This document shows, piece after piece, positions 1 to 64,000 of a stretch of DNA of 64,000 nucleotides. The stretch spans positions 101,866,001 through 101,930,000 of the forward strand of contig OX597814.1 in assembly GCA_951406725.2 (NCBI GenBank). Direction: 5' to 3'. A program made the translations under genes and the position numbers. Each line of letters starts with the position of its first letter. The first letter of the stretch is position 1. Under the pieces are notes generated by a model. It saw only the letters and a program-made list of their open reading frames with translations. It was not told where the DNA came from and did no database searches. This DNA comes from Octopus vulgaris (taxonomy: Eukaryota).

Positions 1-33
<33 letters not shown>

Positions 34-1774
34 ATATATACACACTGTACTGTTCCATTGTTAGTAGGCACAGCTAAAAAAGTACTCAATCCAACAACAG
101 ATAAGTATTATATTATAAACTCAGGATTTAAATGTGAGCTGCAGATTGTACAGTAACTGGATGGGCTTATATGGCATGTCGTGTACTTTACTGCAATCAG
201 CCCATCTGATGACTGTACTGTTTGCGGCCCTGTGTTTATTAAATGATATATATGCATATGATTGTTTGTGGATATGAATATAGAAACAGACAGGCAGAGA
301 CCTTTGGATTATTTTTAATTATTTAGTTCCATAGAGAACTAAAAACAGTAATTATTTTGTGTTACTAGGTCACTTTCAGAACACATGGGAAGAAATTACA
401 CCTAAATGACTTATTTATTGAAAATTTGTTTGTTACTACATATGTGTAAACAGACATTCATATGCCAAAATCACAGACTTGATGACATGTTTTTGTTTAG
501 AGTTTAGAAATCTTCAGTTAGAATCCAAATTCAACTAGGAATACAAGTGATCACTCTTTTAATGTTTACTGTCATCATTGTCAGTTTTCGTGTTAACACC
601 ATTTAGTTTCAAACAGCTGTATGAATTATTTAAAGAAGTTCTGTTTCAGTAGAGAGATGGCATTAAAAACAAGAAAGAAAAAGAATTATAGGTGGAGACA
701 CATCAAATTAATGTCATAGATGAAAGATAGTCTTGTTGGCAAGGAAACATTAAAAGTAAATGCTTTTAGATTTTCAAAATGGCAGCCATTGAGATAGCAA
801 ACGTCTTCCAATATTAAATTTCACTTTATATTGAAAATTCTTATAGAACAGGGCTAAAGGTTGCATCCTGTAATAGTTTGGAGGGCATTTGAGTTGTGAC
901 AGTCTGCCTCACAGTGGCCAGTGGCATGATAAAATGTACTGAGTCCATGCTGTAAAGTGTTTGGTAGTGGAAAGAGCATCCAGCCTAAGAGTTGCTGAAG
1001 CATGGAACAGACTGCCGGCATCAATTGTTAGTTGTCGGAGCAATGCATCCTTCAAAACTTCCATGCTTCCTGAGATTTGCTAACACTACACCTGATTTTC
1101 TCCCCTCTATATACACACAAGCATGTATCTGACTTCATACACTGTTCACTTTCCAGACATTTGTACATTACTGCATATTCTTTATATGCACTTTTGACAA
1201 GTTCTGGTTCACCTGAGCACTGTATACAATAATTTCATTATTATTATTATTAAAACAGTGCCAAAAATATGAAATAATTCAATACATTAATAAAGCCTAA
1301 TGGCATACACAGGACTAGCACTTACCATGCTAGTACTGTACCCACTAGTGGGGTGGTTAGATTGAAACATCTGATCAGATGTAAAATCCCCTCAACCATC
1401 ATCAAGCATTTGTGCACTTTCTTTGTGGTACAAAGAGAATTGACCTTGAGGATCATCAATCCTTCCACCACCAGAAATTCGGGGTTGCAACTATCAATGT
1501 TTGTGCAATGTAAGGAAGATTTGGTGAAATATAAAGATACTGTATGCAAGAAGTAAAACGTGTGCACATTTAAGTTTATGCTGATAATGTATTTAACCCT
1601 TTTGAGACACATGTTGTTTTAGTATGTGTAGCTAAAAAGACCAAAATTTTTTTCTGAGATTGATGTTGATGGGTGCATGTAGAAAACAAAGGATAAGATG
1701 CCTAAGACTACCTTATTAGTATGTAAAACTATATATTTGTTTATTCGACTTAACTGTTAAGTCAAATAAGCAAA

Positions 1775-2157
1775 TACAATCATTCATCAACAGATGCTTG
1801 CATAGTATATTTAAAATTAGATGGCCTGAACACATAAGCAATATGGAGCTATGGCAAAGAACAAATCAAGTTTTGATTAGGGAGCAAATATTTAAGAAAA
1901 AGTGGAAGTGGATTGGTAGCAGAATTAGAAAAGACACACCAAATGTAGCGAAAAGTGCTTTGCAGTGGAATCCGAATGGATATAGAAAGAAATGTAGGCC
2001 TAAGAACTCATGGCATAGATCAACACAAAAGGAACTAGAGAAAGGGGGACATTCATGGCAGAGTATAAGTACAGAAGCAAAAAATTATGCGACATGGAAT
2101 TCAACTATAAATGGCCTATACGCCACGTTGAAGGATTAAAGGCAGGAAAAAAAAAAC
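1775..2157 (+). mobile_element. 5'-truncated non-LTR retrotransposon 3' end (RTE-like C-terminus)
   Basis: ORF 1798-2139 (IRWPEHISNMELW...KWKWIG...ALQWNPNGYRKKCRPKNSW) matches the post-RT C-terminal motif of RTE-type LINEs; A-rich tail at 2148-2157. Confidence 0.8.
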
Positions 2158-3102
2158 TATATATATTTTATAGTTTTATTTTTTTATCTACTGAAAGACG
2201 ATCTCTTATCGGCTATTACACTTCAAAATGTTTGTTTCTGATGGCTGATGGATTGGACTCAAAGTCCCTTCAGCCTGTATCACTTGCAATGACCTAGTGA
2301 ATTAATTTCACTTATGAAGACCTGGGTCGTAACATTAACTTTTCTGACATGACCTATGTTGTATTTTATTATTCATAATTCTTCACCTTACCTATGTATT
2401 CTGTTAACAATCCTTTATAAGTTGACTTATACTGCTATATATCAAGATAGTCCATCATTATCTGACCAATGCCTTTTGTTATTATGGAATTGGTGTACCA
2501 TTAAACAGTGTAATAATTGCATAGGAAGTAAATCAAATTGTAGTAAATTGTAGACCTTTCTGATCTGTGATTTCAATATATTTTAATAACAAAATTCTTT
2601 CTATTTTAACTCATGTCATGTGTAAACATGAATATGTCTGATCTTACACCAATTAGTTCAGACACAAGATCTTACAAAACAGTCTACAATATATGTATGT
2701 ACTTATGGTGGGGTCTATATACATTATATATACATATCCATATATAGACCTTACTAGTCACATGCAACATAGCTGTTTGTATTTTGATTTAACTACGCAC
2801 ATTTATGTTCTTTTATGATTATTTATTTCTGGCCTGTGTATGTTCCAAGCACGATTTTGTTTGAGATTATTATAGAATGTGAACAAGAGAAACACAAGGA
2901 AAATTCTTTTACATATTTATATTCCTCTAATTCTCTTCTGTTTTTTTCTCTTTCCTGCTCATCTCCTTTTCATTCCATAACTTTGTTTGGACTGAAAACA
3001 AACTCGGTATGCCAGCTCAGTCTATCATCCTTCCAAAGTGAAATGCATCTTTGATTGCTTGTGTTTGTGATTCCCTTATTTTGTTAGTGTGATGTTTTGC
3101 AG

Positions 3103-3246
3103 GCATCTGAAAAAGACACATCTGACGGTGCTCCATCTGGTATCAGAAGCGTTAAGGACCAAGCCAAACATCTGAACAAACTACAATCAGAAAGTGACCT
3201 GCTGAAACTAACTAGCCGAAAGCATGACAAATCAAAATCTGACAAA
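3103..3246 (+). CDS. sowah: Internal coding exon (144 nt, phase 0-0) of a SOWAH-like ankyrin repeat protein: ASEKDTSDGAPSGIRSVKDQAKHLNKLQSESDLLKLTSRKHDKSKSDK
   Basis: ttttgcAG acceptor (3101-3102), GTAAGC donor at 3247, open frame with protein-like composition. Linkage to the downstream ankyrin exons is inferred from strand and phase. Confidence 0.75.
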
Positions 3247-5104
3247 GTAAGCTGCTCCCACACCATCATCATCTTCCTCTTCATCTCTGAGCAACAGCTG
3301 CCTGTGTGTTGTAGCTTCTCTTGGCTGAAAACTTAACCATATCTGAATAAATTCTGTCTTTTTCTCTCATTCTCTCTTACTTGCATATCTTCTCTCAGTT
3401 TCTCTCTTGTGACTAACTCATATTGCAGTAAATTAGCTCATTTCTTTAAAAGTACACCTGGTTTGTCAACTATATTGCTTTAGGTTATTATTGTTGTTTG
3501 TTGTTGTCATCCTCATTGTTATTTCCTTATTTTTTTCTCTTTGGCTATTTTCTGCTCATTCATCTTATAACCACGCTTTTTGCACTTTCTTCTCATCATC
3601 TCTGATGCCATCTATTGTAGAGTCCTCATTCTCAACTCTAAATCTCACATTTCATTGCACTTGCCTTCTGTTTTCCTTTTTATTTCTACATTTATTCTTT
3701 TATCTATTCACTGGCACCACTGAATGTTTTCTTATTTTTTTTTTACCATTAATCATTCTTCAGATGGCATTTGTTTTGGGGGAACACTTTTTTTTTTTTT
3801 TTGTCTTTATGACCAACCAGCCAAATTTGAACATAAATGTTGTCGCCACTTTCATTCAACTTCTATTTTGCTTGCATGAATCCATTTACCGTAAAATCCA
3901 GCAGTTCTTCATTTACTGCTTTAATGTTTCATTACTCTTTCATTTCATATTTCTTTTTGTTGTTGTCTCTCTTTTCTATTTTCATGAGTTCATTTTCTCT
4001 CTGCTTATCATAAAACTTCATCGTCGTCTTTTCCCCTCTTAGTACATAGCATTGATGGAGCAGAAAAACAAAAAAAAAAGGAAAAAATTAAAAGAAACAT
4101 AAAAACATTTCCATTGAAGTTTGTGCTTCTAGTGAACTGGTCAGGCTTGATGTACTTTTCTTGAACCAGTTTCTTTTTTTTTTTCTTTTTTTTTTTGTGA
4201 CTTGGCATTATAGTCATTTAAATAAGTTTCTGAAATCTTCATGCATGTGTTCCAAGTTCACATCTTATCTCTGTTGTTCCAGTTATGTCTTGAGATCTAG
4301 ACAACTAACACTTTTTACCTCACACTACCTAAGTGGAAAATAGGTGTAAATCTATCATGGTTATTTATCATATCATCGATATATTTTTTTTATTAATAAT
4401 ATAGTTTTATTTCTTACCTAATTATAGAATGTGAAAAAGAGGAAACAAAATGAAAATTTTTTTTACATATCTTCACTCTTTCAGTACTCTCCTGTACTTT
4501 CTTTGCCTTTCTCATCATTTATTTCTTTTCCATTCCATGCCTGTATTTGGACTGAAAATAAAGGCAATATTCCAGCTCATTTTGTATTCTTTTCAAATTG
4601 AAATTATTCTTCCATTGTTTGTGTTTTTGAGATAGACAAACAGATTAGCTTTCAACATAATATATATCAGTGATCTTGACATTGTCGCTTTGGCAGCAGT
4701 TTGTTGTTGTTTAGACTCATGTCAGACCTGATCAATCAAACCTGTGGTACGTAGGTAGTCATCTAAGTGGTTGGTATAATCCCTGTCTCCATCATTCCAT
4801 TTTCTGTTCTGGAATATTATATCCATAACCAAGTTATCCAGCATATTCATCCATTTTTAAAATGGTAGGGTGAAGTTTGAGGAAGATTTGGTAACTTTTA
4901 GAGGTTATTTTCATTGGCTCAGGAATTATACATATAAGCATTCATGTATGCATTGATGTAACCAACACTTGATATACATACTTTCCATGTAATTTTATTC
5001 AATCTTTGCAATTTCTCCTATGTTCTGTTCATAAAACCACAAAAATCAACACACAGCACCTGTTTTTTCCCTGACTTTCAATTTCTACCTGTTTTGGTGA
5101 AACT

Positions 5105-5365
5105 TAAGTATCAGTTTTGTTGTATCTTGGAAGGGTCGTTATGCCAATAATAAACATATTCACTGGTTCTGTTCCACTTTATTTTTATTAATTATTCAGT
5201 TGATTAATCAATCAGCTGGGTTTGTCAAAGTAACTTTTGTCACAATTTGCAACCTCATCAATGACAAGCTCTCTCTGCTTCAGGTTTGTCTGAAGTGACA
5301 TCGAACCCATGTGTGTATTTATTATTGGCATAATGACCCTCCTGAGATACAACAAAACATGCTTC
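5105..5365. mobile_element. MITE-like element with ~60-bp imperfect terminal inverted repeats
   Basis: gttttgttgtatcttggaagggtcgttatgccaataataaa (5114-5154) is the reverse complement of tttattattggcataatgaccctcctgagatacaacaaaac (5318-5358), with a few mismatches. Confidence 0.6.
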
Positions 5366-5866
5366 AACACACAAATTCATATCAAGAATCTTGCAAACCA
5401 AATACAAAAATCATATACCCTGTAATTTCCAAACCTACTTTTTGAACCCTTTCTTACTATCAGTAGTGTACTCTTTAAAATAAATATTTCAAAATGACAG
5501 AAATGGTTTTGCAATGTATTGAGTTCCACTTGTCTACATTGATTGTATTGAGTTCCACTTGTGTACATTTTGAGTCCAAATCCCAGCAGGGATGCTTTAC
5601 ATCACAAAAATATTGGTAAGTGCAAAACTTTCAGCAATTTAGTGGAGCTTATTCAGTTGACTCAAACCATACAAATGTGTTGTGTAGTTCCAGTTGAAGA
5701 AATTAATCACTCATTCAGGTATATGTGGTTAAGAAGTTTGCTTCACAATGACATAGTTTAATCTTAATGTGAGCACCCTAGGCAAGTGTCTTCTTCTATA
5801 GCCTCTAGTTGACCAACACCTTGACAACATAGAATTTGGTTGACATAAAATGTGCAGAAGTTTGCC

Positions 5867-5936
<70 letters not shown>

Positions 5937-6071
5937 AATAGAAGAATTGCTAAAATAGCCCTTTGTGTGTCATATTTAATATGAGTACATCTTGCAAAGG
6001 CAAATTTACTGCAGCATTTGTCCAAGAATAACATCTCTTATAGACATCTGAGAACAGTTTTCATCTCCCTG

Positions 6072-6115
<44 letters not shown>

Positions 6116-6211
6116 TGTGTTTTTAAACACACCCCATCCTTAAGAGATGTTATCTTGGGACAAATACTGCTGTAAACCCACTTTTCAATGATGTTTTTGT
6201 GATACATGAAT

Positions 6212-6269
<58 letters not shown>

Positions 6270-6427
6270 CCTTGGTAAATTTGATAGATGGAAACATGTC
6301 TGGCTAAAGGCAATTGTTAGCTTGCTTGGGAAGAAGTGAGTGTTGGCACAGGAAGGGTATGTAGCCATAGAAAATCTGCCTCAACAAATTCTGTCTGGCC
6401 CATGCAAGCATGGAAAAGTGGTTGATA

Positions 6428-6458
<31 letters not shown>

Positions 6459-7015
6459 CACTGACTAGTTTATGTTATCCCCATTTTTTTCTCAGTATCT
6501 TAACAATTCTACACATAGTTCATATTTCAGTCAGATAATCGTTAATCTCTGTGGTCAATACTATTGACTAAACCCTTGAAGGTACCATCCACCATGGCCA
6601 AAATTCTATGGCTGCAAAGAGTAAAACACAATCTGAAAATTTAAAGGGTGTTACATGCACACAGCGAAAAGCTATGTCCAAATCCCTACCTGTTGGAACC
6701 TGAACAGTTTATCTATAACCTTAAGTCTTTAATACTATTAAGAAAAGCAAAGATGTCAAAATAACCACTTCGTTTAGTATTAGATTTCTCTGTCAAATGT
6801 AATCCTTATTTATTCACATTGATTTGAATTAGTCATGCATTACTTTGTAGCTTTGAGATTTCAATGACATGATTGTTTATTTTTAGAGTTATGTTGTAGG
6901 CAGATTATTTGGGTTGGATATGGCTGGTTTAATACTAATATTCTACAAATTATATGTTCAATCCAGCCATATCTGGCCTGTCACTCCTATCATACAATGT
7001 TACTGAAAAATAAGA

Positions 7016-7395
7016 AGGCGTAGGAGTGGCTGTGTGGTAAGTAGCTTGCTTACGAACCACATGGTTCCAGGTTCAGTCCCACTGCGTAGCACCTTGGGCA
7101 AGTGTCTTCAACTATAGCCTCAGGCCGACCAAAGCCTTGTGAGAGGATTTGGTAGACGGTAACTGAAAGAAGCCCGTCATATATATATATGTATGTGTGT
7201 GTGTATACGTTTGTGTGTCTGTGTTTGTCCTCCCAACATCACTTGACAACTGATGCTGGTGTGTTTACATCCCCGTAACTTAGCAGTTCAGCAAAAGAGA
7301 CCAATAGAATAAGTACTGGGCTTACAAAGAATAAGTCCTGGGGTCAATTTGGTCCACCATGGCCACAGTCAAATGACTGAAACAAGTAAAAGAGT
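7016..7395 (+). mobile_element. tRNA-derived SINE with central (TA)/(TG) microsatellite (octopus-type family A)
   Basis: A-box-like TGGCTGTGTGG, B-box-like GGTTCAGTCCC, body ccttgggcaagtgtctt...gaaagaagcccgtc. Near-identical copies at 54351-54750 (+) and 59942-60370 (-); partial copies at ~19218, 20051 and 36160. Confidence 0.8.
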
Positions 7396-7480
7396 AATCA
7401 TATCATCAATATCTCAAAGCTAATGAGATAATGCATGATTAATTCAAAACAGTGTAAATGAATAAGCATTATGTCTGATG

Positions 7481-7815
7481 AAGGCACATGGCTCTGTGGT
7501 TAGTGTGTCAGGCTCACAATCATGAGGTAGTGAGTTTGATTCCCTGGACTGGGCCGTGTGTTGTGTTCTTGAGCAAGACACTTTATTTCATATTGCTCCA
7601 GTTCACTCAGCTGTAGAAATGAGTTGTGACATCACTGGGGGCAAGATATATTGGCCTTAGCCTTTCCTTTGGGCAACATTGGTGGTGTGTAAAGAGGAGA
7701 TTGGTATGCTTGGTTGACTGCTAGTCTTCCATAAACAACCTTGCCCGGACTTGTACATCAGAGAGGAATTTTCTAAGTGCAATCCCATGATCATTCATGA
7801 CTGAAGAGGGTCTTT
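7481..7815 (+). mobile_element. tRNA-derived SINE (family B, cttgagcaagacacttt core)
   Basis: tRNA-like head followed by tgttcttgagcaagacactttatttca; related copies at 38754-39032 (-), ~40600-40720 and ~47290-47420. Confidence 0.65.
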
Positions 7816-9440
7816 ACTTTTTACATTTGACTGAATAATCTGAGTCTAAAGGGTTAAACATAAAACCTTTAGTCTAGTCAAAAGAAATATTTTGTTTCAG
7901 GTGGTAGCAAATTTAACAAGTGACTTTGGAGCACAGACTGGACACCTACTTTGGTGTCTTTCATATGTATATACTTATATATTTATATACATATGTGTGT
8001 GTATTACTGTAGTAACCTTCCTCCTAAAATTGCTGGTTACCTTGAGCTTTTTAGACTTACGTGGCAATAACATGTTACTTGTTTTCTTAACCTGTCAACC
8101 ACTGTTACCAGCCTAACAACTGTTACTTCACTAATTTTGTACCATCGTTTACAAGATTAACATCAAACTTATCTTATGTAAACAGACTTTTCTTTTCTGT
8201 TTTTGCTGAAGAATGTTGGGAAACCCATTATTTCATTTCTAATTTATGAAATTAAGGGATCAACATCTATAGCTTCTGAATGTACCAATAAAATACTGCC
8301 AAATTCTACAAACTTCTTTGCTGAGGCCAATATTATTTTAACCTTGCTTACCAAGTATAATTACCTACCAATGTTTATTAACCTAACTTCTTGTTCACTA
8401 CACGTCCCACTACATGCTAGATTTAGTCCCACATAGCTATTCTCTGAATTCAAACTCCAGCAACCTTATATTACAGTGCCTACAGGAGGTTGTTTTCACA
8501 AATAAGGCTAAATATATATCTCCTGCAAATCATAAGAGGATGTTAAACGAAATGTCAAATGAAAGAACCAATAGCCTCAGACAGTCTCCTGTTATTTTCA
8601 CTGGAGAGTATGCCACTTGTCTAATCAACAGAACCATTCATTCATTATATTATAAAGTAAAAGGTTAAGTTTCAACTGCCATTTGTACTTTTAATGTAAT
8701 CTTCAGGGAGAATCAGTGTAGCTGAGTGGTTAAGTTTGTTTCAAAATCATTGGGTTCAAAGGTACAATCCCACATTGTAGTACTTTGAACAAATGTCTAT
8801 TTCTACTATAGCCTCTGGTTGACCAATATTTTTTGTGGTGTTAGGATGATGAAAACTGTGAGAAGCCTGTCATACACACACACACACACTCTTACATATG
8901 TTAGCAGACATGTGCTTCTTCTATGTTAATAGTCATGCAAACTGTATGATGGTCTCACTACTTCTGGTGGCATAAAAAAAGAAAGCTCCCAGTATATGCT
9001 GTATAGTGGTTAGTGTTAAGGACATGCAGTTATAGAAACCATGCCAAAGCAACTACTGGACTAGAATATGATGCAATCCTTGGAACCATCAGATCCTGTC
9101 AAACCATCCAAATACTGCTAAGCATTTTGTCCAGCATGCTAACAATTCTGCCAGCCCACTGCCTTTGAGCCAGTTCAAGAATAAAAAATTATGATGTATG
9201 AAAAGGCTGGCCTTTGGAATTAAAAGTATATCTCACTTGATGGATGTCCATCCAGTTTGCATCTGTACAATTTTACTCAGACTTTTTGGCTAACCCAAGG
9301 TTGTGGTAGAAGCTATTTGTTCAAGGAATCAGACAGTAAGATTGAACCAAAGATTTCACGAGTGTAAAGCAAACTTCTTAATTATTCGGCCAGGTACTTG
9401 CCTGTCTGATATGTGATGTAATTGTATCTAAGAGATTATA

Positions 9441-9876
9441 CAGGGTGGACCAAAATGATGACACATTTGGAGGCTTAATAAAAGCACAAAGAAATAATGA
9501 AAAGAAAAATTTTATTTTCTGAATGTACATATTTCTCCTGGAATGGTTGCTATTTTTATACAAATTGCATGTTTTAATTCATCAATAGATCGTGGGCAAT
9601 GACTGAATACTTTTGATTTTAAATACCCCCACAAGAAGAAATCACATTTCACCATTCCAGAAGAAATGATCCATAGAGTTATTGATAGCTTTCATGAATG
9701 TCTCCAACGGTGTGTTGACAATGATGGGAAGCATTTAGCTGATTTAATTTTTAAAACTTAATGAAATAAAATGGCATTATATGTACATTCAGAAAATAAA
9801 ATTTTTCTTTTCATTATTTCTTATTTTGTGCTTTTATGAAGCCTCCAAATGTGTCAGATCATTTTGGTCCACACTG
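9441..9876 (+). mobile_element. Internally deleted Tc1/mariner-superfamily DNA transposon
   Basis: TA flanks (9439-9440, 9877-9878); ~90-bp TIRs starting CAGGGTGGACCAAAATGA; residual transposase C-terminus IPEEMIHRVIDSFHECLQRCVDNDGKHLADLIFKT* at ~9654-9761. Confidence 0.85.
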
Positions 9877-10512
9877 TACTTCTTGTTTTATTGACAGTAT
9901 TTATTAAAGCAAAGCTATGCAGTATGGTAAAATGGCTATTGAGGTTCAGAAGAACGTATAGTAGTATTGGGGTTGTTGATTGTAATAGTTTGCAGATATT
10001 GCTATATATTTGTATGTGAGTGGATTAAATGAAAGTTCAAGGATTTGATTTTGTTGTTGAAACTGCTAATTATGAGATATGGTTAGCTTGATGATAATTA
10101 GCTAGTGTATGTGTTGCATAATATTAATTGCAATCTAAAACAGTTTGTTTTATATATGTAGATAGGTATTTCTTGCAAAAACAGTGCTCTTTCCCCTCTC
10201 TCTGCCCCTTCTCTTTCTCTCTCCCCCTCTCTCTCTCTCTCTCTCTCTCTCTCCTTCATAGTCACTCATAAATCTGCTACTAAAAAACAATTTAAGAAGA
10301 AATAAGCTAAAATTAATCATTAATGATTTTAAAATGTGTATCTGTGTCTTAATTAAGCATAACATATTGAATTAACATTTATTTCAGAAGCAAAATTAAC
10401 AAATTGCAGCAAAGGCTGCTAGGAGAAGCAGTGTTATGTTATTGAGAGGGTTATTAAACATTGGAGTTTTTTTAATGATATTTTTGTTTGTTTTTTCTTT
10501 ATTTACAAATCC

Positions 10513-10550
<38 letters not shown>

Positions 10551-10664
10551 TTGTTTTTTCAGTTTACAGCACTCCTTTCACATCACATACTACTTTAATT
10601 ATCATTCATCCATCTCACTTGTTTTTATGAACGCATAAGTTTACCTTTTAATATTTCCCCTCAT

Positions 10665-10866
10665 AAAGGCAGTGAGCTTTGCACATGGGCAAAATGCTTA
10701 GCAGCATTTTGTCCTTCCTTATGTTCTGAGTTCAAATTCTACCGAGGTCAACTTTGCCTTCCATCATTTCAGTGTCAATAAAATAAGTACCAGCTGAGTA
10801 CTAGGGTCGATGTAATTGACTTACTCTCTACTCCGAACTTGCTCGCATTGTACCATAGTTTGAAAC
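10665..10866 (+). mobile_element. SINE family C (gcaaaatgcttagc...gagttcaaatt...gtcaactttgcctttcatcc)
   Basis: Recurs at ~31955-32135, 47060-47265, 47635-47835, 53945-54160, 56154-56790 and 61882-62020. Confidence 0.75.
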
Positions 10867-11134
10867 CACCGTTCCCCCTCATACTGCCCTGAATTCTCTT
10901 CTGTACCCAATGATACCAGCCCACAACATAACTCCTCCACCCTGTTGTTGACGTCGTAAATGTTGGTGAGGCACATCTCCAAAATAGACCCAACAATTCA
11001 TCCAACCGTCAGGTCCATCAAGTGTCACTCTGGAAAAGATGTTTCCCTGGAGCTAAATAACAGTAACATTATCCTTGTATGGGACTGTCACATTATGTTG
11101 ACACATAAACTTTACTATGTTGTTGCCTGACTAG

Positions 11135-11391
11135 CTCCTGGGCCGGTGGCACATAAAAAGCACCATTCGAGTGTCGTCGTTGCCAATGCTGCCTCACTGG
11201 CCCTCATGCCAGTGGCACATAAAAGGCACCCACTACACTCAGAGTGGTTGACATTAAGAAGGGCATCCAGCTGTAGAAACTTTGCCAGATCAGACTGGAG
11301 CCTGGTGCAGCTTTCTGGTTCACCAGTCCTCAGTCAAACCGTCCAACCCATGGAAAGTGGACGTTAAACAACAATGATGATGGTGATGATG
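11135..11391 (+). mobile_element. RTE LINE 3'-UTR fragment with (GAT)n tail
   Basis: Matches the reverse complement of 20744-21000. Similar fragments at 39590-39876 (+), 49640-49871 (+), 58130-58298 (-) and 62150-62327 (+). Confidence 0.75.
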
Positions 11392-11499
11392 ATATCACCA
11401 TCCACTATCTAGACACACAGATTATCTTAAGTTGGGGATTTGTAGGTCTCGGCTAGTCATTCGACTGATTATCTACGCCTGCTCTATTAAGACTGATCC

Positions 11500-12480
11500 C
11501 TGTCTAATTAAACCTCTCTCTCTCTCTCACACCACACACCCACATGCACCTTCATGCTACTTTTCCATCTCTTTCCCTCTTACTACTCTCAACTGGTTTT
11601 TTTCTCTTTTAGGTACCTCTTTTCATTCTTAATCTCCAGCTTTTTTTTTATAGTCTTTGGCTCTCTTTTGTCATACCTGATTCTCCACAGCCACTCTTAC
11701 CAGTATGCAGTCCTTACCCCATCCCACCCTCATTTCCCTTCTCTCCTCAAACTATTACTCTTTCTCTCTTTTGTCTCTCACCAACCTTCCCCTCTATACT
11801 ATTCTATCTTTCTTTTTTCCCTTCTACCATAAAACTGTCCTTAGCTCCTTTCACCCTTCCTTCACACCCCAGCACACTCTGCATTTTTTCCTTCCCCAAT
11901 CTCTCTTTGTCTCTATATAGTTCTTAACCCCCTCCTCTCCTCTTCTGATTAATCCTACCTCTACCTCTCTCTCTTCCTCCTTCATACTTGCTCTTAGTTT
12001 CCTATCTCTCTTCCCTACTTCAAACTGACCTTTCTCTCACACTTTTCTCTTTCCCTCTGCATTCCACCATTACACTAACAACGCACACTCTCTCTCTCTC
12101 TATCTCTCCTTTCTCCCTCCCTTTTTCTTTCTCCACTTCCCTCCCTCTTTCTCTCCCCTCCCTCCCTTTTTCTCTCTCCTCCCTCCCTTTTTCTCTTTCG
12201 TTCCCTCTTTCCCTCCCTCTTTCTCTCCCCCTCTCTCTTTCTCCCACTCCCTCTCTTTTTCTCTTTCTCTTTCATTTTTCATTTTCCCTTGTTCCCCACC
12301 CTTTTCACTCATTCCAATCCTCAGTCTTCCTTCAAATAAACCTTATCTCTCTATAGCATTTTTTTTCTTTTTGTTCTCTCTTACTCTTCCTCCCACTTTT
12401 TCATTCCTCCTTCACACCTTTTTATTTCTATCCTTCTTCTTTTCCTCCCCATTCCTCTTTCACAATCATCATTGCCCCCC
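11500..12480. repeat. ~1-kb polypyrimidine (CT-rich) low-complexity tract
   Basis: Strong C/T bias on the + strand; the Ser/Leu/Pro and Arg/Glu ORFs here are compositional artefacts. Confidence 0.9.
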
Positions 12481-13415
12481 TCCACACACACACACACCCA
12501 CCATTATTTACCATTTCTTCTCCACCCCCCAGCCATACCTTATTTAAAAGTTGAAAATATTGATCTGAGAAACTAAGCTAAAATAAAACACAATAACCAA
12601 CACTCCCATTGCACTGTCTCTCTCTCTCTCTCTCTCTCCTACCACCCCTCTTCTCTCTTTTGACATTTGCTTATTATGTATATACTGACTTATTAACCAT
12701 ATATACAATTAGCATGTCTTTGCACCTTGTATTTCACAACATGGAAAATTAATTACACTTGCAGTTTCTCGGTTCTCGTTACCAATCATGCATGGTTTTG
12801 TAGCCTGTTCAATTTACAATGTTGTTATTGTTGATTTTTGTTTTGAAAGAAAAATGTTTATAGATTTTTTTTTTCTATCTTTCTTTTGTCTTTCGGTTGT
12901 TTTTATTAAATATTGTTTGTTTTTCTGGCTTGATATTTCATTTTGCTTTTTTTTTTTTCAGCATTCTTTAAAGATTCTAAAGGCGGGTATACTCACACAT
13001 TTGTATAAATTCTTTACACACATATGTCAAAAAAGGGGAGCTTCAAAGGTTCTTGTTGTTTAGCCCCAGGTCAATGCTGATCAAGGAGACTTGTGATTAA
13101 AAGCATTCCTGTTGTAACCATTTCATCATTTGGGTTAGATCTAGAACTATATTATCTAATATACCATATCCTTTATTTAAAACTGTAGATGTATGGTAGG
13201 TAATGTGAAGAATATTTGGTTGCTATTTCTATCAAACTGATACACCACCATGTAAAGCCTTTCTCACTGGCTCAACCTTAGAAGTTGCTTAAACTATTTA
13301 ATGTATCAGCAAAATCAACACACTCATTTATCATTTTTAATGTTTTGGGGTTTTTATTTTTAAATAGGTATCTCTTAATTCAAACAATACAACCACTTGA
13401 AAAAGTCTTTATTAA

Positions 13416-13638
13416 CCCTTTAGCATTTAAACCAACTATGTCTGGCCCAAAATTTTCTGCCTATTTAATTTTCAAACTGGCCAGATTTGATCTCTCACTC
13501 CTAGGCAACAATGTCATTCAAAACATAAACAATCACATCATTGAAATTTCAAAACTACAAAGATAATGCATAATTAATTCAAATCAATGTTAATTAAATA
13601 TGTATTATATTTGATACAGTAATCTGAATGCTGAAGGG
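13416..13638. mobile_element. TTAA-flanked MITE (piggyBac-type ends CCCTTTAGCATT...AATGCTRAAGGG)
   Basis: TTAA on both sides. Further copies at 38715-39215 (SINE inserted), 58101-58480 (RTE tail inserted) and ~6950-7853 (two SINEs inserted). Confidence 0.75.
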
Positions 13639-15135
13639 TTAAAGGCTTTATTCAACATAAAACCATAAATAACAATATAATACTTCTCCAGAAGTACACA
13701 CAGAACACAGGGCTACATTCCTGATAAAAACTTAGCAAAGTTTGTTAATTGTTGTGAATGGCTTCCTCTATTATAATGAGATTGCATATAACACTAATCA
13801 ACAAAGAAAGTGCTAAACTCAAATCTGGTCTTTCTTTTTATAATAGACTAATTAATTTAGTTCACTGTTTGAGTTGATTCCTTTCTAAGATAATTACAAA
13901 TTCCTTCATGTTAGTAACTAGGAATTAACTGGTTTGACATACATAATTTGTAGCAAATAATTTTCACAGCAAATCTAGTATATGTGTCTTAATGAAGATA
14001 GTATTGCTATACTTGATTAAGAGTCTCTATGTGAAAGATATGTTCAAACAAAGCTTATAAAGGGCTGTCCAACAACTGCAACACTTGCATTCACATAAAT
14101 TGCAAAGCTCATAAGGGTCATTGGGTTTTAGCAGTTGTCTTGAAAGTTTTTTCATGTTATTTCTCTTTCATCATGTATAGTAAATCCATAGCTTATTGTT
14201 TTGTAAGAACAACATTCAAGACTCCATTTTCATGTGTGCCCAGAAGTCAGTGTAGCAAAATACTCATCAACCTTAGAGTACTCCCCCTATTTAGAGCAGT
14301 CCCATACTAAAGAAAATAATAAAGGAAAGAAAGAACCTGTTTGCAGGTAAGCTATTGAAGGAGTTCATATGGTTGCTCAATCATGTAAAAATAACAGCTA
14401 AATCCTCTTCAAATTACAGCCTACTATCTTTAAAAAAAAAAACAGGATACATTGGAAAATATTATCTAAGCACACCTCCCCAAAACAAAACAATGATCAT
14501 TACTAGAAAACATTTGATTACAATTCTGAAATCTACTTAGTGTTGATTTATGTTTGATTAACTACGATAGCAACAAATGTTGCTATCGTAGTTTTGAAAA
14601 CAATGCATCAGTACCTTCATTTCTATAGGCACACAGTAAAATTCCAGTTACAAATTTATACATCAGAGAATCAAGACTTATGGTATTCTACTAATGCTCT
14701 TCAGCAAGGCTTAGAAATTGAACCTTCTTATTTCATTCCCTTCTAATCATAGATCTTCATGAATAAGAAAGAATTCTATTTTGATTATACAGTGTCAGGG
14801 AAAGAAAATTTCTATGTAGTCAGTCAACTTGCTAGAAATAGTAGCTAAATTTCCTTCAAATTCACTCTTGATTTTAAAAATATGTAAAGGATAATTAGAT
14901 AATGTAGTTATCAGTGCACTATACCACAAAAGCAAGAGAAAAGCAAATGGATGCATATAACTGTAACATCTTTGTTGATTTGGGAGCTAAACAACTTTTA
15001 AAATTGATGTTTTAAAAAGTGTCAAAATACTTTACAAAATTTATTCACCATTGAGGGCTTGTATTATTTCCATGGTTTGTTTCGCTTTTTTTTAAAAACA
15101 TTTATATATATATATATATATATATGTAAATGTTG

Positions 15136-15372
15136 CCATGTTGGATCGTTAGCCCCTACACCCAATTTTTTTTCTCCTTGTTTCTCTCCTTGTTTCTTTT
15201 CTGTGTATCTTTCTGTCGAAGAGCGTAGGCTCGAAACGTAAAAGACTTGTTTTATTTCTATTCCTGAGCACAATACTAATACATTATTTGTTTGTACTCC
15301 ACCTGCCTTCGTCTTTTGTTTATTTTCATAAACCTGCCTTCGTCTTTTGTTTATTTTCGCAAACCTTCCCGT
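15136..15372 (+). mobile_element. Dispersed repeat in (TA)n, possibly a Penelope-like terminal fragment; inverted copy at 51379-51560
   Basis: tctgtcgaagagcgtaggctcgaaacgtaaaagac is present at both sites in opposite orientation. Family assignment rests only on the ...gaag...cgaaacgt motif. Confidence 0.5.
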
Positions 15373-15416
<44 letters not shown>

Positions 15417-16475
15417 TGTATAAATGTAGATACTAATTCTTAAACTGCCATATGTAAATACCTGTCACACCAAAATTTGTTGATAAACTAAAGGCATGTA
15501 AATTTTTTCTTTTCAACACATAGCGAAGCTATCTTATCCTGTTTCTCTTCACAGTACCTGTCACGAGTTCTAATCCCATCATTTTCTGCAATTCATTGTT
15601 TACCTTTTCTTTCAGCAAAACTCCACTCATTCATTATAGCATTCTCATTTCCATTCTTTCCATTCTTCCTTCAAGGATCAGAATGTTTGATGTTTATTAC
15701 TTGTGTCTCACCCCCATATATAATAACACTCTTCACATATGCAGTGTACACATTTCTCTTCAGATTCAATGACACATTCTTCCACTCAGTTCTCAGAACT
15801 TCGCCGTCACTGAATCAGATCCATTTGCTCCATTTAACATCTTTCCAGTAAAGCAAAAAATGTCTGGTTTAATTCTTGTAAAAGGCTATCATATATCCAA
15901 CCTCAAAACTGTATTTATATGTATTTATCAACTAATATAGATTGACTTTTAAATATCAGCTGTAAATAATATATAATACATATACACACATACACAGTCT
16001 GTATGTGAATAAGTGTATATTTGTACATACTTTTTTTTATCTTTCAGTAAAGAGGGCAGGCAGTCGCTATGACTTTTCACTGGGCCTCCAAAATGAATGA
16101 GAGGCTAAAAGGGAGACCTGGTCCTAATTCTTACTACAGAGTAAACTTTATTAAAGGAGTCTAAGGTACCAAGAGGTTATTGTTTAACTGGGCAGCTAAA
16201 TAAGTGTACCACTGAAATAGACCATGGTGGAATTCGAAATCAGAGTGCAAACAGTCAGAACAAATATTGCAAGCCATCCAATGTGACTTTCTTATGAGTT
16301 TGGCGGTCTATCTCCTTAAATTGGTACTTTTTGTTTTATCAAGATCAGAGATTTCAAAGGCCCAGTTGACCTCAACAGGATTTGAACTAAGGGTACAGAG
16401 TCAGATCAAAGATTATGAGACATGTTATCCAGTCTTCTTAAGATTCAACCAATTTGCCATCAGTGCCACATTTGC

Positions 16476-16520
<45 letters not shown>

Positions 16521-17807
16521 ATCATCATCATCATCATGTTAAACGTTGATGATGATGATATATATAAAATTATACGTATTCACTCATGCACACACACATG
16601 CATACATATGTATATATAAACGTGGTGATCGTTCCCCTTTCACAGATGATTACCGTCTCTTTGTCCTTCCTTGTTGTCACTTCTGACTTTCTGTCCATGA
16701 CCTCTCGGATAACTATTCAGTTTTATTGCAGATCTGCATGATTTGAAGCATAAGTGACGGATGGAAGTTGCAACTTATTGTGTGCTTTCAACTGATCAGG
16801 TTTGCACACATTGACACTCTTCCATCACCATAGGACTTTCAGTAAAATGGTGTGACAAATGAGGTCACCCTGAAGAAACATCTGCACGTATCATATATGC
16901 ATATACACACACATTCCTGCCTCTCATCAACTAAAATTCTGATTCGTTGTTTGTCTTTTGAGCAGAACCCTCCTCTTATTTTCAGTCAGGCACTACCTCC
17001 TCCTCCTCGACCACCACCACCAAACCACCCACCCACCCTTATTGTTACTCTCATTGTTTTCTCTTATTGTTAGAGTTGACCATGTTTTACATATTTAAAA
17101 CATCTGTTACAATTACTGGCCCCGTTCCTCCACCCACCCTCCCTTATGTTCTATTCAATTCTTATTATTGTTACTTCACACCTTTCTCTCTCTCTTCTCC
17201 TCTCTCATTTTGTTTCCTCTCCCTCTCTACTTTGGTCTGTTCTCTTACCATTTTATTCCTTTCCCCCACTCCTCCTACATATTCCATACATATTATGCTT
17301 TAATCTAATTTTCAAATCATTAACGAGCTCCCCACTTATCAGATTAGCGTTTAGCTTTTTTGTGTATGGTTTTTGGTTTTCTGCCTAAACCCTGTTCTAG
17401 CTTTTGTTTGGTGTCCCCCCACCACCACCACCACCACCTTCACCAGCCTTTCTTCTTTCTTTTTTTTCCTTCCTTCATTAATTTTGTTTGACTAATTTTC
17501 GCCTTTTGATTAGCTAATCATTTCACATAATAGTTATTTTTGTGGTTTGCTTTTATATTTTTAATTATTTCTTATTACATTCCATCCTCACTGATTTGCT
17601 CTTGTTCCCTCTTTCTCTCTCTCTCTCTCTCTTCTCTCCTAATTTTCTTGTTTCATACCACTTTGAAATTAGTGCCAGAGATTTCTGTTTAAGCATGATG
17701 ACTAACTCAGAACACCTGTTAATTTGTCAATTCTTTATTTAAAGTCTAATTTTCTCTGCTTTGAAAGAATTAAACTTTAACTAGGAATCAGGTTTTCTAC
17801 TATAACG

Positions 17808-17888
<81 letters not shown>

Positions 17889-18491
17889 TATTTCAGCTAG
17901 TGAGATTTTTTAAAAAAGGAAAAAAATTTACTCTATTCTTTTTCTTTATATGATTGGGTTTTTTTTTAATATTCTGTTTATATGTGTTTATTTAATTTTA
18001 GCACAGTGTTTTCTTTGTTTCAATAATGTCTTACATTTGATTTTCTATTTTAACTTTGTGGTGTTGATTGACTGGCTCGTTGATTTCAGTATTTAAGTTT
18101 TAGGTTGCCTCCATTATCGCTTATCAAACAGATCGATATTACACGTAGACAATTGATCAAATGAATTTAAATTGCTCATAGATAGGCACAGGTGTGGCTC
18201 TGTGGTTAGGAAGCTTGCTTCCCAACTAGGCCATGTGATCTTGGATTCACTCACACTATGCAACGTTTTGGACAAATATCTTCTACTATAACCCAAAGAT
18301 CAGCTATAATACCAATTTCACAGGTTATAAACTGTTGCTATGCTGCTGAAGAGGTGTTTTAAGCCATTCAAGAACAACTGTTTTCAGCAGATTATTCATA
18401 AAAACCGTCCATTCTTTAATTTATTCAGCAGGACAATGTTAAGACATTTGTTCACATATGTTTGTATGTAAGTATGTATGTGTGTGTATTT

Positions 18492-18526
<35 letters not shown>

Positions 18527-18758
18527 ATGTATAAGTGGGAGATAACTCCTGTCACCCTAACTCCAACACCACCAGATCATGTGGTTTTGATCTGTATTGG
18601 ATCTTTTCAGTTGTAGGTACTCGTTGCCAGGCATAGCAACAGTTTTTTTACCCTTACTTGCAATGTACATAGTGTCATAACTCACTGATTTTGTAACTAG
18701 GAAACTAGTCTTGTTTGTAAAGCTCTGTTTGAGACAGAAGCAGCATATGAACCAAAAC

Positions 18759-19194
18759 GTATTGTGTATGGCCACTTTAATGTGGCTGTTCTCTAAGAGA
18801 TGACGATACTGCCATTTTAACTCCAAAAATACATCTTCAGTTGGTTTATACAGTGTGCTTCTGGTACTCAATATTTATTGCAAGTGGGAGAGAGTTTCTT
18901 ATTTGCAAGATCAATGATTGCAGGACACTGTTTTCTACGTATTGCCAGCAAGGTTAAACTGCTGCCATACCTGGCAACAAGTGACCACCACCAAGAAGAT
19001 CCCATACATATCAAAACTACATGGTCTGGTGGTCTTGGAGCTAGGGTGGCCGGAGTTATCACTTGCTTGCTATAATTATTGAGTGCGAGAAGTTCACTGA
19101 ATAAACCATCTGGAGGAGGTGTCTTCCTGGAGTTAAAATGGCAGTATTGTTGTCTCTTAGAGGACAGCCACATTAAAGTGACCATAAACAATAC
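18759..19194. mobile_element. MITE-like element with ~100-bp imperfect TIRs
   Basis: 18759-18862 is the imperfect reverse complement of 19087-19194. Confidence 0.65.
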
Positions 19195-19372
19195 ATTTAC
19201 GTATATATATAAAGGTATAGGCACAGATATGTGGTAAGAAGCTTGCTTCCTAATCACATGGTTCTGGGTTCAATCCCACTGCGTGACACCTTAGGCAAGT
19301 GTCTTCCACTATAGCCTCGATCCAACCAAAGCTTTATGAGTAGATTTTGGAGGCAGAAACTGAAAGATACCC

Positions 19373-19425
<53 letters not shown>

Positions 19426-19514
19426 CATTTGTCCCACCACCATTTGACAACTAGTGTTGGTGTGTTTATGTTCCTGTAACTTAGCGGTTATGCAAAAGAG
19501 ATCAATTTAATAAG

Positions 19515-20052
19515 TATTGGGTCATCACATAAATAATGTGGTTTTTTTCATTTGAATGAACTGAAAGTTGGAGGGGGATGGGATAAACTACTTGCAACAC
19601 CTTACTATAAAACCAGGTAGTAGTTTTACTTTGACCTTATTCTTAGTGCAAGTTTTCAAGAGTGCAATTCGATTTTAACAGTTATTTTTTGAAGCTATAA
19701 TAGAAGTGTCAAAGAAGCATATTTGGCATAGTTTGTTTTATGAGTTCAGTAAAGGAAACAATGCAAAGGAAAGTGCTAATGCAGTGTAAGGGGTTAGGTC
19801 AATAAGCGTGAGCCTGTGTCAACGATGGTTCTAGAAATTCCAAGCTGGAAACTACAGCCTAGAAGACGAGCCTCATCCTGAAAGATCTGTAGAGCTTGAT
19901 GAGGATGTCCTGCAAACCCTGGTGGAACAAAATTCCATAGTAACTGTTGAGGAACTAGCAGAGAAACTTGGATTTAGTCATTCAACCATTCATCAACACC
20001 TGTATGCCATTGGAAAAGTCAACAAATTGGTTCAATGGGTTCCTCACAAACT
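19515..20052 (+). mobile_element. 5' fragment of a mariner transposon (TIR plus HTH region), truncated at WVPHKL
   Basis: TA-TTGGGT... left end; decayed coding sequence EVSKKHIWHSLFYEFSKGNNA...WF*KFQAGNYSLEDEPHPERSVELDEDVLQTLVEQNSIVTVEELAEKLG...GSWVPHKL-like motif. Confidence 0.8.
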
Positions 20053-20743
20053 GCGTGGTACCTTGGGCAAGTGTCTTCTACTATAGCCTCAGGCCGACCA
20101 ATGCCTTGTGGGTGGATTTGGTAGACGGAAACTGAAAGAAGCCCGTCGTATATTTGTACATATACATACACACATGTGTATATATATATATACATACACA
20201 TCCATTCATGTGAATGCAGAAACAAAAGAAAAGGGTACTCAACATATCAAGTACAAGTTACATGTATTATTATTTAAAACATTTTGATTTGGCTGTATGC
20301 AACTTACTATTCTCCTGGCTTGCAACAGAAACCTGTCTTGTTTGGGCTTAAATTATCAAATGAAAGAACACAGGAAGCTCAAGATGGGTAGTGAAAAATG
20401 ATATCCACTTCTACCTTGGCTAGTTATATTAAGTATTGACCATTTAAGGGCTTTTTTTGCTCACATCTTACCATGCTATTTTCTGGCCCCATTTAAGTTT
20501 TTAGTTACTTTTTTTACTCTTTTATTTGTTTCAGTCGTTTGAATGCACCCATGCTGGAGCACCGCCTTTAGTCAAACAAATCAACCCTAGGACTTATTCT
20601 TTGTACGCCTAGTACTTAGTCTATCAGTGTCTTTTCGCCAAACCGCTAAGTTACAGAGGACGTAAACACGCCAACATCGGCTGTCAGACGATGGTGGGGA
20701 AACAACACAGATACACAAACATAACACATACGCACACATATAC

Positions 20744-23310
20744 ATCATCATCATCATCATCATCATCATCATTTAGCGTCCGCTTTCCATGCTAGCATGG
20801 GTTGGACGGTTCAACTGGGGTCTGGGAAGCCAGAAGGCTGCATCAGGTCCAGTCTGATCTGGCAGTGTTTCTATGGCTGGATGCCCTTCCTAACACCAAC
20901 CACTCCGTGAGTGTAGTGGGTGCTTTTTACGTGCCACCCACACAGGTGCCAGACGGGGCTGGCAAACGGCCACGGACGGATGGTGCTTTTTACGTGCCAC
21001 CAGCATGGGGGCCAAGCGAGGCTGGCAATGGCCACGAACGGATGGTGCTTTTTACATGCCCCCAGCACGGAGGCTAATCGGGGCCAGGCGCTGGCAACGG
21101 TCACGATCGGATGGTTCGCTTACTTGTCACCGGCACTGGTATCACAGCTGCAATTTCCATTGATGTTGATCGACTTCGATTTTGGTTCTGCTTTCTGATA
21201 TCTGATTTGATTTGATTTGATTTGGTTTTCACTTGTCTCAATGGGTCTTCACAAGTGGAGTTTTGTGTCCCAAGAAGGAAAGGTATGTATAAGTCTCTTG
21301 CACACCACAACTGATGCTTCTTAGGTCCAACTTTTCTCTCAAGGTACTTACACTCTGTCGAGTATGAATACTGATATTACACATCCATCGGAGCATACTG
21401 GCTTCATTTCTTGCAAGCTTATGCATATCCTCAGCAGTCACAGCCCATGTTTCACTACCATGTAGCATGGCTGTTCGTACACATGCATCATACAGTCTGC
21501 CTTTTACTCTGAGCGAGAGGCCTTTTGTCACCAGCAGGGGTAAGAGCTCTCTGAACTTTGCCCAGGCTATTCTTACTCTAGCAGTTACACTTTCAGCACA
21601 CCCACCCCCGATTTGATTTGATTTGATTTGGTCACCTAGGTAGTGGAAGCTATCAACTACTTCTAGTTTTTCTCCCTGGAATGTGGTAGAAGTTGGTCTC
21701 TGCACATTTTCAGTGTTTATTGCTCCTAAGCATCTGCCACAAACAAAAACTATTTTCCTAGTTAGCCTTCCTTTGACATTGCTGCACCTCTTATGTGTCC
21801 ATAGCTTACACTTGGTGCATCTTATAGAGTTTCTACCTACACCTTTTCTACAGATCGAGCAGGGCCATCTACCTGAAGGCGTTTGTGATTGGTCTACCTT
21901 CCTACTTATTAGGACTTTGGTTTTGGCTAGGTTGATTCTAAGGCCCTTCGATTCTAATCCTTGCTTCCACACCTGAAACTTCTCCTCCAGTTCTGATAGT
22001 GACTCAGCAGTTAGAGCAAGGTCATCAGCATAGAGGAGCTCCCAGGGGCATCCTGTCTTGAATTCCTCCGTTATTGCCTGGAGGACTATGATAAATAGGA
22101 GGGGACTGAGGACTGAACCTTGATGGACCCCAACCTCTACCCAGAATTCTTCACTGTACTCGTTGCCAACCCTCACCTTACTAGCAGCGTCTCTGTACAT
22201 GGCTCGCATAGCTCTCACTAACCATTCATCTATCCCTAGTTTCCTCATTGACCACCAGATAAGGGATCGGGGGACCCTGTCGAAGGCTTTCTCCATGCCA
22301 ACAAAAGCCAGGTACAGGGGCTTATCTTTGGCTAGGTATTTCTCCTGCAGCTGTCTTACCAGGAATATAGCATCAGTAGTACTTTTCCCTGGCACGAACC
22401 CAAACTGCATCTCATCTAACTCTCTCTCTAATTAGTTGGGCTATAACCGTCTCCGTAACCTTCATTACCTGATCCAGCAGCTTGATACCCCTGTAGTTAT
22501 TTGTATCTAGGGCGTCACCTTTACCTTTGTAGTAGTTGACTATTATGCTGCTACACCAGTCATTGGGAATGACTCCTTCGTGTATCACCTGGTTAACTAT
22601 ACGGGTGACTAGGCTATAGCCGACACTACCAGATATTTTGAGCATCTCTGCAGTAATTCCTGATGGGCCTGGGGCTTTCCCTGTTTGTAATTGCCTTAAC
22701 TACTAAGGAACTGTCAACTTGGATTGCTGGTCCCTCTGTTGGGTTAACAGACTCTCTTTATCCCATTCATTTTCCTTATTCAGCAACCTTTCATAGTGGC
22801 GTCTCCAAACCTCCCTATTTGCATCCTCATTTAGCGCAAGTGAACCATCATCCTTGTGAACACATTTCTCTCCTACCATGTCACGATTCTCTCTCACACA
22901 CTGTCTTGCAACACGAAATACCTCAAGTCTTTCATCCTCACAGCGCAGAACATTGGCAAATTTTTTCTTAACTGCTTCCCCTCTGGCTAAATATACCTGC
23001 TTCCTAGCTTCCCTTCTGGCAGTCTGATACACTTCCCTGCTACCACCGTTCTTCCAGTCCTTCCAAGCCTGTTTCTTTTGTCTAATAGCCCTGTCAACAA
23101 TATTGTTCCACCACCACGTTATTTTGGATCTTGAGGGGACTTTGCACCAACCACAGATCTGGTCAGTGGCTCTCAGCAGGTTGTCCCTTAGAGGCCTCCA
23201 GTTGTCTTCTACCCCATGTGAAGCTATACCCCCTTCTATTTCGTCAAAGGCTTCAAGTAATATGTCTCTAAATTTCTGTCCATTCGCAGGATCTTTAAGC
23301 TTCCAAGCTA
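20744..23310 (-). mobile_element. 5'-truncated RTE-clade LINE with near-intact RT domain, frameshifted; nested in a family-A SINE
   Basis: ORFs 22703-23310, 22412-22645 and 21238-22410 carry YRGIKLL, QFGFVPGKST, KAFDRV, VHQGSVLSPLLF, LYADDL and FHYLG. The 3' UTR ends in (GAT)n at 20744-20772. Host SINE halves lie at 20510-20740 and 23330-23552. Confidence 0.95.
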
Positions 23311-23335
23311 TATATAGGTTTAAGCTATATATATG

Positions 23336-23377
<42 letters not shown>

Positions 23378-24499
23378 CACTCACACACACAACAGGCTTC
23401 TTTCAGTTTCCATCTACCAACTCCTCCTCACAAGGCTTTGATTGGTCCGAGGCTATAGTAGATGTTTGCCCAAGGTGCCACACAGTGGGACTGAACCCAG
23501 AACCATGTGGTTTGGTAAGCAGGCTACTTACCACACAGCCACTCCTGTGCCTGTTATTTGTTCACATTCAGATTGTTGTCTATTACTTCAGCTAGTACTT
23601 CACATTTGTTGTATTTCCTGAATACAGAAAACATGCTCACATTTTGTTCCAATGAGATATTTTTGTCATTGTATGCAAATTATTTTAATTGCAGGAGATT
23701 CTTAATTCCCAATATTCATTACCAATATTCATTAGTAAATATAATTTTTCTTATGTTGACTTTAAGACAGTGTATTTTAGATGCAGAAATTATTTTTATT
23801 CTTTCTGATCAAGTCTTACTTAACTTTCAGTTGAAGATTTTAAATCGTTAACAGCTTATTACTGAAGCAGCTAGAATATTGATTCTTATTATCTTACATT
23901 AAGTACAATTTTATTTAACTAATGCATCTATAATATTCCTTCATAACCTTTCTTTCAGTTTTGTTTAGTACTTTGTCTAGTTCATTAATTCTTAATTATC
24001 TCTGTCAGTCTTTGGTTTAATTATCTTATCTCTGTGCTTTATCTCACATATAATTTTTTTTTTTTTTTAATTAACTTTCTTCTCAGCAGCTACCTTAAAT
24101 GTACTTTTTACAAATTGAATTTCATATCAATTTTGTGGCAGAATTTGTTTATTTTTATGTAACGGCTGCTTGCTATCTGTAGCATACAACTTGAGGTGAC
24201 CCATATACAAAACCTTTGTATTGTTCTTCATTGTTATTATTTTTATTTATATATCTAGAAACACAAGATAGGAGAGACAGTTAAGCATTAAATCAAAATG
24301 TGTTTACTATTTACTTTCAGCCTCTGACATATTGCCAATGTCAACTTTTCCTGTTGTTCCTTTATAATTTAAACAATTAATGAGTTTTATTCAATCAGCT
24401 GTATTCTCTTGCTACAAGATTTCATCTCATGTCTAATCAAAACATTGTCATTTTTGTTATCATATCCAGCTTGACATTTCATCATCTTTATCATATTGC

Positions 24500-27400
24500 A
24501 TTTTGTTTTTCCATAGTTCGTTATCCCTTATTTCAGCCCCTATTGATGAGGTTCATCCTGTTAAGATCAGCTAATTCTTCTTTTGTCTTTTTCAATCTTA
24601 TTCCAGAGGCTCCTTCTCCACAGAGCACTTGGTATTTCTTTATTCAACTGTCATTCTTAATGGGCATCACATGTCTATACTAGTACAGTTTATCTGATTC
24701 TTCTTGTACTTAGTTTTTCTCATCTCATTTGTTCATTCTTTATGTGCATAAATATTATGAAATCAGTGGAGAATAGTTGCTTCACTTCTTTCTAGCTTTT
24801 GCACTCACTTTATATCCTGTATCATTGTTGAACTACCCGTACAGTATCACACTTCATATGCCAGCCTCATACGATCTATCTTTCACTCAGAGAGTGAGTT
24901 CGTTTGCTGCCAGCAGAACCAATGCTCCTTTGGACTTTTTCCATTCTATTTTCACTTTTGATACCATGCTTTCAGATTATCTACCACCACTATTGATAAG
25001 GTCACTATGGCAACAAAAACTGTCAAAAGAGCCTTCTGGTTATTTGAAGAAACTTGTTTCACTCACTGCAAACTATCTCTGTTCACCTGTTATATACAAA
25101 GTCCTTTTCTATCAGACCATGCATGATTCTGTTGCATTTCTTTTACACCCATAGCCTACACACTGAAGAATTCATATTTAAAATTTTTCTACATATCAAG
25201 CATGACTATTTTATGGATTGCAGTAAAGTTCTATATTCTTTCCTTGAACCCCTTGCCTGGCAATGGCAAGATATCTCGTTTTTGACCTTTTTCAGAGTTG
25301 GACGAAATACCTCATCCAAAAGTTATTCTCTCAAATAATGGCTGGGACATAATATCTCATCTAACTCAACTCTACAGCACTTTCCAGTATGTTTGTCCCA
25401 ATCATGCATCTGGCAGTGCATCACACCATTCATGCTCTCACTTTAGCCAAGTGATTCATGTCTCACATCATTGCACTTACCAGTCAGTCATCATTAGCAC
25501 ACACATACATGTATATGTTTGCTCATTCTAAGGACACATTTTGCATTTTTGCTTTTATTTTTAAAATGAGCAGCGACAGTGAAATTGATGATGTGGATTT
25601 TGCTAATCTGGACTCCTCAGATTCTAGTGCAAGTGAATAGGATCCAGAAGTTACTGTCCCAAATGATGATGATGATAATAATAATAATGATGATTCCTTG
25701 CTTGCTGCCAGACAATGGTATCAGCTTCCTGTTGGAGATAATCTTGCACCTGCTTCTCTACTATTTCCTTTTGTTGGAGACCCAGTAATATCAATTGATG
25801 GTGATGTATCAGAAATGACTCCTCTTGATTTATTTCCCTTTATTTTGATGATGATTTAGTTGATTTTGTGTGCAGTGAGATAGATTTGCACAACAAACTT
25901 CACCTAACGATAAGAATCGGCACCCTGTTACAGTTAGAGAGATGCATTTATTTTTTGCTGTGAACATGCTTGGAAGTATAATAAATGCACCAGATTTGGA
26001 AATGCAGTGATCAAAGCATCCTCTTCTTGAACAGCCAATTTATGCAACTATCATGTCCCTGAAGCGATTTTGTAAGATTAAACAATATCTACATTTTCTT
26101 GATAATCACTCTTATGACAAAACAAGTCACCCACATCCTAAGTTGCATAAAATATATGATATATACTCTAAGCTACAAGAGAAGTTCCAGAGTTTGTACA
26201 CTCCAAAACGAGACAATTCTGTTGATGAAAGCCTCATTTTATACAAAGGCAGATTGGGTTGGATTCAATATTTATCCTTGAAGAGGAATAGATTTGGAGT
26301 TAAATATTTCATGTTATGTGAATCTGACTCTGGCTATGTGTGCAAATTTATGATTTATTGTGGAAAGGGAACCCAAAATGGCAACAAGTATCAAGAACTT
26401 ACCATGGCACCATGAATAGTGATGAATCTCATGGAACCTTTGCTGAGAAAAGGATATTGCCTAACTGTGGACAATTTTTATGCTTATCCAGAACTAGCTG
26501 ATATTTTAGTAGCTAATTACACAGAATTTCCAGGAGCAATATGAGTCACAAGAAAGGATTTTCCAAAAGAAATCAAGCAAGCAAAGCTAAAAATAAGGTG
26601 AAATTTGTGCTTTTCAAAGAGGAAAGGTGATGGCACTAAAATGGAAGGATAAAAAAGATGTTACTATGATCTCTACCATTCATAATCCATCTATGATAGA
26701 TGTAAGCTTTCCAAGGAAACAGATAATAAAGCCACAAGTGGTTTATGATTACAACTTCACTATGGGTTGAGTTGACAAACTTGACCAACATTTGGTTGAT
26801 TACCCCTGAAAATGTGGAAGGAGATATTACAAGGTGTTTTTTCACATGATAGACTTGGCAGTGTGGAATTCATAGATACTTTATAAAGAATCATTGACAC
26901 AAATGAGACACAGCAAGAATCATTGATACAAATGAGTCACAGCAAAACCAATGTCTGATATGAAATATAGACTTGAACTTATTGATTCCCTCTTCAAAGA
27001 AAATTATTTTGATGTTCCTTGTTGAGAAGCTGGAAGACCATCTTCATCTCACCTTACTCAGTACTCATATGGACATTTTCCCATGGATATTCCTCCTAGA
27101 GAAAAGGGGAAATTTCCCTCAAGAAAGTGTGTGCAATGTGCGAGGAAAAAAACAGGATGCCTATGGAAAACCAGTTCGCAAAGAATCCCATTATATGTGT
27201 AAAATTTTCAAAGTTCCATTATATGATACTCCAGGTTTTGAAGCATTTTATTCAAAGTAGCCATGTAATGAAAGAGAAGTACTACAAGTAAAGCGAGTAA
27301 TGTTTCTTTACTTTTATTTTATCCCTTTCTTTTATTTAATACACTCTTTCCAATTTTTTCCCATTTAATTTTTTGTTTTTTACAGAAGCTGAGATATCTC

Positions 27401-28090
27401 ATTTTTGCTTACATATGATAATGATAACATATATATTTACATAAGTATATACAATATTTAAATTCTAATACTTTCCTGAACAATAGCATAAAATATACTA
27501 TAACATAAGCAAAAAAAAAAGGATTCATCTGGTTTTACATTGTTTTTTTTTTGTTTTTTTTTTCAAAAATCTACTGGATAAGAGGTTAACAAAGACTCTC
27601 ATCTTTACCAGGTTTATTTTTAGATTTCTTGATTCTAAGGCTTGCAATGCTGTTTGGAACTTTTCCTCTAAATCTATGACCAATTCAGCTATGAGGACTT
27701 TATTGCCACTGTACAGGAATATCCACAGACAGCCAATCTTAAAATCCTCTTTTATAACTTGGATAACTATAATAAACAGGAGGTGGCTAAGAATCAAAAT
27801 CTGATGGATTACCTACTTACAATTTAAATTCCATACCCAAACTGAACCTATTGCTAACTCACTGACAGCACCCATTTCATTATTCTTTTAGCTTTCACCA
27901 TTCTTTTACAACAATTTTTCTTAACCCATACTAAGAAGTGTAGAACCCTTTCAAAGGCTTTCCCAACACCAACGAAAGCTAGATATAGTGGTTTGTTCTA
28001 AGCTAAGAATCTCTCTTGTTGTCTCATTCAGACAAAAGCATTGGTGGTACCACATCCGGGCACAAATCTGACCAGCATTTTATATAAACT
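24500..28090 (-). mobile_element. Old, highly decayed RTE LINE split by the piggyBac element
   Basis: 27590-28090 gives ILSHLLFIIVIQVIKEDFKIGCLWIFLYSGNKVLIAE, homologous to VLSPLLFIIVLQAITEEFKTGCPWELLYADDLAL. 24750-25245 resembles the downstream part of the young RTE at 21400-21850. Confidence 0.65.
25249..27585 (+). mobile_element. Near full-length decayed piggyBac (PGBD4-like) transposon; pseudo-transposase ~25566-27260
   Basis: Acidic N-terminus MSSDSEIDD; SVDESLILYKGRLGWIQYL...RFGVKYFMLCESDSGY; LTVDNFYAY; DYNFTMG*VDKLDQ; Cys-rich C-terminus. Ends tgaa-CCCCTTG...TAAGAGG-ttaa. Several stops and frameshifts. Confidence 0.88.
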
Positions 28091-28544
28091 AATTCTTTTT
28101 TTTCTGTGTGTGTACTTTGATGAATGACTTGAGGCATTGTCATTACTCTTGAGTTTCTGTGAATTCATACATCCTCAGATAACTGTTATGAGAAAATGAA
28201 AATTATAATTATGACCATTCATGTTTCAGAATAACAGTGTTTAGAATGCATATAAATTTGCAGAAGCTAAAGTCTGACAACACCAGTAGTGAAGTTTAGT
28301 TAATTTACTTCACTACTGGTACTGAATATATTTACACCTTGGTTACCATTAATTTAAATATGTACATGTTCATTTTTCAGCAGATTTTTGTCTTTGTTTT
28401 TTATCTTTACAATTTATTTCTGATTTCTGTTGTTAGTTACCAATTTGATGAAGAAGACACCATCATAGGTTCAAGACTTTAAGAAAAGTAGAGGCAATCA
28501 CTCATTCTGGTATAAAATGCTTCTTTTGTTTTTGATTCTTGCAG

Positions 28545-28598
28545 AATAAAGATGGTGCTGATGATGATGATGCAAATTCCGCTGGTGGATTTGTCACA
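28545..28598 (+). CDS. sowah: Coding exon (54 nt, phase 0-0): NKDGADDDDANSAGGFVT, acidic linker before the ankyrin region
   Basis: Pyrimidine tract plus ttgcAG (28543-28544); GTAAGT at 28599; 18 open codons in frame with the next exon. Confidence 0.8.
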
Positions 28599-28779
28599 GT
28601 AAGTTATTTCAAATATCTTTTAACATTTATCTTAAGTTTTCACATCTAATTTTAGAGAATGATCTCATCTACATTCCACTTTTAAGTGAAGTAGATGTGA
28701 GAAAATATTCCTTGCCTCATCAAACCTCGGTATTTTATGTGAAGACCACTCAGTAATGCATCTAAGTTCTTGACAGGCT

Positions 28780-29377
28780 AAAACTTATTTAAAATATTTG
28801 GTGTATGGTAGAAGTATAAGCTATTACATACAAATTTTAACTCCAAAATTTTATATGGATCCTCAAGAGCCATATGGACCCTGGTTGAGAACCACTGATC
28901 TAGAGAAATATTCAACAGAGTATTGCACTTGGTCATCTGGTGGTCATCAAGAAAACCAAGTGTAGATAAATGATTCATACTGAAAATTAGCAAGTTCAAA
29001 GTAGAATTTACCCAGCTGATAGGAATCCATCAAGGCTTAGTTCTTAACCTTTTCCTTGTTTTATTATAGCTCTTCAGGATATAGCAGAAGTTTCAACTGG
29101 CAGTTAGGGATATTTTTTCTGTTTGCTCATAAACTAATTCACACATATGGCTCTTGAGGATCCATATAAAAGTTTGGAGTTAAAATTTGTATGTAATAAA
29201 TTGCTTATACTTCTACAATACACCAAATATTTTAGATAAGTTTTTTTTTTGTACAATTCCAAATAATGTTTAATTATAAAAATATTAAACATGGAATGGT
29301 TATGAGGATCCATCTGATTGAAACAGGAATCAAGGGGATCCAGAGGCAAAAAATGGTTAAGAATCACTGCTCTAGAT
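28780..29377. mobile_element. hAT (Charlie/Buster-type) MITE with CTCTAGAT target duplication, rearranged by inversion, inside an RTE remnant
   Basis: Ends CAGTGGTTCTCAACC (minus strand, from 28897) and GGTTAAGAATCACTG (ending 29369); flanks ATCTAGAG (28898-28905) and CTCTAGAT (29370-29377). Confidence 0.75.
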
Positions 29378-29803
29378 CAACAAATACAGTACATAGATGT
29401 CCTTAGCCAAAAGCAAGCCACTGTGGTTCTTTTATTGGTGAGAAAATATCAGTAGTGACCCATTCTGTTGCAAACCTGAACTGTTTCATATCTCAGTTAA
29501 TTTTCTTTCTAAATTGTTATGCTATAACTCTTCTATTTGCATAACTTTTTTGATATCAAGAAGGAAGTGCAGTTACTCATGACCCTTTGAAAAAGTCTCT
29601 CAGGCTAATGGAAGGGAGGGTGGAAAGCATCTTAGAAATTTCAGTGTGTGTGTGTGTGCATGAGTGTGTGAGTGAGATGAATTCTCAAAATTAAAATTTT
29701 TTTTCCACAGTTATTTGTAGTTTGTCTTAATTTTAATTTTAACTAATTACTTCATTAACTGTTTCATTTTGGTTTCTAAATTATATTTTTTTTAATTAAA
29801 CAG

Positions 29804-29905
29804 CTCTCTGATGAGCAAAAAGTTTGGATGAAGCAGTCAGCTAATTGTGATTATCAAGAACTAAGTAAACTTCTATCAAAAAATCCGTCCCTTGCTAAAG
29901 AGAGG
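29804..29905 (+). CDS. sowah: Coding exon (102 nt, phase 0-0): LSDEQKVWMKQSANCDYQELSKLLSKNPSLAKER
   Basis: U-rich tract plus aacAG (29802-29803); GTAAGT at 29906. The L-x-x-x-x-x-x-W-M...D-Y..L..LL..P.LA..R pattern matches the segment I recall preceding the first ankyrin repeat in SOWAH proteins. Confidence 0.88.
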
Positions 29906-30288
29906 GTAAGTTTAACTCATTGCTTATAAACAACACAGACTCACACACTTGTATAAGTGATTTATTATGATTTACACCATGTTAGTTATAGTTCTAACCA
30001 TACAGCTGTGATGTGAAAAGGGCAACAATTTTATGCTTTTTCACCAAGCAACTAGGATTTTGATAACTTTCCATGTGGTCCTTATGCCAACATCTTAATT
30101 TACATGCATTGTTCTTTGAGAGATAGATTTAATGTTTTTCATTTCTAATGCTTTAAGGTTAACTTTATTGAATATCAGACTCTATTCATTGTATGAAAGT
30201 CACATTATTTTGGCTCTTTCAATTAGCCTAGTTAAAAACACATGCCATTCAAAGTACATGTTGACACCATTGTGTGTGTGTGTGTATG

Positions 30289-30331
<43 letters not shown>

Positions 30332-30364
30332 GTGTGTGTGTGTGTATATTTATATAGATATATA

Positions 30365-30399
<35 letters not shown>

Positions 30400-31108
30400 G
30401 CAAGTGTGTGTGTCTTTGTGTGTCCCCGACTACTGCTCGAAAACTGATGCTGGTTTGTTTACATCCCTGTAAAAGTTCTGGGGTTGATTCATCCATTAAA
30501 GATTCTTCAAGGCGGTGCCCCAGTCTAAATGACTGAAATAGATAAAAAAATGTGTGTTTGTGTGTATGTAAGTAGGTAGTTAAGTTTGCTTATTGGCTGA
30601 AACCAATAATGCCTACTACTTCCAGTCTCCGTATGTGAAAAAATTGTCATTTGTCAGGCTCTTCTATATAAGGAGATTGCATCGGTATTAATATTCACCT
30701 GACCAAGCTAAATGATTCCTTCACTTTACAGTATTTAATACTATTCCTTTCATTCATTACTGCTGTTACTTTCTATGTGTATGTGTGTAATTTTATTGAA
30801 ATATTAAATCATTACTTTATGCTGTCTTGTATAACCAAAACTATTCTACCCAAGAGAACAACCGAAACTTCCCCACCGCCTTCCAAAACATAAATGAATA
30901 AAAATAGTAACACGATACAGTAGTATCTAAGGCCTTACAAGAAACAACTGAAAAAATAATTTGTAGATACAAACAAATTGCTTTACTAAATAGTTTATTA
31001 TTATTGTTCTTCTTTAGGAATTTGGCCCTGCTACTTGTCTTTTAATTACCCATTTCATTTACAAATCTGCTTTTCTCTAATATTGCTAGTCTTAGAAATA
31101 TATTAACA

Positions 31109-31481
31109 CTAGCAGTATTGCCCGGCGTTGCTCAGGTTTGTAAGGGAAATAACTATAAAGCATTTTTAGAGAGTTATAGCCAAAAAAATGGAAAAAATGA
31201 TGGTAAATTTTTTTTGAGAGTTAAAAAAGGTCGAGTTGCGTCCCCTAGACCATCTGTGGTTTGTGTTTCTGATTCTCGACCCCATGTCGAATTTATCGAT
31301 TTTTTTCAGAACTGGGGGAACTTTTCGAAATTTTCGCTGCGTTAGTTTTGAATTATGACATTGGGCTATGTGTGTGTCAAGTTTCATCAGAATCGGTTGA
31401 AAGCCGTGGTCAAGGTGAGGGTACAACCTAACAGACACACAGAAACACACACAGACAAACTGCCGTTTATATAGAGAGAGA
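31109..31481 (-). mobile_element. Non-autonomous Helitron-like element
   Basis: On the minus strand: 5'-TC start, CTAG 3' end, inserted between A and T, GC-rich subterminal imperfect hairpin (31120-31136), short (TG)/(TCTG) repeats near the 5' end. Confidence 0.7.
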
Positions 31482-32140
31482 TATTTAAAATAGAGACCTT
31501 GCTGTTCATAAATTAATCCACATATAATTATTTGTAATTGTATAAAATGTACATATTCCACTAAGAGCAATTCTATTTAGAATTAATCTTTCCATACAAT
31601 TTTTTTTACATTACATACTTAAAAACCTATTTTATTTTGTTGTCTAGGCTTGATCATTAATTACATGTTAACAGCTAAGCATATTAATGTTACAACAAAG
31701 CATATTAATTCAAATATAATGTTAAAGGGTAACAAAATTCAAAGAAATACATGAGATCAGGATTCACACATTATCACACATTTTTAACACTTTTCATATA
31801 ATTTTTATACTTGTTCTGGATGCCTGATTGTATTTAGACAAGTGCTTCCCTCACTTTCAGTTTTCTCTGTGGTCATTAAGATACAAGTCAATCAACTATA
31901 CCACTTCCTTGCAAATTTGTGGCCCTATGTGAAAGATAGCAGGACCATTAGCAAGACTTGCAAAATGCTTAGCAGCATTTCATCTGTCTCTATGTTCTTA
32001 GTTCAAATTCCATTGAAGTTGACTTTACCGTTCATCCTTTCAAGGTCAACAAAATAAATACCAGTTGAACACTGGGGCCAATGTAATCAAATTATCCCCT
32101 TCCCCAAAATTGCTGGTCTTGTGCTAAAATTTGAAGCCAT

Positions 32141-32166
32141 TATTATTATTATTATTAGTATTATTA

Positions 32167-32258
<92 letters not shown>
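32141..32258. repeat. Compound (TAT)n/(TAG)n microsatellite forming a SINE tail
   Basis: Directly visible. Many other (TA)n, (TG)n and (CT)n runs occur, e.g. 1-28, 5870-5935, 6216-6262 and 17810-17884. Confidence 0.95.
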
Positions 32259-32259
<1 letters not shown>

Positions 32260-33358
32260 CAACAGGTCAGTATAGAGCTGAACAAAATGCCTTGTGGTAT
32301 TAAGTTACATTTATTTACATTCTATGTTCCCTTCCAGGGTTGAATTTACTATTCACCCTTTTGGGGTTTATGAAATAAACACCAGACATATATTGGAATG
32401 GATTAATATGAATAACACTCCACCCTAAATTTGGGCTTGTGCCTAATAAATATCCTTGCTACTATGGCAAGCAAACTCGTGCCAAGTATGCATTGCTGTT
32501 TTAATTGTATTACATTATGTAGCTTGAGATCTCACATTTCTCAATTCAAATCCCATATAATTGGTTTTGCATTTTGTTAGTGCCTGACATAAATAAAATA
32601 AGTACTAAGGGTTGATTCAATGGATTTGCAACCCACAGATATTTTGTATTTCTGCCAATGTGATAAGGACTTTTGTACATGTACTTGAACACATGTTAAG
32701 CACTTAGCTAGCAAGTGAATACAATATCTCCGTTAACTATATTGGTGTTCAGCTATGAATGTTAGAACATTAAGTAAATGAGCTATGGCTCTCTTCACTA
32801 GTTGAGTTCTAGTCTGTCACAGGCAACATGTTCTGAAGTTTTGAAACTTATTCCACACTGTAAATTAAATTTGAGATTGTAGATGTCAATGCCCAACCTA
32901 GAGACAAAATCATGCCTGCAGCATACATTGCACTTACAATCCATTTAACCTTTTCATTAGCCTATAGTATTTATTTGAAAGGTGAACTTAGAGTAGTTGA
33001 TTAATTTGAGGTGCTCATTTTATCATTAATTTTGTTATGAATTTACAGTTGTTGCAACTGATTCCATTCTAAATGAAGTTTGATTAGAAAAACAGATTTT
33101 AAATATTAAACACTCCCTGAACTGCATTAGCAGTAATTAAAAAGTAAACAGCCATGCATTCAACTCATTTAATATGCTCTGATGTTTTTGTAATTAATGA
33201 AATTTCATTTTCTATTAAGCAACCTAATTATTTTTTTATCTTTCATTATGATTCCTGTTAAATTCTAGTTATGTTTTCAAAAATCTATTGGCACACTTTC
33301 ATTGTCTGTTTCTTTTTGCTTTTCTTTTTTTCTTTCATGCTACCATTTTGAAATCCAG

Positions 33359-33370
33359 AGTTTTATTAAT
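33359..33370 (+). CDS. sowah: 12-nt microexon AGTTTTATTAAT = Ser-Phe-Ile-Asn
   Basis: AG-free zone 33269-33356, ccAG acceptor (33357-33358), GTAAGTAAA donor at 33371. Supplies the family DFxx-equivalent residues in frame. Confidence 0.8.
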
Positions 33371-35011
33371 GTAAGTAAAGAAATTGTCTCCATTCTAATT
33401 ATCATAATGCTTTAAAATTATTTTCCAGTCTTTTTTTTTTTTTTTGCTAATTGTTAGAAAATGAATGCATTCTACTTTGTTATATGCAATCACATGTGAA
33501 ATGCAACTCCTAAATATAAATGGAAACAGATTGAAAATGTTAACCTTTAGTTTGATAAGACCCCACATTTTACAAAACCTCATTAAGTTTGTTTGAGACC
33601 TAGAAGTGAACCTTTGTTATATTTTTAATACAATCATTTTAATCTCACTCCCTGCTGTTTTTGCCATGGTAATTACTAAAAGTAAAATAAGGCATAAATA
33701 TATAGAGAGCATTGTTTAAAAATATAACTAAAGCCTGCATATGGCCCAACCAATGCCGCTATAGAACATGTATGTTAAATGATGATAATTTTATATATGT
33801 GCCCATATCCATTAGAGTCCAACAAACTGTCTATAAGGCTAAGCGCTTTATAGATGCAAAACCATTGGTCACTCTATGACTGGCCATGTAATTAACTTCC
33901 TATAAATTATATATATATATATATATGTATGTATGTACGTACACACACACATGCGCACACACACACACACACTCATAGAGAGAGATAGATGTGGTTGCGT
34001 GGTTAGGAAGGTTACTTTTAGGTTTAGTCTCATTGTGTGGTACCTTAAGCAAGTGTCCCTGTCATATAAGCAGTGTTATTCATTTCTAATTTTTCGTGAA
34101 AACATGCCTGGCAATGGGACAGTATTATCTTGCTTGGAAACCGGTGAGGGTAGGCAAGAGAAAGGACATCCAGCTACAAGTAATCTGCCCCAATAAACTC
34201 TGAGCCTTGTAGGCATGGAAAAGTAAACATTGAAAGAGCTTTCAGCTGTAGGAAATCTGCATCAACAAATTCAATCTAACCCAAGCGAGCACAGAAAAGT
34301 GGATGTTAAATGATGAGTTTTATAGTGATGATGATGCTGAATCGCAGTAGAAACTTAGTCAAAAGAAGCAGGTTGTACATATAGTAATAGTCAACAATTG
34401 GTGAGCCCTAAATGACAGTCAATAAACCCAGCTCTGACTTCAACATAGGATGGCTTCCATTAGTATATATATGCTGAAATTTAATATTTATTCTATGCAA
34501 TGGTGGCATGATGATTAATAATGACACTGAAACCCAGTCTAGAGTTCAAAGACTAAAGAAAATTAGATAATAGATTGATCAAAATGATATGAAGAATAAA
34601 GATACATGAATGAGGAGAGTAACACTTGAGAGCATTTAATTTAGTTTAGCAATAACAGATGTAAGAGATTCATTTGTATAATCAGTCTCAAGGACTTTAG
34701 AGAAGAGTTGAAAGAGATTAGCATTTAAGATGCTTTTCTAAAGCTGGAATACCTTATGTCATTAACTGAGAAATTTTCTTGAGAGGATAAGATTTTCTTT
34801 TGCTTTCTAGGAATCTGGAATAAAGGTAAAAACAAATTATTAAAATTGAGACTGAAATTGTGTGGCAGCGTAATTTTACATAATGTATGTGTTATGTCAA
34901 GCCACAATTGGAAAGAGACAAATACACACACACACATGCACACACACAAGCAAGAAATACCTATCTGTCTGTAATTTTCTCGCCTCCCTCTCTCTCAGTA
35001 TATATATATAT

Positions 35012-36003
35012 ATCATCATCATCGTTTAGTGTCCGTTTTCTATGCTGGCATGGGTTGGACAGTTCGACTGGGGTCAGGAAAGCCAGAAGGCTGCACCAGA
35101 CTCCAGTCTGATTGGGCAGTGTTTCTACAGCTGGATGCCTTTCCTAACGCCAAGCACTCCAAGAGTCTAGTGGGTGCTTTTTACATGCTACCAGCACGAG
35201 AGCCAGTCAAGGCATTGCTGGCATTGGCCATGTTCAGATGGTGCTTTTTACATGGCATTGGCACAGAAGCCAGTCAGAACGAGGAGGCTGGCATCGACGA
35301 TGTTCTGATGGTGCTTTTTATGTGTCACCAGCAAAGGGACCACAACTACAATTTCCATTTGATTGTAATTTGATTTCATTTGATGTTGCTGTATTTGACT
35401 TAGTAGTTCTCCTCAAGCATGGCATGTTGCCCTATGATCCAAGGGTACTTTTGAGTTGGCTGGTTATGCGACACTGGTGTAGGTTACAGCTATGATCTCC
35501 CTTTATTTGCCAGGTCTTCTCAGTCACAGCATATCTCCAGAGGTCTCTGTCTTTCGTCATTTCCTCTGTGAGGCCCAGCATTCAAAGGTCATGCTTCACC
35601 ACCTCATCCCATGTCTTGCTGGGTCTCCCTCTACCCCGGATTCCTTCCACTGTTTGGGAGTGACATTTCACACAGCTTCCCTCATCTGTCCGTAATACTT
35701 GACCATACCAGCGCAAATGTCTTTCTTGCACACCACGTCCAATGCTTCTTATGTCCAACATTTCTTTCAGGGCGCTTACACTCTGTTTGTGTGTGCACAC
35801 TGACATTACACATCCAGCGGATCATGCTAGCTTCATCTCTTTCGAGCCTATGCATGTTGTCAGCAGTCACAGTCCATGTTTCACTGACATGAAGCATGGC
35901 AGTTCGCATACATGCATCATACAATCTATCTTTCACTCTGGGCAAGAAGCTCTTTGTCACCAGTAGGGGTAGAAGCTGTCTGAACTTTGCCCAGGCAGTT
36001 CTT
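35012..36003 (-). mobile_element. 5'-truncated RTE LINE 3' kilobase, flanked by (TA)n
   Basis: ORFs RVKDRLYDACMRTAMLH..ETW and RWYGQVLR...RGRGRPSKTWDEVV; 3' UTR and (GAT)n tail as in the 20744 copy. Confidence 0.9.
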
Positions 36004-36840
36004 ATATATATATATATATATATTGTATATACAAATCACTCACAAGGCTTTGGCCCAGAAGGTACCTGCTCAAGATACCATGCAGTGGGACTGAACCTGA
36101 AAGCATATGGTTAGCAAGCAAACTTCTTAATCACACAGCTACATCTGCACATATATATATGGGTGCAAGCATGGTTTTATGGTTAAGCAGTTTGCTTCCC
36201 AATTACATGGTTCCAAGTTCAGTCCCACTACATGGTACCTTGAGCAAATGTCTTCTATAACCCTGGGCTGACTAAAACCTTTAAGGGATTTAATAGTTGG
36301 AAACTAAAAGAAGCTCGTCTTTGTGTGTGTGTTCTTGTCTTGACACCACCTGATAGTTGTACATGTGTGTCACTATCACACAAGAAATGTTATTCATTTC
36401 CAATCTTCTGCTAAAACATGTTAGGTCATGGGGAAATAACCTTGCTTGGAAATAGATGAGGATTGATGACAAGAAGTTGCATCTGGCCATAGAAAATCTT
36501 CCCTGATTAACTCCATCCATCAAGTTTTTTCTCACAGAGCACTAGTTAATTCTAGAATATAACAGAGGACACTTAGCCAAGTGGAAACCATGGAAATCAC
36601 ATGGAAACCATGCTTTTTGTGTTGACTATTATAGTATTCAGAGGGATAGAACATTGAGTGCTTAGTCAATATACATTGCTTTGTATCAATATCACAATGT
36701 GTATATGTGCTTGTGTATATTTATTTGTTTAGCTGTAAGAGAAGCTGATGATCAGTCAAAAATTGTAATATATGTATAATGTCGTTTTTCTTTCATATTT
36801 TGGTATTACTGTTGAATTTCTGAATTTGGAATCACTTCAG

Positions 36841-36843
36841 GGT
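36841..36843 (+). CDS. sowah: 3-nt microexon GGT = Gly
   Basis: AG-free zone 36756-36838; cacttcAG|GGT|GTAAGTAAA. Supplies the conserved Gly of the ankyrin G-x-T-[AP]-L-H motif in the correct order. Confidence 0.75.
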
Positions 36844-39453
36844 GTAAGTAAATTTTCTTTTCTCATTGTTAAAAAAAAGATATGCAAATCTTTGAAATAA
36901 CTCTTTATATTAAAAGCCTCCCTGTTATAATGTATCTGGGTCAGTTGTTGGCAGTAGGAAAGAATAATACTGAGGCCAATTAATTTGCATTCTGTCTGAA
37001 AGTTGTATCAATAAGAAGCCATTGTAATAAGCTTAGTGTTCCTGTATGACAAAGCTCTCATTTATCAATTAATCTTTTTCTATTCACAACAAAATGTGTT
37101 TCTACTAGAACCAACAACATTCTCAGAAATTATTGGAAAATGTTGAGTACAAATGTTTATCTCGTGCATGGAGATGTTCCAGGATTTGATCTAGTGTTTT
37201 AGAGTTATTTGATTAAAACTGATTGGCATGGGGGTTAGTTTCCGAAGCAGTTTTTACAAATCTGGAAAATATAGTTTTCTTTTTGTAATTGAATAATGAA
37301 AATAGAAATTAAGTTTTCAAAAATCATTTTGTTACTCTTCAAACTTTAGTTGCAATTACTCCCTGTCTACTTATTCAGACATGGTTCTTTTCTGCTGATG
37401 GGGGCTGCTAAATTACATATGGGACTTAAATATGCTTTAGTGGGGTTGAAACTGTTGTCAGTGCACAAACAAGATCACTATCACTGTGCCCAGTGGTAAG
37501 CTGGCAAAATCATTTGCATGCTGGACAAATTTTGCCAAGGTCAACTTTGCCTTTTATCCATTTGGAGGTCGATTAAATGAGCACCAGTTGAGCTCTGGGT
37601 CAAAGTAATTGACTAGCCTTATCCTCCCAAATTGCTGGTAAAAAAATTACTGTGCCCAACAAAGGCATAACATTTTCACTCTACTTTGCTTATTTCTTTG
37701 ATGATTGAATTTTTCTGCTAAATTGTGATGTAGCTTCATCAATGCTGAGAAGAGTAGACTTGTCATACAATTTTTGAAATTTTGCTTTTCACTTGCTTAG
37801 TCTGTCCATCCTTGCTAGTGAAGCTTCTTTCCCACATCTTGCCTATGACTTGTTAAGGTTAGAGTTATGGATTAAGATAAACATGCATTGTCCATTTCGA
37901 AATGATATTTACTGTGATGATTATTTTAAAAGACATCATCATTGCAGGTGGAACCACTTCATACGAGTGTCATCTCTTGTGTTCTTAGAAATATTATATT
38001 TCAAGAAAGTTTCTTATTAGAATATAGTATATATTACATAGTGTTTTGTTGTGTGAAGCGCAGCGTATCACTATATGTATTTTGCATTGTATGCCTCAGC
38101 CTTTTTGCTATTGCATTGGTTGGAGATGATCTTTTTATTAATAGTTATATATTAATTTAGTACATTAAGTGACAAAGTGAAGATAGCCACTCAATATGAG
38201 TTTGAAACATGAAAAAAAGCAGTATGATGCTGAAGAAATTGTAGGCTTTTATATGCATGTGTTTTGCAGATGTGGTGGCCAAACACAGCAGTAACTATGA
38301 CCTGTAGTCAAAATTGAATAGAAGTCTGTAAAAGATAAAATGATATTAAAGCTGGATTCATTCATTAAGCACTGCAGTCTTGCATCACAAAGTTGTTCTT
38401 AACCTAGCATTCTTCAAGATATATGCTTAAGATTAGTTACACATAGCAAGCCTAAATTAAGTATCACTGGGCAGGCCCTTCTGACTTAGCAGCCCTGAGA
38501 CTATAGAAAAGAGTGCAGTCAAGGACATTTGATGTTAATATCTTGAGGCAGATATCAGCTGAAAAGAAAACCCCTAAAACAGAAACCTTAGAAAGCCCTA
38601 GATGTTTGGAAAATATTTTATCAGCGACCTATGCTCTCAGAGACGATGTGATCGATGTGATTAATAACACCCTAAGAAATAAAATGAAACCTATTATTCA
38701 GTAAAAGAAATTAACCCTTTAGCATTCATACTACTCTGTCAACTGTATTACTGGCACTCCATCAATTACAATGACAAGGGTTCCAGTCATTCCGATCAAG
38801 GAAACGGCCTGCTTGTGAAATTAACGTGCAAGTAACTGAGCACTCTACAGACACAGTGTGTGACAAGGCTGGACCTTTGAAATACAGATACTACTCATTT
38901 TTGTCAGCTGAGTGGACTGGAGCAACATGAAATAAAGTGTCTTGCTCAAGGACACAATGTGTCACTGGGAATTGAACTCACGACCTTGCGATCATGAACC
39001 AAATACCCTAACCACTAAGCCACACACCTTCACTGTGTGTGCCAACTATAATGCTCGGTTATTCACATTGTTTTGTGGTTTTGAGATTTCAGTGATGTGA
39101 TTGTTTATTTTACAATGACATTGTAGAGAAGGTGTAAGAGGTTGGATACAACCAGTTTGAACATTAAATGGGTGAAATATTTTGGCCGGATATGACAGGT
39201 TTAAATGTTAAAGGGTCAATGTGCCTAATAACATTTTGTATCTGACATAGTTTGAGCTTATGTTCTATGATATTTGTACTCTTAATATATTTAGTTTAAC
39301 ATAAATTTATGTCTGTATGCATGCATATATATATATCTGTTAATTTTTTAATGTATTTCATACTTTTCTCACTACTCTCTTTTCATTTTTTTTTTTTTTT
39401 GATTTGCAAATTTATCCTGGAACTCTGAATATTTATTTGGTTTCCTCAAACAG

Positions 39454-39456
39454 TAT
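39454..39456 (+). CDS. sowah: 3-nt microexon TAT = Tyr
   Basis: AG-free zone 39295-39451; ctcaaacAG|TAT|GTAAGTAAA. Supplies the aromatic residue of G[YF]TALH in the correct order. Confidence 0.75.
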
Positions 39457-42268
39457 GTAAGTAAAACATTGCTATATTTATTTACTATATTCAATTTTTT
39501 TTAGGTTTTCAAGAATCATATTTTTCTTTTTTTTTTTAAATATCATACCTTTGGCATTATGTCATGCTTGAGAAGAAGACCCATCAAGCTAAGTAAAATT
39601 GCATTTGTGACAGATACTGGTGTCCTGCAAATTGGCACCCATGCCAGTGGCACATAATAGCCCCCCAATGTCAAATAAATGGCATCCAGCCCAGCAGCAC
39701 ATGAAAACACCCATTACACTCTCGGAGTGGTTGACGTTAGGAAGGGCATCCAACCATAGAAAACCGTGCCAAATCAGATTGGAGTCTGGTGCATCCTTCC
39801 AGCATGCCAGTCCTGTCAAACCGCCAACCCATGCCAGCATGGGCAACAGACGTTAAATGATAATGGTGATGATGATCACTGCTAAGGACAATGTAGAAAC
39901 TTCTTCAGACCACTTTAACTTGATTGTATTAGTAGTATACGATTTGCCTTCTGGGTTTATAGGCAGGTACTGAAATGGCCAAAGATAGATTTAATTCTTA
40001 ACATAATGAGACTTTATACCTGAATAAAGTTTTAAACAAGAACTAATTTAAAGCATTTTTTAGAATGACAATGTTCTTTTAAGAATATAATCATGGGATT
40101 TTATTTTCATTTCAAGGTTTGTATTGCTTCATTTTCCTCAGTCTCTTCTCTCTGCCTGTTGCTTCTGTTATTATTTCTACATTTCATTTCTTTACAGTGA
40201 AGGACATATCTCTACCCAGCTCACTCAATTCATTCATCTCCCCTTTCTCTTGTCTTTTCACTATGTCTTAAACTTCTAGACTTTGTACCAAACAATGAAG
40301 AGTAGCAAAATTTTCTTTATTTTGTGACCTTGTCACACTCTTGTTCACTGGCATAGAAACCATCACTAGTTTCCTTGGATTCCTCTCTTTCATTTTGTAC
40401 CAGGTACATGCCATCAGTAATTACTCAGAGTAGGCCTTTATGTAGTAAAGCACACACAAATTAAGCGGAACACAGGCATGAGACTGAGTTGAAGGCAGAT
40501 TTACTTATAAATGTGAGATATTAAGCTTTAAAAATACTGACAAATGTCTTATTTCTGTCCATGGCTTTCCATTACTGAGATATTTGATGAGCTAATATTC
40601 AAGGTGTTCAGCTCATGAACAGGAGGTTGTATGTTCAATTCTAGAACCATATGGTGCTTCATGTCCTTGGACAAGACACTTCATTTCATGTTACTTCAGT
40701 CTTGTCAGCTGTAAATAAGTACAAGCTGAGTACCAAGACAGGTGTCTCTCTCTCTTTCTAGCTCTCAAATTCTGGATGTTCCACTGAGTCCTGAATAATG
40801 AAATCTGTGTGCAACAATGAATTAGAGGTGGGGGATGAGAAATCTAATGATAGTTTAAGTTCATGAAAATCTGTTAAGATTTTAAAAATTAAATAAAGTT
40901 TACTTACTTTTCATGGAACACAGACTTGATCAATTTCATAAACTTTAAGATTGTTGGTACTAGAACCAAATAATCAGATTCTTGTTTCTCCATAAATGAT
41001 CATGAAAAGTTCTTTAAATAGTTTGTTTTAGTAATTTTCTCTATATTATTTCCATCATCAACAACACTAAACAAATATTGCATTTCTTTGATTTTATTAT
41101 AACATGTTACATATTAGCTAGCTTTAATTAACGTATGTATATAAAACAAGATATTTTGTTGTCTAATTTAAGTTTCAAGATTAATAGTGTTTCAATTAAA
41201 TGACAGACATTCAACCTGCCAGTCAAATCATCACAATCATCATCATGTAGTGTTTATTAGAAACCACAAAACATTGGATATAATTGTCCTCATTGATTTT
41301 ACTATATAAATTAGATACTAAGTCAAGTTAATTAGAGTACCTGTCTAACTGTGTCACTGCACTGGAATATCAATAACATGAAGATAATTCTCTTTAAATA
41401 GGTACAGTGCAGTTCTAAAGTTCACCATTGTTTTTATGGCAATACTGAAGTCCCCTTAGGGATATGGTCCATAATGAATTCTCCAATTGTGATTGTGTGT
41501 AACCAACCATTCATTCAAGTATATTTAGTATGAATGCAAGAGTCAATTGTTAGATTAACTTAAGAAAGTATATCTGCAGGAGAAAGCCTCAAATCAACAA
41601 CAAAATGTTCTTGTTTGACCTGTAAAACTTAGCCCTATCTCCCTCTCTCCCCCTCTCTCACCCACTCTCTCTCTCTCTCTTCTATCACACCCATTCATCT
41701 TAAAGGGAAAAATATATTCAATAATGTTGTCCGAGACACATAATGCCAAAAAAACTCTGGATGGCTGAGGTCAGAGTATTTTTGAAAACAAGATGTGCCC
41801 AAACTGAGCTGTCCTATGGTTAAACAACAACAGCCAAATACACCATCATCATCCTGCCATTATGATATAATATAACCATGTTAGGCATTGCAGAAATCCA
41901 GAGTACACATGTATATGGTAATTGTGTCTCGCTTATCTAATTTTTAATATCTCATTAAAACTTGATTTCATTCAGTTACTATTTATTCTATTTATAAGTC
42001 ATTTAAACGCTTTCTTGTGTATATATATCTCGTATTTTTTTACTTGATTCAGTCATTAGACTACAGTCATGCCGGGGTGCCACCCTGAGGAATTTTTTTG
42101 TCAAATGAATAAACCCAAATACTTATTTTGTTTTTAACCCTGGTACTTATTCTATCAGTCTCTTTTGCCAAACTGCTAAGTTACAGAGACATAAACACAC
42201 CTACATCAGTTGTAAAGCAGTGGTGGGAGACAAACATAAACACAAAGTCACAAGCACTTATATATATA

Positions 42269-44114
42269 TCTACTACATATGTGGAAAATTGGTGTGTGTT
42301 TGTTTGTGGCATTGTTAGCTAACTCTTCCTACATCATTTTATTGATTGTGATGAAACTTGACACATGAGTAGAACTCATGTCTGGAAACCTCGTGATATA
42401 CTTAGATTATTGAAAAAAATCGATAATACAGCCCCTGGAAGGGATATTTATATCTACCTCATATAAATAATTTTTTAAACACTCAAGGGAAATAACCCAT
42501 AGCACCTGCACTTACAGTTGTTAGTTTTTAGTGAAGCGATCAATTCACAGTTTTCAACTGCTAAACCATATTATTGCACTTTCAATTCTCATAACTCTGA
42601 TAATTCTGCATTTTTCCAGTTAAAAATTTTCGATGACAGTACATAAATTTTTAATTCCACAACGTATTTATGGGAACATAAACAAAACCAGTTTCAGTGT
42701 TTCTGTTGTATTTGATTGACAAGAAAGTAATTTTGTTTTTCGCAAATAGAGTTATGATTATTTTGAATGACTTTTGTCAATGTTATGATTTTTTACATTT
42801 TGACATTTGATAGCCATTACTTTTAGCTTACTTTAAAAGCAAATTGCACGTAATTTTGTTTACAGCTGTTAGTTCAGTGTCAATTTCAACATGGAGTTAA
42901 AAAATGAACATTTCTGCCATATTTTGACTTTTTATTTCTGTAAAGGCCAGAAAGCTGCTGAGGCTCACAAAGAGATATGTAAAGTTTATGGTGTTGATTG
43001 CTTAACAGAACACATGTCAGAATTGGTTTAAAAATTCCGTTCTGGAGATATTTCACTCAAAGATGACCAACGTTCTGGTTGACCTACTGAAGTTGATGAT
43101 GATTGAAGCAAGGCCATAATTGAATCTGATTGTGATATAACTATGCAAGAGATTAAATGTATCACGCACAACAACTGAAAATCACTTAAATGTCTTGGAC
43201 TTAAAAAGCTCAATATTTGGATTCCATATAAATTGAAAGAGATTCGCTTAATACAACGAATCAATTTGCAATCTGCATCTCAAATGCAATGAAATCCACC
43301 TTTTTTTTTTAAACGAATCATCATTGGTGATGAAAAATGGATTGTCTACAATAATACCAATCGAAAACAATCATGGTTCAAGCATAATGAACCAGTACAA
43401 ACCACATCAAAAGCTGAATTACATCAAAAAAAGTCATGCTGTCAATTTGGTGGGATTACAAATGTGTTGTGTACTTTGAGCTGCTTCCAAGGAACTAAAT
43501 GATCAATTCAGATATTTACTGTCAACCACTAATGAAACTGGTGGAAGCAATCAAAGAAAGACAGCCAGAATTGGCAAATCATAAAGGAATCGTGTTCCAC
43601 CATGACAGCGCTAGATCACATGTCTTTACTGACTCATGAAATATTATTGGAGCTTGGTTGGGAAGTGATGTCATATCCTCCATATAACCCTGACCTTGCA
43701 CTATCAGATTACCATTTATTTCAAAGTTTGCAAAATTCTTTGAACGGTAAAACTTTCAATAATGATGGTGGCGACCTGAAATCACACTAGCTTCAGTTTT
43801 TGGCTGATAAGGACCGGAAGTTCTATGAGCACAGAATCGTGAAGTTGCCTGAAAGATGGCAAAAGGTCATCAAACAAAATGGAAAATATATAATTGATTA
43901 AAGTTCATTCTTTGTATGAAAAAAAGAAAAAAACTTTTATTTCACACTAAAAAGCCGAAATTACTTTCTTGACAACCCAATACTTTCTAATTGGAAAGTT
44001 CACCCAATGTTTATATCTGTTGACCATATGTCGACCAGTGCACCTAAATGGTTCACTTGACCTCTGGCTTTGTTATCAATGTACTTTGGGAAGTACTCTC
44101 TGAGTCACTACTAG
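42269..44114 (+). mobile_element. Probable non-autonomous Helitron-like element interrupted by the mariner
   Basis: A|TC start at 42269; gattgtgatgaaacttgacaca motif shared with the 31109-31481 element; CTAG at 44111-44114 after the mariner. Confidence 0.45.
42711..43980 (+). mobile_element. Full-length (1270 bp) inactivated mariner transposon; pseudo-transposase 42891-43901
   Basis: TA flanks; TIRs TTTGATTGACAAGAAAGTAATTT / AAATTACTTTCTTGACAACCCAA; motifs WIPYKL, IIIGDEKWIVY, HDSAR and YNPDLALSDY; several frameshifts and stops. Confidence 0.95.
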
Positions 44115-44214
44115 CTCATCAAGCCTTGAGATCAATAAACTACTGTTCATTAACTAACACAAGGCTGCTCTTTACATATAGAAGTATTTCTTTGTTTCTG
44201 ATATAGTTAACTTC

Positions 44215-45110
44215 TCCACCACCACTCCTATTACATCACCTTCACCATCACTATCATTGCCACTATCATCAATTCATTCACCACCGTCCCTGTCACCTCT
44301 GTGCACCTTTGTAACTACTACTGCCTCCATCACCACCATCATCACTACTACTACTACTGCCACCATCATCACTACTACTACAACTAACACCACCATCACT
44401 ACTACTACAACCTCCACCATTACTACCTCTTCCACCACCATCGCTACTACTACTGCTACTACCTCTTCCACCACCATCAACACTACTACTGCTGCTAACA
44501 CCTCCACCACCATCACTATTACTACTAACACATCCACCACCCCCATCACTACTACTACTACCTCCATCACTATTACTACCTCTTCCACCACCATCACTAC
44601 TTCTACTACTACCTCCACCACCATCACTACTACTACTGCTACTAACACCTCCACCACCATCAACACTACTACTGCTGCTAACACCTCCACCACCATCACT
44701 ATTACTACTAACACATCCACCACCACCACCATCACTACTACTACTGTCATCGTTGCTGCTATGATGCATCTTTTGTTGCCATAACAGTCACTCTCACTGT
44801 TGTTTTTGCCATCATTAACACTATTACCTTTGTCATTACCACCATCACTATAGCAGTCACTGCCACCACTGCTTCCTTACGACCACTACTACTATCACTA
44901 ACACCATTATCTCACTCATTACAATAGCCATTTCTCTATTACTATTATCATCATCACCACCAGCACTATCCATCTATCACTACTATTATCACCATCACTA
45001 TCACTTCTCTATCACTAGTATAACTCTCCCTACCACCACAACTACATCTCTATCACTACTATCACCACCACTACTGCCACTATTAGTAATGCTATCCCTG
45101 TCACAACTAC
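44215..45110. repeat. Cryptic trinucleotide (ACT/ACC/ATC) repeat array with an internal ~70-bp duplication
   Basis: caccaccatcaacactactactgctgctaacacctccacc... occurs at 44469 and 44654. Confidence 0.9.
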
Positions 45111-48100
45111 CACTTGTTGAGAGACACTGTCCAACTTCCTTGATTGACTCTATTCTGTATTGATTGATAGTGGTAAACGACCTCTTCTAGTAAGGACCTC
45201 TGACTATTTATAAATTTCTGAAAGCCCCTCTGTCTGTCATGTACCATATGATGCAGCACTGATGATGTTTTGACATGTTTCTTTTTACAAAGTCTCAGAT
45301 TTATAAAGAAAGAAGCGAGATTTTGTCATGTCCATGTTTCTCTACTGAGCATTAGCACTGATACAACTGAACTGAAATGGCCACAATTTGAAATCAAGAC
45401 CATACTTGGGTCTCAGCTCACTAAAAGCTTCTATTTCTATTGCACTCACTGTATAAATCTATGCTAAAATTTATCTATTAGATTACATTACTTCTGACGA
45501 CTTCTATGACAGCACTACTACGATATATTTTCTTCTTTATTTCTGCACTTTATCACAAGAATATGTCTGCTATCATCATCATCATCATGGATTGTAAAAT
45601 TGCATTTAGTATCTTTTCTTTTGTTTGATGTGTTGGTCTGGTCCAGATGCAACTGCTATGAACATGGAGGTGACCTACAGTAACATATTGGGTATGATCT
45701 GCATAGACCTTTAGATCTTGACCACAATATTCTTGCGACACTGTATCTCATTAAGGAAGTAAAGAGGCAGTAAATTTGACTGGTGGAACAGGATATAAGG
45801 CCCAGTTGTTACATGTTTAGTAGTAAAGGCCTCTTAAGGGCTTTCTGCCCAGAAGGACAGAAAAATTAAGAGGGTAGCAACAAACGGTGGTGTATCAGCA
45901 TGGCCGCAGCTCTGAGCTGAAACTAGAAAAAAACCCAGCAGTTCCCAGTTTGTTGCCCTGCAGATCCATCTGCAGGAACCTTCTCTGCCCCACTCTGTCA
46001 TAGTAATCCCTTCATCCTCTGGCATGAAGCTGACCTGCCCCAGGCCTTGTAGTCCTGCAAAGTGCATGGTGACCTCAGTGGTTAGGGCAGCGGACTCGCG
46101 GTTGTAAGAACATGGTTTCAATTTCCAGACCGGGCATTGTGAGTGTTTATTGAGCAAAAACACCTAAGCTCCACAAGGCTCTGGCAGGGCAGGGGTGGGG
46201 TGGGGGTCGTGAACCCCGCTGTACTCTTTCACCACAACTTTCTCTCACTCTTTCTTCCTACCTCTGCTACAAAGCAGAGGAACCATGGTGTAACCCACTA
46301 TGGTGTGGTAAACTATGAAGACCATAGTTGCTGCTAATAATGTTTCCAGAGCCTCACTAATCACAACTCTGAGAATAACTGGAGTAGAAGCAAAGTCAAG
46401 TAGAATTATGTTGTCCTCATTGCTACTTATGCCAGTGGCTGATGAAGTAGAGCAGAAAAAGGACAAGGTATACCCTCCTCAAGAACTGAACTGGCCAGAG
46501 TTACCAAGCAGCAGTTGTTTTCCGTCATCTTGAGATAGTGTTGAGGAGGCGATAGAGCATAAAGAAGGATGGGATGGAAACTGTTTAGGAAAATAAAACC
46601 AGTAAAAGATGCAGAAGTATGGGCCCCAGTCTAAAAAACAAAACAAAAAATAGGTTGGCTACTGGAAGTTCCTCATGGTAGAGCACCAGTCTGTTTGCTG
46701 AGCCTAGTCTTCATGGTCATCCGAATCAGTGGTGAGAACCTGGTGCAAATTGTGAATGAGCTGTACAAATGCAAGAGGAATTAATACAGTGTTGATTCAT
46801 AAGGAGATGGGAGATGATTTACTACTAAATATTTGTAAAGATTGCCCTGGTCTCATTTCTCTGATTTCAGTGTCTTTATCTAATTCATTGTTCCCAGTTT
46901 GTCCTGCAGATCCATCTGCAGGAACCTTCTCTGTCCCACTCTGTCATAGTAATCCCTTCATCCTCTGTCATGAAGCTGACCTGCTCCAGGCCTTGTAGTC
47001 CTGCAAAGTGCATGGTGACCTCAATTGTACTGGTGACATGATAAAAGCAGCCAGTCCAGCTGGCAGAATTGTTACCACATTGGACAAAATGCTTCGTGGC
47101 ATTTCTTGCATCTCTTTGTGTTCTGAGTTCAAATTTCACCAAAGCCAATTTTGCCTTTCATCCTGTCTGTGTTGATAAATAAATACCAGTAGAGTACTGG
47201 CATTGATGTTACCAACTTACTTCTTACCCCATAATTTCAGGCCTTGTAACTAAAATAGAAAGGATTATTATCATCATCATTGTTGTTTGGAAGCATGGTC
47301 TAATGGTTAGGATGATGTATTCATGATTGTGAGATCATGATTTCAGTTCCTACACTGGGTGGTGCATTGCGTTCTTGAGCAAATTACTTCATCTCACATT
47401 GCTCTGCAATCACTTCAACACATGGTTTGTGCTACACTGTGCACTTCTTCAGGTAATGTCAATTTGATAGATGGAAGGAACTAATGTACAGCACATGCAT
47501 TTGATCACTGTAATCAAACCATTTGTGTAGGTTGTTTGGCAAAAGCTGAAATTCATACACCGTCTTTGACAGGTTAGTGTATCATCGTCGTCATTGTCAT
47601 CATCATCATCATCATCATTATTATTATAATGGGGTGGCAGAGATTGTAAGCATGCTCGACAAAATGCTTAAAGCAGTTCATCTGTCTTCACATTCTGAGC
47701 TCAAATTCCATCGAGGTCAACTTTGCCTGTCATCCCTTCAGGGTCGATAAAATAAGTACTAGTTGAACACTGGGGACAATGTAATCGATTCGTCCCCTCC
47801 CCCAAAATTGCTGCCCTTGTGGCAAAATTTGAAACCATTGTTATTATTATTATTATTAGTAGTAGTAGTAGTGTTGTTGTTGTCATCGCCGCCACTACCG
47901 CTACAGCAGATAGTGAAGGGTCAGAAAAAATAGAATAAAGGCACTAATAGCCTTCCAATATTTAGTTTTGTCTTTCGCCTTTTTGAATTTTTCCTTTTGT
48001 GCTAATGACTGAAGTCATTAATCTGGTTCACTACTAGCTTGTTATTTTCTGCTATGATGGCAAAAATGAACAATCTCTTCAAAATCATTTTATAATTGTT

Positions 48101-51100
48101 GAGATTTAGACCCTTTTTTTCCACAGTATTTTAAATAATACTCTTATTCTTTTTGGACCTCATTTAAATAATAGTAGTTGTTACCCTTATTGTACCCCAC
48201 ACAGGTCTAGGACATGACAGTACCAGTTTTGTTTGGTATTGCTATATTGTTCGGCTTCATTTCAAAATGGTTAGAGAATGGGTAAGCAATTGATCTACAC
48301 ACCAGCCACAGACCTAGCATGCTGGATTACCATTTTCTTGTCTGGTTTGTAATGTGGTGAGCAACACGCCATCATTTGCATAGACTCTCCATTGAATGAG
48401 ATGCTTGAGTTGCCTTTTCTTTGTTTAATAAGTTGATACCACAACAGTTATACCTACCATGGCTTTCTTTTGCTGTAGTAAACTCACACTCCATTCTTTT
48501 CTTTACTTCTCTGTCTATTTGGCTATCTATAACAATGCTTTCAGACTTCTGAAAGATTGTCTCTCAACCAAGTCTTTTCATTCAAGGTCAACCCTCATTT
48601 CTGATGGCAGCAAAGTGATAAGCAATGTGGTAGGCATAGACTTAAAAAGTATTACTCTTATTTTTGTTTGGGAAATTTAGTTATTGTTATGGTTGATATA
48701 TATATATATATTTCGTTCGCGGTTTAAATTCTTAAAAATTTTTTTTAAATGCCTCGGTATGAAGATATTTCGTTCGTCCTCCGCCATTACTTTCAATCAA
48801 AACTTCAGTCTTTCCAACCCACTTCTGGTGAACCTATATAAATAATCACCTCGTGTGCTTATCTTTCATTCACCCCTTCTTGACCACACAGCGATGATCA
48901 TAGAAAGCAAGCTAAGAATTCTCATTTCATTTCTTCCTGACTCTTGTACTACACACATACATTTGCTGCTAACCCTTAAATGTTTGAATCTATTCACTAA
49001 TTCTGCTTGTTCTTAAAATATAACCCTTTAATTTGTTTATCCCCTCGGTACCAAGTTAATTTGTTCGTTACTCTGTTCATTTCTTCAAACCCCGATTGTT
49101 TTAAGTCTACTGTCCCCAATCAAAATCTTCGCAGCCTGCCATTCGTTCGCGGTTCGCCCGCCCTCCCACCCCCACCACCCATACCGGAGAACACTCTGTT
49201 TACACCATCCTCACCGGATATCCCCTCTACCACCGCCACCACTACGTGTGTCTGTTCCTCCTACCCCTCCTCCTCAATATACTTTCTCATTATGTATTTT
49301 ACTCCTGCCTCTCTCCCCCTGGACAGAAGCAGCTAGCGCTGCAGCTCATCAAACGTCCCACTTAACCTGTTATCTTATGTTCCTCCTGTTTTGAAATGTG
49401 TCACTGCCTCAACCGGCTATCTCCTTCCAGCCCCCTCCCCCACTCTTGATATCCTACGTTTTACTTCCTACTTTCCATTCTGTCTAGAACCTGCCACCAA
49501 CCCTACCTGTCATCGTTTCTCTTTACCCCAAACCTTCCCCACTGGTGCTCCCCTATATTACATGCACCCCCCCCCACTCTCTCTCCTCTCTGCCGGAACC
49601 CTCCCCCCCTGCCGCAATGCAACGAAAAAAGGCAATAACCGATCGTGGCCGATGCCAGACCCCTCTGGCACCTGTGCAGGTGGCACGTAAAAAGCACCCA
49701 CTACACTCGCGGAGTGGTTGGCGTTAGGAAGGGCATCCAGCTGTAGAAAAACTGCCAGATCAGACTGGAGCCTGGGGCAGTCCCTGCTCCCCAGACCCCG
49801 GTCAAACCGTCCAACCCGTGCTAGCGCGGAAAACGGACGTTAAACGATGATGATGATGATGATGATGATGATTATAAAAAGGGTTGAATGTGGATTCATC
49901 CTTTAATTGGAGTAATTTCCAAAAGATTTCTAATTTTGATTCTTCATAATTTGAATTTACTGATGCAAATTGATGTAGATATGAAAGGTTACTTATATAT
50001 ATACACACACACACACACATGACTGCATGTCATAAGCCTGAGTAATTCACAAAGGCTATTGAGATCTTCTGAAAGGTGTCTTCTCCCACTTCTTTCCTAT
50101 TGTTAGTTGGATGTCCATCACTTCAACACCCCATTATACCCAACTGACATGGTAAATGGCTAAATGTAAGGTGTTTCCTACTTTGCAGGGGTTTGTTTTG
50201 TTTTCCAACCTCCCACCTCTGTAATAAATAATACTCATTTGAATTTCTTCACAACTTTTTTTTTTTAATATTTTTAATTCAGTTATATTTATAAATATTA
50301 ACTTACATTAATGTTGCTTTTCTTTTTATTATTATTTTGGATTTTCTTTCATCATTGCCCCCACTCCCTATTTGGCAATGGGTGGACCCTTTAGTTGCAA
50401 TAAATCCAAAGGTACAGACATCTTAATACTTGAGAATAGTTGTAGATGTAAAATGAAATCTAATTTAATGTGTCCATATATAGAGAAAAACTAAAGAACA
50501 GGACAAGTCAAAAGTTGTGTTAAAATGGCAGCAGTTGGGTTAAGTTAAATATTTTATTCATACAAAATCCATTGTTACAGGCAAGAGGGAGCTTTATCAT
50601 CCTGGCTTCATCATGTTCTTTTTCTTTCCTCTTTTTAAATTTCAGACATCATTCTGATTATTTATTTAAATTGATTATTTATGTAGCAAGAGAACAGTTC
50701 ATGACATAGTCTCCTGTCTACTCACATTTTCACTTAACTGTTAATACCAGTTCCCTTATTCTTCCCTTACTTTCTTTCTGAAGCCAACTTCAGCTCCCCA
50801 GCTGCTGCTAATTCCAACCTTCAATGAAGAGTTTGAAAACTTGCTCACATCATAACAATACTCATACCAGTGTCACTTTTTTTTTTTTTTTTTTTATTAC
50901 ATATTAATCAGAAATGAAATTTATATAATTGACAGTAGGTTCTCTAAATAAATAAGAAAATTACCATTTCTTACATATTTTTTTTCTTTTTACATTTATT
51001 TTAAGATTAAAGGATTCATAATCAGATCTCTTTTTTAAAAAGAAGGGAAAGAAGTGTTCCTCTTGGATACGAGTGAGCACAAGACTGATTTAGCTTTTCA

Positions 51101-51248
51101 TTCTTTCTTTTCTTGGGAACCCCACTAAATTAAGTTACGTTTTCCTAGATCTTCTTTGAACTAAGTGAAGTTGTTTTATCCAGAAATTAAAACTGGTTCA
51201 AAAAGTGCATTTGCTAATTATTTACACTAAACTAGCACGGCACGACAT

Positions 51249-51289
<41 letters not shown>

Positions 51290-51290
<1 letters not shown>

Positions 51291-51362
51291 TCTTTATTCT
51301 TTATGCCTTTAACCCTCCAACATTGAGTATAGGCCACTTATAGTTGAATTCCATGTCGCATA
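51290..51362 (-). mobile_element. Very short 3' tip of the same LINE family as 1775-2157, embedded in (TA)n
   Basis: Reverse complement ttatgcgacatggaattcaactataagtggcctatac closely matches 2085-2143. Confidence 0.75.
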
Positions 51363-52513
51363 ATTTATATATATATATAAAGGGAAAGTTTACGAAAATA
51401 AACAAAAGACGAAGGCAGTACAAACAAACAAATGTATTAGTATAGTGCTCAGGAATAGAAAAAGTCTTTTACGTTTCGAGCCTATGCTCTTCGACAGAAA
51501 GATACACAGAAAAAAAACAAGGAGAGAAAAAAATGCATATAGGAGCTAACAATCTATCATGGTGTCCTGAATATATATATATATATATATATATGAGAGG
51601 GAGAGAGAGTTAAATATATTTTCAATTTATTTTATTTCTTAACCTTAACCGAGAGCTCTCTTTAACATGGCCATTTTAAGTACCAGTTATTCTCTGATAA
51701 CAATCAAGAACTAATGAAAAGAAATGTTTGAAGAAATAGAAGTATTTGAAATGATGCCATACTACATGAAAAACCTTATTGAAATCAAAACACCAGCACT
51801 GCCTTTTTCAAGGTGTGGCATGCACACCTTTCGACAGCACCCACTTCCTATATCTTATGTCCACAACTAATTATTTAGATCTAAAGTTTCAAATAATAGT
51901 AGCAGTAGTAGTTATAATAGTATAAGTTGTTTGTTGACCATATTTCATAGTCAAAGGGAGAAAGTGCTATAACCATCTAATAAGAAAGTTCTGTTCACAA
52001 AGTATGTCAACCCATAGTTGTAATTGAAGAACACTGTGCTCTTATCAAGATGTCACACAATGGGATCAAACCTAAAAACATGTTGCAAAGCAAGCTTCTA
52101 AACCATGCAGCTATGTTGATGCCTATATAGATTTTCGTGTGGTTTTTGAGGGTTTTTTTTATTTTTAAAGAAGTTGTCCTAATATAGCACCCAGTTTATT
52201 ACCACCACCTTGCTCTTGGATGCCTTTAATGGTACCTATTTTTTTTCTATTTTTTTTACTTCCAAACATTCTAAATTAAATTTCAGTCTTCCAATCTACT
52301 AACATTTTTTTCTGTAGACAATAATGACAGTTATTCAAGCTGCAAGAGTTTCACTTGTCTGTAAAGATCATGGGTACAGTTCATCTTTTCATGACTAACC
52401 TATTAAGAAACTGTGTGTAGTAGCGGGGCAGGACAACGACTTCAAATACAAATGCTAATCTTTAATCTGAAATGCTTTGGACTGGAAATGTTCTAGATTT
52501 CAAAATGATTGTA

Positions 52514-53049
52514 TTGGGTTGAGGAATAATTCACGAGCGTTTTTTTTTTCAAATTTATTGAGTGAAGGTAGTTCGCCACAGTTTCTTAATCACAGTTCAT
52601 CTACTCCACCAATTCTCTGGTTGTTTGACATGGATTTTCATGAAGAAGTTGATTCAATTGCTCTCTTCATCGAACTCAATTGGTCAATCGGTGTGTAATC
52701 CATCCTTGGGGTCAAAATTCCCATTTTTGAAGCACAAAAACCAGCGGCGGGTGGTACTTTGAGGCTTTGCTCCTCCTCCATACACAGCACAAATCTCACG
52801 AACAGCTAAACACCTCGATTAAATGCAAAAAACAAATGGTATCAAAAATATCTAGTTTTGTCCACTTGACATTCCATTTTAATGATCTGAAAATACACAA
52901 AAATCAATAAATTTAAACAATCAAAGCACACTATCTTGTAGAGCAAAAAATTCTTTTTTAAATAACATAAAACATTTTGCCAATGTGTTTTATTTCTGCA
53001 TGCATTTTTAAATTTGAAAAAAATACTCATGAATTATTCCTCAACCCAA
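52514..53049 (-). mobile_element. Internally deleted mariner (both TIRs, transposase N-terminus only)
   Basis: TA flanks; ~40-bp TIRs TTGGGTTGAGGAATAATTCA(C/T)GAG; MECQVDKTRYF...ICAVYGGGAKPQSTTRRWFLCFKNGNFD...LNQLLHENPCQTTRELVE on the minus strand. Confidence 0.88.
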
Positions 53050-54350
53050 TATATTTGCATCTATAAAATGGGGCATTTGAGTGATGGGACCTGCATCTGT
53101 ATATACTATTTGTTGATATTTTGTAATATAGCCTGTAATCCCTTCTTACTTTTGGTACAGGGTCAGCAATTTTGTGGGGAGGGGGAAGTTGATTACATTA
53201 ACCCCAATGCTTACATGGTACTTATTTTATCAACCCTGAAATGATGAAAGGCAAAGTTAACCTTTGAACTCAGAATATAAAGCCAGAAGAAATGCTGCCA
53301 AGCATTTTGTCCCACATTCTAAAGTTTCTGCCAGCTCAGTACTTATTATAAAAAGTCATGATGGTTGTTGCATATAAATTTGGTGCTTGTCCACTTTTGT
53401 TCATGTAATAGTTTCAGTTTTGCCGTGTTTCGCTTTGCACCAAAACAAATTCACTTTTGCCCAACTTGGCTTGGGTGAAGTTACTACCAACAGCTGGTAG
53501 TTCAACATGTGGCTCATAACAGCTGTATATTCCCAGGAAAGTTTCCAAGCTCTTTCTAGAACATTTCATTTGTGACACCTCTCATGGAATTTTGAACATT
53601 TCAGATTTCAGAACAAGGTTTATCAACTTTTACCACAGTAATTCCATCAATCTATTCCAACAATAAAGAAGCAATCCAAGAACAATGAGACAAAACTTAA
53701 CACAAAGCTAACCCTTTTGTTACCAAATTATGTTGATACACATTACCTTTATTTCAATTAATTTTGAAAATAATGAATAATCTTTTAAAATAATTTTCTT
53801 TCTTTTAAGTTGGTAGCTGGAACATAAATTAACATAGAATTTTGATGGGTTATTTGAATTTAGTTGATTTTAAAACAAGAAGTTTGTATAATAGAATTAG
53901 TCTCCAGTGCGATGGGATCAAAAGGGTTGCTAGTCAATGGATGTAAGATGGCGAGCTGGCAGAATCGTTAGCATGCTGGACAAAATGCTTAGTGTCATCT
54001 TGTCCATCTTTACATTCTGTGTTCAAATTCTACTGAGTTTGATTTTCCCTTTCATCCCTTCAGGGTTGATAATATAAGTGCCAGTTGAATATTGAGGTTG
54101 ATGAAATCGTCTTATCTCCTCCCTTGAAATCACTGACCATGTGCCAAAATTTGAAACTAATATTTACTGCATGAAGGATGAAGTACCAGCTCAATGGCAA
54201 GAGTGTTGTTTAGCCCCTAAGTGAAGCCTGATTAGGTCTTACTATGGTTTTAAGCATTCCAACCAGTAGTGAGCAGGTCATCCCATCATATTTTCACACT
54301 GTGTATCTCGGATTATATTATCCAAAATATCTATGCTTTTTGAGAAGATA

Positions 54351-54750
54351 AGGCGCAGGAGTGGCTGTGTGGTAAGTAGCTTGTTTACCAACTACATGGT
54401 TCCGGGTTCAGTCCCACTGCGTGGCACCTTGGGCAAGTGTCTTCTACTATAGCCTCAGGTCGACCAAAGCCTTGTGAGTGGATTTGGTAGACGGAAACTG
54501 AAAGAAGCCCGTCATATATATGTATATATATGCATGTGTGTGTCTGTGTTTGTCCCCCTAGCATTGCTTGACAACCGATGCTGGTGTGTTTATGTCTCTG
54601 TTACTTAGCAGTTCGGCAAAAGAGACCGATAGAATAAGTACTGGGCTTACAAAAGAATAAGTCCCGGGGTCGAGTTGCTCAATTAAAGGCGATGCTCCAG
54701 CATGGCCGCAGTCAAGTGACTGAAACAAGTATAAGAGAAAAGAGAAGAGA
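54351..54750 (+). mobile_element. Well-preserved family-A SINE
   Basis: Colinear with 7016-7395 and with the reverse complement of 59942-60370. Confidence 0.85.
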
Positions 54751-56153
54751 ATAAGTTGAGATTTCAGATCAATTCATTTGTTATCTCTAGTAAGATTAGC
54801 GACCATCTCATTTGCTCTTTTTTTTTTCCTATAATATTTATATTTGAATATTGTGTGAAGTAATGTCAGTGGTGTTGCAGTGAAAGAACTCAGAGATGTG
54901 GTAGCAATACGGGAATGGTGATAGTGGAATGAGGGTCCCGTTGTTGAAAAGACCTACCATAGTGTGTTTGCTTCATGTCTATACTCATCTTCATTTTACA
55001 CACACTTACACACCCCCACACACATACACAATCTCTCTCTCTCTCTCTTTCTCTCTCTCTTCCTCTCTTCCCCTGTATTTACACTTTTATACATGTTTTT
55101 TTTGGTTTTTGTTTCTTTTTCACTTCCCTCATGTTCTTTCCTCACTTCGTTTTCCTTTTAATTTTTCCTTTTAAAACAATTAGTTTTGTGATTTGTTTAA
55201 TGGCTGGGGTAGGTGTATGCATGTGCAAGTGGGTGACATGAATGGGAGTATGTGTATGTCTATGTAATTATTTGTAATTATGTGTGCATGCATGTGTATG
55301 TGTGTGTGTGTGTGTATAAATAAATACATTCAAATATCTATATGTCCTTCCAATTTTATGTATAAGTATGCACATACATATATATATATATATATAAACA
55401 TACAAATGAAACATATTTGCATGTGTGCATACATACACACATGCACTTAAACTTCTGTCTTTAAAGATAGGTAATTTCCATCATTGTCATCACTTCCACC
55501 TTCACCACTACCATCGCCATCATCATCACCACCACCACCATCTAGGTTGAGTATTTTCTACTGTTTTACAAACACTGATGTTTCTGTGTGCCTGCCTATT
55601 TGTGTTAGTAAGGAAGAGAAAAAAAAAAGGTAAATAAAATAAAAATACCATCAACCAGTTCAGTTCTGGTAGTCTAGTGTTTTCTCATATATTATTTGTT
55701 AATTGGTTGCTGCATGCTAACGAGATAGATTACACTGCAAATCAATGGGTGATGGGGAAACAAAAGAATAATAAATATATAAAAGAGCAGCTGCTGCTGC
55801 AACAAGGAAAACTAAACTAAACAATCAGCAAAAATCAAGTAAATTTTTGCTTATGTTACCTTTTTTTTCTTTTTTTTATGCAGCTACTTTTTCTTTTTTT
55901 TTTGTAGAGAGATGGGTTTGATTGATTAAATCAATCAACATCCATTATTTTGCTGGTATTTAATGTATCGATGCTAGAAAGGTGACTCATTAAATCAACA
56001 CTGGCTTTATTCGAAATCAAAAATACAGAGGCACAAATCTTCTGGCCCTTCACCACCACAACTCCCATCAACATGCATTTCTGTCAATTGTTGTTTATCC
56101 ATGCAATGTCCTTTCATCTGTTGCCTTTGGCAGATGAAATTATTATTATTATC

Positions 56154-56790
56154 CGTTAGTATGTGGGACAAAATGCTTAGCAGTATTTCAACTGTTGCTA
56201 CAATCTGAGTTCAAAGTCTACCAAGGTCAACTTTGCCTTTCATCCTTTTGGGGTCGATAAATTAAGTACCAATGAAACATTGGGGTCAATGTAATTGACT
56301 AGTCCCCATTCCCAAAATTTCAGGCCTTGTACCTATAATAGAAATAATAATTATTATTATTGTTATTAAGGTAGCAAGCTGGTGAAATGTTTAGTGGCAT
56401 TTCATCTGCCACTATGTTCTGAGTTCAAATTCCACCAGAGACAACTTTGCCTTTCATCCTTTTCAGGGTCGATAAATTAAGTACCAGTTGAGTACTAGGG
56501 TCAGTGTAATTGACTGTCCTCCTTCCTGCAAATTCCAGATCTTATGCCTATAGTAGAAAGGGTTATTATTAAGGCAGCGAGCTGGCAGAATCGTTAGCAT
56601 GCCAGGCAAAATGCTTAGCAGTATTTCATCTGTCTCTACATTCTGAATTCAAATTCTGCTGAGGTTGACTTTACCTTCCATCCTTTTGGGGTTCATGAAA
56701 TAAGTACCAGCCAAGTGCTGGGGGTCGATGTAATCGACTTGTCCCCCTCCCACACACTCACACAAATTTCGGGGCTTGTGCCTATAGTAG
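56154..56790 (+). mobile_element. Three head-to-tail family-C SINE copies separated by (ATT)n tails
   Basis: The ctga[g/a]ttcaaa core recurs at ~56205, 56419 and 56643. Confidence 0.85.
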
Positions 56791-57239
56791 TACAATGAAT
56801 CAGTCTTTGAAAGATCTATAAATTTGTGCATCAAAATGAATTTTCATGGGTCCCACTACTTTTTTCATTACCTTTCCCCTCTTTCATACATTACACTAGA
56901 GATTATTACCTCTGGCAGCAAATTACGGCAAGTAACTTTTGCTTATGATACATTTTATACTAATTTTTCCAATGAAAGTTTGTAGAAGAAATGTAAGGTC
57001 TCACAGCTTTGCCTTTTATGTAAGGGTATAAAATATTATTGAATGTCTGTTATCTGCTAGCTTATAACCAAAATGATAACACCCACCAACACATACACTC
57101 TCTCTGTCTTTATTTAAGGAAAAGGCACCAAAATGTTAGATTCTTCGCTCTTTCATAGCAATTAAACTTAAAGAATTCTCTTACAAACTTTCCTATGAGT
57201 TTTGGATTATTCTCATAGTTTTTCTTTTGTTGACCACTA

Positions 57240-57880
57240 ATACCTCTTCAGTGTCTTACAGTTGTATAGTTTGTATAAAACAGAATTTTTTTGAGATTGC
57301 ATTTTGTACATCTATTTTCTTCAGTGACAGTGTCATTGCAACCTAACATTTGAAAATCTGATAAACCTCAAAATTTTTCTTGTTTCTTGATCATAATACA
57401 GCTATATCCACAATTTGCAATATTCATTTTTTCCATTGTCTCACCTTCATATTGCTACAGTAATTGTTCTCATGCTAAAAATTCTCCCAGTTATTCCATG
57501 TACCATTTATTAACAAAAGCGGTTTACTAACAGAAATGGTAATGCTTGTTAGTTGATATTTTCTTTTTATTCCTTTATATTTAGAATTTATATCACCTGG
57601 TCTATTTTTTACCTTGTTGCTGTATTTCCTTTTTTCCAAAAAGGATTTCAATAACTTATCAAACATCTATGCACTGGGGATCAATTCTAGCGAATTTGAT
57701 TATAAATTTGTGGTCTATTTTTTTTAGCAAGTTACATTACTTAAGTGGCATGTACCAGACATGTTTAAAAGTTTTGCTGAAGGTTGTCAAGAGTGAGAGA
57801 TCACTGATGTGTGATATAGGGAAACAAGTTCAAAGTAGTTATGTCTCTTTGGAAGTAGCACTGATGAGGAAAAGGGATTA
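57240..57880 (-). mobile_element. Very decayed LINE RT remnant (clade uncertain)
   Basis: Minus-strand fragments such as FDKLLKSFLEKR and LLINGTWNNWE loosely resemble RT-region motifs; heavily disrupted. Confidence 0.35.
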
Positions 57881-58915
57881 AAGATCATAAAGTTGATTGT
57901 TGATGTTGTTTACTCCTGCAGGTCAGCTCTGGTTGAGCTGACCTATGATCAAAGTTGTTCCAGCCATGATCATCCGGTTTTTCTGTATATAAAGGACTAC
58001 ATTATTCAATGTATCCTTCTTTATTTAAATCAGTAATTTGAAGAGGATTTAGCTACCATTTCTAGTAGGTCAAGCAACTTTGTTGGACTCCCTTGATTAA
58101 CCCTTTAGCATTCAGATTACTCTGTCAAATCATCATCATCATCATTTAACATCTTTTTTCCATGCTGGCATGGGTTGGATGGTTTGACTGAAACCTGGTA
58201 AGCTGGGGAGCTGCACCAGGTTCCAATCTGATTTGGCATGGTTTCTACAATTGGATAACCCTCCTAATGCCAACCACTCCAAGAGTGTAGTGGGTGCTTA
58301 TTCATTTACTTTGTTTTGAATTAATCATGCATTTTCTCACAGCTTTGAGATTTCATTGATGTGATTGTTTAATCTTATAATGATATTGCAGAGTAGGTTT
58401 GATAAGCTAGACATGGCCAGTTTGAACATGAAACAGATAGATTATCTGGGCCAGATATGGCCAGTTTAAATGTTAAAGGGCTGAAGTATCCCAATAACCC
58501 TTGAGATAATAGCAGTGAGGGCCGTTGTTGGATAATTAGCCAGGTCAGACATGCTCTCTTTTGGAGCTATGACATGGGACTGCCATATATTTCCACTAGT
58601 TGGAGTAGATGTTGTAAGCCTCTACTAGAATTGAACTTTTGCTCATACTCATTTCACATATATACTTTTGCTGATATTTTATTTTTGTGTATTTTTTATA
58701 AATATTTTTTTTGCATGTTTTATTGAAACATTCCTGTGATGATTCATCTAGAGTGATAACACAACATAAGATGCTCACAAACAATGAATTAAAATTATTT
58801 ATAATTATTTTATTATTTAAAATTATTTATAATAAATAACAATGTTGATAACAGTAATCTATTATGTGACTTATTTTTAGTTTGTGCTTACAAATCGAAA
58901 TAATTTTCTTTGCAG

Positions 58916-59005
58916 ACTGCACTTCATTGGGCAGCAAAACATGGCAAACCAGATGTTGTTAAATTATTGTGTGGAAAGCCTGGTGTTAACGTGGACCAAA
59001 AAACA
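58916..59005 (+). CDS. sowah: Coding exon (90 nt, phase 0-0), ankyrin repeat core: TALHWAAKHGKPDVVKLLCGKPGVNVDQKT
   Basis: ttttctttgcAG (58914-58915); GTAAGT at 59006. Ankyrin consensus TxLHxAAxxG..VVxLL...GxxVx; TALHWAAKHG is typical of the SOWAH family. Confidence 0.92.
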
Positions 59006-59941
59006 GTAAGTATTGTTTTGTTTTGATTATGTTTAATGAGAAATATTGCATGTGGACTAAAAACATAGACATAGCTGCATAATAGTCCTTGTGGAGAAAT
59101 TGTGATATTAGAGAGAGAGAGAGAGAGAGAAATGCATGCATTTTGTGGAATATTACTGGAGAGTTATATAATAACTCATTTGTGATACACTCCAATAAAC
59201 ATCCCTGATACGAATATGCATGGAATGGTAGTCCAGAGGAAAACTTTGTTGACCAGCTCTGTATGGACATGAGATGTTGGTGTGCTGACTTCATGGTCTT
59301 ATGCAGGATCATGAAGGTTCATGAAGTTAGGCCAATCCAAGCAAGCTCAGCTTACTTTTCCTCAATCCTTAGTATCATGTTTCACATTTTACTTTTTCAT
59401 GCTGGTGCAGACTATATTTGTAAACTATTCTCACTCTTGTTTTACATTGGAGAAATATGGCTGTCAGGCTAATTCGTTATATTCACTTTAACGAAATTCC
59501 TGAATAACACAAAATGTTGTGGAACCTTTCATATTCTTCTATATAAATCATGCCCATGGGTATTTATGTCAATCTTTTCAATACTCTTTAACACTATGAT
59601 TTAATAGCACTGCTAACACAGTAGAACACAGTATTGACTTATAAAAGCTTTAAATGTACTTTGTAATATATTATGGTTGCATAACGAAATGCAGTTCTCA
59701 TACAGGTCATTAATAAGTGATACGATACAAAACTGAACAAATTTGATACGATACGAAACTGAACAAATTTTATCCTTTTCATATATGACTGGTGAATCAG
59801 CTGAAGCCAGTGCATCACTGTTCACACATACAAGTCTACAAGTGGTAGACTCTGCTTGCATATTTCAAGTCAGCAAGTCATTTTGTGATAGATTTGGTGT
59901 CTCAGTTGACACTTCTGGATTTGTTATATTATCATCATTGT

Positions 59942-60147
59942 TTTACTCTTTTACTTGTCTCAGTCATTTGACTGTGGCCATGCTGGAGCATCGTCTGTAG
60001 TCGAGCAAATCGACCCCAGGACTTATTCTTTGTAAGCCTTGTACTTATTCTATCGGTCTCTTTTGCTGAACCACTAAGTTACGGGGATGCAAACACACCA
60101 GCATCGGTTGTCAAGCGATGTTGGGGGGGACAAATACAGACACACAT

Positions 60148-60196
<49 letters not shown>

Positions 60197-60370
60197 TACA
60201 TATATACGAGGGGCTTCTTTGAGTTTCCATCTACCAAATCCACTTACAAGGCTTTGGTCGGCTCGAGGCTATAGTAGAAGACACTTGCCCAAGGTGCCAT
60301 GCATTGGGATTGAACCTGGAACCATGTAGTTGGTAAGCAAGCTACTTACCACACAACCACTCCTATGCCT
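59942..60370 (-). mobile_element. Family-A SINE
   Basis: Reverse complement of 54351-54750. Confidence 0.85.
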
Positions 60371-62591
60371 ACACAGCCACTCCTACTGTCTACTGTTTTT
60401 TTTTTGCTTGTATGAGTTGTACAGAAGGTTGGAAAGGAAATGGTATTCATTTACAACAATCACGCGACGTCAAGACAAGGTGATACAAACATAGACACAC
60501 ATGCAAGTGCACACACATGCACACAATGGGATTCTTTCAGTTTCCATCTACCAAATCCACTCAAAAGACTTTGGTCAATCCAGGGCTATTGTAGAAGACA
60601 CCTCTTGTACAAGGTGCTGTGCAGTCGGACTGAGCTCCAAACTATGTAACTTTTGATCCATGTGCTGTTATATTAGTTGTATATTATGCACTATTGTTAT
60701 TGGTATATCTGGAGTTAGTAGGCCTCAGCTTATAGATGTTGTGGCACTACTGCCATGCCTGCAGTTATTGTTTTCAATGCTGATTCATCAGGAATTGCAA
60801 GCTAGTACTGATACATCTGCTAACACATATATAGCCGTTTATCACTTCTCTCAAATTGGTACCATTATTAAACTAAACCTGTCGCCACTACCACCACCAC
60901 TGCTTCTTTCTTTGCTTTGTGTTCCAACCATCCAACAACAACAATGGAGAAAATTATGTTAAGTACACAGATTACTGTAGTCTTTATGTTAGAATCTGAA
61001 CTACTACGGAAGAGTTCACGCACTTGTGTATGTATGTGTATATATGTATATACTGTTTGTGCATGTACATGTTATTTGTGCATATGTATGTGTTGTTTGT
61101 GTATTTCTGCTTGTATTGAAGAAGAGCAGAGAAGAATAAAGCTTTTTACATAAGTTGTGTAAACATTAAATTAACTACTTTATATAAAAACCAACATTAA
61201 TAACAAATGCTGCATCAATAACAACAATAGAAAGACTTACTCAGATTAAAAAAAAAAAAAAAATAAGAGTAAAATACTGCTAAGTGATAAATAAATAATG
61301 AGATAAAGTTCTGAGTTTAGAGATAAGCAATGCAAACCAAATTTATCTTATTTCAACATTCAAAAAGTCGTTTTTGCTTTCACAACAGAACTTATTTTCC
61401 TGAATTGATTTTCAAAATATATATGTTACTTTTTAAATAAATAAAGATGCAGCATGCATTTATTTATCTCTGTTACCCATGCTTTCATAATGTCATTGTA
61501 TTTAAAACCACCTGCTCTTCACTCTTCTCTCTCACCTGCATCCATCAGGATACTCAGCCATGTTTGTTTACCCATAAACAGGCAGCAGGAGTAGGAAGAG
61601 GAATAATTTGTGCTGTAAGCAATGGCAGCACTAAGGAATCATGCAGTACTGAGTTCAGTTCTTCTTCTATCAGAAAAATGTTATCTATGAAAGGCCAACA
61701 TCTTACCCATAAAAGAATTATCCCTCCGTTTAATGTTACAGAAGCAGACACGGCTTCTGTGGTTATAAGTTTGCATTGCAACCGCATGATTCTGGGTTCA
61801 TACCCATTGTGTCTTCTACTACAGCTTCAGGCCTACCAGTAATTTGCAAGTGAATTTACTTAACAGAAACTATATGGATATAGGTGGCTAGCTGGCAGAA
61901 ACGTTAGCATGCTGGTGAAATATTTAGTGGTATTTCGTCTGCCGCTACATTCTGAGTTCAAATTCCGCCGAGGTCAACTTTGCCTTTCATCCTTTCGGGG
62001 TCAATAAATTAAGTACCAGTTATGCTCTGTTCCTTTGTCTGTCCTTGTTTGTCCCCTCTATGTTTAGCCCCTTGTGGGCAATAAAGAAATAAAAAACTAT
62101 ATGGTTATGCATGTCTCATGCATACAGACACACATATGAGTGTGTGTGTATCACGTAAAAAGCACCCAGCACAGTCTATAAAATGGTTGGCATTAGGAAG
62201 AGCATTCAGACATAGAAACAAAGCCAAATCAGACTGGAACCTGGCACAGCTCTCTGACTTGCCAGCTCAGATCTATCTGTTCAACCCATGCCAGCATGGA
62301 AAATGGATGTTAAAGGATGATGATGATATATATATTTGCAACTACAATATTTTATATTTTATTTCTACTTCCATTCTCTTATTTCCCTCTATATTCCCTA
62401 TCTCCTCCTTTTCCATAATAATTCCTTACTTCAAACTCAAATATTTACCTCTGTTTAATCATCTCACATCGTCTCTGATGAAGGGATATTCCTAATATCC
62501 CAGAAACAGCTGTAAGACTATATCTATATTTTTTTTCCTTATAAATGTCCTGAAAACTCCTCACAGCCTTGGCTTTGTTATCTCATTTTGT

Positions 62592-62627
<36 letters not shown>

Positions 62628-64000
62628 GTAAGAGCCAGGAATTGAAGTGTAGGAAGAAAGTTAGCTTCGAACAATTCTGCCCACTATAGAACATATGTAA
62701 CCCGGATCTTACATACTCCATTCTGTAACTCTTGTATATACATATATGAATATATATATATGTATGTATGTATGGTGTGTTCATTTGTGCACAAATATTG
62801 ACATTCTACAGCATCGCCAAGTAAAACTGATTATGATGTTTCCTTTCCTTGTTGACAGTAAGAGTGGTCAGTTTGTGTTTTCAAAAAACTGTGGAATAAA
62901 AATAAAATCCCTAAGTTGAAAAAAAAAATCACATAAGGTCCATCAACAGGAAGAACATTCAGTCATAAAAATCCCTGCCTCAACTATGTCCTCATCCAAA
63001 GTTGCATGCTAACATGCAAAATGGACATTGAGCACACAAATAAATGAAAGTCATGGATAAGTATTTATCTTATGAAACATTTTGATTTATTAAAAAGATT
63101 AGTTATTAACAGTATTGTTTCTTCTGACATAAATAATAATAATATACCTTTCTACTATAGGTGTAAGGCCTGAAATTCTAAGCAGAGGACTAATTGATTG
63201 CATCAACTTCAGTGCTCATTTGATGCATATTTTATTGACCCCAAAATGGTGAAAGGCAAAGTCGACCTTGACAAATTCTGGACTCCAAGGTCGACTTTGC
63301 TTCTCATCCTTTTGGGGTCAATTAATGATGATGTGGATGAAGTACTGTATGAGGTTATGATCAAGGATTACTGATCACATAATGAGTTGAAGCTTTACTG
63401 TAGTTATTATATGGTACTGCAGAGCAAAGCAAGCAGTCCCTCTTAATTGCCTCAGCCTGTTTAGCTGACAAACAGGTTCCACGCTCGTTTTACCTACCTC
63501 TACCGCAATGAAATTTGCCAGACACATGCAAAGCATGGAATTGTAGCTATCAAAACAATGCTTCTCATTTTATTGGATCCAGAGATATAAAAAGCTAAGT
63601 CAATGAAGGCAGAATTTGAATTCAGTACAGGGTGTATGAAACAAGATAACATAAGCAACTTCTTTAGATCTCTACCATTTCTGACCATCTTGAACTAACA
63701 GAGAAGCCTCTAATGTAGTCAACCAACTTGCTAGAAATAGCAGCTAAATGTAATACATATTACAACACTCTTCTATCTATCTGAATAATGTTGTCCTAGC
63801 TATACGATACACAGAGAAAAAAATATATATTGATGGGGATTACAGCTGGAATGCCTTTAATTATTATTGTGTAGTACCAGGGCTGACCTGAGGCTAAACA
63901 GTCACAACAATAACAGCACTACTCATCAAGCTTTATCAAAGTAAAAGAAATGAAAAAAAAAAAAATGAATATTGATTTCTGTCTAAGCTCCACTGAGAAT

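Follow-up and report, generated by a model that had tools for sequence, protein, structure and literature searches.

Evidence for a phase-0 microexon chain encoding ankyrin loops of Sowah in Octopus vulgaris

In Octopus vulgaris, two loops of the Sowah (sosondowah) ankyrin domain very probably derive from a series of phase-0 microexons (12+3+3 nt and 3+3 nt) that is ancient, mostly constitutive and structural in role, and not a combinatorial switch. The first loop lies in the window, meaning the whole 64,000-nt stretch of DNA that was analyzed; the second lies just beyond it. Where one-codon exons follow one another directly, exon recognition is near its physical limit, and this gene has two such pairs. 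Sowah thus offers a natural test case, also open to study in Drosophila, of the way in which the spliceosome handles 3-nt exons in immediate succession, including the order of splicing and the distance to the branch point.

The Sowah gene and its small exons

The gene in the window is an intron-rich Sowah on the + strand. Homologue searches returned SOWAH proteins ranging from cnidarian to mammal. A Pfam scan of protein P0003 gave Ank/Ank_2 matches, with ankyrin repeats in the C-terminal half that include the conserved TALHWAAK repeat. The N-terminal SOWAH winged-helix domain, PF25877, is assigned to P0003 by precomputed annotation and was not among the families given by the Pfam scan run here; its coding exons map upstream of the window, and the AlphaFold2 model is folded at residues 8-77. 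With this annotation and these homologues, the SOWAH assignment of the earlier note is correct.

Two upstream coding exons, of 144 nt (3103..3246) and 54 nt (28545..28598), were placed by tblastn and their borders, the former using P0003/P0005 and alignment. Protein alignment shows the 144-nt exon to be omitted in O. sinensis isoform X5 and O. bimaculoides X2. Between them, at 12962..12982, a 21-nt alternative microexon encoding 7 residues is predicted from protein isoforms; it has a GC donor and follows an AG-free zone of 96 nt, and its peptide is found in O. sinensis X1-X3 and is missing from X4/X5. Exon A (29804..29905; 102 nt, 34 codons, phase 0/0) encodes the two helices that precede the first ankyrin hairpin, and exon B (58916..59005; 90 nt, 30 codons, phase 0/0) encodes the first full ankyrin repeat. 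Between exons A and B lie a 12-nt microexon for S-F-I-N (33359..33370), a one-codon Gly exon (36841..36843) and a one-codon Tyr exon (39454..39456). All three are in phase 0, have a CAG acceptor and a GTAAGT donor, and follow AG-free zones of 88, 83 and 157 nt, respectively; a branch-point-like motif is located at -96 of the Gly exon. Exon A, the three small pieces and exon B all lie on the + strand where the earlier note had placed them, with the phase and splice sites it had described. Downstream of exon B, beyond the window, one-codon exons for Phe (L002:4315-4317) and Ala (L002:6542-6544) were located from inserted transcript bases and splice sites, and are followed by exon C (G000:C1:101940680).

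In schistosome micro-exon genes (MEGs), the bulk of the coding sequence is carried by microexons. Octopus Sowah falls outside this class, as the five loop exons contribute 24 nt and the 21-nt exon a further 21 nt of ~1.5 kb of coding sequence.

Transcript evidence and the source of the inserted bases

Contigs assembled from four of four public runs, belonging to four studies, were compared with window positions 58700-59250. The runs carry the labels 'RNA?' or '?' and not RNA on record, and their contigs are therefore described as RNA-type or transcript-type. In all four, a 30-letter loose end ahead of 58916 consists of the final 12 bases of exon A and the 12+3+3 bases, so that exactly the 18 predicted bases stand between exons A and B. 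The join LAKER-SFIN-G-Y-TALHWAAKHG, predicted from the genomic letters, is thereby borne out. The same contigs (4/4 runs) contain 6 additional bases after 59005, which lead to the Phe and Ala exons. The prediction of a single loop of microexons was accordingly right for that loop and incomplete for the gene, since the next ankyrin loop is also made from two one-codon exons, outside the window. The five loop exons are microexons in the usual sense: at most 30 nt long, bounded by canonical AG/GT and present in mRNA, as seen in RNA-type contigs.

The genomic origin of the inserted bases was examined by a partition test of the introns. The 18-nt insert has no solution with one or two AG..GY pieces and 11 with three, among which only the 12+3+3 arrangement at 33359/36841/39454 has consensus sites; the 6-nt insert has no one-piece and six two-piece solutions. 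A single contiguous 18-nt or 6-nt exon, or a two-piece first loop, therefore has no canonical solution in the introns. A second candidate for the Phe exon, at window coordinate 64363, has a near-consensus donor and is disfavored solely by a competing AG immediately upstream. For Ala, a tandem NAGNAG acceptor was considered and rejected, since the acceptor of exon C is not of this kind and a 3-nt exon of its own accounts for the residue.

Under a third-order Markov model built on the 264-kb region, the 29-kb intron should hold 0.26 YAG-NNN-GTRAGT sites; the expectation falls to 0.010 for sites enclosing a Gly codon and to 0.029 for those enclosing a Tyr/Phe codon. The intron in fact has one Gly-type and one Tyr/Phe-type site, in the required order. 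Over the 264 kb, eight such sites occur on the gene strand and two on the opposite strand (2.4 expected per strand), and four of the eight are the Gly, Tyr, Phe and Ala exons.

Two alternatives accept the inserted bases and dispute their source. Other pieces, such as AG-NNN-GT sites present by chance, could supply the bases, as could RNA editing or non-canonical splicing; three bases are not uniquely mappable by sequence, as the 11 and six solutions illustrate. Against this stand the consensus sites found throughout just one loop-1 solution, the AG-free zones of the named sites (at least 83 nt, reached by merely 2.4% of 4289 background YAGs) and the identical lengths and phases in the fly, which together make such an origin very improbable. 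Alternatively, the assembly could be at fault, the 18 nt forming one unbroken exon in the true genome or the transcripts coming from another copy of the gene. No evidence in support of this was found. Exon B matches the genome only once, the introns hold no contiguous 18-nt or 6-nt piece bearing splice sites, and an independent O. bimaculoides gene model breaks right after the 12-nt exon into the matching intron. An assembly artefact is thus largely refuted and barely conceivable. The inserted bases are present in mRNA, and it is strongly inferred that their source triplets are those named above.

Loop structure, splice signals and regulation

All five small loop exons encode loops between ankyrin repeats. 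In the AlphaFold2 model, loop 1 (residues 279-284) sits between the beta-bridged residues 278 and 285 with pLDDT of 97-98, and its Gly is conserved in at least 90% of 48 homologues in the alignment. The main role of the loop exons is probably structural, in forming normal ankyrin hairpins. In ankyrin proteins generally, the residues of inter-repeat loops are part of the binding face.

The AG-free zone spans 83-157 nt ahead of all six small exons, compared with 13-81 nt ahead of 12 of 12 other acceptors (p=5e-5), and every loop exon (5/5) is followed by an intronic GTRAGT 5' splice site. The loop exons are very probably ordinary spliceosomal exons that are jointly included in the main mRNA. Recognition probably depends on these 5' splice sites, all of which show the full consensus on the intron side, together with a far-off branch point behind the long AG-free zone; the putative branch point would lie ~85-110 nt or more upstream of the small exons, and its distance may give the spliceosome room on either side of a 3-nt exon. 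At the 12-nt exon, no YTRAY motif was found at the edge of the AG-free zone or inside it.

The five loop exons could instead act as regulated micro-switches, with any subset of them left out of the mRNA to give up to 32 forms; neurons, through a factor of the SRRM/eMIC type, would be one setting. Skipping would alter the length of the hairpin tip and hence the binding partners. Such regulation would be compatible with exons that are all frame-preserving and in phase 0 and that encode inter-repeat loops. A TGC, matching the UGC motif that marks SRRM/eMIC exons near the 3' splice site, lies at -18 to -21 in three of the six small exons; it is at -49 in one, absent within 60 nt in two, and found ahead of ordinary exons too. 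The helices are kept in a model without both loops, which loses the bridge of the first hairpin at slightly lower confidence and is uninformative on whether skipping is tolerated. The sole hint of regulation is O. sinensis isoform X3, one of five, which lacks only the Ala. Regulated switching is nevertheless unlikely, given full inclusion as the assembled path in all four runs, the listing of the fly counterparts as constitutive, the near-invariant Gly, and short database forms that are mostly genome-based models and would be annotation misses. As assembled contigs drop rare variants and carry no inclusion levels, mostly constitutive inclusion in octopus rests on four majority paths and the fly data. 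There is a small chance that, in the octopus lineage, a fly-like 6-nt exon gave rise to two exons of one codon each, and that the Ala exon, perhaps with others, is under regulation and switches a single residue at an ankyrin loop tip, on the binding face. If so, octopus would tune a binding surface residue by residue, on top of a series of microexons retained from the bilaterian ancestor.

Age of the layout, annotation gaps and known systems

In Drosophila melanogaster, sowah (CG10632, FBgn0036302) has four FlyBase microexons, ME119, ME3, ME2 and ME19 (PMC8042270 Tables S4, S5). These exons of 12, 3, 3 and 6 nt encode C-P-A-T, G, Y and N-G at aligned positions (Table S4), and all four are in the constitutive sheet (Table S5). 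The orthologous genes share phase-0 12/3/3-nt exons, which cover the same six positions of loop 1, Gly and Tyr being the last two, and loop 2 is microexon-encoded in both. In the fly, loop 2 is a single 6-nt exon; in octopus it is divided between two 3-nt exons separated by 2.2 kb; the loop-1 exons span ~4.2 kb in the fly and 6.1 kb, within a 29-kb interval, in octopus. The shared 12+3+3 layout thus dates at least to the mollusc-arthropod ancestor and is a long-standing trait of the family, with nothing peculiar to octopus. The RNA-type evidence in a mollusc, the 3+3 split of loop 2 and the gap in the O. vulgaris gene model appear to be new. The literature searched contained nothing on Sowah microexons, although these exons may already be described in Maeso et al. 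2012 (Genome Res 22:642), which deals with Sowah gene structure.

The expectation that annotation overlooks such exons proved justified. SFINGY is found in five of five O. sinensis RefSeq isoforms retrieved and is missing from the O. vulgaris model CAI9715648.1. Models of the gene in O. vulgaris, Argonauta and Bulinus omit both loops, and in O. bimaculoides the gene is annotated as separate pieces, one of which (XP_052823847.1) has the 12-nt exon and then reads intron, with 14 codons identical to the window. The gene models of these four thereby expose a systematic annotation error. Among 97 homologous proteins with the anchor motifs, loop 1 is short by 1, 2, 5 or 6 residues in 21 and by 3 or 4 in none; exon structure beyond this genome and the fly is here deduced from protein gaps. 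The short forms include models of Argonauta, Bulinus, scorpion, Saccoglossus, flies and mosquitoes. Annotation misses would explain them: most are genome-based models, and in the pair P0026 and P0061, with equal flanks, the transcript-type record has the full loop. Three of the ten proteins lacking one loop-1 residue (P0043, P0066, P0051) have a first block of 3 residues, which misfits a dropped Gly exon.

Loop 1 is unbroken in 77 of the best 80 of 348 metagenome loci, some of them copies with introns elsewhere; the 80 were chosen by score, which favors unbroken copies. The microexon layout is therefore dispensable in some lineages, and Sowah copies without these introns yield the same loop. 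Among the same 80, an acceptor AG at the matching boundary occurs only in L108 and L112, whose contigs end too near the boundary to reveal upstream microexons. Locus L082 is broken at the loop in another manner.

A TALE homeobox, probably of Iroquois type, lies 1.68 Mb upstream of Sowah on C1, on the opposite strand and head to head. The Iroquois label comes from a high-scoring Atlas lead, and the homeobox presumably matches the Iroquois motif; NCBIfam and PDB searches named it no further than the TALE class. In the fly, Irx enhancers lie inside Sowah introns (PMC12311624). The Iroquois-Sowah genomic regulatory block (Kerner 2009, PMC2674049; Maeso 2012 via PMC12311624 and PMC5803294) likewise joins an intron-rich Sowah to an Iroquois-type homeobox on the same arm, but the octopus distance is 1.68 Mb and linkage there is putative. 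Tetrapods have retrogene Sowah copies instead. By analogy with other animals, the layout may persist because Sowah introns hold Iroquois enhancers and are hard to remove.

The loop exons resemble neural SRRM4/eMIC microexons, as described in PMC10250204 and PMC12871342, in being very short and frame-preserving, with strong 5' sites, a lengthened branch-point-to-acceptor region and a place on a protein-interaction surface. Those exons are tissue-specific there, whereas inclusion in octopus Sowah looks general and the exons come in runs of three and two. The Drosophila homothorax micro-exon (PMC7392893) and the cytohesin Gly microexon (PMC6314551) also carry one codon per exon between canonical splice sites. 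They are reported as lone alternative exons, however, while octopus Sowah contains two pairs of adjacent one-codon exons, four in all.

Transcript support for the small Sowah exons

The octopus Sowah (sosondowah) gene encodes an ankyrin-repeat protein, and its coding exons begin at window coordinate -36884 and end near 123150, a span of ~160 kb. The earlier note predicted that loop 1 of this protein (LAKER-SFIN-G-Y-TALHWAAKHG) is completed by a 12-nt exon (SFIN) and two single-codon exons (Gly and Tyr) lying between exon A (29804-29905) and exon B (58916-59005). On inspection of the sequence, the three pieces at 33359, 36841 and 39454 and both flanking exons lie exactly at these coordinates. 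CAG acceptors and GTAAGT donors flank the three pieces, and every border is in phase 0. The window occupies positions 101866001-101930000 of contig OX597814.1 (C1). Exon B has a single match in the O. vulgaris genome, and a protein search with exon A yielded two proteins out of 15 candidates, both Octopus SOWAH.

Four of the 23 listed runs were used, one from each of four studies (three labelled 'RNA?' and one, with another organism code, '?'), and their contigs were placed on window positions 58700-59250. All four cover exon B with contigs that end at the exon borders, and one has an additional low-depth intronic contig. Before 58916, a 30-letter loose end present in every run consists of the final 12 bases of exon A and then the 12+3+3 bases that had been predicted. 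Behind 59005, again in all four, six extra bases (Phe, Ala) lead into exon C (from C1:101940680), whose initial 24 bases follow. The contigs are spliced, because they join exons 29 kb apart; data of this kind drop rare forms and give no inclusion levels. The inserted bases are proved by the RNA; their genomic source is not.

Genomic source of the inserted bases

Enumeration of pieces bordered by AG and GY gave no solution for the 18 bases of loop 1 in one or two pieces and 11 solutions in three. Only 33359/36841/39454 combines YAG acceptors with donors of at most one mismatch to GTAAGT. Under a third-order Markov model trained on the surrounding 264 kb, the 29-kb intron is expected to hold 0.010 Gly-type and 0.029 Tyr/Phe-type YAG-NNN-GTRAGT sites; one of each is observed, in the correct order. 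The six bases of loop 2 have no one-piece and six two-piece solutions, all of which use the Ala codon at L002:6542-6544 (C1:101936542; L002 is the region directly downstream of the window). Good donors follow two Phe candidates, L002:4315-4317 (C1:101934315) and window coordinate 64363; a competing AG sits within a few bases upstream of the latter, so the former is preferred. The Phe and the Ala codon are both carried by contigs of all four runs.

The six small exons comprise the five loop exons and an alternative 21-nt exon with a GC donor (12962-12982), which is found in O. sinensis isoforms X1-X3 and is absent from X4/X5 and the O. vulgaris model. Each has an AG-free stretch of 83-157 nt upstream of its acceptor, compared to 13-81 nt at all 12 other acceptors (p=5e-5, exact Mann-Whitney). 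Stretches of at least 83 nt precede only 2.4% of background YAGs in the gene (n=4289). The AG-free zones, a separate feature, agree with the chosen exon set, and we strongly infer that these five genomic exons are the source of the inserted bases. Just upstream of the zone edge, YTRAY motifs occur at -96 (Gly), -105 (Phe), -101 (Ala) and -172 (Tyr, with further YTRAY motifs inside its zone); none was found at this position for the 12-nt exon.

A 5-nt AG..GTAAGT island lies in a later intron (C1:101950717-101950721, window coordinate 84717) behind an AG-free zone of 119 nt. It would shift the frame, so it is possibly a poison or regulatory microexon; it is missing in every retrieved protein.

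Protein loops, gene models and genomic surroundings

SFINGY is present in all five O. sinensis isoforms retrieved. The O. vulgaris model CAI9715648.1, which agrees with the window at residues that differ in O. sinensis, lacks both this stretch and two residues of loop 2. In O. bimaculoides the gene is split into separate N-terminal and C-terminal models, the former including SFIN and then an intron read-through of 14 codons identical to the window.

The O. sinensis protein was modelled with AlphaFold2 (alignment of 48 sequences, pLDDT 97-98 around the loops). The 12+3+3 product, residues 279-284, sits between beta-bridged residues 278 and 285, in the predicted hairpin that precedes the first full ankyrin repeat, and Phe315 and Ala316 are placed in the loop preceding the next repeat. 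Ankyrin inter-repeat loops of this kind form part of the binding face. When the O. vulgaris annotation, which lacks the loops, is modelled, the helices are retained and the beta bridge is lost, which is not decisive either way.

The introns carry a broken LINE-type retrotransposon (21238-23380, minus strand; reverse transcriptase match PF00078), a DDE transposase fragment (26011-26415; PF13843) and, between a 54-nt exon and exon A, a MITE-like element (28780-29244) with long inverted arms (55 nt at 98%, 53 nt at 89%). A trinucleotide-rich low-complexity repeat of ~700 nt (44182-44876) yields long spurious reading frames.

Two homeoboxes on C1 are presumably Iroquois-type, judged by a sequence motif and an Atlas lead: a TALE homeobox at 100.147 Mb (L022, C1:100147142), on the opposite strand and 1.68 Mb upstream of where Sowah begins, and a second at 112.12 Mb (L023, C1:112123598), ~10 Mb downstream. 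A third lies on contig C30. Irx-Sowah linkage is reported in most bilaterians (PMC2674049), and PMC12311624 places Iroquois enhancers in fly sowah introns. By analogy, such enhancers may help retain an intron-rich Sowah copy with its microexons.

Comparison with Drosophila and other animals

Loop 1 was surveyed in 143 fetched proteins, 97 of which have both anchor motifs. The loop is full in 64 and also in 10 vertebrate-type proteins, longer for other reasons in two, and short in 21, by six residues in four, five in three, two in four and one in 10; losses of three or four do not occur. The short forms fit gene models in which units of a 4+1+1 chain have been left out; they come from cephalopods, a snail, a scorpion, dipterans and the hemichordate Saccoglossus, and exon structure outside the octopus genome and the fly is read from protein gaps only. 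Three of the 10 proteins short by one residue do not fit unit dropping and may be true variants. Among the 80 top-scoring of 348 metagenome loci, 77 have an unbroken loop 1; many of these may be transcripts, and a score ranking favours unbroken copies. Several unbroken copies (e.g. L084, L087, L097, L103, L105) have introns elsewhere in the gene, pointing to microexon intron loss in some animal lineages. Tetrapod Sowah genes are described as retrogenes (PMC5803294). The split layout is therefore not needed by the protein.

The 12+3+3 chain of the fly orthologue is already known from FlyBase, and the O. sinensis loop residues from RefSeq. A literature search found no paper discussing Sowah microexons; Maeso et al. 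2012 may do so. The present analysis adds RNA support in a mollusc, the mapping to the genome, the AG-free-zone signature and the 3+3 form of loop 2, which brings the one-codon exons to four in one gene.

Table S4 of PMC8042270 lists five FlyBase-tagged microexons for Drosophila sowah (12, 3, 3, 6 and 27 nt), and two of the ten 3-nt exons on sheet 1 belong to this gene. The first four encode C-P-A-T, G, Y and N-G; their octopus counterparts in the alignment are SFIN, G, Y and F-A. The layout of loop 1 is thus identical in mollusc and insect, whereas loop 2 is one 6-nt exon in the fly and 3+3 nt in octopus. The fly 27-nt microexon lies downstream of the loop exons; in position it compares to a phase-1 exon of 33 nt that follows the ankyrin exons in octopus (C1:101975013-101975045, window coordinate 109013).

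All four fly loop exons are on the constitutively spliced sheet of Table S5. The small exons could instead act as a regulated or combinatorial switch, for which the single datum is O. sinensis X3, the one isoform of five without Ala; its absence could also be an alignment artefact. The inserted bases, the splice-site anatomy and the layout common with the fly are observed. The small exons would be recognised by way of intronic donors of full consensus together with a distant branch point, which agrees with a proposal that recognition of short exons starts at a strong 5' site (PMC10250204). The distant branch point proposed for octopus is in line with vertebrate neural microexons, in which the region from branch point to acceptor is lengthened (PMC12871342).
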